Below are positions 1 to 32,000 of a DNA stretch of 32,000 bases, piece after piece. Source of the stretch: Halomicronema hongdechloris C2206 (GTDB taxonomy: Bacteria > Cyanobacteriota > Cyanobacteriia > Phormidesmidales > Phormidesmidaceae); assembly GCF_002075285.3 (NCBI RefSeq), contig NZ_CP021983.2, positions 4,680,001 through 4,712,000 of the forward strand, given 5' to 3'. Position 1 is the stretch's first letter. The number at the start of each line of letters is the position of its first letter. The notes beneath the pieces were generated by a model. The model had not been told where the DNA came from and made no database searches. It saw nothing but the letters and a program-made list of their open reading frames with translations. The translations under genes and the position numbers were made by a program.

Positions 1-122
1 AGTTCGTCCCTTCACCCTTTACCCTTCGCCCTTTCCCGCTTTCCAAAGCTTTCCTAACCCTGCATAAGCTCTCCCGGCTCAGAGCTATATCCTGATGTCG
101 TCCCCGGAAGGAAAACCTGTCC

Positions 123-2717
123 ATGCGCCCCGCCGCTCATCTCCTCAGCCTCGCCACCCTCACCGCCCTGTTTATTCCTGTTATCCAGGTCGCTGCCACC
201 CAGATTCCGGAGACATTTCAAAAGCCTCAAGATCCAGAGCAACCACAAGGCAATCCATTACTCCTAGATCAACAGCCCCTCTCAGAACGTCAGGCAGAGG
301 CGAACAGATTACGTCAGCAAGGTTTTGAACAGTACAAAGCCAGACAGTTTCAGGCAGCACGTGAGTCCCTAGAGCAAGCGCTGGTCATTTATCGAGATTT
401 GGAAGACCGGAAACGAGAAGGACAAATGCTGGGCAGTTTAGGGATTATCCACAGCAATCTAGGGCAATATCGACAGGCCATTAGCTATTACGAGCAGCAA
501 CTGTTGGTTACCCGCGAAATTGGCGATCGCGTAGGAGAGAGTGATGCTCTCGGCACCTTGAGCAATGTGTACCAAACTTTGGGAGACGATCAACAGGCGA
601 TTAACTTGCTGGAACAAGCGTTATCTGTTGCTCGGGAAATTGGCGATCGTCTGAGAGAAGGAAGTTCTCTTAATGGGCTAGGGGTTGCCTACAAAGATCT
701 TGGTAATTATTGGCAGGCCATCGCCTTCTATGAGCAAGCTTTGGCAATTTATCGCGAAATTGATGAACTTTTCGGTGAAGCAGAAGTTCTAGGAAATCTG
801 GGTGTAGCTTACGGACTGCTGGGCGATCATCGACAAGCAATTAACCTCCACGAGCAGCAGCTAGCCCTTCACGAGCAGCAGCTAGCAATCACTGGCGACA
901 TCTATCATCACCGTGGATTAGGACGTGCTCTTAGCAGTTTAGGCAATGCTTACTACAGTCTTGGCAACTATCAACAAGCTATTGGTTTTTATGAGCAAGG
1001 ATTAGCTGTTAAACGTCAAACTGGCGATCGCCACGGCGAAGGAAACACCCTGGCAAATTTAGGTAGACTATTTGACGCCCAAGAACAGCCTGAATTGGCC
1101 ATTGTTTTTCTTAAGGCTTCGGTCGAAGTACGCGAGTCCATTCGCAGTGGTATGCGAGACCTCGATCCAGACCTACAAAAATCTTATTTAGATACTGTAG
1201 CGAGCACATATCGCCTGCTAGCTGACCTCCTTCTCCAACAAGACCGCATTATGGAAGCCCAGCGGGTACTGGACTTGCTGAAGGTGCAGGAACTCGACGA
1301 CTACATTCGCGGCGTTGAGCGTACCAGCGAAACCGAAGCAGGGGTTGACTTTCTGCGGCCTGAGGAGACGATTTTGGCCCGGTACGATGCTTTGCAAGAA
1401 TCCGCCATTGCTGCTGGCCAAGAACTCGAAGACCTCAAGGCTATTCCCCGAGAACAACGTAGTGAAGAGCAGGTACAGCGCATTGCCCAACTCACGGACT
1501 TACTGGACGACATCAACGGCGACTTCCGCGACTTTGCCCGCAGTCCCGAAATTCTCAAGCTGATTGATGAATTGAACTTCGAAGCTCGGGAAGCCAGCCT
1601 CAGTCTCAATCAACTCGATCGCCTTCGCGACGAACTCCAGCAGCTCAACGCCGCCATCTTCTATCCCCTCATCCTGGACGATCGCCTGGAGTTGGTGATT
1701 ACCGTGCCCGACTCGCCCCCGCTGCGACGAACTGTTCAGGTGTCTCGCGAGGAGCTAAACGCGGCAATTCTAGAATTCCGCACCGCACTCACCCACCCAG
1801 GTTCTGACGCGGAAACGCCTGCCCAACAGCTTTACGACTGGCTGATCCGTCCTCTGGAAGCTGACTTAGGGGCAGCCGGAGTCGAAACCCTCATCTACTC
1901 CCCCGATGGGCAACTGCGCTACATTCCCCTCGCTGCCCTGCATGACGGTGAGCAATGGCTGATCCAGCAGTACCGCATCAACAACATCACCGCCGAATCT
2001 CTCACCGACCTGACCGAGAGCGATACCCCTCAGCCCAGCATTCTGGCTGCTGCCTATGCGGACCCCTCCCTGATCCATGAGCCGGAGGTGAACGGCACCT
2101 CTTATACATTTCAGGGCTTACCCGGTGCCGGGGCCGAAGTCGCCACCCTCCCCACCGAGACCAAATTCCTCGACGAAGCCTTTAGCCTGGATTCGGTGCG
2201 GCCATTGATGGACGAGTACAGCATTCTGCACTTTGCCACCCATGCCGCCTTCGTTCCCGGCGTACCCGAAGATTCCTTCATTCTGTTTGGCAATGGCGAC
2301 ACGCCCACCCTGCGAGATGTGGAAGACTGGTCGTTGAACGGCGTTGAGCTGGTGGTGCTGAGCGCTTGCGAAACCGGGGTGGGCGGCCTGGGCAACGGCG
2401 AAGAAATTTTGGGACTGGGCTATCAGTTTCAGGTGAGTGGGGCTAGGGCGGTGATGTCGTCCCTGTGGAAAGTCAGTGACCAGGGCACCCAGGTCTTGAT
2501 GACGGAGTTTTACGCTGCCCTCGGTCAGGGCATGACCAAGGCGGAGGCCCTGCAGCGAGCCCAGCAGGCGTTGATCGCCAATGACCTCAGTCTGGTCGGC
2601 GGTGGGCGCGGCACCATTGATGTCATTAGCACCGAAACCGGACAACCCCTCACCGGCAACAATCTCAGCCATCCCTACTACTGGGCATCGTTTATCCTCA
2701 TTGGCAACGGGTTGTGA
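123..2717 (+). CDS. Secreted TPR-repeat / CHAT-domain (caspase-like protease fold) protein
   Basis: 864-aa ORF. The N-terminus has a hydrophobic signal-like segment (MRPAAHLLSLATLTALFIPVIQVAAT). Tandem TPR units show the recurring pattern Y.QAI.(F/Y)YEQ.L...REIGDR.GE. The C-terminal region has the CHAT-type His/Cys dyad contexts ILHFATHA and VVLSACETG. Confidence 0.85.
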   Translation: MRPAAHLLSLATLTALFIPVIQVAATQIPETFQKPQDPEQPQGNPLLLDQQPLSERQAEANRLRQQGFEQYKARQFQAARESLEQALVIYRDLEDRKREGQMLGSLGIIHSNLGQYRQAISYYEQQLLVTREIGDRVGESDALGTLSNVYQTLGDDQQAINLLEQALSVAREIGDRLREGSSLNGLGVAYKDLGNYWQAIAFYEQALAIYREIDELFGEAEVLGNLGVAYGLLGDHRQAINLHEQQLALHEQQLAITGDIYHHRGLGRALSSLGNAYYSLGNYQQAIGFYEQGLAVKRQTGDRHGEGNTLANLGRLFDAQEQPELAIVFLKASVEVRESIRSGMRDLDPDLQKSYLDTVASTYRLLADLLLQQDRIMEAQRVLDLLKVQELDDYIRGVERTSETEAGVDFLRPEETILARYDALQESAIAAGQELEDLKAIPREQRSEEQVQRIAQLTDLLDDINGDFRDFARSPEILKLIDELNFEAREASLSLNQLDRLRDELQQLNAAIFYPLILDDRLELVITVPDSPPLRRTVQVSREELNAAILEFRTALTHPGSDAETPAQQLYDWLIRPLEADLGAAGVETLIYSPDGQLRYIPLAALHDGEQWLIQQYRINNITAESLTDLTESDTPQPSILAAAYADPSLIHEPEVNGTSYTFQGLPGAGAEVATLPTETKFLDEAFSLDSVRPLMDEYSILHFATHAAFVPGVPEDSFILFGNGDTPTLRDVEDWSLNGVELVVLSACETGVGGLGNGEEILGLGYQFQVSGARAVMSSLWKVSDQGTQVLMTEFYAALGQGMTKAEALQRAQQALIANDLSLVGGGRGTIDVISTETGQPLTGNNLSHPYYWASFILIGNGL

Positions 2718-2891
2718 GCTTTCACTCCTTCGACAAGGGACGTTGGCCGAGCGGCTGGTCCTGAGCCCTGTTGAGGGAAGTCGAGGCTATGCTCAGTGAC
2801 CCAGCTTCGATGTCGCTCAGCCATCGTTTTCTGAACAGAGTCGAAGCTATCCACCTGGCAAGTGATGTGACTGACATTGAGCGAAGCGGTA

Positions 2892-3875
2892 TCAGGATAA
2901 TTTGCGAGTCTCCCCATGCGTTTTCAAAAATTCCATGATTTCTTCGTAGAAAGGTTTACCCTGGCCGCGGCTGTCGGTAGCGGTTGCTAGCAGGGCCAAC
3001 GTTTCGACAAACGATTCGCGCACCGATTCCATCACGATCGCCATCAGGGGAGCAAGGTCGTCTTGCGATCGCTGCCCCTGAATAATCGCCTCTAGGTATC
3101 GCTGGCGTTGCTGGGTAGGAATAATCGCAATCGGAAATCCGGCCCGCATCAGGAGTAAATTCATCAGCAGTCGTCCGGTGCGCCCATTCCCATCGCGAAA
3201 GGGATGGATAGAGACAAATCGGTAGTGAGCCTCTGTTGCCGCTTCGACGGGATGCAACCGGCTTGATTCGGTTATTAACCACTGCACAAACTCTGTCATC
3301 AGCTCTGGCAACAAATAGTGCGGTGGATAGACATGCTCTGTTCCGGCAGCTTTGACATCGAGCTGGCGATACTGCCCGGCTTCAGTCGGCGCAATCTGCC
3401 GCATAATCAGCGCGTGGATCTGTCGAATTTCCCATTCGCCAATGGGAGACTCGGCCTGAGCCAGGGTTTCCACGTAATCGATCGCCTCTTTATGCCCGAC
3501 CACTTCTAGATGCTCAATTAGGGTTTTGCCCCCAACCGCAATGCCCTTTGCCAGCACCAACTCGGTTTCGTTTTGCGTTAGGGTATTGCCCTCGATCGCG
3601 TTGGAGTTATAGGTAAAGCGCACGTCATACCGCTGCTTCAGCTCTGCCAGCACGGCAGGAGACAATGGCCGAAAGCTGTCGAGCCATCCTTTGAGTTGAT
3701 CTAATTGAGCAAGCTGAGCAGCAATATCCATCGGCATGGCGGGCACTAGCAGTTGAGACACCAGGGCATCGATGCGCCAATGCGGATGGGCTTTGAGCAG
3801 CAGCAGCAGGGTATCAAATAGCTCCGTGGCAGTAGCCCTTTGAGACTTTACTGTGAGCGATCGCACCGTTTCCAT
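2892..3875 (-). CDS. Fic family protein (AMPylase-type, class II with intramolecular inhibitory helix)
   Basis: Canonical Fic motif HPFRDGNGRTGR. An upstream (S/T)xxxE(G/N) inhibitory motif is present as SNAIEGN. I prefer the ATG at 3875 (METVRSL...) over the TTG-initiated extension to 3929 given in the track. Confidence 0.85.
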   Translation of the reverse strand: METVRSLTVKSQRATATELFDTLLLLLKAHPHWRIDALVSQLLVPAMPMDIAAQLAQLDQLKGWLDSFRPLSPAVLAELKQRYDVRFTYNSNAIEGNTLTQNETELVLAKGIAVGGKTLIEHLEVVGHKEAIDYVETLAQAESPIGEWEIRQIHALIMRQIAPTEAGQYRQLDVKAAGTEHVYPPHYLLPELMTEFVQWLITESSRLHPVEAATEAHYRFVSIHPFRDGNGRTGRLLMNLLLMRAGFPIAIIPTQQRQRYLEAIIQGQRSQDDLAPLMAIVMESVRESFVETLALLATATDSRGQGKPFYEEIMEFLKTHGETRKLS

Positions 3876-3992
3876 CCATATCGTTATCCTACAGCCCTCG
3901 CCCCGTCGCTGGATGAGAACAGCCCCCAAGAATTCAGCCGGTCAACTCCAGGATTCCCCCATGGCTAAACCATGCTGTGAAGTGAACCCCAC

Positions 3993-4322
3993 TTGGTGCT
4001 GATGGCCTTTCTGCATCGCGTGGTGAATGGGGGCGGCACCCTGGAGCGCGAGTATGCCCTAGGGACTGGCCGCATGGATCTGTGTTTACGCTATGGTCAG
4101 GTGGTCCTCGGCATCGAACTCAAGGTCTGGCGGCAGGGGCGCCCCGATCCGTTGCAGGCAGGGTTGGCCCAGCTGGATAGCTATCTGGCTCGCCTGGGGG
4201 AAGAGACTGGCTGGCTGGTGATTTTCGATCGCCGCAGTGGCATCCCCCCGATTGAGGAACGCACCACCACCGAAAGAGTCACAACCCCTGACGGACGAAG
4301 GGTTACGGTGGTGCGGGGCTAG
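3993..4322 (+). pseudogene. 5'-truncated remnant of an AAA-ATPase-like / PD-(D/E)XK (PDDEXK_9-type) nuclease family gene; only the C-terminal nuclease module remains
   Basis: 109-aa ORF that starts at TTG, with an in-frame TGA 12 nt upstream. The sequence LMAFLHRVVNGGGTLEREYALGTGRMDLCL....LGIELKV carries the D...ExK signature typical of the C-terminal domain of much longer (400+ aa) proteins. Its 3' end overlaps the convergent BNR gene by 20 nt. Confidence 0.5.
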
Positions 4323-5709
4323 TGGCGTTCAGCTGTCCTTGGAGCAGCCAAATGTGGCTGGAGTGACGGGCCCGGAAGGTGCTGGTCACAATCGTGAAGA
4401 TGCCGGTTGGAGCGACAGCCAGCTTTTGCATCAACAACCCCTGCAGGCTGCCATGGATGCCCAAGTTAGGATCATCGGTCCCCGGTACAATGGCGGGGGC
4501 ACTGAAGGTTTGACCATTATCCTCAGATAGGGTTAGCCCCAGTCCGTGAGGGCGATGTCCCCCTTCTGAAAACAGATCCCACAGCACATACAGGCGATCA
4601 TTACCGTCTAGGGCAACCTCTGGAAAACTGACACTGGCAAAGTCTTGGTCGTGATGGCCAGTGATGTTTTGGGGCTGGCTGAATCTGGCGTTTCCCAACG
4701 GTAGTTGGGCATAGCGAATGTGATAGCGGCGAAAACGGCCCCTGGGGCTTTCGGCATAGACCAGATGCAGGGTTCCCCCAGAATCAATAGCAATTGCAGG
4801 GGCATCTGAATGGCCATTACTGTCGTGGACCACCTGGGGCGGGGCAAACGACCGTCTCAGGTCGTTAGAGCGGGTGACATAGATGTCGGCATTGTCATCG
4901 TCGCCTACGGCCCAGGCTAAAAATACGGTGCCATCTCCGGCTACCGCCAGGGTAGGGCCGCGAGCCGGTGCCCCCGCTTCACCGGCAGTGACGATGGTCT
5001 GGGGTGGGGAAAACCGCTTGCCGCCATCGCTGGAATAGCTGAGACGCAGATTGCCTTCGTATTCTGTCCAGGCGGCATAGAGAGCGCCCTGGGGGCCGCG
5101 GGCCAAGGCAAAACTGCCATTGCTCCAGCGTTCAGCGGAAAGGCGACCCTTCCCTGCCCCGGCTCGGGTATTTGAGAGGTTGAGGGGCTGGCTGAAGGTC
5201 TGGCCGCCATCAGTTGAGCGGGCAAAGAAAATCTCTCCTCCGTGGGAGCCGCCGGAGAAGACGATATCCTGCCACAGTAGATAGATATTCTGGGCGGCTT
5301 CACCGTGGATGATGAGTTTAGGCAGCCAGGAAAAAATACCTGGACTCCTCGATACATTGATCGGGGCACTTAGGCGGGGCTGCCCATCCGGTTCATAGAT
5401 CTGTAAGAAGATGTCTTGCTCAGCCTGATTTGCCCAGGCCACCCCAACGGTGCCTGTAGCAGTGAGGGCAACTGTCGGGTCGTCAACATAGCGAAACTCA
5501 GAGGCATTCATCTGCCAGGGGCCGCGAATGGCTTCTCCCTGGGCTACCTCACGCCTAGTCTGCCAAGTAATATCAGGTGTATCAGCAGGGCTTTGCCTGC
5601 CCTGGAAATCAGTCTTGGTTACGGAGGGAGACCAGGCACAGCTGGCCGCTAGTGCGGATAGCACCAGTCCCCCTAACCTAGCGGTGGCCATGGGCCATGT
5701 CCCATCCAT
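4303..5709 (-). CDS. BNR/Asp-box repeat (sialidase-like beta-propeller) lipoprotein
   Basis: 468-aa ORF. Asp-box motifs are STDGGQTFS, SSDGGKRFS and SEDNGQTFS. The N-terminal signal has a lipobox-like LAASC. Confidence 0.75.
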   Translation of the reverse strand: MDGTWPMATARLGGLVLSALAASCAWSPSVTKTDFQGRQSPADTPDITWQTRREVAQGEAIRGPWQMNASEFRYVDDPTVALTATGTVGVAWANQAEQDIFLQIYEPDGQPRLSAPINVSRSPGIFSWLPKLIIHGEAAQNIYLLWQDIVFSGGSHGGEIFFARSTDGGQTFSQPLNLSNTRAGAGKGRLSAERWSNGSFALARGPQGALYAAWTEYEGNLRLSYSSDGGKRFSPPQTIVTAGEAGAPARGPTLAVAGDGTVFLAWAVGDDDNADIYVTRSNDLRRSFAPPQVVHDSNGHSDAPAIAIDSGGTLHLVYAESPRGRFRRYHIRYAQLPLGNARFSQPQNITGHHDQDFASVSFPEVALDGNDRLYVLWDLFSEGGHRPHGLGLTLSEDNGQTFSAPAIVPGTDDPNLGIHGSLQGLLMQKLAVAPTGIFTIVTSTFRARHSSHIWLLQGQLNATSPAPP

Positions 5710-5776
5710 AGACGACTCCAGAATCGCGCGCGTTTGTTAGCCACTTCCATCTTAAAGAGCCTGACACTGTGCCCCA

Positions 5777-7534
5777 TTACCCCTGAAATTGCTGGGCGTA
5801 GAACTGGGCGTAACGATTGCCTTGGGCCAGTAATTCATCGTGGTTGCCGGACTCTACGATTTGTCCCTGTTCTAGGACTAAGATGCGATCGGCGCGGCGT
5901 ACCGTGGCCAGGCGATGGGCAATGATGAAAACGGTGCGATGGCCCTTTCGGACAGGTCTTCGACCATCGTACATCAGCCGTTCCAGAGCTTCTTGCACCA
6001 GGGCTTCTGACTCGGAATCTAGGGCCGAGGTAGCCTCATCCAGGATTAGAATCCGCGGATCCAGCAACACCGCTCGAGCGATGGCCAGACGTTGACGCTG
6101 GCCCCCAGACAGATTTACCCCCCGTTCCCCTACCCAAGTGTGATAACCCTGGGAAAACTGGCAGATAAAGTCATGGGCATTGGCGATCTTAGCTGCTGCT
6201 TGCACTGCCTCCAGATCAAATTGGCGTTGCCCGAAGGCAATATTTTGGGCGATGGTGCCAGAGAACAGGATGGTTTCCTGGGGCACGATGCCGATTTGCT
6301 GCCGCAGACTCTTCAGGGTTACTGTGCGAATGTCGATGCCATCAATCAAAATCTGGCCCGCCTGGGGATCGTAGAAGCGGGGCAATAGATTCACCAGAGT
6401 AGTTTTACCAGCGCCTGAGGGACCTACCAGGGCAATGGTTTCCCCTGGCTGAACCAGCAGGTCTAGCTGTTGCAGCACTGGCTGGCCGGGGGTATAGGCA
6501 AAACTGACCCGGCGATATTCCACCTTACCGGTGACTGCTGGCAAGGGCTGGGCCTGGGGAGCCTCCACCACCGCTGGCTGCAGAGCAAACAATTCGAAGA
6601 TGCGATCGATGGAGGCTTCTCCCTGCTTGAACTGACCGTAGTTATCGATGGTGTGATTAACCGGGTCGATCAACATCAGGGCAGCGGCCACATAGCTGCC
6701 GAAGGCCTGACCGGTAAGGTTTGCCTGGGAAATTTGCCAACTGCCCATGAGCAGGATAATCACCACCAGCAGGGCATAGAGCAATCCCACCACCGGGAAC
6801 TGCACGGCTTGCAGCCAAGCGGCTCGATAGCGGGCCTGGCGGTTGCGTTCTGCTGCCTGGGAGAACCGCTCTACCTCGTAATCTTCGGCGGCAAATGCCT
6901 GCACCAGGCGGATGCCACTGACCACTTCCGTCACCAGGGACGAGAGATCGGCCACCACGTTCTGGCTGTGGCGGGAAATCCGCACCATGCGATTGCCAAA
7001 CCACCCCGCCAACAAAGCCAATAACGGCACTAGCACCAGAGCCGTCAGAGTCAGCTGCCAGTTGAGGTAGAGCATGTAGGCCAGCACCACCACCAGTTGT
7101 AACGCCGACGGCACGAAGTCGTGAAATAACTTATTGACCACCTCGCCGATGCGATCGATATCCTCCGTCAGGCGATAGGCCAGATCTCCGGTTTGAGAGC
7201 GCTCGAAGTAGGCCAGGCTGAGGCGATGTAAATGGCGATAGACCTGCTGGCGCAGTTGGTAGACGATCTCCAGGGCGGCCTTGGCCATGAGGGCATCCTG
7301 GCCGTATTGGCCCAGCTTTTGCACCACAAACCCGACCATGGTGATAGCAGAAATCTGAGCCAGCTGCCGCACTTGGCCTTGCACTACTAGGGCCAGCATT
7401 TTCCCGGCTAGCCAGGCCAGCACTGGCCAGAAGGCCACAAATACCAGAGTACAGAGCAGAGCCTGGGCGATGGTCAACCATTGCTGGCGAATCTGGGGCA
7501 GTAATTGCCAGTAGTTATTGCGGCGCCGTTTCAC
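5777..7534 (-). CDS. ABC exporter, fused permease/ATPase (MsbA/multidrug-like)
   Basis: 585-aa ORF with an N-terminal six-helix-type TMD. Motifs present: Walker A GPSGAGKTT, signature LSGGQRQR, Walker B ILILDEATS and H-loop IIAHRL. Confidence 0.9.
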   Translation of the reverse strand: MKRRRNNYWQLLPQIRQQWLTIAQALLCTLVFVAFWPVLAWLAGKMLALVVQGQVRQLAQISAITMVGFVVQKLGQYGQDALMAKAALEIVYQLRQQVYRHLHRLSLAYFERSQTGDLAYRLTEDIDRIGEVVNKLFHDFVPSALQLVVVLAYMLYLNWQLTLTALVLVPLLALLAGWFGNRMVRISRHSQNVVADLSSLVTEVVSGIRLVQAFAAEDYEVERFSQAAERNRQARYRAAWLQAVQFPVVGLLYALLVVIILLMGSWQISQANLTGQAFGSYVAAALMLIDPVNHTIDNYGQFKQGEASIDRIFELFALQPAVVEAPQAQPLPAVTGKVEYRRVSFAYTPGQPVLQQLDLLVQPGETIALVGPSGAGKTTLVNLLPRFYDPQAGQILIDGIDIRTVTLKSLRQQIGIVPQETILFSGTIAQNIAFGQRQFDLEAVQAAAKIANAHDFICQFSQGYHTWVGERGVNLSGGQRQRLAIARAVLLDPRILILDEATSALDSESEALVQEALERLMYDGRRPVRKGHRTVFIIAHRLATVRRADRILVLEQGQIVESGNHDELLAQGNRYAQFYAQQFQG

Positions 7535-7653
7535 GCAAACTCCCAGTCAGACTACGCCCCATTACGCTATCAGGTTTCTGCTCTACACCGGTCTGACTTG
7601 TCCCGAAGGCTGAGCCTTGGTTCAATGACAGAGCAGTGCAGTGAGAGGGCGCT

Positions 7654-8235
7654 ATGGTGACGGTGGTTGTGGCAACGGGAAATCCAGGCAAGCTGAAGGA
7701 GTTGCAAGCTCATTTGGCCGATTTGGCATGGCAACTGACCCTGAAGCCCCCTGAACTAGAGGTGGAAGAAACTGGTCAGACCTTCTTGGAAAATGCCCGC
7801 CTCAAGGCAGCTCAGGTGGCCCAGGCCACAGGACAATGGGCCATTGCCGATGACTCTGGTCTAGAGGTGGATGCCCTGGGGGGTGCCCCTGGCATCTATT
7901 CGGCTCGCTACGCTGATTCTGACGCCAGCCGCATCGAGCGGGTACTACGTGAGTTAGGCGACCGGCCTGAGCGGGGGGCTCAGTTTGTCTGTGCCTTAGC
8001 CTTGTCTCGTCCCGATGGCACCATTGCCCTAGAAACGGAGGGCATCTGTCGAGGTGAATTGCTTCTGGCGCCTCGGGGCATAGGTGGCTTCGGCTATGAT
8101 CCCATCTTTTATTTGCCAGCTTTGGGCTTGACGTTTGCAGAAATGACATCGGCCCAGAAAGCAGAGCATAGCCATCGAGCCATTGCCTTCCGGCAGTTGC
8201 TGCCTCAGCTCAAGGCCCATCCCAGCCTAACCTAA
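7654..8235 (+). CDS. rdgB: Non-canonical purine NTP pyrophosphatase (dITP/XTP pyrophosphatase, RdgB/HAM1 family)
   Basis: 193-aa ORF. It shows ATGNPGKLKE near the N-terminus, then ADDSGLEVDALGGAPGIYSARY, GFGYDPIF and KAEHSHRA, all typical of RdgB. A purine-rich GAGAGGG sits upstream of the ATG. Confidence 0.9.
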   Translation: MVTVVVATGNPGKLKELQAHLADLAWQLTLKPPELEVEETGQTFLENARLKAAQVAQATGQWAIADDSGLEVDALGGAPGIYSARYADSDASRIERVLRELGDRPERGAQFVCALALSRPDGTIALETEGICRGELLLAPRGIGGFGYDPIFYLPALGLTFAEMTSAQKAEHSHRAIAFRQLLPQLKAHPSLT

Positions 8236-8238
8236 GTT

Positions 8239-8269
8239 AAGAGGCATCTACCCTGGGCAGATGCCTCTT
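8239..8269. terminator. Hairpin between convergent rdgB and psbY (possible bidirectional terminator)
   Basis: Perfect 11-bp stem AAGAGGCATCT / AGATGCCTCTT with a 9-nt loop. It begins 4 nt after the rdgB stop. The flanking U-tracts are weak (GCTGTTT on the plus side). Confidence 0.5.
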
Positions 8270-8353
8270 GCTGTTTAGGCTAAGCGTATCAGGGACTCGA
8301 TATTCTCAGGCACCCCTGCAAGAGGGATGCCGAGATGAGTCCTGAGAGATCCC

Positions 8354-8473
8354 TTAGGCTTCCTTATTCATAAATTCCTGCAGTTGGGACATTGCTACCT
8401 TACCAATGTTGAAAACGGCCCAACCGCCTGCGATAAGAATAGGAAGCAACACAATGAGAACACGCCCGTCCAT
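8354..8473 (-). CDS. psbY: Photosystem II protein Y
   Basis: Absent from the ORF track because it is under 60 aa. The minus-strand ATG is at 8471-8473 and the TAA at 8354-8356. Translation is [39 protein letters not shown] (39 aa, one TM helix). GGAGG lies 8 nt upstream. It matches the PsbY pattern I recall: MDxRV...P.LIA..WA..NIG..A..QLQ. Confidence 0.75.
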
Positions 8474-8851
8474 TCGAAATACCTCCTTCCCGACAGAAAG
8501 CTTAAACGGCTGTCACAATTCTCTCATAAATTTTCCTCGGCAGATTGGGGGATTTCCCTCCATCTGAAGACAATGGGCGGATTAAGGGGGGCTAAGGCCG
8601 AGATGAGCGTAATCGAGACGGCAGGCTATCCCAGCCATTGAGAATGGTTGGGTTACTGCCGGCATGTTGAGTCGGCATCAAGTGGTACTATTGGTTACGC
8701 TTTTGTCTACGGTTCATGGTAATACACCGGCAAATCTTGCCAGTACGCTATTGATTTTGCTGATAGATTGACTGCTTCCAGGAAATTGTGGTGATCTGGG
8801 ATGATGGCTGCTCTCGGTTGCTGTCCTACTGTTCAAGTCATCAGGTAGCTC

Positions 8852-10453
8852 ATGCTCACTGCCCTTTCTATGCTGGCGTTCGCGCCACTGTTTGCATCGG
8901 TTCCAGAATCGGCGGTGGACAGCCCGCCACCCACCGTGACGGCATCCGCCTCGTCGTCACCGGGGCAATCTGGTGATATGGTCCAGCGCCACGAAGTGCG
9001 TGCTTTACCGGGGCAGCTGGATGGAATTCCTATGTTTAACAGCAACAGCCCTGAGGTGGTGCAGCGGGAGGGCATTTTGTTGTCGACCTTCCCAGCGGAG
9101 GAGATGGCCGCGCCCCGGGCTCACCTAGACTTTCCTCTGCAGGGGCGGTTTAATCTGTTTGCCCACCACATTGCTCGGGGGCTGACTCAGACTGATCGGC
9201 GCTCTTTGTTCCTAGGGGTATTGGTTCATAACCCGGGGCAACAGCCCGTGAAGCTAGAGGTGCTGCAGGGGGTCAGTTATCTCAGTCAAGAAGCTCCCTT
9301 TCACGATTTACCCGCCTATGTAGCTAATCCCAACGGTAATGTCTATGCCGGGCCGGGCAGCCGTACCATGACGGACATGCTGCAGGATAAGCCTCAGGAG
9401 CATTGGCCTGATCGGATTACGATTCCCCCTGGTCATGTCAGTCTGTTGATGAATGTGCCGATTCCGCTGCGACGCTTGACGGTGCCTACCAACGGCACCC
9501 TACCGCCTGGTTCCCCGATTCCAGTGAAGCCGACCGATGTGATTGCGGCGTTGCCTCATATGCAGCTTGGCTTGCCGCTGCAGAGTGGTAACTGGATGGC
9601 TGGCTCACCGGCATTGGCGGATGGGCAGGCGTTACCCAGCAATGGCCGTACGGCCTTGATGTATCTATCTAGTGATGGTCCGGTGCATCTGGCCAGTCTG
9701 GCCATGTATGCTCCCCGCTTAGCCAATGGGGATGAACGGGTGCCGACCCTCTCGGAATGGATTGCCTTGCTGAAGACGGGAGATTTGGCTGGTCCCCGGG
9801 ATATTTCCCCTACACCGCCGGAGAATAAGTCTGCGGAGCCCTTTTATTACGGTCGGGTGGCAGGGGTAGCCCAGGGAGAACGGTGGGATGCGATCGCAAC
9901 CGACGATCCCGATAGCGATAGCCTCAGCATTCCCAACCCTGGGGAAGCCTTTTCCTACGTCATCAGCACCCTGGACCGCAACACCCTGGGCACTGGTCAG
10001 ATCCAGAGTGCTCCCATGCTGGCCCGCTATCCCGACACCGCCTATCGCGCCCACGGCAACTATGGGGTGCACTACTCCCTCACCCTGCCCCTGAAGAACC
10101 CCACCGACGATGCTCAGATGGTGCTGCTCAAGTTTCAAACCCCACTGCAGGATGAATCCCTGAAAGACGGGCTGCGGTTTCGCCAGCCCCCCGATGATGC
10201 CATCTTTTTCCGCGGTACCGTGCGGATTCAGGCCACCAATCGTCTAGGCCTGCAGCAGAGTCGCTATGTGCATTTGGTGCAACGCCGAGGTCAGGCCGGT
10301 GAACCGCTGCTGAAGCTAGAGCTACCCCCAGGGGAGCAACGCCAGGTAGTTGTCGACTTTCTCTATCCCCCTGACGCCACGCCCCCCCAGGTGATTACGG
10401 TGCAGACCACCGATCCCTATGGGGGAATCGAAGCTAGGGCGCCCCAAGACTAA
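8852..10453 (+). CDS. Conserved-looking secreted hypothetical protein (family not confidently recognised; possibly a cyanobacterial DUF)
   Basis: 533-aa ORF with coding-like composition throughout. An in-frame TAG 3 nt upstream fixes the ATG. The N-terminus is short and hydrophobic (MLTALSMLAFAPLFASV). No catalytic motif was recognised. Confidence 0.6.
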   Translation: MLTALSMLAFAPLFASVPESAVDSPPPTVTASASSSPGQSGDMVQRHEVRALPGQLDGIPMFNSNSPEVVQREGILLSTFPAEEMAAPRAHLDFPLQGRFNLFAHHIARGLTQTDRRSLFLGVLVHNPGQQPVKLEVLQGVSYLSQEAPFHDLPAYVANPNGNVYAGPGSRTMTDMLQDKPQEHWPDRITIPPGHVSLLMNVPIPLRRLTVPTNGTLPPGSPIPVKPTDVIAALPHMQLGLPLQSGNWMAGSPALADGQALPSNGRTALMYLSSDGPVHLASLAMYAPRLANGDERVPTLSEWIALLKTGDLAGPRDISPTPPENKSAEPFYYGRVAGVAQGERWDAIATDDPDSDSLSIPNPGEAFSYVISTLDRNTLGTGQIQSAPMLARYPDTAYRAHGNYGVHYSLTLPLKNPTDDAQMVLLKFQTPLQDESLKDGLRFRQPPDDAIFFRGTVRIQATNRLGLQQSRYVHLVQRRGQAGEPLLKLELPPGEQRQVVVDFLYPPDATPPQVITVQTTDPYGGIEARAPQD

Positions 10454-10524
10454 TTCTGCGGGTGAAATCTGTCACAGGAGGGAGTCCGTGTTGGCCCCCT
10501 TTTCTGCAATGCCCCTATAGAGAC

Positions 10525-10908
10525 CTATGAAGGAGCTGTTTTCTGCAAGTCCTCCAGGGCACTGATAACAAAGGTGGCGGCAGGATGTTTCACCAACTGC
10601 TTTAGGGTGGCCGTGCCTCCGGCTTTCAGGGCACTAAACAACCGCTGCAGCAGGGGCGGATGCTGCTGAATCTGTGCCACCGCTTCGGTGGCGACGGCCA
10701 TGTGGTTAGTCACCCCTTGCCCCGGATGCTGGGTCGAAAGCTGCTGCAACAGGATTTGCAAATCCGCTGACACAGCCATGAGTGACTGCTCGTCAGCCGT
10801 ATCCATATGCTGCTGGATCTGATTCCCCACGGCGATCTGGCCGCTGTTGTCATGGGCATTGATATGGGCATTGATGGCCCCAGGATCGGGAGTATTCGCA
10901 GAAGTCAT
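10525..10908 (-). CDS. Small helical protein sharing the N-terminal AHI..DNSGQIAVG.I.Q tag with the upstream STAND NTPase
   Basis: ORF 10525..10938. I prefer the internal ATG at 10908 (MTSANTPDPG...) because GGAG lies 7 nt upstream of it. It sits 62 nt downstream of the STAND gene on the same strand. The C-terminal ~85 aa look all-helical (LQILLQQLSTQHPGQG...LLQRLFSALKAGGTATLKQLVKHPA). Confidence 0.65.
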   Translation of the reverse strand: MTSANTPDPGAINAHINAHDNSGQIAVGNQIQQHMDTADEQSLMAVSADLQILLQQLSTQHPGQGVTNHMAVATEAVAQIQQHPPLLQRLFSALKAGGTATLKQLVKHPAATFVISALEDLQKTAPS

Positions 10909-10970
10909 GGTGGATCTCCTCAAAAAGATGGACAACATTACAGTGTTTGATCGGTTTTTAGGGGGGGTGG

Positions 10971-13900
10971 TTAAATGAGATCCCCACCGCCAGCACCATT
11001 GCCATTAGACGATGGGGCACCCTCGCTGCCACCAGCACCATTGGTACTGCCTGATCCCCGGCCGGACGACCCAGTCGACCCAGGATCTGGAGGGCTTTGA
11101 GTGTCCTGCGGCAACTGCATGGTGCCTTGAAGCGGCACGGTCAGCGGGCTATTGGGATCATTGCTGGTGATGGTCAGGGACTCAATCTGCAGGGGAGCAT
11201 CTCCCTGGTTCCGAATCGTCAGCTCCTGTTGGCGACCATTGCCCACCAACGCTTCATAGGGCACAGACCCAAAGTCTATCTCTGCAGGCTGAGCCACGGC
11301 TAAAGGAGCGGTGACGGGCTCAGAGGGGGGCTCTGTCACCGTGACGGCAACGGTGGCGGTGGCGGTGCGGTGACCGGCTTGCACCTGATAGGTAAAGCGA
11401 TCCGCGCCCACGAACTGTTCAGACAGATAGGTGACAGATCCGTCGTCATTGCGAGTCACGCTGCCGTGCTCAGGCGCCGACACGGATAACAACTCCAGGG
11501 GCTCTCCCGCCGGATCTCGATCGTTGTCTAGGGGGAAGAGGGTCACGGCTTGCCCGACTTCGGTGGTGATCTGGTCATCTGTCACCTGGATCTCTGGTGG
11601 TGGTAGTACTGTAATGGCAATGGTGGCGGTGTCTGTTTGGGAGCCGTCAGTGAGGGTGTAGGTGATGCGATCGCGTCCGGAGAAATCAGGCTCGGGGGTA
11701 TAGGTAATGGTGCCCGCGGCCTCATCGATGGCTAGCTGGCCATGGTCTGGTGGCGTTACAGTGTCCAGCCGTAGAGTATCGCCGCGATCATTGTCCAGGG
11801 GACGAATCTCCACGGCCTCTCTGTAGGCGGTGTCAACGGCATCATTCACGGCCTCTAAGGGGGCAGCCACGACGGAGACTTCGATCAACGCCTGCTGACG
11901 CTGCTCGCCATTGCTAGCCCCATACTCGAAGGTGTCGAGGCCAGAGAAGCCGGGGTCAGGCGTATACCGCAGGCGATTCGAGCCTAGACGCTCTAGGCGG
12001 CCATGGGCTGGTGTGGCCACCTCTTCCAGCCTCAGGGGTTGCCCCAAGGGATCTCGATCATTGGCTAGGGGCGCGATCTCCACTGGCTGTTCCTGGGGAG
12101 TCTCCACGAAGTCATGGTTGAGTTGCAGGGGAACCGTAGGCAAGACCTCTATCTGAACCGCGGCCGCGGCCCTGCGATCGCCATCACTGACCGTGTAGAT
12201 AAAGCCATCCTGCCCGGAAAACTGGGTTGCTGGCCGGTAGAGGAGACTGCCATCGCTCTGGCGTTCTACTCGACCGTGGGCTGGGGCCGTGACCTCAGTA
12301 ATCTGCAGTGCCTGGCCCCTAGGATCGCGATCATTGTGCAGAGGCGTAATCCTGACCGGCTGGCCGTAGGCGGTCTGGACAAAATCATCAAACGCTTGAA
12401 TCGGCTCAGGAGCTGCCACCGCCACCTCAACCAGCCCCTTGGCCGTATGATCACCATCGCTAACGGTGTACTCAAACCGCTCTGAGCCGGAGAAGCGGGG
12501 GGCGGGCGTATAGGTCAGGCTACCGTCGCCGTGCACCTGCACCCGCCCCTGCAAAGGCTGCTGCAGCGCCACGATGGCCAGGGGATTGCCATCACGATCT
12601 CGATCATTCTGCAAAGGGACAATCTGTACTGCCTGACCATAGGCGGTTGTGACAATATCCGGTAATGCTTGAGGCGGATGAGAAGGCCTCACGGGAGGAC
12701 TAGGAGGCTGAGGAGACGGGGAAAAACTGGGGCCACTACCAGAGGATTCGGTCTCAGGAGAGGCAAAAGGTTGAATGCTAATATCCGCCAATTGGTCTTC
12801 GATCTCATTCGGATCTAAGGAAGGACTGTCTTCAAACGGTGTCGACTCTGGGCCAAGGTTTTTAATTGCCTCGGCCGCCATTACAGCTAAGGCTGTGGTG
12901 GTGCCACCGGCCAGCAGCAGCAGCGGTAGGTTTTTGCCCGTGAGTAGGGACCAGCGCTGGGGCGGCGCTGGACTCGATGGCATCGGTTGGCAGCGCAGTG
13001 CCGCCAAGCTTTGGCTGAGGTCGTCAGGGTCACTGTCCAGGAAGTCCTCTGCCGGTGATGGGTCGACGTCGATGTCCTCCTCGATAGGATCGGCGTCTTT
13101 CTCATCAGAGTCAGCATTAGGCCCCAAGAGTAACTCCAGGTTATGGCGGGTGACGGCGATGGCATCGGCATTGCCCAGGCTCTGACGCAGTTCTAGGGCC
13201 TCCGTCAGGGCGCTCAGGGCAGTGTCTCGATCCCCAAGGCACAGGGCTCGTGTCCCCAACTGATGCAACGCCCATGCGGTCTGGGCAGTGTCTGCCAGGG
13301 CTCGGGCTGCCTGCAGCAGGATGCCCAGCAGCAAGAACCAGGCTCCCCAGCGATGCGATCGCATCAGCTGCGGCTCGATGGCCCGAGCCAAAATAATGGC
13401 CTCCTGATAATGGCCTTGATCCACGGCCCATGCCGCCAGATACTGCATGGGATCAATGTCTTCTGGTGGAATCGCCTCGCTGGGCAGCTGCCCTACCCAA
13501 GTGACATAGCGCTCCAGTAAGACCTGCCGGCTCTGCTCAATGGGCCAGCGTTGGGCCAAGCCCTCCGCCAGATTCGGGGCCAGGGAGTAAGCATTGCCTT
13601 CTAGTTGCACCAGCCGCAGCTGCTCCAGGCTCTGCAGCACCTGGCGGGTCTCCGGCAGCGAGGAGATCACGGGTGATGACAGGCGAGCTAGCTGCTCGAC
13701 GGTCATGGCCAGGGCCTCCAGGGCAGTCAGGATAGCTAGGATGAGCTGCTGCTGCCGCTTACGAGTGCTAGACGCACTCAGCAGCACTCGATCTCGGGTC
13801 TTGGCAGCCTGCTGAGCCAATTTAGCCAGGGAGCGCCGCTCCTGACGATGGAGGGCACTAGCCTGCAGAATCCGCAGGGGATGCCCCTCCAGGTGTTGGC

Positions 13901-14621
13901 ATAGAGCCTCAGCGTGAGCATATTCAGCGGGTCGCAGGGGACGCCCCAGATCCTGTTGCAACAAGGCCACGGCCTCCGGTAAGGGTAGACCCGATAGCGG
14001 CAATGGTCTGCCATCTCCCCCGAGGCGACGCTCTGGAGCAGTGACCAGGAACAGGCACTGGGGCATTCGGTTCAGAAGTTGCTCGATGGCGGCGGCATCG
14101 AGTTGCAGATCGTCTAAGACCACCAGGGCCTGGATGGGCTGTAGGTAATGAGCCAGCTCGTGATCGGTGGCTCGATAGGGAATATCGGTGTCGTAGAAGG
14201 CCTCAAACAGAAACTGCTCTAGGTCGGCTCGGGGCTTGCCGTGGGCCGAGACATAGACAATGCCATCGCCATAGGCCTTCCAGGTGGTGCTGTGGAGCAG
14301 ATGGCGAACTAACACCGACTTGCCAATGCCCGGTTGACCGTAGACATCGACTGACTGGTGGATGCTGAGGTGCTGTAGCGCCAGTTGCTGCGCCTGCTGT
14401 CGACCGATCAGGTGAGGAAATGGCCGCGGCAGTAACTTAACTGGTTGGGAGCGCCGAGTTACCTGAGCGGTCTGGGCAGGAGGGGCCACATTGACCAGTC
14501 CGCCATAGTTGGTGAGCTGCAGAATATGATCGCCCACGGCAATCTGGCCGCTGTTATCGCCGGTGATATGGGCCGCTATGGAGGGAACAACGGTAGGGGC
14601 AAGTTGGGGGGCCGTTGCCAT
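10971..14621 (-). CDS. Membrane-spanning NB-ARC/STAND P-loop NTPase with C-terminal cadherin-like repeat array
   Basis: 1216-aa ORF. NTPase motifs: Walker A GQPGIGKS (nt 14316..14339), Walker B LVVLDD, FLVTAPERR (sensor-1-like), LSGLPLPEAVALL and EGHPLRILQ (GxP-like). Then follow a helical TPR-like region, an acidic linker and a hydrophobic helix LPLLLLAGGTTTALAVMAAEAI (nt 12864..12929). After a Pro/Ser linker come five ~90-aa cadherin-like repeats, a beta-sandwich-like IDFGSV...LTIRNQGDAPLQI module and a Gly/Ser tail. Confidence 0.85.
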   Translation of the reverse strand: MATAPQLAPTVVPSIAAHITGDNSGQIAVGDHILQLTNYGGLVNVAPPAQTAQVTRRSQPVKLLPRPFPHLIGRQQAQQLALQHLSIHQSVDVYGQPGIGKSVLVRHLLHSTTWKAYGDGIVYVSAHGKPRADLEQFLFEAFYDTDIPYRATDHELAHYLQPIQALVVLDDLQLDAAAIEQLLNRMPQCLFLVTAPERRLGGDGRPLPLSGLPLPEAVALLQQDLGRPLRPAEYAHAEALCQHLEGHPLRILQASALHRQERRSLAKLAQQAAKTRDRVLLSASSTRKRQQQLILAILTALEALAMTVEQLARLSSPVISSLPETRQVLQSLEQLRLVQLEGNAYSLAPNLAEGLAQRWPIEQSRQVLLERYVTWVGQLPSEAIPPEDIDPMQYLAAWAVDQGHYQEAIILARAIEPQLMRSHRWGAWFLLLGILLQAARALADTAQTAWALHQLGTRALCLGDRDTALSALTEALELRQSLGNADAIAVTRHNLELLLGPNADSDEKDADPIEEDIDVDPSPAEDFLDSDPDDLSQSLAALRCQPMPSSPAPPQRWSLLTGKNLPLLLLAGGTTTALAVMAAEAIKNLGPESTPFEDSPSLDPNEIEDQLADISIQPFASPETESSGSGPSFSPSPQPPSPPVRPSHPPQALPDIVTTAYGQAVQIVPLQNDRDRDGNPLAIVALQQPLQGRVQVHGDGSLTYTPAPRFSGSERFEYTVSDGDHTAKGLVEVAVAAPEPIQAFDDFVQTAYGQPVRITPLHNDRDPRGQALQITEVTAPAHGRVERQSDGSLLYRPATQFSGQDGFIYTVSDGDRRAAAAVQIEVLPTVPLQLNHDFVETPQEQPVEIAPLANDRDPLGQPLRLEEVATPAHGRLERLGSNRLRYTPDPGFSGLDTFEYGASNGEQRQQALIEVSVVAAPLEAVNDAVDTAYREAVEIRPLDNDRGDTLRLDTVTPPDHGQLAIDEAAGTITYTPEPDFSGRDRITYTLTDGSQTDTATIAITVLPPPEIQVTDDQITTEVGQAVTLFPLDNDRDPAGEPLELLSVSAPEHGSVTRNDDGSVTYLSEQFVGADRFTYQVQAGHRTATATVAVTVTEPPSEPVTAPLAVAQPAEIDFGSVPYEALVGNGRQQELTIRNQGDAPLQIESLTITSNDPNSPLTVPLQGTMQLPQDTQSPPDPGSTGSSGRGSGSTNGAGGSEGAPSSNGNGAGGGDLI
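11334..12665 (-). repeat. Five tandem ~90-aa coding repeats (cadherin-like / tandem-95-type Ig-fold) inside the STAND gene
   Basis: Each unit follows the pattern D.V.T.(Y)GQ.V.I.PL.NDRDP.G..L.(I/L)..V..P.HG.V......G.L.Y.P...FSG.D.F.Y.(V/L)SDG; five copies are diverged at the DNA level. Confidence 0.8.
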
Positions 14622-14858
14622 GGTGGGGCTCCTTGGGGGGAGGCGGGACTGGTAGACTGCAACGTAATTTATATCTTCAGGGTTGAGCTCAAGATTCCAG
14701 AAAATTGCTCCCTGAACTTAACGGGGTAGCTTAGGTGACTCCGAGATAGCCCTGCCTCTTCTTGCCTCCCCAGCTCCCCAGCTGTGGGGGTCAAATTTAG
14801 ATTGGTCACCTACTAGTGACTCACAACAATGAGGTGACATGGCGTTTGCAGTCGGAGA

Positions 14859-15864
14859 ATGACAATGAAAGCGATGGTCATTGAGCAATTTGGCGACCCC
14901 ACGGTCTTTCAGCCAGCCGAGGTGCCAACACCAGAGATACCGGCCCACCATGTGCTGATTCGGGTGATGGCCACCAGTGTCAATCCCGTGGATGTGAAAA
15001 TCCGTCAGGGAGCGGTGGCCGCCATTGCTCCGGACTTTCCGGCGATTCTGCATGGAGATGTGGCTGGCGTGGTAGACGCCTTGGGCCAGGGAGTATCTGG
15101 CCTTGAGGTTGGCGATGAGGTCTATGCCTGTGCCGGGGGCATCAAGGGTACTGGTGGCGCCTTGGCGGAGTACATGGTGGCCGATGCCAGCTTAGTCGCT
15201 CCCAAACCCCGCAGCCTGACCATGCTGGAAGCCGCGGCTCTGCCCCTGGTCTCCATCACTGCTTGGGAAGGATTAATCGATCGGGCCCAGGTGCAAGCGG
15301 GACAGCGAGTCTTGGTCTACGGAGCCACGGGAGGGGTGGGCCATGTGGGCCTGCAGCTGGCCAAGGGAGCCGGAGCCACGGTCTATGCCATGGTGTCTAG
15401 CCCGGAGAAGGCTGCCGTTGCCCGGCAACTAGGAGCCGATGTCACCCTAAACTATCGCCAAATCCCTGTGGCAGATCTGGTGGCTCAGCACACCGAGGGC
15501 CAGGGCTTCGATGTGGTGTTTGACACCGTCGGCAACGACAATCTGCAAAACGCCTTCCAAGCGGCCCGACTCAATGGCACCGTCGTGTCTCTGGTGGCCC
15601 GTTCGCAACAGGACTTGAGTCTGCTCCACGCCAAGGGCCTGACCCTGCATCTGGTCTTCATGTTGCTGCCGCTGCTATCAGGCATCAACCGAGCCCACCA
15701 CGGCTGGATCCTGACACAGGTTGCCCAGCGGGGTAGACCAGGGGCAACTGCGGCCCCTGCTGGCGGAGCAAACCTTTACGATCGGCGATGTGGCTAAGGC
15801 CCATGCCTACCTGGAGTCGGGAACGGCGGTGGGTAAGGTAGTCCTGGCTCAATCCCTGGCTTAG
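14859..15864 (+). pseudogene. Zinc-type alcohol dehydrogenase / NADPH:quinone oxidoreductase (MDR family), interrupted by a +1 frameshift or a sequencing error
   Basis: The frame starting at 14859 gives a typical MDR N-terminus plus a Rossmann motif (VLVYGATGGVGHVGLQLAK). It becomes Arg/Pro/Gly junk after ...ILTQVAQ. The authentic-looking C-terminus VDQGQLRPLLAEQTFTIGDVAKAHAYLESGTAVGKVVLAQSLA* is read in the next frame from 15733 to 15864. Total length is 1006 nt, that is 3n+1. Confidence 0.75.
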
Positions 15865-16994
15865 TAATCTACCCCGCGCTTCAGGTCTACTCCCTTTTCG
15901 GCATAGTGCTTGTGGCAAAACACCTCGGAGTGGACACTGGAGAGATCGAAATAGGTAGGCGGGTTTTTGCAGCGGCCGGTGATAATCACCTCGGTATCAC
16001 GGGGCTTACGCAGCAGGGCCTGGACAATGGGTTCCTCTGGCAAGAGTTCCAGATCTACGGTGGGGTTGAGTTCATCCAGGATGATGGTCTTGTAGAGGCC
16101 GGAGGCGATGGCGGTGCGGGCAATCTCCCAGCCCCGTTCGGCTTCCACATAGTCGATCTCTTGCTGCTGGCCCCGCCAGACGATGGCGTCGCGGCCACAG
16201 CGTTGATGGTCCACCAGGTCGGGATAGCTCTTGCGCAGGGCGGCGATGGCGGCATCTTCCGTATAGCCCTGCCCCCCTTTCAGCCACTGCATGATCAACA
16301 CCCGGTGGGACTTGTCCTGACTGATGCCGCGACCGATGGCTTGCAGGGCTTTGCCCAGGGCACTGGTGGACTTGCCCTTGCCGTCGCCGGTGTAGATCTC
16401 GACCCCTTCGATGCCGGGATAATCCTCAGGCCGGTAATGGCAGGGCTTCATCTCGGAATGGAGGTCGGCGATGTCGAGGAGGGCTGGGGGGGCGCCGCGA
16501 CCGGTGGCGATGATCTCGAGCTGCTCGGGTTTACGGCGCAGGGTACGGACCACGTCGTCGATGGGCAGGAGTCCCAGATCCAGGACTGGATTCAGCTCAT
16601 CTAAAACCACCACGGAATAGAGGCCGGAGGCGATGGCTCCCTTGGCCACATCCCAACCGCGCTGGGCCTCTTGCCGGTCGAAGCGGGTGATCTCCCCGGG
16701 ACCGAAGAATTCGGCGCGGCCGGTGCGGACTTGGTCGATCAAGTGGGGAAAGCCCCGTTGCAGGGCTTCGATGGCGGCGTCTTCGTCGTAGGTGCGACCG
16801 GGACCCTTGAGAAACCGTAGTAGCAGTACTCGACTCTCCATAAACTGCTGAATGCCCAGGCCAATGGAGCGCAGCACCACCCCCAGGGCCACTTGAGACT
16901 TGCCCTTGCCGTCGCCGTCATAGACATGGATCTGGCCAGTGAGCCGCTCGCTGTTGCCCTGGGCTGTCCGAATGCCGATGCCGGTTTTAACCAT
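15861..16994 (-). CDS. cobO: Tandem two-domain CobA/CobO/BtuR-family cob(I)yrinic acid a,c-diamide adenosyltransferase-like protein
   Basis: 377-aa ORF made of two clearly homologous halves. Each half has a GDGKGKS P-loop, (F/W)LKG..G.(Y)(D/T)EDAAI.AL, ERGW(D/E).A..AIASGLY and (V/I)LDELNP..DL.LLP. Confidence 0.75.
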   Translation of the reverse strand: MVKTGIGIRTAQGNSERLTGQIHVYDGDGKGKSQVALGVVLRSIGLGIQQFMESRVLLLRFLKGPGRTYDEDAAIEALQRGFPHLIDQVRTGRAEFFGPGEITRFDRQEAQRGWDVAKGAIASGLYSVVVLDELNPVLDLGLLPIDDVVRTLRRKPEQLEIIATGRGAPPALLDIADLHSEMKPCHYRPEDYPGIEGVEIYTGDGKGKSTSALGKALQAIGRGISQDKSHRVLIMQWLKGGQGYTEDAAIAALRKSYPDLVDHQRCGRDAIVWRGQQQEIDYVEAERGWEIARTAIASGLYKTIILDELNPTVDLELLPEEPIVQALLRKPRDTEVIITGRCKNPPTYFDLSSVHSEVFCHKHYAEKGVDLKRGVDY

Positions 16995-17160
16995 AGTGTT
17001 GAATGCCTGGGTAGGACCAGAGATGAAAAGGGGGTTTGCACGGATAGCCCTACACCTAGAGGTCTGGTAGAAGGGGCTACCGTTGGTAATTTAACCTACA
17101 AATTCTAGCGAAACCCCTGCAGACGATATACCCTATTGCCTAGATTCGCTAGGAGTCGCC

Positions 17161-17736
17161 ATGCCCTTTCGGGAATTACTGGAGGTGGTGGGGGTATTGC
17201 CCCTACGGGCCATTGCCTTTCAGTGCGTCTGTTTGCTAGTTGCGATCGCACTAGAGGGGGCCGTGTTGCGACAACACCTGCGCCTGGGCTACCAGACCAG
17301 CGTGCAATATGCAGCCACGGTCAACCTCTTCGCCACCAGCCTAGGCTGGCTCACCTTTCTGGGCCTAGAGCCCCTGGCTGCAGCCCCCCTACAGCGACAG
17401 ATCATCAGCTATGTCCTGTTTGATCAGTTCTATGCTAATTCCATGGCTAGCCAGCTGATCTGGATGCTCCTGGCGGTGGGCATCCTCTGCTTCTTTGCCA
17501 CCTTCTTCGTCAAGCTGCAGGCCCTAGAGTGGCTGATGCGGATGTTGGGACGGCTACAGCCCGCAGATCGGCAAAGTCAGCAATTGTCGCGGCGAGAACT
17601 CTACCAGCGAGCCCGGCAGGGACGGCGCCACTTCCTCACCCCCAGTTCCAGGCGCACCCTGGCCGTCTTGCAGGGCAATGCCCTCAGCTTCGTCGCCATT
17701 CTCCTGCTCCTCTCCCTGCGACGATTCGTCCTATGA
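17161..17736 (+). CDS. fraC: Small polytopic membrane protein, FraC-like (filament integrity)
   Basis: 191-aa ORF with AGGAG 6 nt upstream and several hydrophobic helices. It is the first gene of a 191/335/259-aa membrane trio matching the size, order and topology I recall for Anabaena fraC-fraD-fraE. The assignment rests on synteny and recollection, not on an alignment. Confidence 0.5.
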   Translation: MPFRELLEVVGVLPLRAIAFQCVCLLVAIALEGAVLRQHLRLGYQTSVQYAATVNLFATSLGWLTFLGLEPLAAAPLQRQIISYVLFDQFYANSMASQLIWMLLAVGILCFFATFFVKLQALEWLMRMLGRLQPADRQSQQLSRRELYQRARQGRRHFLTPSSRRTLAVLQGNALSFVAILLLLSLRRFVL

Positions 17737-18740
17737 TCGCCCTGATCCGACAACTCATCGATCGCCTGCAGGCTTTCTTTCTGCCCCAGCAGTACTACGC
17801 CTGGCAGACCATCATTTACCTGTGTCTGTTTTCCTGGGTGATGTCCTGGGTGGCGGTGGCGGCTGGGGCCAGTGGATTTACCCGGTTTTTACTAACAGCC
17901 TTTAGTTGGGTCTTTCTGGCCATCGGTATCGGCTGGGCCTTAGAAGCCAACCGCATTCGCCCCTTTGGGTTGGTCATTGCCCCTTGGGTAGTGGGTGCCA
18001 TCCTCTGCCTATTTATCTTCGGCTCCTGGCCCGGCAACCAGTGGTCCCTGGCCCTAGTCAGCTGGCCGTTGATTTCGGTGGTGGTGGTGATCATCCCCAA
18101 ATTTATCGGCTGGGACTTCACGCTGCAGGTGCCCCCCCCGGGCGAACGTCAACGGCTGATCTTGCTGGGCCTGCTGGGGCTGCTGTTGAGCAGTTGGTTC
18201 CAGTTTTACTTTCGCCTGCAAAACTGGTTTGATGACTATCCCAGCCTCTTGGCGGAAGACTTGCACCACAGCGGGTTTGTCTATCGCTTCCCCGGTCAAG
18301 AGGTGCCCCTCTCCCGGGGGGTTTCGTTGCTAACGGCCGCCGAAGCCAGCCTCAAGCAAGAACTGAGCGATACACCCTGGCCCTGGGTGGAACGGTGGCT
18401 ACTGAACCTGGACGAACAGCTCAACCAGCTGGATACCGCCGCCCGCCAACGCATCATGCTGCCAGAAAAAGAGGCGCCCCTGTGGCACTTAGTGGCCCCG
18501 GCTCCGGAGCGTAAGGATGAAGGCTATACCCTAATGCTGATGGCGGTTTGGCAGGGGCCGGCGGCAGAATCCCAGGGCTACTATCTGCAGAAGACCTGTC
18601 AGATTCTGCCGAAAGCCACGATCACCTCCCCCGACCAAGAGCCTGAGCCCGATCCAGCTGCCGATGACACGATCCCGCTGGTGGCTCAGGTGGAGTGTGA
18701 GCTGGGGACACCCCGCTCGCCGGGGTTCCCCTCTGTGTGA
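17733..18740 (+). CDS. fraD: Membrane protein with N-terminal TM bundle and soluble C-terminal domain, FraD-like
   Basis: The start is placed at the ATG of an ATGA overlap with the upstream stop (17733-17736), giving MIALIRQLIDRLQ.... The track's 17529 extension is Arg/Pro-rich and overlaps the previous gene. The product is 335 aa, with N-terminal TM helices and a C-terminal hydrophilic region. Confidence 0.5.
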   Translation: MIALIRQLIDRLQAFFLPQQYYAWQTIIYLCLFSWVMSWVAVAAGASGFTRFLLTAFSWVFLAIGIGWALEANRIRPFGLVIAPWVVGAILCLFIFGSWPGNQWSLALVSWPLISVVVVIIPKFIGWDFTLQVPPPGERQRLILLGLLGLLLSSWFQFYFRLQNWFDDYPSLLAEDLHHSGFVYRFPGQEVPLSRGVSLLTAAEASLKQELSDTPWPWVERWLLNLDEQLNQLDTAARQRIMLPEKEAPLWHLVAPAPERKDEGYTLMLMAVWQGPAAESQGYYLQKTCQILPKATITSPDQEPEPDPAADDTIPLVAQVECELGTPRSPGFPSV

Positions 18741-18793
18741 GAGGATGCTGAATCGGTATCAGTTGCCGGGAATGACCCGATGGAGATGACACG

Positions 18794-19573
18794 ATGAGTC
18801 TGGCACGAGTTGGGGTGATTGCCCGCAATGTGTTCCTGGAGGTGATTCGCGATCGCATCCTCTATCTGGTGGCCCTATTTGCCCTGCTGCTGGTGGCGGC
18901 CACCTTGCTGCTGCCGGAAGTCTCGGCCGGGGCCCAGGACAAGATCACCCTAGACCTGGGGCTGGCAGCCATTCACCTACTGAGTGTGGTCGTGGCTGTC
19001 TTCGTTGGCACCGGGTTGGTGAACAAGGAAATCGAGAAAAAGACGGTGCTGGTGCTGATCGCCAAGCCCGTCAGCCGCCTAGAGTTCGTGATTGGCAAAC
19101 ACCTGGGCCTCGTCGGGGTGCTGGCGGTGCTGATCGGCTTACTCACGGTCATCTTCCTGGCCGTGCTCAGCCTCAACCGCATCGACTATCCCCTGGGCAG
19201 CCTGTTGATATCCGTAGCGTTTATGGCCTTAGAAGGCATGCTGCTGACGGCGGTGGCCATTCTATTTGGGGTGTTTACCAGCTCCCTGCTGGCCACCCTC
19301 TTGACCTTCGCTATCTATCTCATGGGCCACCTGAGCCAAGATATCGTCGCCCTGGGGCAACTGAGCGAAAACCCCAGCCTGCAGCGGCTGACCGATGGCC
19401 TTTACCTGGTGCTGCCGGACTTGGAACGGCTGAATCTGCGTAACGAAGCCATCTACGGCATGGAGCTGCTACCGCCGCTGCCAGAGCTGCTGGGCCATCT
19501 GCTCTACGCCCTGGTCTATACCCTGCTGCTGCTGGCCATCGCCATCGCCATCTTCTCTCGGCGCCAGTTTTAG
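18794..19573 (+). CDS. fraE: ABC-2 type permease-like membrane protein, FraE-like
   Basis: 259-aa polytopic protein. Its N-terminus (ARNVFLEVIRDRILYLVALFALLL) is typical of ABC-2/NosY-like permeases. GGAG lies upstream. No cognate ATPase gene is adjacent, as described for fraE. Confidence 0.55.
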   Translation: MSLARVGVIARNVFLEVIRDRILYLVALFALLLVAATLLLPEVSAGAQDKITLDLGLAAIHLLSVVVAVFVGTGLVNKEIEKKTVLVLIAKPVSRLEFVIGKHLGLVGVLAVLIGLLTVIFLAVLSLNRIDYPLGSLLISVAFMALEGMLLTAVAILFGVFTSSLLATLLTFAIYLMGHLSQDIVALGQLSENPSLQRLTDGLYLVLPDLERLNLRNEAIYGMELLPPLPELLGHLLYALVYTLLLLAIAIAIFSRRQF

Positions 19574-22500
19574 GCCGGGGGATAGGCCCGAGCCTGGGAA
19601 GGGACGGCCTTAGCGCCAGCATCCCGGCCCACCATCAACAGATACACCGAGGGCACCAACAGCAAGGCCAGCAGAGTAGCTCCGCCAATGCCCCCGGCAA
19701 TGGCCACGGCTAGCGGTGGCCAGAATTTACCGCCTCCCAGCAATAGGGGCACGAAGCCAATCATGGTGGTGAAGGTGGTGGTAAGAACGTGGCGGGTTTC
19801 CCGCAGGACGACCCGTTGCACTGCCTGGCGACGGCCCTGGCTGGCTTCGGGATCCTGCTTTAGGGCCGTCAGTACCACGATGGAATCGTTGATGGCCACC
19901 CCGATCAGGCCCACGGTGCCAATAATCGGGTTGAAGCCGAAGGGGTAACCAAATAGCCAGACTGCCAGGGGACCCAGCCCAAAGGATGCGATCGCAACCA
20001 TGCCCATGATGGCGGCCAGGCGAAAGGACTGTAGAGACAGCACCAGGGTCGCCACCAAAATCACCGCCAACACCGCCACCGGCGCCAGCAGCCGATTGAT
20101 GGCGCTGGAGCGCTCCTCCGCCTCGCCGCCATATTCGTAGCGATAGCCGGGGGGCAGCTCCAATTCGATGGCATCCAGACGCTGCTGAAATGCCTCTAGC
20201 ACCTGTGACCACAATACATCAGCCGCCACAAACCCCTGCACCGTATTCACCCGTTGGCCGTTGTAGCGGGTAATGGTGGAGAGGGTCGGGGTCAGGTCCA
20301 CGTTCCCCAGGGCGTTTAGGGGAGTGGCAGCCACCGAGCCGTTGGCAGACTGGGGTTCTGCCAGGCCGGGAGCGGTCGCCTGCAGGTCTAGGGCCGTAAT
20401 TTGGCCGAGATCACCGCGATCGGCGTTGGAGAAGCGCACCCGTACTGGCAATTCTTCGGTAGATTCCAGCACCGAGCCACCGATGGCTCCCTCCAGGCTG
20501 GCATTGAGTTGGCGGGCAATGGCCGTGAGGCTGAGCCCAGCTAAGCGGGCTTCGGCTTCGTCGAGCTCCAGGGCCAGCTGGGGAACCACCTCCCCCAGAT
20601 CGGTGCGGACGTGGGTGATGCCGGGGATCTGGACTAGCTGCGATCGCACCTGGTGCCCCAGAGTCTGCAGCCGTTGAATGTCGGTGCCGAAAATGCGCAG
20701 TTCAATCGGGGCCGGTACCGGCGGCCCATTGGCCAACTGCTCCACCAACACCTGGGCCTCTGGCAGGGCCGCATCCATCTCCGATTGCAACGCCTTGGTA
20801 ATGGTTGGGGTGGCCAGGGTGTTGAGTTGCACCAGGGCCTCAGCATAGAAGGCCTGATTCCGCCGCTGGGACGTGAGATTGTAGTAGAAGCGGGGGGCAC
20901 TGCGGCCCACAAACCAGTGCACAGTCTCCACCTCCGGATAGGTCATCAGCCGTTGCCGCGCCCGCTGGGCTTGGCGGCTGGTCTCAGCCAGCGCCGTAGA
21001 GGCCGGCATCTCCAACTGGATGTGCAGCTGATCGCGATCAGACGGGGGAAAGAACTGCTGATCCAGGCTGGGGATGACCATAAACCCCGCCATCGGCAAC
21101 AGCAAGGCCAACACAATACCCAGTGCCGGTTGCGCTGTGGTTCGCCGCAACAGCCAGCGATAGGCGTTGCCTAGCTTGGGATTAGAAACCCCAGTCTGCC
21201 ACCAGGCTGAGGCGGGGGGCGCCGCTCGCCACCGGACTACTTGCCGATGCAGCAACACCGTCAGGGCCGGCACCACCGTAAAGGCCAACACCAGGGACGA
21301 CGTCACCGCTAGAATCACGTTGGTGCCAATGGCACCGATGAACTCCCCCGACGGCCCCGGCAGCATGGCAATGGGGAGAAAAGCCACCACCGTGGTGATG
21401 GTAGAACTCAGCAGCGGCACCGCCAAGCGGCGAGTGCTGTGCTCGATGGCCAGCTGCGGCCTCAGGCCCTGGTGGAGGTGGTGTTTGATCTCATCCACCA
21501 TGACGATGGCGGTGTCGATCAGGATGCCCAGGGCCACGATCAGGCCGGTGATGGAAATCTGGTTGAGGGAAATGCCAATTAGGTTCATCCAACCGAACAC
21601 CATCAGCATGGCTAGGGGCAAGGCGGCCCCGACGATGATGGCCGACTGCCAACCCATCAGCGCCAGGGTCACCCCAAAGACCAGCAGGGCGCCCAACACT
21701 AAGTTAATAATCAGCTGTCGCAGCCGCGCATCCACATAGTCGCTCTGCTCCAGTAGGGTATGCAGCTCGATTTCGGCAGGCAAGCCGGTGCGAAACTTGG
21801 CCAGCATCTGTTGGGCCTGGCGATTCCAATAATCGATGCGGCGTTGGGGCTCGATGAAGGTGCCCAATACGACGGCGGGGTCCCCGTCGACGATGGCCAC
21901 ATCGGTGGGAGGCTGCTGGATGCCCTTGCCTATGCGGGCAATATCGCCTAGGAAGGTGAACTGCCCCTGCTGGCCAAACCGCACCGGAATCTGCCGAATC
22001 CGGTCTAGGGAATCCAGTTCTCCCTGCACGTCGATGGCCAGCTCATTGTCAGGGCCACGCCACTGACCGGCCGTAGTCTCCACGTCACTGAGGCGAATCT
22101 GTTGGGATAACTCCTGAGCCGTGATTCCCAGGGCCGCCAACTGGGCCGCATCGATTTCCACGGCAATTTCTTCGTCAGGATCGCCAAAGATGTTGACTTC
22201 CTCTGTCCCTGCCAAAGCCCGCAGTTGCTCCTGTAGGACCTCGGCCTGGCGGCGCAGAATGGCGTAGTTGGGCTCACCCTCAGCGCCCCAGGTCAAGGCC
22301 ACGATCAAGGCATAGGCCTTGACCTTGATGTCTTCTAGTTCTGGTTCTGTGGCCCCCGGGGGCAGCAGCGGCGTCACGTCGCTAATGGCATCCCGGATCT
22401 GGGACCAGATGCCGCTGGTCTCTGAGCCCTGGACCGAGTCCATCAGGTCTATGGAAATGATGGAACTGCCGGCCCGGGAGGTGGATTCATAGGTCTCGAT

Positions 22501-22722
22501 CTCTTCGATCTCGGGCAGTTCCTGCTCGATTTTGTCGGTAATCAGCGCCTCCACCCGTTCGGCACTGGCCCCGGGAAAGAAGGTCTGAATCACGGCGTTG
22601 CGAGACACCAGGGGTGGATCCTCCAACCGCGGTAAGGATTGGAAGGAGAAACTGCCCCAGACAATGATCAACACAATCGTCAGCAACAGCAGTCGCAGAC
22701 TGCGGTAGAACAAGCTAATCAT
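19570..22722 (-). CDS. RND efflux transporter, inner-membrane pump (AcrB/AcrD/AcrF family)
   Basis: 1050-aa ORF with the 12-TM/two-large-loop RND layout. The N-terminus MISLFYRSLRLLLLTIVLIIVWG and the internal repeat structure are typical of the family. Confidence 0.9.
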   Translation of the reverse strand: MISLFYRSLRLLLLTIVLIIVWGSFSFQSLPRLEDPPLVSRNAVIQTFFPGASAERVEALITDKIEQELPEIEEIETYESTSRAGSSIISIDLMDSVQGSETSGIWSQIRDAISDVTPLLPPGATEPELEDIKVKAYALIVALTWGAEGEPNYAILRRQAEVLQEQLRALAGTEEVNIFGDPDEEIAVEIDAAQLAALGITAQELSQQIRLSDVETTAGQWRGPDNELAIDVQGELDSLDRIRQIPVRFGQQGQFTFLGDIARIGKGIQQPPTDVAIVDGDPAVVLGTFIEPQRRIDYWNRQAQQMLAKFRTGLPAEIELHTLLEQSDYVDARLRQLIINLVLGALLVFGVTLALMGWQSAIIVGAALPLAMLMVFGWMNLIGISLNQISITGLIVALGILIDTAIVMVDEIKHHLHQGLRPQLAIEHSTRRLAVPLLSSTITTVVAFLPIAMLPGPSGEFIGAIGTNVILAVTSSLVLAFTVVPALTVLLHRQVVRWRAAPPASAWWQTGVSNPKLGNAYRWLLRRTTAQPALGIVLALLLPMAGFMVIPSLDQQFFPPSDRDQLHIQLEMPASTALAETSRQAQRARQRLMTYPEVETVHWFVGRSAPRFYYNLTSQRRNQAFYAEALVQLNTLATPTITKALQSEMDAALPEAQVLVEQLANGPPVPAPIELRIFGTDIQRLQTLGHQVRSQLVQIPGITHVRTDLGEVVPQLALELDEAEARLAGLSLTAIARQLNASLEGAIGGSVLESTEELPVRVRFSNADRGDLGQITALDLQATAPGLAEPQSANGSVAATPLNALGNVDLTPTLSTITRYNGQRVNTVQGFVAADVLWSQVLEAFQQRLDAIELELPPGYRYEYGGEAEERSSAINRLLAPVAVLAVILVATLVLSLQSFRLAAIMGMVAIASFGLGPLAVWLFGYPFGFNPIIGTVGLIGVAINDSIVVLTALKQDPEASQGRRQAVQRVVLRETRHVLTTTFTTMIGFVPLLLGGGKFWPPLAVAIAGGIGGATLLALLLVPSVYLLMVGRDAGAKAVPSQARAYPPA

Positions 22723-22724
22723 GG

Positions 22725-24110
22725 CTATTTCGGCCTCACAAACTGCCCCGGTGTGACTCGCTGGAGGCCACTGACAACGATGCGATCGCGAGGCTCTAGG
22801 GTGCCCCGCACCAGGGCTCGGTCTCCCTCGGTGTAGAGCACTTCCAGGGCGTGTTGTTCGATGCGATAGACCTGATCGGGATCCACAGTCGGCTCTAGTC
22901 CAGCCGGGGGATCTGCCACCGCGGCTAGCACGTAGGCACTCCAGAGTCCCTTGTCACCGCTAGAGAGGGCCGTCGTCGGCAGCCAGAATCCTTCCCGAGC
23001 GACGGACTGAGTCACTGACCAGCGCACGACTTGATCGGGCTCAACGGCGCCAGCTGCCGCTGACTCCAAGGCCAGAATCACCGTTTGGGTGCGGGTGGCG
23101 GCATCCACCTCTGGCAGAATCGAGATAATGCGAGCACTGTAGGGTTGGCCATTGACCTGCACCTGCTGCTGACTCCCCGGCTGCAGATCGGCGGCCACGG
23201 TTGCCGGCACGCCGATAGCCACCTCTGGGACAGCCGCCTCCACCAGGCGTACCACAGGCTCTCCCGCCCCAACCACCACTCCGGCATCGACCAGGCGCCG
23301 TGAGATACGTCCACTGAAGGGGGCCCTGAGGGTACTCTCTGCCAAGGTAATCTCCAGGTCCTGGGCCCTAGCCTGCAACTGCCGCACCCGGGCGCGTTGG
23401 GCCTGCAGCTGTTCAACCCGAGTGCCATTTTCTAATTCGTTCAGGGTGCTTTGGGCCTCACTGAGACGGGCCTCGAGGGCATCGACGCGGGTGGTGACCT
23501 CATCAAGCTGCTCCCGGGCAATGGCCCCGGCTGCGTAGAGGGATTGCCGCCGTTCCTGTTGTAGACGGGCCAGCTGCAATTCTTCTCGAATGTTTTGCAC
23601 GGCTGCTGCCGCGGCAGCGATACGCTCGGGCCGAGGACCGTTCTCCAATTCCCTCAGCTGAGCCATGGCTCGCTGTTGCTGGGCCTCTACCTCAGCTCGC
23701 TGCGCTTGCAGGTTATTGGTCTCTAGCCGTGCGATCGCATCCCCGGCCTCGACATCATCGCCCTCATCCACCAGCAGGGCAATCACCTCGCCGCCCCGTT
23801 CAAAGCCCAGTTCACTGGCCTGCAGCGCCCGCACACTGCCGGTGTAAGTACGCGTCGTCTGGTAGCGATTCACCGGTTCCACCCGCTGAGTCTCCACCGG
23901 CAACACCGCAATCGCCGCCGTATCCTGCTGCCGCAGGCTCTTGATCCAGGCGATCAAGCCGATGAGGCCGGCCAGGGCCAGGATCAATAGCAGCAGCCAC
24001 AGCCAGTGATGCCGTAGTCGAGCCTGGCCAGCCGCCGCCTGAGACTCAGCCCCATCGTTATCCTGAGGAGGCTCAAATAGCTGCAGTTGCCGGGCAGGCT
24101 CAGAAGTCAT
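22725..24110 (-). CDS. RND efflux periplasmic adaptor (membrane fusion protein, HlyD family)
   Basis: 461-aa ORF. It has an N-terminal TM anchor (WLWLLLLILALAGLIGLIAWI), a long Ala/Gln/Arg-rich coiled-coil hairpin and lipoyl/beta-barrel-type flanks. It ends 2 nt before the pump's start codon. Confidence 0.85.
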   Translation of the reverse strand: MTSEPARQLQLFEPPQDNDGAESQAAAGQARLRHHWLWLLLLILALAGLIGLIAWIKSLRQQDTAAIAVLPVETQRVEPVNRYQTTRTYTGSVRALQASELGFERGGEVIALLVDEGDDVEAGDAIARLETNNLQAQRAEVEAQQQRAMAQLRELENGPRPERIAAAAAAVQNIREELQLARLQQERRQSLYAAGAIAREQLDEVTTRVDALEARLSEAQSTLNELENGTRVEQLQAQRARVRQLQARAQDLEITLAESTLRAPFSGRISRRLVDAGVVVGAGEPVVRLVEAAVPEVAIGVPATVAADLQPGSQQQVQVNGQPYSARIISILPEVDAATRTQTVILALESAAAGAVEPDQVVRWSVTQSVAREGFWLPTTALSSGDKGLWSAYVLAAVADPPAGLEPTVDPDQVYRIEQHALEVLYTEGDRALVRGTLEPRDRIVVSGLQRVTPGQFVRPK

Positions 24111-24448
24111 GGCATGTTAAATCTTTTTTGAGAGTCTTGACTCACGCTATCCCTCCCGCCCAACCGTTAACCTCTACTCAAAGTAAGAAGAAACGTTTCC
24201 GTTTTCGCTGCCGTGGGTCCCTCCCCTGCCACCCATTGCTTTTCCCGTCACAGACCCATCCGTCCTTCCTTTCCCGTGGGTCTTTCCCTGGCCATTCATA
24301 ACGTCTCTCGCTTAAGGAGATCTCTTGAAAGAAAATTACCCATTTTATGGGCTGTTACCCAAGGGCGCAGGCCCTGCGCCCCTCCTCAAGGTATTTTCTT
24401 TCCCAGAATTCTCCTAAGTAAAACGACCCACGCTACCTGTTGTCCTTG

Positions 24449-24504
24449 CCCCTTCCCTCTTCCCTCTTTACTCTTCCCTCCTCCCTCCTCCGTCCTCCTC
24501 CCTC
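24449..24504 (+). repeat. Polypyrimidine (CT-rich) tract
   Basis: 56 nt on the plus strand with only 2 purines (CCCCTTCCCTCTTCCCTCTTTACTCTTCCCTCCTCCCTCCTCCGTCCTCCTCCCTC). It ends about 50 nt upstream of the larE ATG. Confidence 0.9.
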
Positions 24505-24552
24505 ACCATTCACTACAATCGAGACAACAGACACAACGCCGTTAGGAGAGCC

Positions 24553-25374
24553 ATGGTGGCAGAGAAACTCAACACCCTCAGGGCGCTATTTGCCGAGATG
24601 GAGCAGGCCTTGATTGCCTATTCCGGCGGCATCGACAGTACCCTAGTGGCCAAGGTGGCCCACGATGTCCTGGGAGAGGGGGCCTTGGCGGTGACGGCAG
24701 AGTCTCCCTCCCTGATGCCGGAAGACCTGGAAGAGGCCCGACAGCAGGCCGCCGTCATCGGTCTGCGCCACCACATCGTCAAGACCCACGAACTGGACGA
24801 TCCCAACTACGCCAATAACCCCGTCAACCGCTGCTATTTCTGCAAGAGCGAGCTGCATGACACCCTCAAGCCCCTGGCCCGGGAATGGGGCTATCCCTAC
24901 GTAGTGGATGGAGTCAATGCCGATGACCTCAGCGACTATCGGCCCGGGATTCAGGCGGCTAAGGAGCGGGGAGTGCGCTCGCCCTTAGCAGAGGTGGGCA
25001 TCACCAAGCTGGAGGTGCGTCAGCTCACCCAAGCGCTGGGCCTGCCCTGGTGGGATAAGCCCTCCCAACCCTGCCTCAGTTCCCGCTTTCCCTATGGCGA
25101 AGCGATTACTGTCGAGAAGCTGCAGCGGGTCGGCCGGGGCGAGCGCTATCTGCGCCAGCTGGGTTGGCAGGCGTTGCGGGTGCGCTCCCATGGCGATACG
25201 GCCCGCATCGAGTTGCCGCCGGATCAGATTCAGGCCTTCGTGGCCCAGACCGACCTGCCAGCCCTGGTGGCGGCGTTTCAGGACTATGGTTTCACCTATG
25301 TCACTCTGGATCTAGAGGGCTACCGCAGCGGTAAGCTAAATCAGGGGCTCTCCCTGGCAGCGGCTCAATCCTAA
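24553..25374 (+). CDS. larE: PP-loop ATP-pyrophosphatase, LarE-type sulfur transferase (TIGR00268-like)
   Basis: 273-aa ORF. It carries the PP-loop SGGIDS, CYFCK, and PCLSSRFPYG in the position of the LarE catalytic Cys. AGGAGA lies upstream of the ATG. Confidence 0.75.
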   Translation: MVAEKLNTLRALFAEMEQALIAYSGGIDSTLVAKVAHDVLGEGALAVTAESPSLMPEDLEEARQQAAVIGLRHHIVKTHELDDPNYANNPVNRCYFCKSELHDTLKPLAREWGYPYVVDGVNADDLSDYRPGIQAAKERGVRSPLAEVGITKLEVRQLTQALGLPWWDKPSQPCLSSRFPYGEAITVEKLQRVGRGERYLRQLGWQALRVRSHGDTARIELPPDQIQAFVAQTDLPALVAAFQDYGFTYVTLDLEGYRSGKLNQGLSLAAAQS

Positions 25375-25378
25375 CCCC

Positions 25379-26426
25379 ATGACCTATCTTCTCGCTGGTG
25401 ACATCGGCGGCACCAAAACCATCCTGCGATTGGTGCGTCAGGAACGGGATGATTCTTTGCAGACCTGCTACGAAGGGCGCTATCCCAGCACCGAGTTTCC
25501 TGACCTGGTGCCCATGGTGCGTCAGTTTCTGCAGGAAGCCGCCGACCACCTGGACACGACCCCAGTACCGAGTCGGGCCTGTTTTGCGATCGCAGGTCCC
25601 GTGGTCGACAATCAGTCTAACCTCACCAACCTGGCTTGGTCCCTCAGTGGTGAACGCCTCCAAGCTGACTTAGAGAGCTGCAGCGGGTGTGGAGCTGATC
25701 AACGACTTCGAGGCCATCGGCCATGGGGTGCTGGGTCTAGAAGCCGAGGATCTCTGCACCCTACAGCCAGGGGACCCAGATCCGTTGGCCCCCGTGGCCA
25801 TCATCGGCGCCGGCACTGGCCTGGGCCAGGGCTTCTTGATTCAAGATCACGACCAGTATCGCGTCTTTGCCTCGGAAGGCGGCCATGCCGACTTCGCCCC
25901 CCGCTCCGAACTGGAGTTTCAACTGCTGAAGTATCTGCTCGACAAGCATCAGATCACCCGCATCTCCGCCGAGCGGGTGGTCTCGGGCCAGGGCATCATC
26001 TCCATCTATCAGTTCCTGCGAGATCGCCAATTCGGCGAAGAATCCGCCCAGGTAGCCGAGACCATGACCGCCTGGGAGCGCCAGGTGGGGAGCTCCGAAA
26101 AGACAGTAGACCCAGCCGCCACCATCTCCATGGCGGCCCAGCAACAGAGCGACTACCTCAGCCAGAAAACCATGGACATCTTCGTCGGTGCCTATGGGGC
26201 CGAAGCCGGTAACCTGGCCCTGAAACTCCTGCCCTACGGCGGCCTGTATGTTGCCGGCGGCATCGCCGCTAAGAATCTAGAGCTGATACAGGCCGGTCCC
26301 TTCTTGCAGGCTTTCAGCCATAAGGGTCGGGTCAGCCATCTGCTGGAGAGTGTGCCGGTTCATGTGGTGCTGAATCCCCAAGTGGGCTTAGTCGGTGCTG
26401 CCCGGCGGGCAGCGCAGCTAGGATGA
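25379..26426 (+). pseudogene. glk: Glucokinase, split by a frameshift or a sequencing error
   Basis: The N-terminal frame from 25379 reads MTYLLAGDIGGTKTILRLV...NLTNLAWSLSGERLQADLE and then turns into Arg-rich junk. The rest of the enzyme (VELINDFEAIGHGVLGL...GAGTGLGQGF...EGGHADFAPR...) is read in the next frame from 25689 to 26426. The total span is 1048 nt (3n+1). The start lies 4 nt after the larE stop. Confidence 0.8.
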
Positions 26427-26534
26427 TGCATCAGAGTTGAGCAACTGAGAGCAGCATCTTGACACTCAACAGCAATGAGATGACTGCAAATATCCGCTTC
26501 AAGAATTTCTCGGGCAGCCCTAGTGAGCAGCCAG

Positions 26535-27176
26535 CTACCGTTTTGGTTGCAGCAACCAGGCAGCTTCGATGGCTGCGACCTTTCCCTTGAATCCACCCGC
26601 TACCGCTTGGCGTTCGAGCGATTGCAGCTGGTAAGCGGCACCATACAGTCGTTCGATGGCTGGCTGTGGGACCGAGAAGGGGGGGCCAGCCATCTGCGAC
26701 TGGTCATATTCGTAGGTGATGAGTAGCTGCGGTGCGGTATCCGTCAAGCGAATCAAGTGCGAAGCGTAGCGTTGTCTGGTGGCGTCCGGCAGGGCCACTA
26801 AGGCGGCGCGATCGTAAATGGCGTCTACCGGCCCCAGCCAGTCGGCCGATACCTCAAAAATGTCGCCTACGAACAGGTCGATATCTTGGACACGATGGTG
26901 CCGCAAACTGCCAACCTGGGTGATGTGCGGCTCCAGGTTCAGTCTGTTCAGCAGCTCGTCAACGGCAACCTGGCTCAGCTCTACCCCGGCCACTCGAAAC
27001 CCTTGAGCCAGCAGCCAACTGATATCGAGCGTCATGCCGCATAGGGGCAGCAATATGCGACTGCCTGGGGCCAACCTTAACCGATGGCAATGTCTGACGA
27101 GCAATGGGTTGGCTTGGGGTTGATGAAACCCAAGGTCCCCTCGCTGCCATTTCTGATGCCAAAATCTCGCGTCCAT
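26535..27176 (-). CDS. tpm: Thiopurine S-methyltransferase (TPMT) family SAM-dependent methyltransferase
   Basis: FWHQKWQRGDLGFHQ...NPLLVRH and LLPLCGMTLDISWLLAQGFRVAGVELS are typical of TPMT. I prefer the ATG at 27176 (MDARFWHQKW, AGGA 9 nt upstream). ATGs at 27206 and 27230 remain possible. Confidence 0.7.
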   Translation of the reverse strand: MDARFWHQKWQRGDLGFHQPQANPLLVRHCHRLRLAPGSRILLPLCGMTLDISWLLAQGFRVAGVELSQVAVDELLNRLNLEPHITQVGSLRHHRVQDIDLFVGDIFEVSADWLGPVDAIYDRAALVALPDATRQRYASHLIRLTDTAPQLLITYEYDQSQMAGPPFSVPQPAIERLYGAAYQLQSLERQAVAGGFKGKVAAIEAAWLLQPKR

Positions 27177-27377
27177 AGTATTTCCTACTGCAGTGCTCCC
27201 AGTCATCTTGAGTGTCCTACCTTTCGGCAACTAATGCGGCTCGCCGGCAAAAATCGTTTCCGGCAGCCCAGTAAATTGCAGGAGAATAAAGCCAGGACAA
27301 ACCAGCAAGAAACTCGAACCTAATATCAAATCCGCTAAGACAGGCAACATTACGATGATGTATCACAACTGCAATGC

Positions 27378-27501
27378 GTCATTCCGGGCAAGCGCAGCGC
27401 GACCCGGAATCCAGGCAGAGCGCTTTGGGCGTAGCTGAGATTGACGCCCTGGATTCCCGCCTTAAGGCCTCCGGCCTCGCTTCGCGAAACGCGGGAATGA
27501 C
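27378..27501. repeat. MITE/REP-like compound palindromic element (two inverted hairpin units)
   Basis: The left unit is GTCATTCCGGG-loop-CCCGGAATCCAGG. The right unit is CCTGGATTCCCGC-loop-GCGGGAATGAC. The outer ends GTCATTCC/GGAATGAC and the inner GGAATCCAGG/CCTGGATTCC are mutually complementary. A central 6-bp stem is GGGCGT/ACGCCC. Confidence 0.7.
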
Positions 27502-27555
27502 AGAGAACTGTTTTCCTAGGTGAATTAACCGGATTTCATATAAGAAGGTAAGCGC

Positions 27556-27753
27556 TGATAGGCGGAAGCTTGTTGCCTGATGGCCTCATATCACCCATCT
27601 CGAACTGATTTCTTGGTTGGACATCCCCTGACGATCACCGATATTTCCCGTTATGTCTACACCTATACCGCCGAGGAGGGGGGGCTTTGATTTGTCTGCC
27701 CATCCGGCAATTCAAGCCTGGTTTAACACAATCCAGAAACCCAAACTACGTCA
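27556..27753 (+). pseudogene. Glutathione S-transferase remnant (C-terminal domain only, frameshifted)
   Basis: It reads ...DFLVGHPLTITDISRYVYTYTAEEGG and stops at 27688-27690. It continues in the -1 frame as GGFDLSAHPAIQAWFNTIQKPK. This matches the GST C-terminal consensus (FLVGD..(T/S)IADI..Y.YTHVA.EGGFDLS.YPAI.AWL.R). The break is in a run of 7 G (27678..27684). No N-terminal thioredoxin-like domain is present upstream. Confidence 0.55.
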
Positions 27754-27882
27754 ATCATTTGTAGCCCACTGTTACAGAACTAAGCTAATTTGCAAATAAC
27801 GCGATCGCCCTTGCCATAACCGTGCTAGGCATCATGGCAAACCATTTTAATAACCGACCCGAATATTTTTAGACTTGACCGC

Positions 27883-27913
27883 TTGACTTAGAGTGCGCTC
27901 TAACTTCTAACGT
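27883..27913 (+). promoter_or_regulatory. MerR-type promoter/operator: -35 TTGACT, 19-bp spacer containing a 6-4-6 inverted repeat, -10-like TAACGT
   Basis: TTGACT is at 27883-27888 and TAACGT at 27908-27913, separated by a 19-nt spacer. The inverted repeat TTAGAG-TGCG-CTCTAA (27888..27903) lies inside that spacer. The merR-family ATG is at 27920, only about 7 nt after the -10 element. Confidence 0.5.
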
Positions 27914-27919
27914 GCAGGT

Positions 27920-28339
27920 ATGGAACAAGAACTCACCATTCAACAAGTTGCTGAGGCCACTGGATTAAGCGTTCACACCTTGCGGTATTACGAGCGCTGC
28001 AATCTCATCGCGCCCATTGATCGCTCGGCCAACGGTCATCGGCGCTATTCCTCAGCCGATCTGCGGTGGATTGAGTTTTTGAATAAGTTGCGGCTGACAG
28101 GAATGCCCATTCGGCAAATGCAGCAGTATGCAGAGCTAGTGAGGGCTTACCCCAGCAGCGCCTTTGAAGAACGACGCCAGATTCTCGCCACCCATCGTGA
28201 AGTGGTTTTAGAGCAAATTCAACAGCTCCAGGAAAATCTAGCGGTTATTGACTGGAAAATTCAGCACTATTCAACCCTCGAAGCGGAGTTACAAGCCCAT
28301 GAAAACGTCAACGCCGCAGGGAAAGAGTCCCCAATCTGA
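27920..28339 (+). CDS. MerR family transcriptional regulator
   Basis: 139-aa ORF. The N-terminal HTH is LTIQQVAEATGLSVHTLRYYERCNLI. A C-terminal coiled-coil dimerisation helix follows. Confidence 0.85.
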   Translation: MEQELTIQQVAEATGLSVHTLRYYERCNLIAPIDRSANGHRRYSSADLRWIEFLNKLRLTGMPIRQMQQYAELVRAYPSSAFEERRQILATHREVVLEQIQQLQENLAVIDWKIQHYSTLEAELQAHENVNAAGKESPI

Positions 28340-28693
28340 GCGCTTTCGCAGGGGATGGCAACAGCTTGAAGCCATTGATGGGGAAGCGGGCAAGCAGGTC
28401 ATCAACAGCCTGCAAGCGATCGCCCCGGACCTGGCTCGGTATGTCATCGAGTTTCCCTTTGGGGACATCTATGCCCGCTCCGGACTCGATCTGAAATCCC
28501 GCGAGATTGCCACGATTGCAGCCCTCACCGCCATGGGCAATGCTCAGCCTCAGCTCAAAGTCCACATTCAAGCAGCCCTCAATGTGGGCTGCACCCGAGA
28601 AGAAATTTTGGAAGTTGTCATGCAGATGGCCGTTTACGCCGGATTTCCGGCGGCGCTCAATGGCATGACCGTAGTCAAGGAGGTATTCGCATC

Positions 28694-28697
<4 letters not shown>
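28299..28697 (+). CDS. Carboxymuconolactone decarboxylase (CMD/AhpD-like) family protein
   Basis: Family-typical sequence: [18 protein letters not shown]...[72 protein letters not shown] prefer the start at ATG 28299, which overlaps the merR-family gene by 41 nt. The track's 28248 start is less likely. Confidence 0.8.
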
Positions 28698-29671
<974 letters not shown>

Positions 29672-29718
29672 TCACTTTGGGCATCGCTATTCAACCTCGC
29701 TCACATGGGAGTAAACCA

Positions 29719-30000
29719 ATGCCGTCTGATTCGTCTCAATCGTCTGAATCAAGAGAACATCCGTTGGCGATGGCTGCCCGCAATTTCCTGATCGGGGTCT
29801 TCCTGAGCGGAGTGCCCATCCTGGCCTATCTGTGGCTGTCGGTGGATATGACTTACGGCAGCTGGGCCGCCGTGGGGACAGGCAGATTGGTGGGTGCGAT
29901 CGCAATTCCGCTTCTGTTTGGTCTATTGTCTGCCAGCTTCGGCCAGCGAGTGATTCGGCTGCTCACCCAAATGCTTGAGTCCGTGAATCTGCCGTTTTGA
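29719..30000 (+). CDS. Small hypothetical membrane protein (2 predicted TM helices)
   Basis: The ATG at 29719 has GGGAG 9 nt upstream. The track starts at a TTG at 29677. Hydrophobic segments are FLIGVFLSGVPILAYLWL and LVGAIAIPLLFGLLSA. No family was recognised. Confidence 0.4.
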   Translation: MPSDSSQSSESREHPLAMAARNFLIGVFLSGVPILAYLWLSVDMTYGSWAAVGTGRLVGAIAIPLLFGLLSASFGQRVIRLLTQMLESVNLPF

Positions 30001-30012
30001 TTGGAACTTTCT

Positions 30013-30591
30013 TTACGCCATGCCGAAACAGGCCTGGACGGATACTTCGCAAGTTGGAAAGGCTTGCAGCCTGACAGATTGGGGGGCTTTTAGAACAAGC
30101 TGACGCCGATACCCCCCGGGACTCGGCTCTCTGAATATATGGAGTTGCTGAGCAGAGAGGTTGAGAACCCAATAATCAAGAATGCCAGCGGCTGAGTATA
30201 AATCGGCTTTGCTACCCAGATCGCGTTCCAGCGTCGTGTCAGCGACTTCAAGAATCAGGAAAACGTCTGTAGGGATCGGGTGATGACTAGCGTAAAAGTC
30301 ATCTTGCGGGCGAACGACGGCGATATCTGGTTCCGGCTCTGAATAGTCGTCAAGCTGGATGGGATCTTGCATTCGCACCAGCGCGTGCTCTCCCAGTTGA
30401 CTTTCGAGGAGCTTTTCAAGCCGCTTGCAGAGAGCGCTATGGGCCGGGCCTTTGGGCATTTTCTGAATGATTTGTCCGGCAATCAGCTCAACCTGTTCAT
30501 CCGCACCAAGGATGCCGACTTCTGCCATGCGATGATAGTCAGCCGTGGAAATGAGACGAAGCTGGGTTAGCGATTGCGATGCTGCGATCAC
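30013..30591 (-). CDS. Uma2 family (DUF820) putative endonuclease
   Basis: 192-aa ORF. It shows STADYHRMAEVGILGADEQVELIAGQII.KMPKGP.H and EPEPDIAVV...LILEVADTT, a PD-(D/E)XK-like core. This is typical of the abundant cyanobacterial Uma2 family. Confidence 0.8.
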   Translation of the reverse strand: MIAASQSLTQLRLISTADYHRMAEVGILGADEQVELIAGQIIQKMPKGPAHSALCKRLEKLLESQLGEHALVRMQDPIQLDDYSEPEPDIAVVRPQDDFYASHHPIPTDVFLILEVADTTLERDLGSKADLYSAAGILDYWVLNLSAQQLHIFREPSPGGYRRQLVLKAPQSVRLQAFPTCEVSVQACFGMA

Positions 30592-30695
30592 GGTTGTAGA
30601 GGTCTAGCCTACTTGAATTCGATTATAGCGATGATGAATAGTGGTCCTGCTCCTCTGGCTACCCTAGAGCTCTACGGAGTGCAGCGCGGGCAAGA

Positions 30696-30739
30696 TGTGG
30701 ATTGTCGTGGATTATCGTGGTCTACCTCTGGATAAATCC
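30696..30739. repeat. Four ~10.5-bp phased TGGAT-core repeats, two resembling DnaA boxes
   Basis: The units are TGGATTGTCG (30698), TGGATTATCG (30708), TGGTCTACCTC (30718) and TGGATAAATCC (30729). TGTGGATTG (30696) matches TGTGGATAA at 7 of 9 positions, and TCTGGATAA (30727) at 8 of 9. Confidence 0.6.
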
Positions 30740-30756
30740 TTTGAGGCTAACTCGTA

Positions 30757-31027
30757 ACGCTTAAACATTGATAAGTACGCTTAAGTGTTAGCCGTAAACG
30801 CTTAAACGTTACTTATGCTTGCTCAAGCATTTGGCCGTTTTGCTCAAGTCTTTGCCCTGATTGAGTCAGCCGTCAGGGAAAACCCTGAAACATTTAGCCG
30901 ATTTCTGGTCGAATGATTAGCTTTGCTTAAGCATTAAGGGCAGACATATAAGCATTTGTCGAAATTGCTTAAGCGTTAAGGGCAAACGCTTAAGCATTAG
31001 GAGCAAACGCTTAAGTTTTTAGGGCAA
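30757..31027. repeat. Degenerate 21-bp tandem (iteron-like) array with GCTTAAG core, about 13 units
   Basis: The best units are TTGCTTAAGCGTTAAGGGCAA (30965), ACGCTTAAGCATTAGGAGCAA (30986), ACGCTTAAGTTTTTAGGGCAA (31007) and TTGCTTAAGCATTAAGGGCAG (30923). ACGCTTAA also occurs at 30757, 30777 and 30798, and TTGCTCAAG at 30819 and 30840. Register is kept at about 21 bp across the array. All frames are closed by stops. Confidence 0.75.
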
Positions 31028-31332
31028 CTGCTTTCTGTTTTGGGCTTAACGCTGCCAGCGCAGCCACTAACCTACGTAGATTTCCCCAGATGGCGAAAAC
31101 GGGCAGCCAAAAGTTCCGGAGAACTACTCAACCCCTCCTCGATATCCCTGGATTACAGTATGGGTGTTCGCAATTGAGTTGCATGCATCAGGGATGCATC
31201 CCCGGAACGGTAAGGCGCTCAGGCTCCTGCTCATTTACCAATGACAGTCCTTACTCCTGCTGAGTCCATCACCCCCGATGACTGCCACTCAGCCTCGTTG
31301 TTCAACTGCTGTTCAACTCTGGAGAAAGACTC

Positions 31333-31698
31333 ATGTCACGACGTAAAAGAAGCTCGACAGTGCTTGAAAAAGCCGAACGCCGTATTGCCGGCATGCAATC
31401 TGTTGCAGATGATATTGACTTTGGCAGTGGGCTCACCCTAGCCACCTATGAAGCGCGGATTCAAGCCGCCCGGGAGAAACTGCAAGCCTATAACCGGATA
31501 CTCTCGATGGTGGACGGCGCCTACAACGACCTGATCGCAGCAGAGAAGGAGTTGATGGATTTTTCCGAGCGCATGTTGTCGGGGTTTGGGGTGCGCTACG
31601 GCAAAGACAGTTCGGAATATGAAATGGCCGGAGGCCAACGTAAATCCGAATACCGTAAGCGGACTCACCGCTCCACTGACGATGCCAATGTAGCGTAA
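31333..31698 (+). CDS. Hypothetical protein (basic N-terminus, helical; family not recognised)
   Basis: 121-aa ORF with GGAG 9 nt upstream of the ATG. A strong intrinsic terminator follows 52 nt downstream. Confidence 0.55.
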   Translation: MSRRKRSSTVLEKAERRIAGMQSVADDIDFGSGLTLATYEARIQAAREKLQAYNRILSMVDGAYNDLIAAEKELMDFSERMLSGFGVRYGKDSSEYEMAGGQRKSEYRKRTHRSTDDANVA

Positions 31699-31749
31699 CC
31701 GCTGCCAGGCGTAACCCCTTCGTTTTCGATAGACCATAGGTACCTACTC

Positions 31750-31781
31750 GTGTACGGCCCACCATAGCCGTACACTTTTTT
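31750..31781 (+). terminator. Rho-independent terminator
   Basis: Perfect 9-bp stem GTGTACGGC / GCCGTACAC with an 8-nt loop, followed by TTTTTT. Confidence 0.8.
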
Positions 31782-31906
31782 AGTGATTGATCGGCGCCAC
31801 AGGATGGAAGGGGCAACACCCGATCCAAAACCATCGCGATCCACGCCCCCATCAAACTCGAAAGGTCTGGGAAGAAAGTCTTGAAGTGGCAATGAAAATT
31901 AAAGGG

Positions 31907-32000
31907 TCATAGGGGCGCCGACGAGTCGTTCGGATCAAGACCGGGCATCCGTTTACGGCCATTAGCCCAATTGCGGATGTGCATGCGAATCATAATGAGG
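31907..32000 (-). CDS. 3' end of an unidentified minus-strand ORF entering from the right window edge (partial)
   Basis: The frame is open from the window edge to the TGA at 31907-31909. Translation is ...LIMIRMHIRNWANGRKRMPGLDPNDSSAPL*. It is too short to assign and may not be coding. Confidence 0.25.
   Translation of the reverse strand, partial: LIMIRMHIRNWANGRKRMPGLDPNDSSAPL

What the first reader, a model, noticed from the sequence alone, without database searches (positions are those of the whole stretch)
10525..14621. Two-gene module: a transmembrane NB-ARC/STAND NTPase with an apparently extracellular cadherin-like array, plus a small tag-sharing partner
The 1216-aa protein has a complete NB-ARC-type NTPase core: Walker A GQPGIGKS, Walker B LVVLDD, and sensor-1-like and GxP-like motifs. 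It lacks the usual cytoplasmic TPR/WD40 sensor. Instead it has a short helical region, an acidic linker and one hydrophobic helix (LPLLLLAGGTTTALAVMAAEAI). These are followed by a Pro/Ser spacer, five cadherin-like repeats, an ASH/PapD-like beta-sandwich and a Gly/Ser tail.

That topology would put the ligand- or contact-sensing part outside the cell and the oligomerising switch inside. I do not know this arrangement from described STAND families. I can see no nuclease, protease, TIR or other effector domain.

The only candidate output is the co-oriented 127-aa helical protein 62 nt downstream, which repeats the NTPase's N-terminal tag. This echoes the homotypic adaptor-domain logic of STAND conflict systems. 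In a filamentous cyanobacterium the module could serve surface, kin or phage sensing.
Basis: partly seen in the sequence, partly recalled or inferred. Interest (0 to 1): 0.8.

Follow-up and report, generated by a model that had tools for sequence, protein, structure and literature searches.

The report
Membrane-spanning NLR-like switch with tag-matched partner
A cyanobacterial gene pair encodes an Apaf-1/NLR-type ATPase switch anchored in the membrane, apparently with its variable domains outside the cell, plus a small partner carrying the same short tag; related pairs occur in six bacterial phyla, often with caspase, CHAT or TIR partners, which points to an undescribed outside-in cell-death or immunity receptor.

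Summary
Window 10971-14621(-) encodes a 1216-aa protein, in this order:
- a short N-terminal Gly/Gln/Val tag;
- an NB-ARC/Apaf-1-like NTPase;
- a conserved short TPR-like module;
- an acidic linker and one hydrophobic helix;
- five Big_9/cadherin-like repeats and a truncated choice-of-anchor-D remnant.

62 nt downstream, a 127-aa gene (10525-10908) repeats the tag (15/23 identical) and is under purifying selection (dN/dS 0.10).

The large protein belongs to an unnamed family: 191 proteins, and 130 loci in species-representative genomes of six phyla. Tag, NTPase, TPR-like module and a helix about 27 residues further on are conserved. Everything after the helix varies and is typically extracytoplasmic (LysM, CARDB, fn3, DUF11, Ig-like). 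Flanking charges favour N-in/C-out.

About 30 of 81 loci have an adjacent gene carrying the same tag, fused to a caspase, CHAT, TIR or small helical domain. The window's partner belongs to a large cyanobacterial family whose members match a neighbour's terminal tag in all five other neighbourhoods examined.

Best reading: an outside-in STAND receptor that recruits or activates its partner through the shared tag, as in BASS amyloid signalling or EAD coupling. This is a new variant of a known kind. Topology, ligand, the partner's activity and amyloid formation are untested.

The parts
10971..14621 (-). Gene for the 1216-aa membrane-anchored NB-ARC/STAND protein (stop codon 10971-10973)
   Evidence: ORF. 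Family of 191 homologues. Syntenic orthologue in L001.
14484..14582 (-). N-terminal tag (aa 14-46: SIAAHITGDNSGQIAVGDHILQLTNYGGLVNVA). It is Gly/Gln/Val-rich, predicted as a low-confidence beta-hairpin, and followed by a Pro/Arg-rich linker.
   Evidence: Conserved at the N-terminus across the family. Tag HMM E 1.5e-14. The model shows strands 26-29 and 32-35 at pLDDT about 50.
13542..14441 (-). NOD module (NBD, helical domain, winged helix; aa 61-360). It includes Walker A GQPGIGKS (14316-14339), Walker B ALVVLDD (14109-14129) and the GxP motif EGHPL.
   Evidence: Sequence. PDB profile hits to NB-ARC and STAND proteins. Model pLDDT >90, Foldseek best match Apaf-1 at E 8e-12.
13122..13541 (-). 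Conserved TPR-like module of seven helices (aa 361-500) containing the family signature WALHQLGTRALCL...TRHNL
   Evidence: TPR_12 E 3e-5, below cut-off. Invariant columns W425, H453, Q454, G456, N494. Helices 361-499 in the model.
12930..13121 (-). Acidic linker, predicted disordered (aa 501-564). It is longer than in most homologues.
   Evidence: pLDDT below 50. Offset of 61 residues from core to helix, against a family median of 27.
12861..12929 (-). Predicted single transmembrane helix (aa 565-587: LPLLLLAGGTTTALAVMAAEAIK)
   Evidence: Kyte-Doolittle 1.76. Helix in the model. Position conserved in the family. Positive-inside bias.
12678..12860 (-). Pro/Ser/Glu-rich stalk (aa 588-648)
   Evidence: Sequence. 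Homologues carry Pro/Thr-rich stalks at the same place.
11352..12677 (-). Five Big_9/Cadherin_5 (tandem-95) repeats (aa 649-1090), the predicted ectodomain
   Evidence: Pfam Big_9 E 8.8e-85 in 5 stretches; NCBIfam tandem-95 repeat E 1.3e-63.
11112..11351 (-). Remnant of a choice-of-anchor-D/ASH-type Ig-like domain (aa 1091-1170), with an 87-residue internal deletion relative to the L001 orthologue
   Evidence: Weak hits only: choice_anch_D E 8e-6, HYDIN-like E 0.097. Alignment with L001.
10974..11111 (-). Gly/Ser/Asn-rich C-terminal tail (aa 1171-1216), lineage-specific
   Evidence: Absent from the L001 orthologue, which stops just after QLPQAP.
10909..10970 (-). 62-nt intergenic spacer with the Shine-Dalgarno-like GAGGAG (10916-10921). 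No promoter-like or terminator-like site was found, which is consistent with co-transcription.
   Evidence: The spacer is 12 nt in L001.
10525..10908 (-). Gene for the 127-aa partner (XM38_044600)
   Evidence: dN/dS 0.10 against the L001 orthologue.
10807..10878 (-). The partner's copy of the tag (aa 11-34: AINAHINAHDNSGQIAVGNQIQQH). Only the first half of the NTPase tag is present.
   Evidence: BLASTP 15/23 identical, E 3e-6. Tag HMM E 5.5e-7. Disordered in the model.
10537..10800 (-). The partner's four-helix domain (aa 37-124), with the conserved motif NHPAA(S/T)FVI
   Evidence: Model pLDDT 80-89. 799 cluster representatives at E<=1e-3. No Pfam match and no PDB fold match.

Best explanation
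The two genes form a membrane-anchored STAND (NLR-like) signalling module.

**Large protein.** It sits in the cytoplasmic membrane with its N-terminal tag, NB-ARC NTPase and conserved TPR-like module in the cytoplasm. Its cadherin/Ig-like array lies outside the membrane (N-in/C-out).

**Proposed mechanism (inferred).**
1. A change at the ectodomain, such as ligand binding, clustering, cleavage or loss of attachment, passes through the single helix and linker to the TPR-like module.
2. This relieves auto-inhibition of the NTPase, which exchanges nucleotide and oligomerises as Apaf-1 and NLR proteins do.
3. Oligomerisation brings the N-terminal tags together.
4. The clustered tags capture the matching tag of the 127-aa partner, by beta-strand pairing or amyloid-like templating as in BASS/NLR pairs, and so concentrate or switch on its four-helix domain.
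5. In relatives the same tag instead recruits caspase-like, CHAT or TIR proteins. The output is therefore most likely a regulated cell-death or immunity response, as in the STAND conflict systems of multicellular bacteria.

**Shown here:** the domain anatomy, conservation of the family, conservation of the helix with its charge bias, the recurrence and partial co-variation of tag-bearing neighbours, and purifying selection on the partner.

**Inferred only:** the topology, the direction of signalling, the way the tags interact, and what the helical domain does.
For: **NOD identity.** Walker motifs are present. PDB profile hits and Foldseek place the protein with Apaf-1, CED-4, plant NLRs and PH0952.

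**Family.** 191 homologues share about 40% identity over the cytoplasmic part. All follow the plan tag - NOD - TPR-like module - helix - variable C-terminus. 130 loci were found in species-representative genomes of Chloroflexota, Cyanobacteria, Actinomycetota, Acidobacteriota, Gemmatimonadota and Armatimonadota.

**Topology.** The helix is conserved in position, flanking charges follow the positive-inside rule, and the domains after the helix are of extracytoplasmic type, including LysM.

**Where the variation lies.** The variable part is the region after the helix. The TPR-like module is the most conserved part. This fits a variable outside sensor and a conserved transducer.

**Partners.** All 21 tag hits outside the NTPases are co-oriented, and all but two or three lie directly adjacent. 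They are fused to Peptidase_C14 plus a zinc ribbon, CHAT, TIR_2 or a small helical domain. A partner's tag matches its own NTPase best in 7 of 18 loci, where about 1 is expected; the window pair ranks first.

**The window's partner.** dN/dS is 0.10. There is a Shine-Dalgarno-like sequence and a short spacer, and the pair is syntenic in L001. Its four-helix domain belongs to a family of at least 799 cluster representatives. All five other members whose neighbourhoods I read share their N-terminal tag with the terminus of the adjacent protein: a NACHT protein, a P-loop NTPase and three DUF6232 proteins. A sixth shares its tag with an internal stretch of its neighbour.

**Precedent.**
- BASS motifs are shared between NLR N-termini and adjacent effectors, including TIR and CHAT proteins (bioRxiv 10.1101/2020.01.06.895854).
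- The Bab/Agp pair uses amyloid signalling in phage defence (bioRxiv 10.1101/2024.11.07.622273).
- Effector-associated domains couple core proteins to effectors (PMC7159879).
- The tag locally resembles listed BASS2 and BASS6 examples.
Against: **Topology.** No experimental or dedicated topology prediction was available. The window's own helix is only moderately hydrophobic (1.76) and contains Gly, Thr and Glu. The Fischerella/Nostocales branch has still weaker segments (1.0-1.4).

**The partner's tag and domain.**
- The partner carries only the first half of the tag.
- The tag sits N-terminal to the helical domain, the reverse of Bell/BASS proteins.
- The helical domain has no recognisable fold relative (best Foldseek E 0.5), no enzymatic signature and no strongly hydrophobic helix (maximum Kyte-Doolittle 0.84). 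An effector role is therefore a guess.
- Homology between this cyanobacterial domain and the helical partners of other phyla is only suggestive (hhalign 63%, E 7e-5).

**Coverage and context.**
- Only about 30 of 81 loci show a tag-bearing neighbour. Most Nostocales loci show none.
- The window's neighbours are housekeeping genes, not a defence island.
- The ectodomain is no more diverged than the rest of the protein between the two closest orthologues.
- PADLOC has no model for this system.
Confidence: 0.6

Rival explanations
1. The protein senses a cytoplasmic signal, and the ectodomain is not the sensor. The part outside the membrane only tethers the STAND protein to the envelope, for example to peptidoglycan, the sheath or septa. 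It may also report envelope integrity passively. The tag-coupled output would be the same.
For: In known STAND proteins the sensor contacts the NOD directly. Here a TPR-like module sits in that position. LysM, S-layer-like and Ig-like domains are as typical of anchoring as of sensing. The ectodomain shows no extra divergence between the window and L001.
Against: The TPR-like module is short and is the most conserved part of the family. That is unlike the variable sensors of conflict systems. All the diversity lies after the helix. A mere anchor would not need such varied, exchangeable domains.
Confidence: 0.2
2. The 127-aa protein is a regulator or adaptor rather than the output. In one version it caps the NTPase tag and prevents premature self-assembly. 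In another it bridges, through its four-helix domain, to other proteins that carry the same domain and are encoded elsewhere in the genome.
For: The partner holds only half of the tag. The four-helix domain is non-enzymatic and soluble-looking. The same domain ends many large multidomain proteins (CHAT-like, TIR-like, kinase, pentapeptide-repeat membrane proteins), as adaptor domains do. In L012 a CHAT protease, the tag and the possibly related helical partner domain of other phyla are fused in one protein.
Against: In most loci the tag-bearing neighbour is the only candidate output. It occupies the same position as the caspase, TIR and CHAT proteins. No second copy of the domain lies in the window.
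Confidence: 0.15
3. The module is a surface or adhesion device rather than a conflict system. The cytoplasmic NTPase would control display, clustering or turnover of a cadherin-like adhesin (inside-out signalling) for filament cohesion, gliding or aggregation.
For: Big_9/cadherin-like arrays are common in adhesins. The neighbourhood is housekeeping. The host is a filamentous cyanobacterium.
Against: Relatives pair the same NTPase with caspase-like, CHAT and TIR proteins through the shared tag. These are hallmark cell-death and immunity effectors. Ectodomains are freely exchanged for non-adhesin types such as LysM.
Confidence: 0.08
4. The hydrophobic segment is not a membrane helix, and the whole protein is cytoplasmic or secreted by another route. 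The architecture would then be an ordinary soluble STAND protein with unusual C-terminal repeats.
For: The window's segment scores only 1.76 and contains a Glu. Model confidence there is about 55. Several Nostocales homologues score 1.0-1.4.
Against: Most homologues have strongly hydrophobic helices (2.0-3.1) at the same position. They show a positive-inside charge bias, followed by Pro/Thr stalks and LysM or CARDB domains, which function outside the cytoplasm.
Confidence: 0.05

Closest known systems
BASS amyloid-signalling gene pairs: a Bell-domain protein plus an NB-ARC/NACHT NLR (Dyrka et al. 2020, bioRxiv 10.1101/2020.01.06.895854), and Bab/Agp with BASS11 (bioRxiv 10.1101/2024.11.07.622273)
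   Same: A short G/N/Q/V/I-rich motif of about 20-35 residues sits at the N-terminus of a STAND NTPase and recurs in the product of a collinear, closely spaced neighbouring gene. Alternative partners carry TIR or CHAT domains. The systems are enriched in filamentous or multicellular bacteria. The tag locally resembles listed BASS2 (…VSGxVxGxVVQAxDVHGG…) and BASS6 (…SGDRAVAVGHNQGIVSTG…) examples.
   Different: The partner has no Bell domain. Its tag is N-terminal to a different four-helix domain, and only half of the NTPase tag is repeated. The NTPase has a membrane helix and ectodomains instead of long TPR or WD40 arrays. Neither amyloid formation nor a match to the published BASS profiles was tested.
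Effector-associated domain (EAD) coupling in NTP-dependent conflict systems of multicellular bacteria (Kaur et al. 2020, PMC7159879; 2021, PMC8195603)
   Same: One copy of an adaptor sits on the core NTPase and a second copy on an effector encoded next door. The effectors include caspase, CHAT and TIR proteins. Adjacent copies resemble each other more than non-adjacent ones do. That paper also notes GAP1 GTPases with C-terminal membrane helices and cadherin domains.
   Different: EADs are small folded alpha or alpha+beta domains. This tag is a stretch of 25-35 residues predicted to be unstructured or a beta-hairpin, and it matches no Pfam EAD model. The membrane-plus-ectodomain arrangement described there belongs to GTPase systems, not NB-ARC STAND proteins.
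Apaf-1 / CED-4 / plant NLR (AP-ATPase, NB-ARC clade of STAND) and archaeal PH0952
   Same: The same NBD, helical-domain and winged-helix core, which gives the best Foldseek and profile matches, followed by helical repeats. The expected mechanism is nucleotide-dependent oligomerisation that clusters N-terminal adaptor elements.
   Different: Those proteins are soluble, with cytoplasmic WD40, LRR or TPR sensors and folded N-terminal adaptors (CARD, CC, TIR). This protein has a short conserved TPR-like module, then a membrane helix and ectodomains.
Bacterial single-pass receptors with a cytoplasmic N-terminal enzyme and an extracellular C-terminal binding domain, such as PknB-type Ser/Thr kinases with PASTA domains (named from general knowledge, not tested here)
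   Same: N-in/C-out topology with an internal signal-anchor helix. A cell-wall-binding or Ig-like ectodomain is coupled to a cytoplasmic signalling module.
   Different: The cytoplasmic module is an oligomerising STAND NTPase with a tag-coupled partner, not a kinase.
Characterised antiphage STAND systems (Avs, bNACHT; PADLOC models; PMC13581612)
   Same: STAND NTPases that trigger effectors on recognising a signal.
   Different: Those sense phage proteins in the cytoplasm through large C-terminal repeat domains and usually carry the effector in the same protein. No PADLOC model matches this protein.

Membership tests
STAND NTPase, AP-ATPase/NB-ARC clade | P-loop NTPase with Walker A (GxxGxGK[ST]) and Walker B (hhhhDD) | tested here: met
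   GQPGIGKS at aa 95-102 and ALVVLDD at 165-171. G98, G100, K101 and D170 are invariant or nearly so in the family.
STAND NTPase, AP-ATPase/NB-ARC clade | Fold of NBD, helical domain and winged helix, most like Apaf-1, CED-4 or R-proteins | tested here: met
   AlphaFold2 pLDDT >90 for residues 51-500. Foldseek: Apaf-1 E 8e-12, wheat, tomato and Arabidopsis resistosomes, CED-4. Profile against PDB: 9jbn NB-ARC E 3e-7, 6mfv E 5e-8.
STAND NTPase, AP-ATPase/NB-ARC clade | Score above the Pfam NB-ARC (PF00931) gathering threshold | tested here: not met
   17.3 bits against a cut-off of 23.5 for the window protein. Many homologues do carry a precomputed PF00931 hit.
STAND NTPase, AP-ATPase/NB-ARC clade | C-terminal superstructure-forming repeat sensor (TPR, WD40 or LRR) | tested here: inconclusive
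   Only a short seven-helix TPR-like module is present (TPR_12 24.6 bits against a cut-off of 30.1). It is conserved rather than variable.
BASS / NLR-associated amyloid signalling pair | A short motif shared between the NLR N-terminus and the product of an adjacent collinear gene | tested here: met
   15/23 identical, E 3e-6. The spacer is 62 nt here and 12 nt in L001. The arrangement recurs in about 30 loci.
BASS / NLR-associated amyloid signalling pair | A partner built as an N-terminal Bell (or other effector) domain with the motif at its C-terminus | tested here: not met
   In the window partner the tag is N-terminal and is followed by a four-helix domain with no Pfam or PDB relative. The caspase, CHAT and TIR partners in other loci do carry the tag C-terminally.
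BASS / NLR-associated amyloid signalling pair | Motif composition rich in G/N/Q/V/I and poor in K/P/L, with beta propensity | tested here: met
   Consensus I.A.I.GE(I/V)SGQVAVG..I.QIGSVHGGVVN. The model shows a beta-hairpin at low confidence.
BASS / NLR-associated amyloid signalling pair | Match to one of the published BASS1-11 profiles | not tested
   The profiles were not available. I compared by eye with BASS2 and BASS6 examples in the paper's Supplementary Table 2.
BASS / NLR-associated amyloid signalling pair | The motif forms amyloid fibrils or prions, and the receptor templates the effector | not testable with these tools
   This needs peptide fibrillation (ThT, EM), GFP-foci assays and beta-breaker mutants.
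Effector-associated domains (EAD1-11, bDLD) | A small folded adaptor domain that matches a described EAD or Death-like family | tested here: not met
   Neither protein gives a Pfam hit to any EAD or Death-like model at E<=0.1. The four-helix domain has no Death-fold match in the PDB.
Effector-associated domains (EAD1-11, bDLD) | Duplicate presence on a core component and on an adjacent effector, with adjacent copies most alike | tested here: met
   (7 of 18 cognate best matches).
Known antiphage defence systems (PADLOC-DB v2) | A significant match to a PADLOC protein model | tested here: not met
   Only chance-level hits, E 0.013 and 0.022.
Tandem-95 / Big_9 repeat surface proteins | Repeated Big_9/Cadherin_5 units above the curated cut-off | tested here: met
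   Big_9 280 bits in 5 stretches; NF012211 211 bits against a cut-off of 90.

The most novel reading that the evidence does not exclude
This family would be a previously unrecognised class of bacterial transmembrane NLRs. They would be single-pass receptors that read an extracellular or cell-wall cue through exchangeable ectodomains (LysM, Ig-like, cadherin-like). They would transmit it across the membrane to an Apaf-1-type NTPase. They would then fire caspase, CHAT, TIR or small helical effectors through amyloid-like templating of a shared N-terminal tag. Surface pattern recognition and NLR signalling, which plants and animals keep in separate proteins, would be fused in one polypeptide. In addition, the partner's four-helix domain would be a new tag-controlled executioner or adaptor family, widespread in cyanobacteria and functionally analogous to Bell/HeLo domains.
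Probability: 0.35. Interest if true: 0.9.

Novelty: new variant of a known kind. Interest (0 to 1): 0.74.

Why it matters
All characterised STAND/NLR receptors, whether bacterial Avs and bNACHT proteins, Apaf-1, or plant and animal NLRs, are described as intracellular sensors. A large, phylum-spanning family that places the variable region outside the membrane would show that NOD-type oligomerising switches can also be wired for outside-in signalling.

The family also offers tractable models. The LysM-bearing members point to a concrete candidate ligand, peptidoglycan fragments.

The work also exposes a large, unannotated cyanobacterial family of proteins built as a terminal tag plus a four-helix domain. 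Five further members had their neighbourhoods examined. All five match the terminal tag of the adjacent gene's product: a NACHT protein, a P-loop NTPase and three DUF6232 proteins. This would extend tag-based (possibly amyloid) signalling beyond the Bell domain, and it gives many natural tag pairs on which to test specificity.

For filamentous cyanobacteria it suggests candidate genes for regulated cell death, phage defence or neighbour sensing.

Tried and rejected
- **Pfam, NCBIfam and PADLOC scans of the small protein** gave nothing.
- **A word-based homologue search with the small protein** found only itself and one orthologue. The exhaustive profile search was needed to reveal the family.
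- **The first attempt to fetch loci with a 29-sequence alignment** failed for lack of a conserved stretch. An 8-sequence alignment worked.
- **Foldseek of the partner model against the PDB** gave no match better than E 0.5. I therefore dropped the idea that the partner is a Death-like, Bell/Bab-like or other known helical fold; no such structure is among the listed matches.
- **Profile-profile comparison of the window partner with the helical partners of other phyla** covered only the tag and first helix with the small alignment (88%, E 3e-6). With a larger alignment it covered the whole domain, but only at 63% probability. I treat homology as suggestive, not established.
- **A conserved third gene** was sought by clustering all neighbours. 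None was found beyond lineage-specific synteny.
- **Faster divergence of the ectodomain** between the two closest orthologues was tested and not seen.
- **Promoter and terminator scans** around the pair were uninformative.
- **The BASS11 sequence** could not be retrieved: figures and supplements are not held. Identity with BASS11 therefore remains open.
- **Literature searches** for a transmembrane NB-ARC/STAND protein with ectodomains returned only plant papers or unrelated systems.
- **The large protein itself** was absent from the protein collection although its neighbour is present. I did not resolve why.

Full report
**1. What is in the sequence**

The window comes from Halomicronema hongdechloris C2206. 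The small ORF is 100% identical to XM38_044600.

On the minus strand lie a 1216-aa ORF (10971-14621) and, 62 nt downstream, a small ORF. The small ORF most likely starts at ATG 10908, giving 127 aa. GAGGAG lies 7 nt upstream of that ATG, and this is the annotated form. No promoter-like or terminator-like site separates the two genes.

A metagenomic contig from a close relative (L001) carries the same pair with a 12-nt spacer. Comparing the small ORFs gives dS 1.15, dN 0.12 and dN/dS 0.10. It is therefore a real gene under purifying selection.

**2. Anatomy of the large protein**

The parts, in order, are:

- **N-terminal tag (residues 14-46).** SIAAHITGDNSGQIAVGDHILQLTNYGGLVNVA, followed by a Pro/Arg-rich linker.
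- **NTPase core (residues 61-360).** Walker A is GQPGIGKS, Walker B is ALVVLDD, and there is an EGHPL GxP motif.
  - Pfam NB-ARC and AAA_16 hits stay below their gathering scores.
  - A family profile reaches a plant NB-ARC protein (9jbn, E 3e-7) and the archaeal STAND protein PH0952 (6mfv, E 5e-8).
  - An AlphaFold2 model built on 29 family members has pLDDT >90 across residues 51-500.
  - Its best PDB matches are Apaf-1 (E 8e-12), PH0952, plant resistosomes and CED-4.
- **TPR-like module (residues 361-500).** Seven helices, with TPR_12 at E 3e-5, below cut-off.
- **Acidic linker (residues 501-564).** Predicted disordered.
- **Hydrophobic helix (residues 565-587).** LPLLLLAGGTTTALAVMAAEAIK, Kyte-Doolittle 1.76.
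- **Stalk.** Pro/Ser-rich.
- **Five Big_9/Cadherin_5 (tandem-95) repeats (residues 649-1090).** Pfam E 9e-85.
- **Weak choice-of-anchor-D/ASH-like segment and Gly/Ser tail.** Alignment with the L001 orthologue shows that the window protein has lost 87 residues from the middle of the last Ig-like domain. The Gly/Ser tail is a lineage-specific extension.

**3. The protein belongs to a large, unnamed family**

A search with residues 1-640 returned 191 proteins, about 40% identical over the cytoplasmic part. A pattern scan of species-representative genomes confirmed 130 loci. The 79 distinct loci kept come from Chloroflexota (mainly Anaerolineae), Cyanobacteria, Actinomycetota, Acidobacteriota, Gemmatimonadota and Armatimonadota.

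All members share the same plan:

- an N-terminal tag, consensus I.A.I.GE(I/V)SGQVAVG..I.QIGSVHGGVVN, sometimes preceded by a zinc ribbon;
- a PRP-rich linker;
- the NOD;
- the TPR-like module, which holds the most conserved stretch of the family, WALHQLGTRALCL;
- a short Pro-rich linker;
- a hydrophobic helix.

Among 69 complete loci, 56 have a helix with Kyte-Doolittle >=1.6 (34 have >=2.0), at a median 27 residues after the conserved core.

Everything after the helix varies. From the precomputed Pfam annotation, the regions include LysM in at least 16 proteins and ASH/HYDIN/choice-of-anchor-D Ig-like domains in about 26. They also include CARDB, fn3, DUF11 and Big_9/cadherin-like domains. 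In the alignment these lie C-terminal to the helix.

The 15 residues before the helix carry 1.99 Lys+Arg on average, against 0.97 after it (n=156, Wilcoxon p 3.5e-10). This fits the positive-inside rule for an N-in/C-out protein.

A Fischerella/Nostocales branch has weaker hydrophobic segments (1.0-1.4).

**4. The tag-sharing partner is a family trait**

In the window, the tags of the two proteins align with 15 of 23 residues identical (E 3e-6).

An HMM of the tag was searched against all 15,338 six-frame segments of the 81 loci. Besides the NTPases it found 21 segments at E<0.01. All 21 lie on the NTPase strand, and all but two or three lie directly next to the NTPase gene. Weaker hits and pairwise comparison of each NTPase N-terminus with its neighbours added more. 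In total about 30 loci have such a neighbour.

The partners fall into classes:

- **(a) Small helical proteins** of about 140-160 aa, with the tag at the N-terminus and a helical C-terminal domain. These occur in Chloroflexota, Acidobacteriota, Gemmatimonadota and Actinomycetota.
- **(b) Caspase-like proteins:** Peptidase_C14, then a C-terminal tag, then a zinc ribbon (7 loci).
- **(c) CHAT proteases with the tag.** In L012, CHAT, the tag and the class (a) helical domain are fused in one protein.
- **(d) TIR_2 proteins** with a C-terminal tag.
- **(e) Nostocales small proteins** encoded upstream. They use a different G/N/Q motif that again matches their own NTPase.

A partner's tag is most similar to its own NTPase in 7 of 18 loci, where about 1 is expected. 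The median rank is 3.5 of 18, and the window pair ranks first (62% identity against a mean of 42%).

No conserved third gene was found.

**5. The window's partner belongs to a large cyanobacterial family**

The AlphaFold2 model (64 sequences) has residues 1-35 disordered and a four-helix domain at residues 37-124 with pLDDT 80-89. It has no PDB fold relative (best E 0.5) and no Pfam, NCBIfam or PADLOC match.

An exhaustive profile search found 799 cluster representatives at E<=1e-3 and 269 at E<=1e-10. The named hits are all cyanobacterial. The domain occurs in two contexts:

- standalone proteins of about 120-140 aa;
- the C-terminus of larger proteins, among them CHAT-like, TIR-like, kinase and pentapeptide-repeat membrane proteins.

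In the sequences inspected, the domain is preceded by a G/N/Q-rich stretch of one of several types.

I examined six further members in their genomic context. In five, the small protein's N-terminal motif matches a terminal motif of the adjacent gene's product. In the sixth (L082) it matches an internal stretch of the neighbour:

| Locus | Neighbour | Position of the matching motif |
|---|---|---|
| L081 | NACHT / multi-TM / Peptidase_S26 protein | N-terminus |
| L087 | 852-aa P-loop protein | N-terminus |
| L084, L085, L086 | DUF6232 membrane proteins | C-terminal 26 residues, nearly identical to the small protein's N-terminus |
| L082 | 273-aa membrane protein | internal, residues ~90-110 |

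So 'terminal tag plus four-helix domain, matched to the neighbour' is a general design, and the window pair is one instance of it.

Homology between this cyanobacterial domain and the class (a) helical partners of other phyla is only suggestive (hhalign 63%, E 7e-5 over the whole domain).

**6. Mechanism**

The shown facts fit the logic established for three kinds of system:

- NLR-associated amyloid signalling, in which BASS motifs are shared by NLR N-termini and adjacent Bell, TIR or CHAT proteins;
- Bab/Agp, in which the receptor-side motif converts the effector-side motif and causes abortive infection;
- effector-associated domains.

The tag has the composition and length of BASS motifs. 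It locally resembles listed BASS2 and BASS6 examples.

My best explanation (confidence 0.6) runs as follows. An event at the ectodomain is passed through the single helix to the conserved TPR-like module. The NTPase then oligomerises and its N-terminal tags cluster. The clustered tags capture the matching tag of the partner, which concentrates or activates the partner's helical domain.

The caspase, CHAT and TIR partners in relatives argue that the output is regulated cell death or immunity.

The topology, the direction of signalling, the physical nature of the tag interaction and the activity of the four-helix domain are all inferred.

The main rivals are:

- the ectodomain is only an anchor and the signal is cytoplasmic (0.2);
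- the small protein is a cap or adaptor rather than the effector (0.15);
- the module has an adhesion-control role (0.08);
- there is no membrane insertion at all (0.05).

**7. Comparison with known systems and novelty**

The NOD core is a member of the Apaf-1/NB-ARC clade by motif and fold tests, although it falls below Pfam's NB-ARC cut-off.

The pair works like a BASS or EAD system but fails defining features of both:

- there is no Bell domain;
- the tag is at the partner's N-terminus;
- there is no folded EAD.

No PADLOC model matches.

In the papers I could search, membrane helices with C-terminal cadherin domains are mentioned for GAP1 GTPase systems. Periplasm-facing lectin sensors are predicted for some DGR targets. 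I found no description of an NB-ARC STAND protein with a membrane helix and exchangeable ectodomains. That is absence of evidence within an incomplete library.

I therefore rate the finding a new variant of a known kind. The outside-in 'transmembrane NLR' reading is the most novel case the evidence does not exclude (probability about 0.35).

**8. Context**

The window's neighbours are housekeeping genes: a DUF3370 protein, a zinc-type dehydrogenase, a CobO-like adenosyltransferase, Ham1, an ABC exporter and an RND pump. A TPR-CHAT protein lies 8 kb away. There is no obvious defence island.

Noticed in passing
window 123-2717 (+): An 864-aa protein with TPR repeats and a CHAT protease domain (CHAT E 1.7e-65) lies 8 kb from the module. 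It carries neither the tag nor the four-helix domain.
   Followed up: partly
window 11112-11351 and 10974-11111 (-): Relative to its orthologue in L001, the window protein has lost 87 residues from the middle of the last Ig-like (choice-of-anchor-D/ASH) domain, between PLQIE and LTITSNDPNS. It has also gained a 44-residue Gly/Ser/Asn tail through a later stop.
   Followed up: yes
L084 5389-6396, L085 5372-6393, L086 5364-6387: In Nostoc, Tolypothrix and Symploca, a DUF6232 membrane protein ends with about 26 residues (DNSIKIGTNIGSSVVSGH.EGD...). These are almost identical to the N-terminus of the four-helix protein encoded 52-62 nt downstream. This is a conserved tag-matched pair with no NTPase.
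   Followed up: partly
L081 7001-9972: In Moorea, a four-helix small protein lies directly upstream of an 851-aa protein with a NACHT domain, a long glycine-zipper multi-TM region and a C-terminal Peptidase_S26 (signal-peptidase-like) domain. The two N-termini share a motif (…GTYVEGDYYNN / …GVYVEGNYINH).
   Followed up: partly
L002 1800-8556; L023 5309-12042: Some loci hold two tandem paralogues of the membrane-anchored NTPase followed by a single tag-bearing partner: caspase plus zinc ribbon in L002, a small helical protein in L023.
   Followed up: no
L012 6236-7855: One Armatimonadota protein fuses a CHAT protease, the tag and the small helical partner domain in a single chain, encoded upstream of the NTPase. 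This is a natural 'Rosetta stone' linking the partner classes.
   Followed up: partly
L026-L029, L044, L050, L052, L057-L063: The Fischerella/Stigonema/Nostocales branch of the family has only a weakly hydrophobic segment (Kyte-Doolittle 1.0-1.4, e.g. VLLSPKGVITTGILAAGGL) about 100 residues after the core, and no detectable tag-bearing neighbour. These members may not be membrane-inserted.
   Followed up: no
window 10971-14621: The 1216-aa protein was not returned at 100% identity from the protein collection, and the small ORF could not be located on a contig. Yet the small ORF's sequence is present from the same genome. The large gene may be annotated differently, for example as a pseudogene, or may be missing from the collection.
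   Followed up: no
window 15861-16994 (-): A 377-aa protein consists of two tandem CobA/CobO/BtuR adenosyltransferase domains (two matched stretches, E 9e-87).
   Followed up: no

Follow-up and report, generated by a model that had tools for sequence, protein, structure and literature searches.

The analysed window, a 32,000-nucleotide stretch of contig NZ_CP021983.2 of Halomicronema hongdechloris C2206, carries two neighbouring minus-strand genes whose products share a short, nearly identical peptide close to their N-termini, which we call the tag. The upstream gene encodes a large NTPase and the downstream gene a small protein, referred to here as the partner; their features are compiled in Table 1. 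The partner gene starts 62 nt past the stop codon of the NTPase gene, and neither a terminator-like site nor a promoter was found between the two. The small ORF was listed with 137 aa (10525..10938). The start used here is the second ATG (10908), which is preceded by the Shine-Dalgarno sequence GAGGAG at 10916-10921. At a related locus, L001, where the gene order is conserved and the partner is 80% identical, the gene begins at the equivalent ATG, located 12 nt past the stop of its NTPase gene; the database entry of the window partner (P0001) also has 127 aa.

Table 1. Coordinates in the window, strand and supporting evidence of the features of the NTPase gene and the partner gene.
Feature	Position	Strand	Residues and evidence
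NLR-like STAND NTPase gene, 1216 aa, predicted to be membrane-anchored	10971..14621	-	ORF; Pfam; AlphaFold2; Foldseek
Full NTPase N-terminal tag, SIAAHITGDNSGQIAVGDHILQLTNYGGLVNVAPP	14478..14582	-	residues 14-48; tag HMM 50 bits, iE 1e-13
NB-ARC-type NTPase module with helical/TPR arm	13110..14474	-	residues ~50-504; pLDDT >90
Predicted single transmembrane helix, LPLLLLAGGTTTALAVMAA	12873..12929	-	residues 565-583; Kyte-Doolittle 19-mer peak 1.76
Five Big_9/cadherin-like repeats and Ig-like domain	11127..12677	-	Pfam, NCBIfam
Partner gene, 127 aa (P0001)	10525..10908	-	ORF; Shine-Dalgarno; L001 orthologue
Partner N-terminal tag, INAHINAHDNSGQIAVGNQIQQ	10810..10875	-	residues 12-33; tag HMM iE 1.5e-5
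A2 domain	10537..10797	-	residues 38-124; four-helix bundle, AlphaFold2 pLDDT >90

From its N-terminus onwards, the NTPase is composed of the tag, an NB-ARC-type NTPase with the Walker A motif GQPGIGKS, a TPR region, a transmembrane helix, five Big_9/cadherin-like repeats, and an Ig-like domain. The Pfam matches of the protein include Big_9 (8.8e-85) and TPR_12, while those to AAA_16 and NB-ARC are weak and fall under the gathering cut-offs; homologues of the NTPase carry precomputed NB-ARC annotations. The AlphaFold2 model of residues 1-520 (pTM 0.83) matched the structure of Apaf-1 (3sfz) in Foldseek with an E value of 3e-11 and a TMq of 0.55, and further structural matches were obtained with CED-4, plant NLR resistosomes, and the STAND-TPR protein 6mfv. 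The first-pass annotation had labelled this gene a STAND NTPase, and these matches bear the label out: judging from the modelled NB-ARC-type fold, the helical arm, and the repeat sensor, the receptor is a STAND NTPase of the NB-ARC/AP-ATPase (NLR-like) clade.

The predicted transmembrane helix lies between the NTPase-TPR part, which would be cytoplasmic, and the C-terminal cadherin-like repeats, and among the 98 NTPase homologues of 600 aa or more, 88 show a hydrophobic 19-mer at the equivalent position that is stronger than this one. In the repeat region, Pfam recognises Big_9, Cadherin_5, and Cadherin_4, each in 5 stretches, together with a HYDIN/VesB-like Ig domain, and NCBIfam reports the tandem-95 repeat and choice-of-anchor D. 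The Big_9/cadherin-like and Ig region is presumed to be an extracytoplasmic sensor.

Translation of the minus strand between positions 14514 and 14576 of the window gives AAHITGDNSGQIAVGDHILQL (NTPase residues 16-36), which we compared with the partner tag, numbered in Table 1 according to the 127-aa protein. Both contain DNSGQIAVG, the run of nine identical residues reported in the first-pass annotation. Among the window ORFs of 120 aa or longer, which form 1275 pairs, no other pair has a common substring of this length and the runner-up reaches 6; when the small protein was shuffled 5000 times, a match of nine residues came up 0 times. A chance origin of the match is thus excluded. The near-identity of the underlying DNA was also confirmed, given that the 23-nt string AACAGCGGCCAGATYGCCGTGGG has exactly 2 copies in the window (10826-10848 and 14533-14555, both on the minus strand) and none in 100 shuffles, and that the wider repeat extends over 43 nt with 84% identity (10809-10851 versus 14516-14558). 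Within the nine identical codons, the window copies differ at 3 synonymous sites, and the L001 gene pair likewise shows 3 synonymous differences, partly at other sites. Because of this synonymous divergence in both pairs, the identity of DNSGQIAVG is one kept in the protein and does not stem from recent copying of the DNA; ongoing gene conversion is ruled out on the same grounds.

The partner tag of the window corresponds to the first half only of the NTPase tag. Hydrophobic and polar residues alternate in the tag, and a set of 65 unique tag segments is enriched in I (x3.15), N (x2.9), V (x2.0), G (x1.7), and Q (x1.5) and depleted in R (x0.12), L (x0.30), P (x0.38), and K (x0.46). In the AlphaFold2 model, the NTPase tag has a pLDDT of 35-45 and is undocked from the folded body, with a tentative hairpin at 27-29/32-34 (pLDDT below 50), and partner residues 10-35 also have a pLDDT <50, the partner tag likewise being undocked. 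Disordered and undocked tags are what would be expected if the motif folds only upon assembly.

The distribution of the tag was analysed in related loci collected with a 10-sequence alignment. In 78 of 107 NTPase homologues, the N-terminus is matched by the tag HMM; the median start of these matches is residue 10, and the tag-bearing homologues come from Cyanobacteria, Chloroflexota, Actinomycetota, and Acidobacteriota. When the 15,510 six-frame ORFs of 81 loci were scanned with the same HMM, the additional matches (iE < ~0.01) were found nearly all in a same-strand downstream gene, which was mostly the next gene. Such a matching tag was present in ~26 of the ~55 loci with enough flanking sequence, and a tagged neighbour is absent from about half of these loci. 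The Smith-Waterman tag scores of the partners range from 48 to 77, whereas those of other neighbours range from 25 to 40; LpxD-like hexapeptide-repeat proteins, an acyl carrier protein, and an aminotransferase, with scores of 35-51, were dismissed by inspection as false partners. The first-pass annotation had cautioned that the motif might be of low complexity, ubiquitous, and not enriched among neighbouring gene pairs, which is not what the scan returned.

The domains joined to the tag in the partners are varied: a Peptidase_C14 caspase with a Zn-ribbon, CHAT, TIR_2, EAD7, two kinases with a helical domain, and two helical domains, A1 and A2. The tag is N-terminal in the window, L001, A1, EAD7, CHAT, and TIR partners, internal in the kinase partners, and near the C-terminus in the caspase-type partners only. 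A profile search with a 48-aa partner tag matched 6 short fragments and nothing else, phage and plasmid records searched by tblastn with the consensus tag gave only noise (E>=2), and a literature string search for SGQVAVG and its variants found no paper.

The tags of one locus also vary together. Tag identity is 0.49 between an NTPase and its own partner versus 0.39 with partners of other loci, a difference equalled in 1 of 20000 permutations (n=12); in the other sets, the corresponding counts were 243 of 20000 (n=8) and 0 of 20000 (all 20 pairs). Individual loci illustrate this agreement: an 'IGDVSxxSQVA' insertion is present in both genes at L027, L050, and L049, the pair of L018 shares 'NxNFxGxNSGQ', that of L053 shares 'SQIVIGDxNNV', and L045 has a tandem duplication of the tag in both genes, where the duplicated tag gives a weak match to Bactofilin, a beta-helix polymer. 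Taken with the conservation of the tag, the pairing of adjacent genes, and the interchangeable partner domains, this co-variation lends strong comparative support to one half of the proposal made in the first-pass annotation, namely that the peptide is a recognition or co-assembly module. At the level of sequence comparison, the tag is most likely a co-evolving docking tag that links a sensor to an output protein.

The output of the window pair would be the A2 domain of the partner, which AlphaFold2 models with helices at residues 38-60, 66-81, 84-105, and 111-124. Pfam, NCBIfam, and PADLOC gave no match to this domain, a sequence comparison with the PDB gave none either, and Foldseek found nothing in the PDB below an E value of 0.8. 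A2 has no hydrophobic helix (Kyte-Doolittle <1.2), and since it also has no structural match, it contains no recognisable executioner of the Bell/HeLo type. It is most likely an adaptor or an oligomerisation-activated module, and not an enzyme. A comparison of A1 and A2 as one domain reached an hhalign probability of 4.9%, and we take them as unrelated. A literature string search for the A2 motifs NHPAASF and SALKAGG found no paper.

The interpretation that we favour, and consider on balance probable, is that the peptide found in both proteins acts as a homotypic assembly tag and joins a membrane-spanning NLR-like receptor, by amyloid-like stacking, to the product of the downstream gene. The receptor would have its tag, NB-ARC-type NTPase, and TPR region in the cytoplasm, one transmembrane helix, and the cadherin-like repeats outside. 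A signal perceived at the extracytoplasmic repeats or at the TPR arm would lead to a nucleotide-dependent oligomerisation of the NTPase, which would bring the flexible N-terminal tags together in a cluster. The clustered tags would then adopt a stacked beta structure (a beta-arch or beta-solenoid of amyloid-like character), recruit the matching tag of the partner by direct contact, and template its folding, so that the C-terminal domain of the partner, the four-helix A2 in the window, would be concentrated or switched on. Such templating from receptor to partner would follow the logic of the fungal NWD2/HET-S pairs and of the bacterial BASS pairs.

The pairing, the modular partners, and the co-variation fit equally well with specific docking of a non-amyloid kind, in which the tags would engage by beta-strand augmentation or in a small hetero-oligomeric beta-sheet, as an adaptor following the 'EAD principle' and with no self-propagating templating. 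Bona fide adaptor domains (EAD7) among the partners and a window partner with only half of the receptor tag are in keeping with this alternative. The composition of the tag, in contrast, is close to that of amyloid signalling motifs, the tags are disordered in the monomer models, and the double tandem duplication at L045, with its weak bactofilin likeness, suggests stackable beta units. None of these three points is decisive, and we regard docking of this kind as rather unlikely, although a serious competitor of amyloid-like stacking.

The co-variation would be equally expected if both tags were ligands of one third surface, such as the TPR groove of the NTPase, as two ligands of a single site would co-vary identically. 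TPR domains bind extended peptides, and no effector domain can be recognised in the small partner; the receptor tag would then be auto-inhibitory, and the partner tag would compete with it as an activator, an inhibitor, or an anti-toxin-like regulator. However, AlphaFold2 leaves the tag off the TPR/NTPase body (residues 1-48 at pLDDT 35-45, >90 elsewhere), and in other loci the tag delivers caspase, TIR, and CHAT domains, for which effector recruitment is a better fit than competition, so that a common third surface appears improbable. The N-terminal position of both window copies and the 43 nt of DNA at 84% identity might suggest a signal for targeting, secretion, or processing (the other half of the first-pass proposal) or else a stretch without meaning, of low complexity or recently duplicated, but this is very improbable and the targeting or processing idea is not supported, given that the tag is near the C-terminus of the caspase partners and internal in the kinase partners, has no hydrophobic core or signal-peptide features, co-varies pairwise as a generic signal is not expected to do, is conserved across phyla with synonymous divergence, and has its extra matches among the scanned ORFs concentrated in genes downstream of the NTPase.

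The reading of the peptide as a homotypic assembly tag has its closest precedents in the bacterial motif families BASS1-10 (Dyrka et al. 2020, bioRxiv 10.1101/2020.01.06.895854) and in the fungal NWD2/HET-S-type motifs. As in these systems, an NB-ARC/TPR NLR-like protein carries an N-terminal motif of 20-35 residues that recurs in the product of a collinear, usually adjacent gene, and cognate copies are the most alike. With BASS1-10 the tag also shares a composition rich in G, N, Q, V, and I and poor in K, P, and L, an occurrence in multicellular or filamentous bacteria, and an association with effectors that include caspase/CHAT and TIR domains. The core strings GQVA, GQIA, AVGK, AVGN, AIGN, QVAVG, and QIAVG are found in 0 of the 346 BASS1-10 pairs of Table S2 of Dyrka et al. 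by string search, and VAVG occurs in BASS6 only and in a different context, the resemblance of BASS6 (ASGDRAVAVGHNQG...) to the tag being a loose one and no more; by this comparison of core strings, the tag is outside the described families BASS1-10.

The arrangement of the window pair differs from these families as well. Here, the NLR gene comes first and the partner gene after it, whereas the Bell gene in Dyrka et al. seems to lie upstream, to judge by the overlapping Bell/NLR ORF pairs given there. The effector-side copy of an amyloid signalling motif is C-terminal by definition, while the tag of the window partner is N-terminal and precedes the output domain, which is not Bell, the helical membrane-targeting effector of the Bell/HeLo type that is the commonest case among amyloid signalling motif pairs. 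Unlike in those families, the receptor is predicted to cross the membrane through one helix and to carry repeats outside the cytoplasm, and the amyloid nature of its tag is a proposal.

The BASS11 motif of the E. coli Bab/Agp system, which forms amyloid and transmits an antiphage signal (Ibarlosa et al. 2024, bioRxiv 10.1101/2024.11.07.622273), is, like the tag, a short motif common to the products of adjacent genes. Signalling by amyloid templating has been demonstrated experimentally for BASS11. The few BASS11 residues named in the text of that preprint (I87-G88-S89-V90, Q92, D99, and N100) are out of register with the tag when compared by eye. The EADs of NTP-dependent conflict systems (Kaur, Burroughs, Iyer, Aravind 2020, PMC7159879) follow the same principle, with a module that the core NTPase has in common with a neighbouring gene's product, where it is fused to variable effectors; their adjacent copies are closest to each other, as are those of the tag, and homotypic coupling has been predicted in the same study. 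Some of the tagged partners combine the tag with EAD7. EADs are, however, small globular domains, mostly alpha-helical, while the tag is a beta-prone peptide of ~22-35 residues that is disordered in AlphaFold2 models, and the Pfam EAD models matched neither the N-terminus of the NTPase nor the small protein. In view of these comparisons, we regard the tag system as a new variant of the NLR-linked paired assembly motifs.

The A2 domain extends well beyond the tagged loci. A word-indexed search with the small protein matched only itself and one 80% relative, and an exhaustive HMMER search recovered an A2 family of 658 relatives at E<=1e-3 in a 50%-cluster library. Only three proteins that combine the tag with A2 were found (those of the window and L001, and P0249), and the tag was found in 0 of 80 further A2 loci. 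In other loci, A2 stands behind peptides of other sequence, which again match a neighbour: among metagenome loci, a small protein made of a peptide and A2 shares its N-terminal peptide with an adjacent protein in 16 of 31, compared with 13 of 186 control loci. It is possible, and we propose it tentatively, that small proteins with a variable, beta-prone N-terminal 'address' peptide and a constant A2, each wired to a neighbouring sensor by the matching peptide, form a wider and undescribed signalling grammar, of which the window pair would be one instance. The sensors may bear the matching peptide at their N- or C-terminus, and they may include NB-ARC/NACHT NTPases with transmembrane segments as well as non-NLR proteins of the CHASE2, FHA-multi-TM, TPR, and DUF6232 types.

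Fungal, animal, and bacterial immunity are linked by signalling of an amyloid or tag-templated kind, in which NLR-like receptors act on cell-death effectors. Only about eleven bacterial motif families of this type have been described, all defined with a C-terminal motif on the effector and mostly with Bell-type effectors. The tag adds a motif family that is widespread in Cyanobacteria, Chloroflexota, Actinomycetota, and Acidobacteriota, with partners that carry the motif N-terminally and with two uncatalogued helical partner domains, A1 and A2. It also adds a membrane-spanning receptor with cadherin-like repeats outside, which suggests an Apaf-1-like NTPase that senses extracellular cues. The naturally co-varying tag pairs constitute a specificity panel for the private wiring of sensors to effectors by short peptides. 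If the address peptides of the A2 proteins do work as proposed, amyloid-like or tag-templated signalling in cyanobacteria would reach beyond NLRs and would use an inverted topology, with the tag first and the output last, in which A2 would be a new output or adaptor domain.

The N-terminal peptide that the first-pass annotation had proposed to be shared by the STAND NTPase and the small protein encoded downstream proved to be real: DNSGQIAVG is common to both. No other of the 1275 pairs formed by window ORFs of 120 aa or longer has nine identical residues in a row (runner-up, 6), and 0 of 5000 shuffles attain such a match. A 23-nt DNA string occurs twice in the window, with none expected, and the two tag copies form a repeat of 84% identity across 43 nt. 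The same nine residues are common to the pair of L001, another genome locus. The nine identical codons of the window pair show three synonymous differences; those of the L001 pair also show three, some of them at different positions, which argues that the tag has been conserved by selection at the protein level and is no fresh copy.

Positions of the features discussed, in the window and at other loci
Feature	Position	Strand	Remark
NTPase tag core, residues 16-36 of the 1216-aa ORF 10971..14621	window 14514-14576	minus	AAHITGDNSGQIAVGDHILQL (translation)
Partner tag, next ORF downstream of NTPase	window 10810-10875	minus	INAHINAHDNSGQIAVGNQIQQ (translation)
Most likely partner start, ATG	window 10908		gives 127 aa
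GAGGAG	window 10916-10921		ahead of partner ATG
Hydrophobic helix, NTPase residues 565-583	window 12873-12929		just after TPR arm
TPR-CHAT protein	window 123-2717	plus	CHAT E 1.7e-65; 8-10 kb from pair
Fic-domain protein	window 2892-3929	minus	8-10 kb from pair
377-aa protein	window 15861-16994	minus	two tandem CobA/CobO/BtuR corrinoid adenosyltransferase domains (Pfam, 2 stretches), a duplicated fusion
Tandem NTPase paralogues, near-identical tags, then one caspase partner	L003:1800-4748, 4976-7438, 7393-8556
NTPase, tag unit tandemly duplicated	L045:9890-11938
EAD7 partner, tag unit tandemly duplicated	L045:11942-12367
Near-identical tag+A1 genes, inverted, downstream of one NTPase	L050:9059-9478; L050:9739-10158	plus; minus
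NTPase and tag+A1 pair	L071:7594-10731		contig binned as archaeon 'Candidatus Nitrosopolaris'
Partner fragments P0262, P0263, P0264	L085:1364-1582
Peptide+A2 examples, metagenome (among L086-L165)	L110:2793-5300; L102:5107-6288; L154:4888-5898; L153:4856-7282

NTPase residues 1-500, used as query, retrieved 107 homologues, and 78 of these carry I-x-A-x-I-x-G-[ED]-[IV]-S-G-Q-[VI]-A-[VI]-G-N-x-I-x-Q-I-G-S-V-H-G-G-V-V-N-[IV] close to residue 10. The full two-part motif is present in the window NTPase (residues 14-48), and the small protein has its first part only. All 15,510 six-frame ORFs of 80 genome loci encoding NTPase homologues were scanned with a tag HMM, and each locus's NTPase tag was compared with its own neighbours in a second, Smith-Waterman scan. 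Nearly all extra tag matches lie in a same-strand downstream gene, usually the next one, with the kinase partners ~2.5 kb further downstream; Smith-Waterman scores were 48-77 for partners and 25-40 for other neighbours. A tagged partner was found in ~26 of the ~55 loci whose downstream sequence extends for 1.5 kb or more, and the loci come from Cyanobacteria, Chloroflexota, Actinomycetota, Acidobacteriota and Gemmatimonadota. The L003 arrangement suggests several receptors feeding a single effector, and the archaeal placement of L071 reflects horizontal transfer or else an error in binning.

Domain organisation of the tagged partners (A1 and A2, two helical partner domains)
Partner	Where found
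Tag + A1 with Gly-rich hydrophobic segment	L004/5, L011, L012, L027, L034, L044, L049, L050, L053, L071
Two kinases + tag + A1	L013, L021, L022
Peptidase_C14 caspase + full tag + Zn-ribbon	L003, L006-9, L014, L031, L032
Caspase + tag + A1	L029
Tag + EAD7	L017, L045
Tag + CHAT	L018
Tag + TIR_2	L067
Tag + A2	window, L001
Tag + A2 + CHAT	database protein P0249

When tags were compared without gaps, in windows aligned at the conserved Gly, identity was higher for own than for non-own pairs: 0.49 against 0.39 for N-terminal-tag partners (n=12; observed value reached by 1 of 20000 permutations), 0.405 against 0.349 for caspase partners (n=8; 243 of 20000) and 0.456 against 0.359 overall (n=20; 0 of 20000). 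A two-residue insertion, 'IGDVSxxSQVA', is found in both genes of L027, of L050 and of L049, the tag unit is duplicated in both genes of L045, and 'NxNFxGxNSGQ' and 'SQIVIGDxNNV' are common to both members of the L018 and L053 pairs, respectively. In the fragments P0262-P0264, 20-22 of the first 22 aligned residues equal those of the NTPases P0003/P0005; they share the start MAQPFPPxK(M)IEAQIQGxISGQVA, with an extra Met (one-residue insertion) in two, and continue as partner-type sequence, which points to recombination between the 5' ends of receptor and partner genes. The co-assembly module suggested at first pass is thus supported by the family-wide tag, the tagged downstream genes and the cognate co-variation, and the tags very probably couple NTPase and partner physically.

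Pfam finds five Big_9/cadherin-like repeats and TPR in the large protein, with AAA_16/NB-ARC matches below threshold. Its AlphaFold2 model (residues 1-520; pTM 0.83, confident across residues 50-504) resembles Apaf-1 (E 3e-11), CED-4, plant NLR resistosomes and a STAND-TPR protein in structure comparison, and the protein is an NB-ARC-type STAND NTPase. A hydrophobic helix stronger than that of the window protein occupies the equivalent place in 88 of 98 homologues, which argues that the family is a single-pass membrane receptor, with tag, NTPase and TPR predicted on the cytoplasmic side. The domains after the helix vary (cadherin-like/Big_9 in the window; LysM, choice-of-anchor D, PKD-like and others elsewhere) and are presumably extracytoplasmic.

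The L001 relative of the small partner (80% identical) starts at the same Met, 12 nt past the NTPase stop, and no terminator-like site was found between the window NTPase and partner genes. AlphaFold2 gives residues 1-35 as disordered and residues 38-124 as a confident four-helix bundle, A2, for which neither a family assignment in Pfam, NCBIfam or PADLOC nor a structural match was found; A1 and A2 were rejected as related domains (hhalign probability only 4.9%). At E<=1e-3, the 50%-identity cluster representatives include 658 relatives of A2. The domain is mostly the C-terminal module of pentapeptide-repeat proteins (30/150), and HTH, CHAT, COR-B, kinase, TIR, EAD1 and TRADD-N are further domains N-terminal to it.

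Searching metagenomes with an A2 profile yielded 80 loci, none with the window-type tag. Small peptide+A2 proteins there often have a different N-terminal peptide in common with an adjacent same-strand protein (Smith-Waterman score of at least 45 in 16 of 31 own loci and 13 of 186 control loci), and none of these peptides is in the BASS (bacterial amyloid signalling sequences) table. The matching peptide is N-terminal in NACHT + multi-TM and CHASE2 neighbours, N- or C-terminal in TPR proteins, and C-terminal in FHA + multi-TM and DUF6232 membrane proteins. A2 thus behaves like a constant output/adaptor module, with the variable peptide as its address. Tag-A2-CHAT, the many fusions and the parallel tag-EAD7 partners suggest that A2 may be an adaptor; alternatively, it could be an executioner. 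Unlike A1, A2 has no hydrophobic helix. The TPR-CHAT and Fic-domain proteins place other conflict-system-type genes near the tag pair; neither of them carries the tag or A2.

The tag is enriched in I (x3.15), N (x2.9), V (x2.0), G (x1.7) and Q (x1.5) and depleted in R (x0.12), L (x0.30), P (x0.38) and K (x0.46), the bias reported for BASS, and the duplicated L045 partner tag weakly matches Pfam Bactofilin, a beta-helix polymer (E 0.0064). The AlphaFold2 monomer models leave both tags without order and without docking on the folded parts. A homotypic assembly motif is the best supported reading, and we lean slightly towards the full amyloid-like model, all of whose functional steps we infer: on oligomerisation of the NTPase, the receptor tags would come together in a stacked beta structure, which would recruit or template the partner tag and so concentrate or switch the partner's C-terminal domain. 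Docking by ordinary beta-strand interaction is possible, if rather doubtful, and a model in which the two tags compete for some third site, a TPR groove for instance, is improbable. Set beside the cognate co-variation, a targeting or processing signal or a non-functional repeat is hardly credible.

The homotypic motif resembles BASS and NWD2-HET-S in its tag features, its pairing with an NLR-like NTPase and its caspase, CHAT, TIR and EAD7 partners, and the window pair is a variant of NLR-linked paired assembly/amyloid-type motifs. The partners match the set given for BASS11, the motif of the E. coli Bab/Agp system, which has been proven by experiment, in the text of that report (bioRxiv 10.1101/2024.11.07.622273), but the few BASS11 residues named there, on which alone the comparison was made, do not fit the tag in register. 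Tag core strings occur in none of the 346 BASS1-10 pairs listed by Dyrka et al. (bioRxiv 10.1101/2020.01.06.895854), and BASS6 is only loosely similar. The organisation is also that of effector-associated domains (Kaur et al., PMC7159879), although these are globular helical domains, unlike the tag. By definition, amyloid signalling motifs stand at the N-terminus of NLRs and at the C-terminus of effectors, whereas the tag is N-terminal in most partners; unlike described pairs, the partner gene lies downstream of the NTPase, the receptor would span the membrane, and A1 and A2 are uncatalogued.

What is unusual in this system is the N-terminal partner tag, the predicted transmembrane receptor and the uncatalogued partner domain, A2, which seems to belong to a wider peptide-addressed system. 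If the predicted topology holds, the family would be an Apaf-1-like STAND receptor sensing outside the cell, which is unusual among NLR-like proteins.
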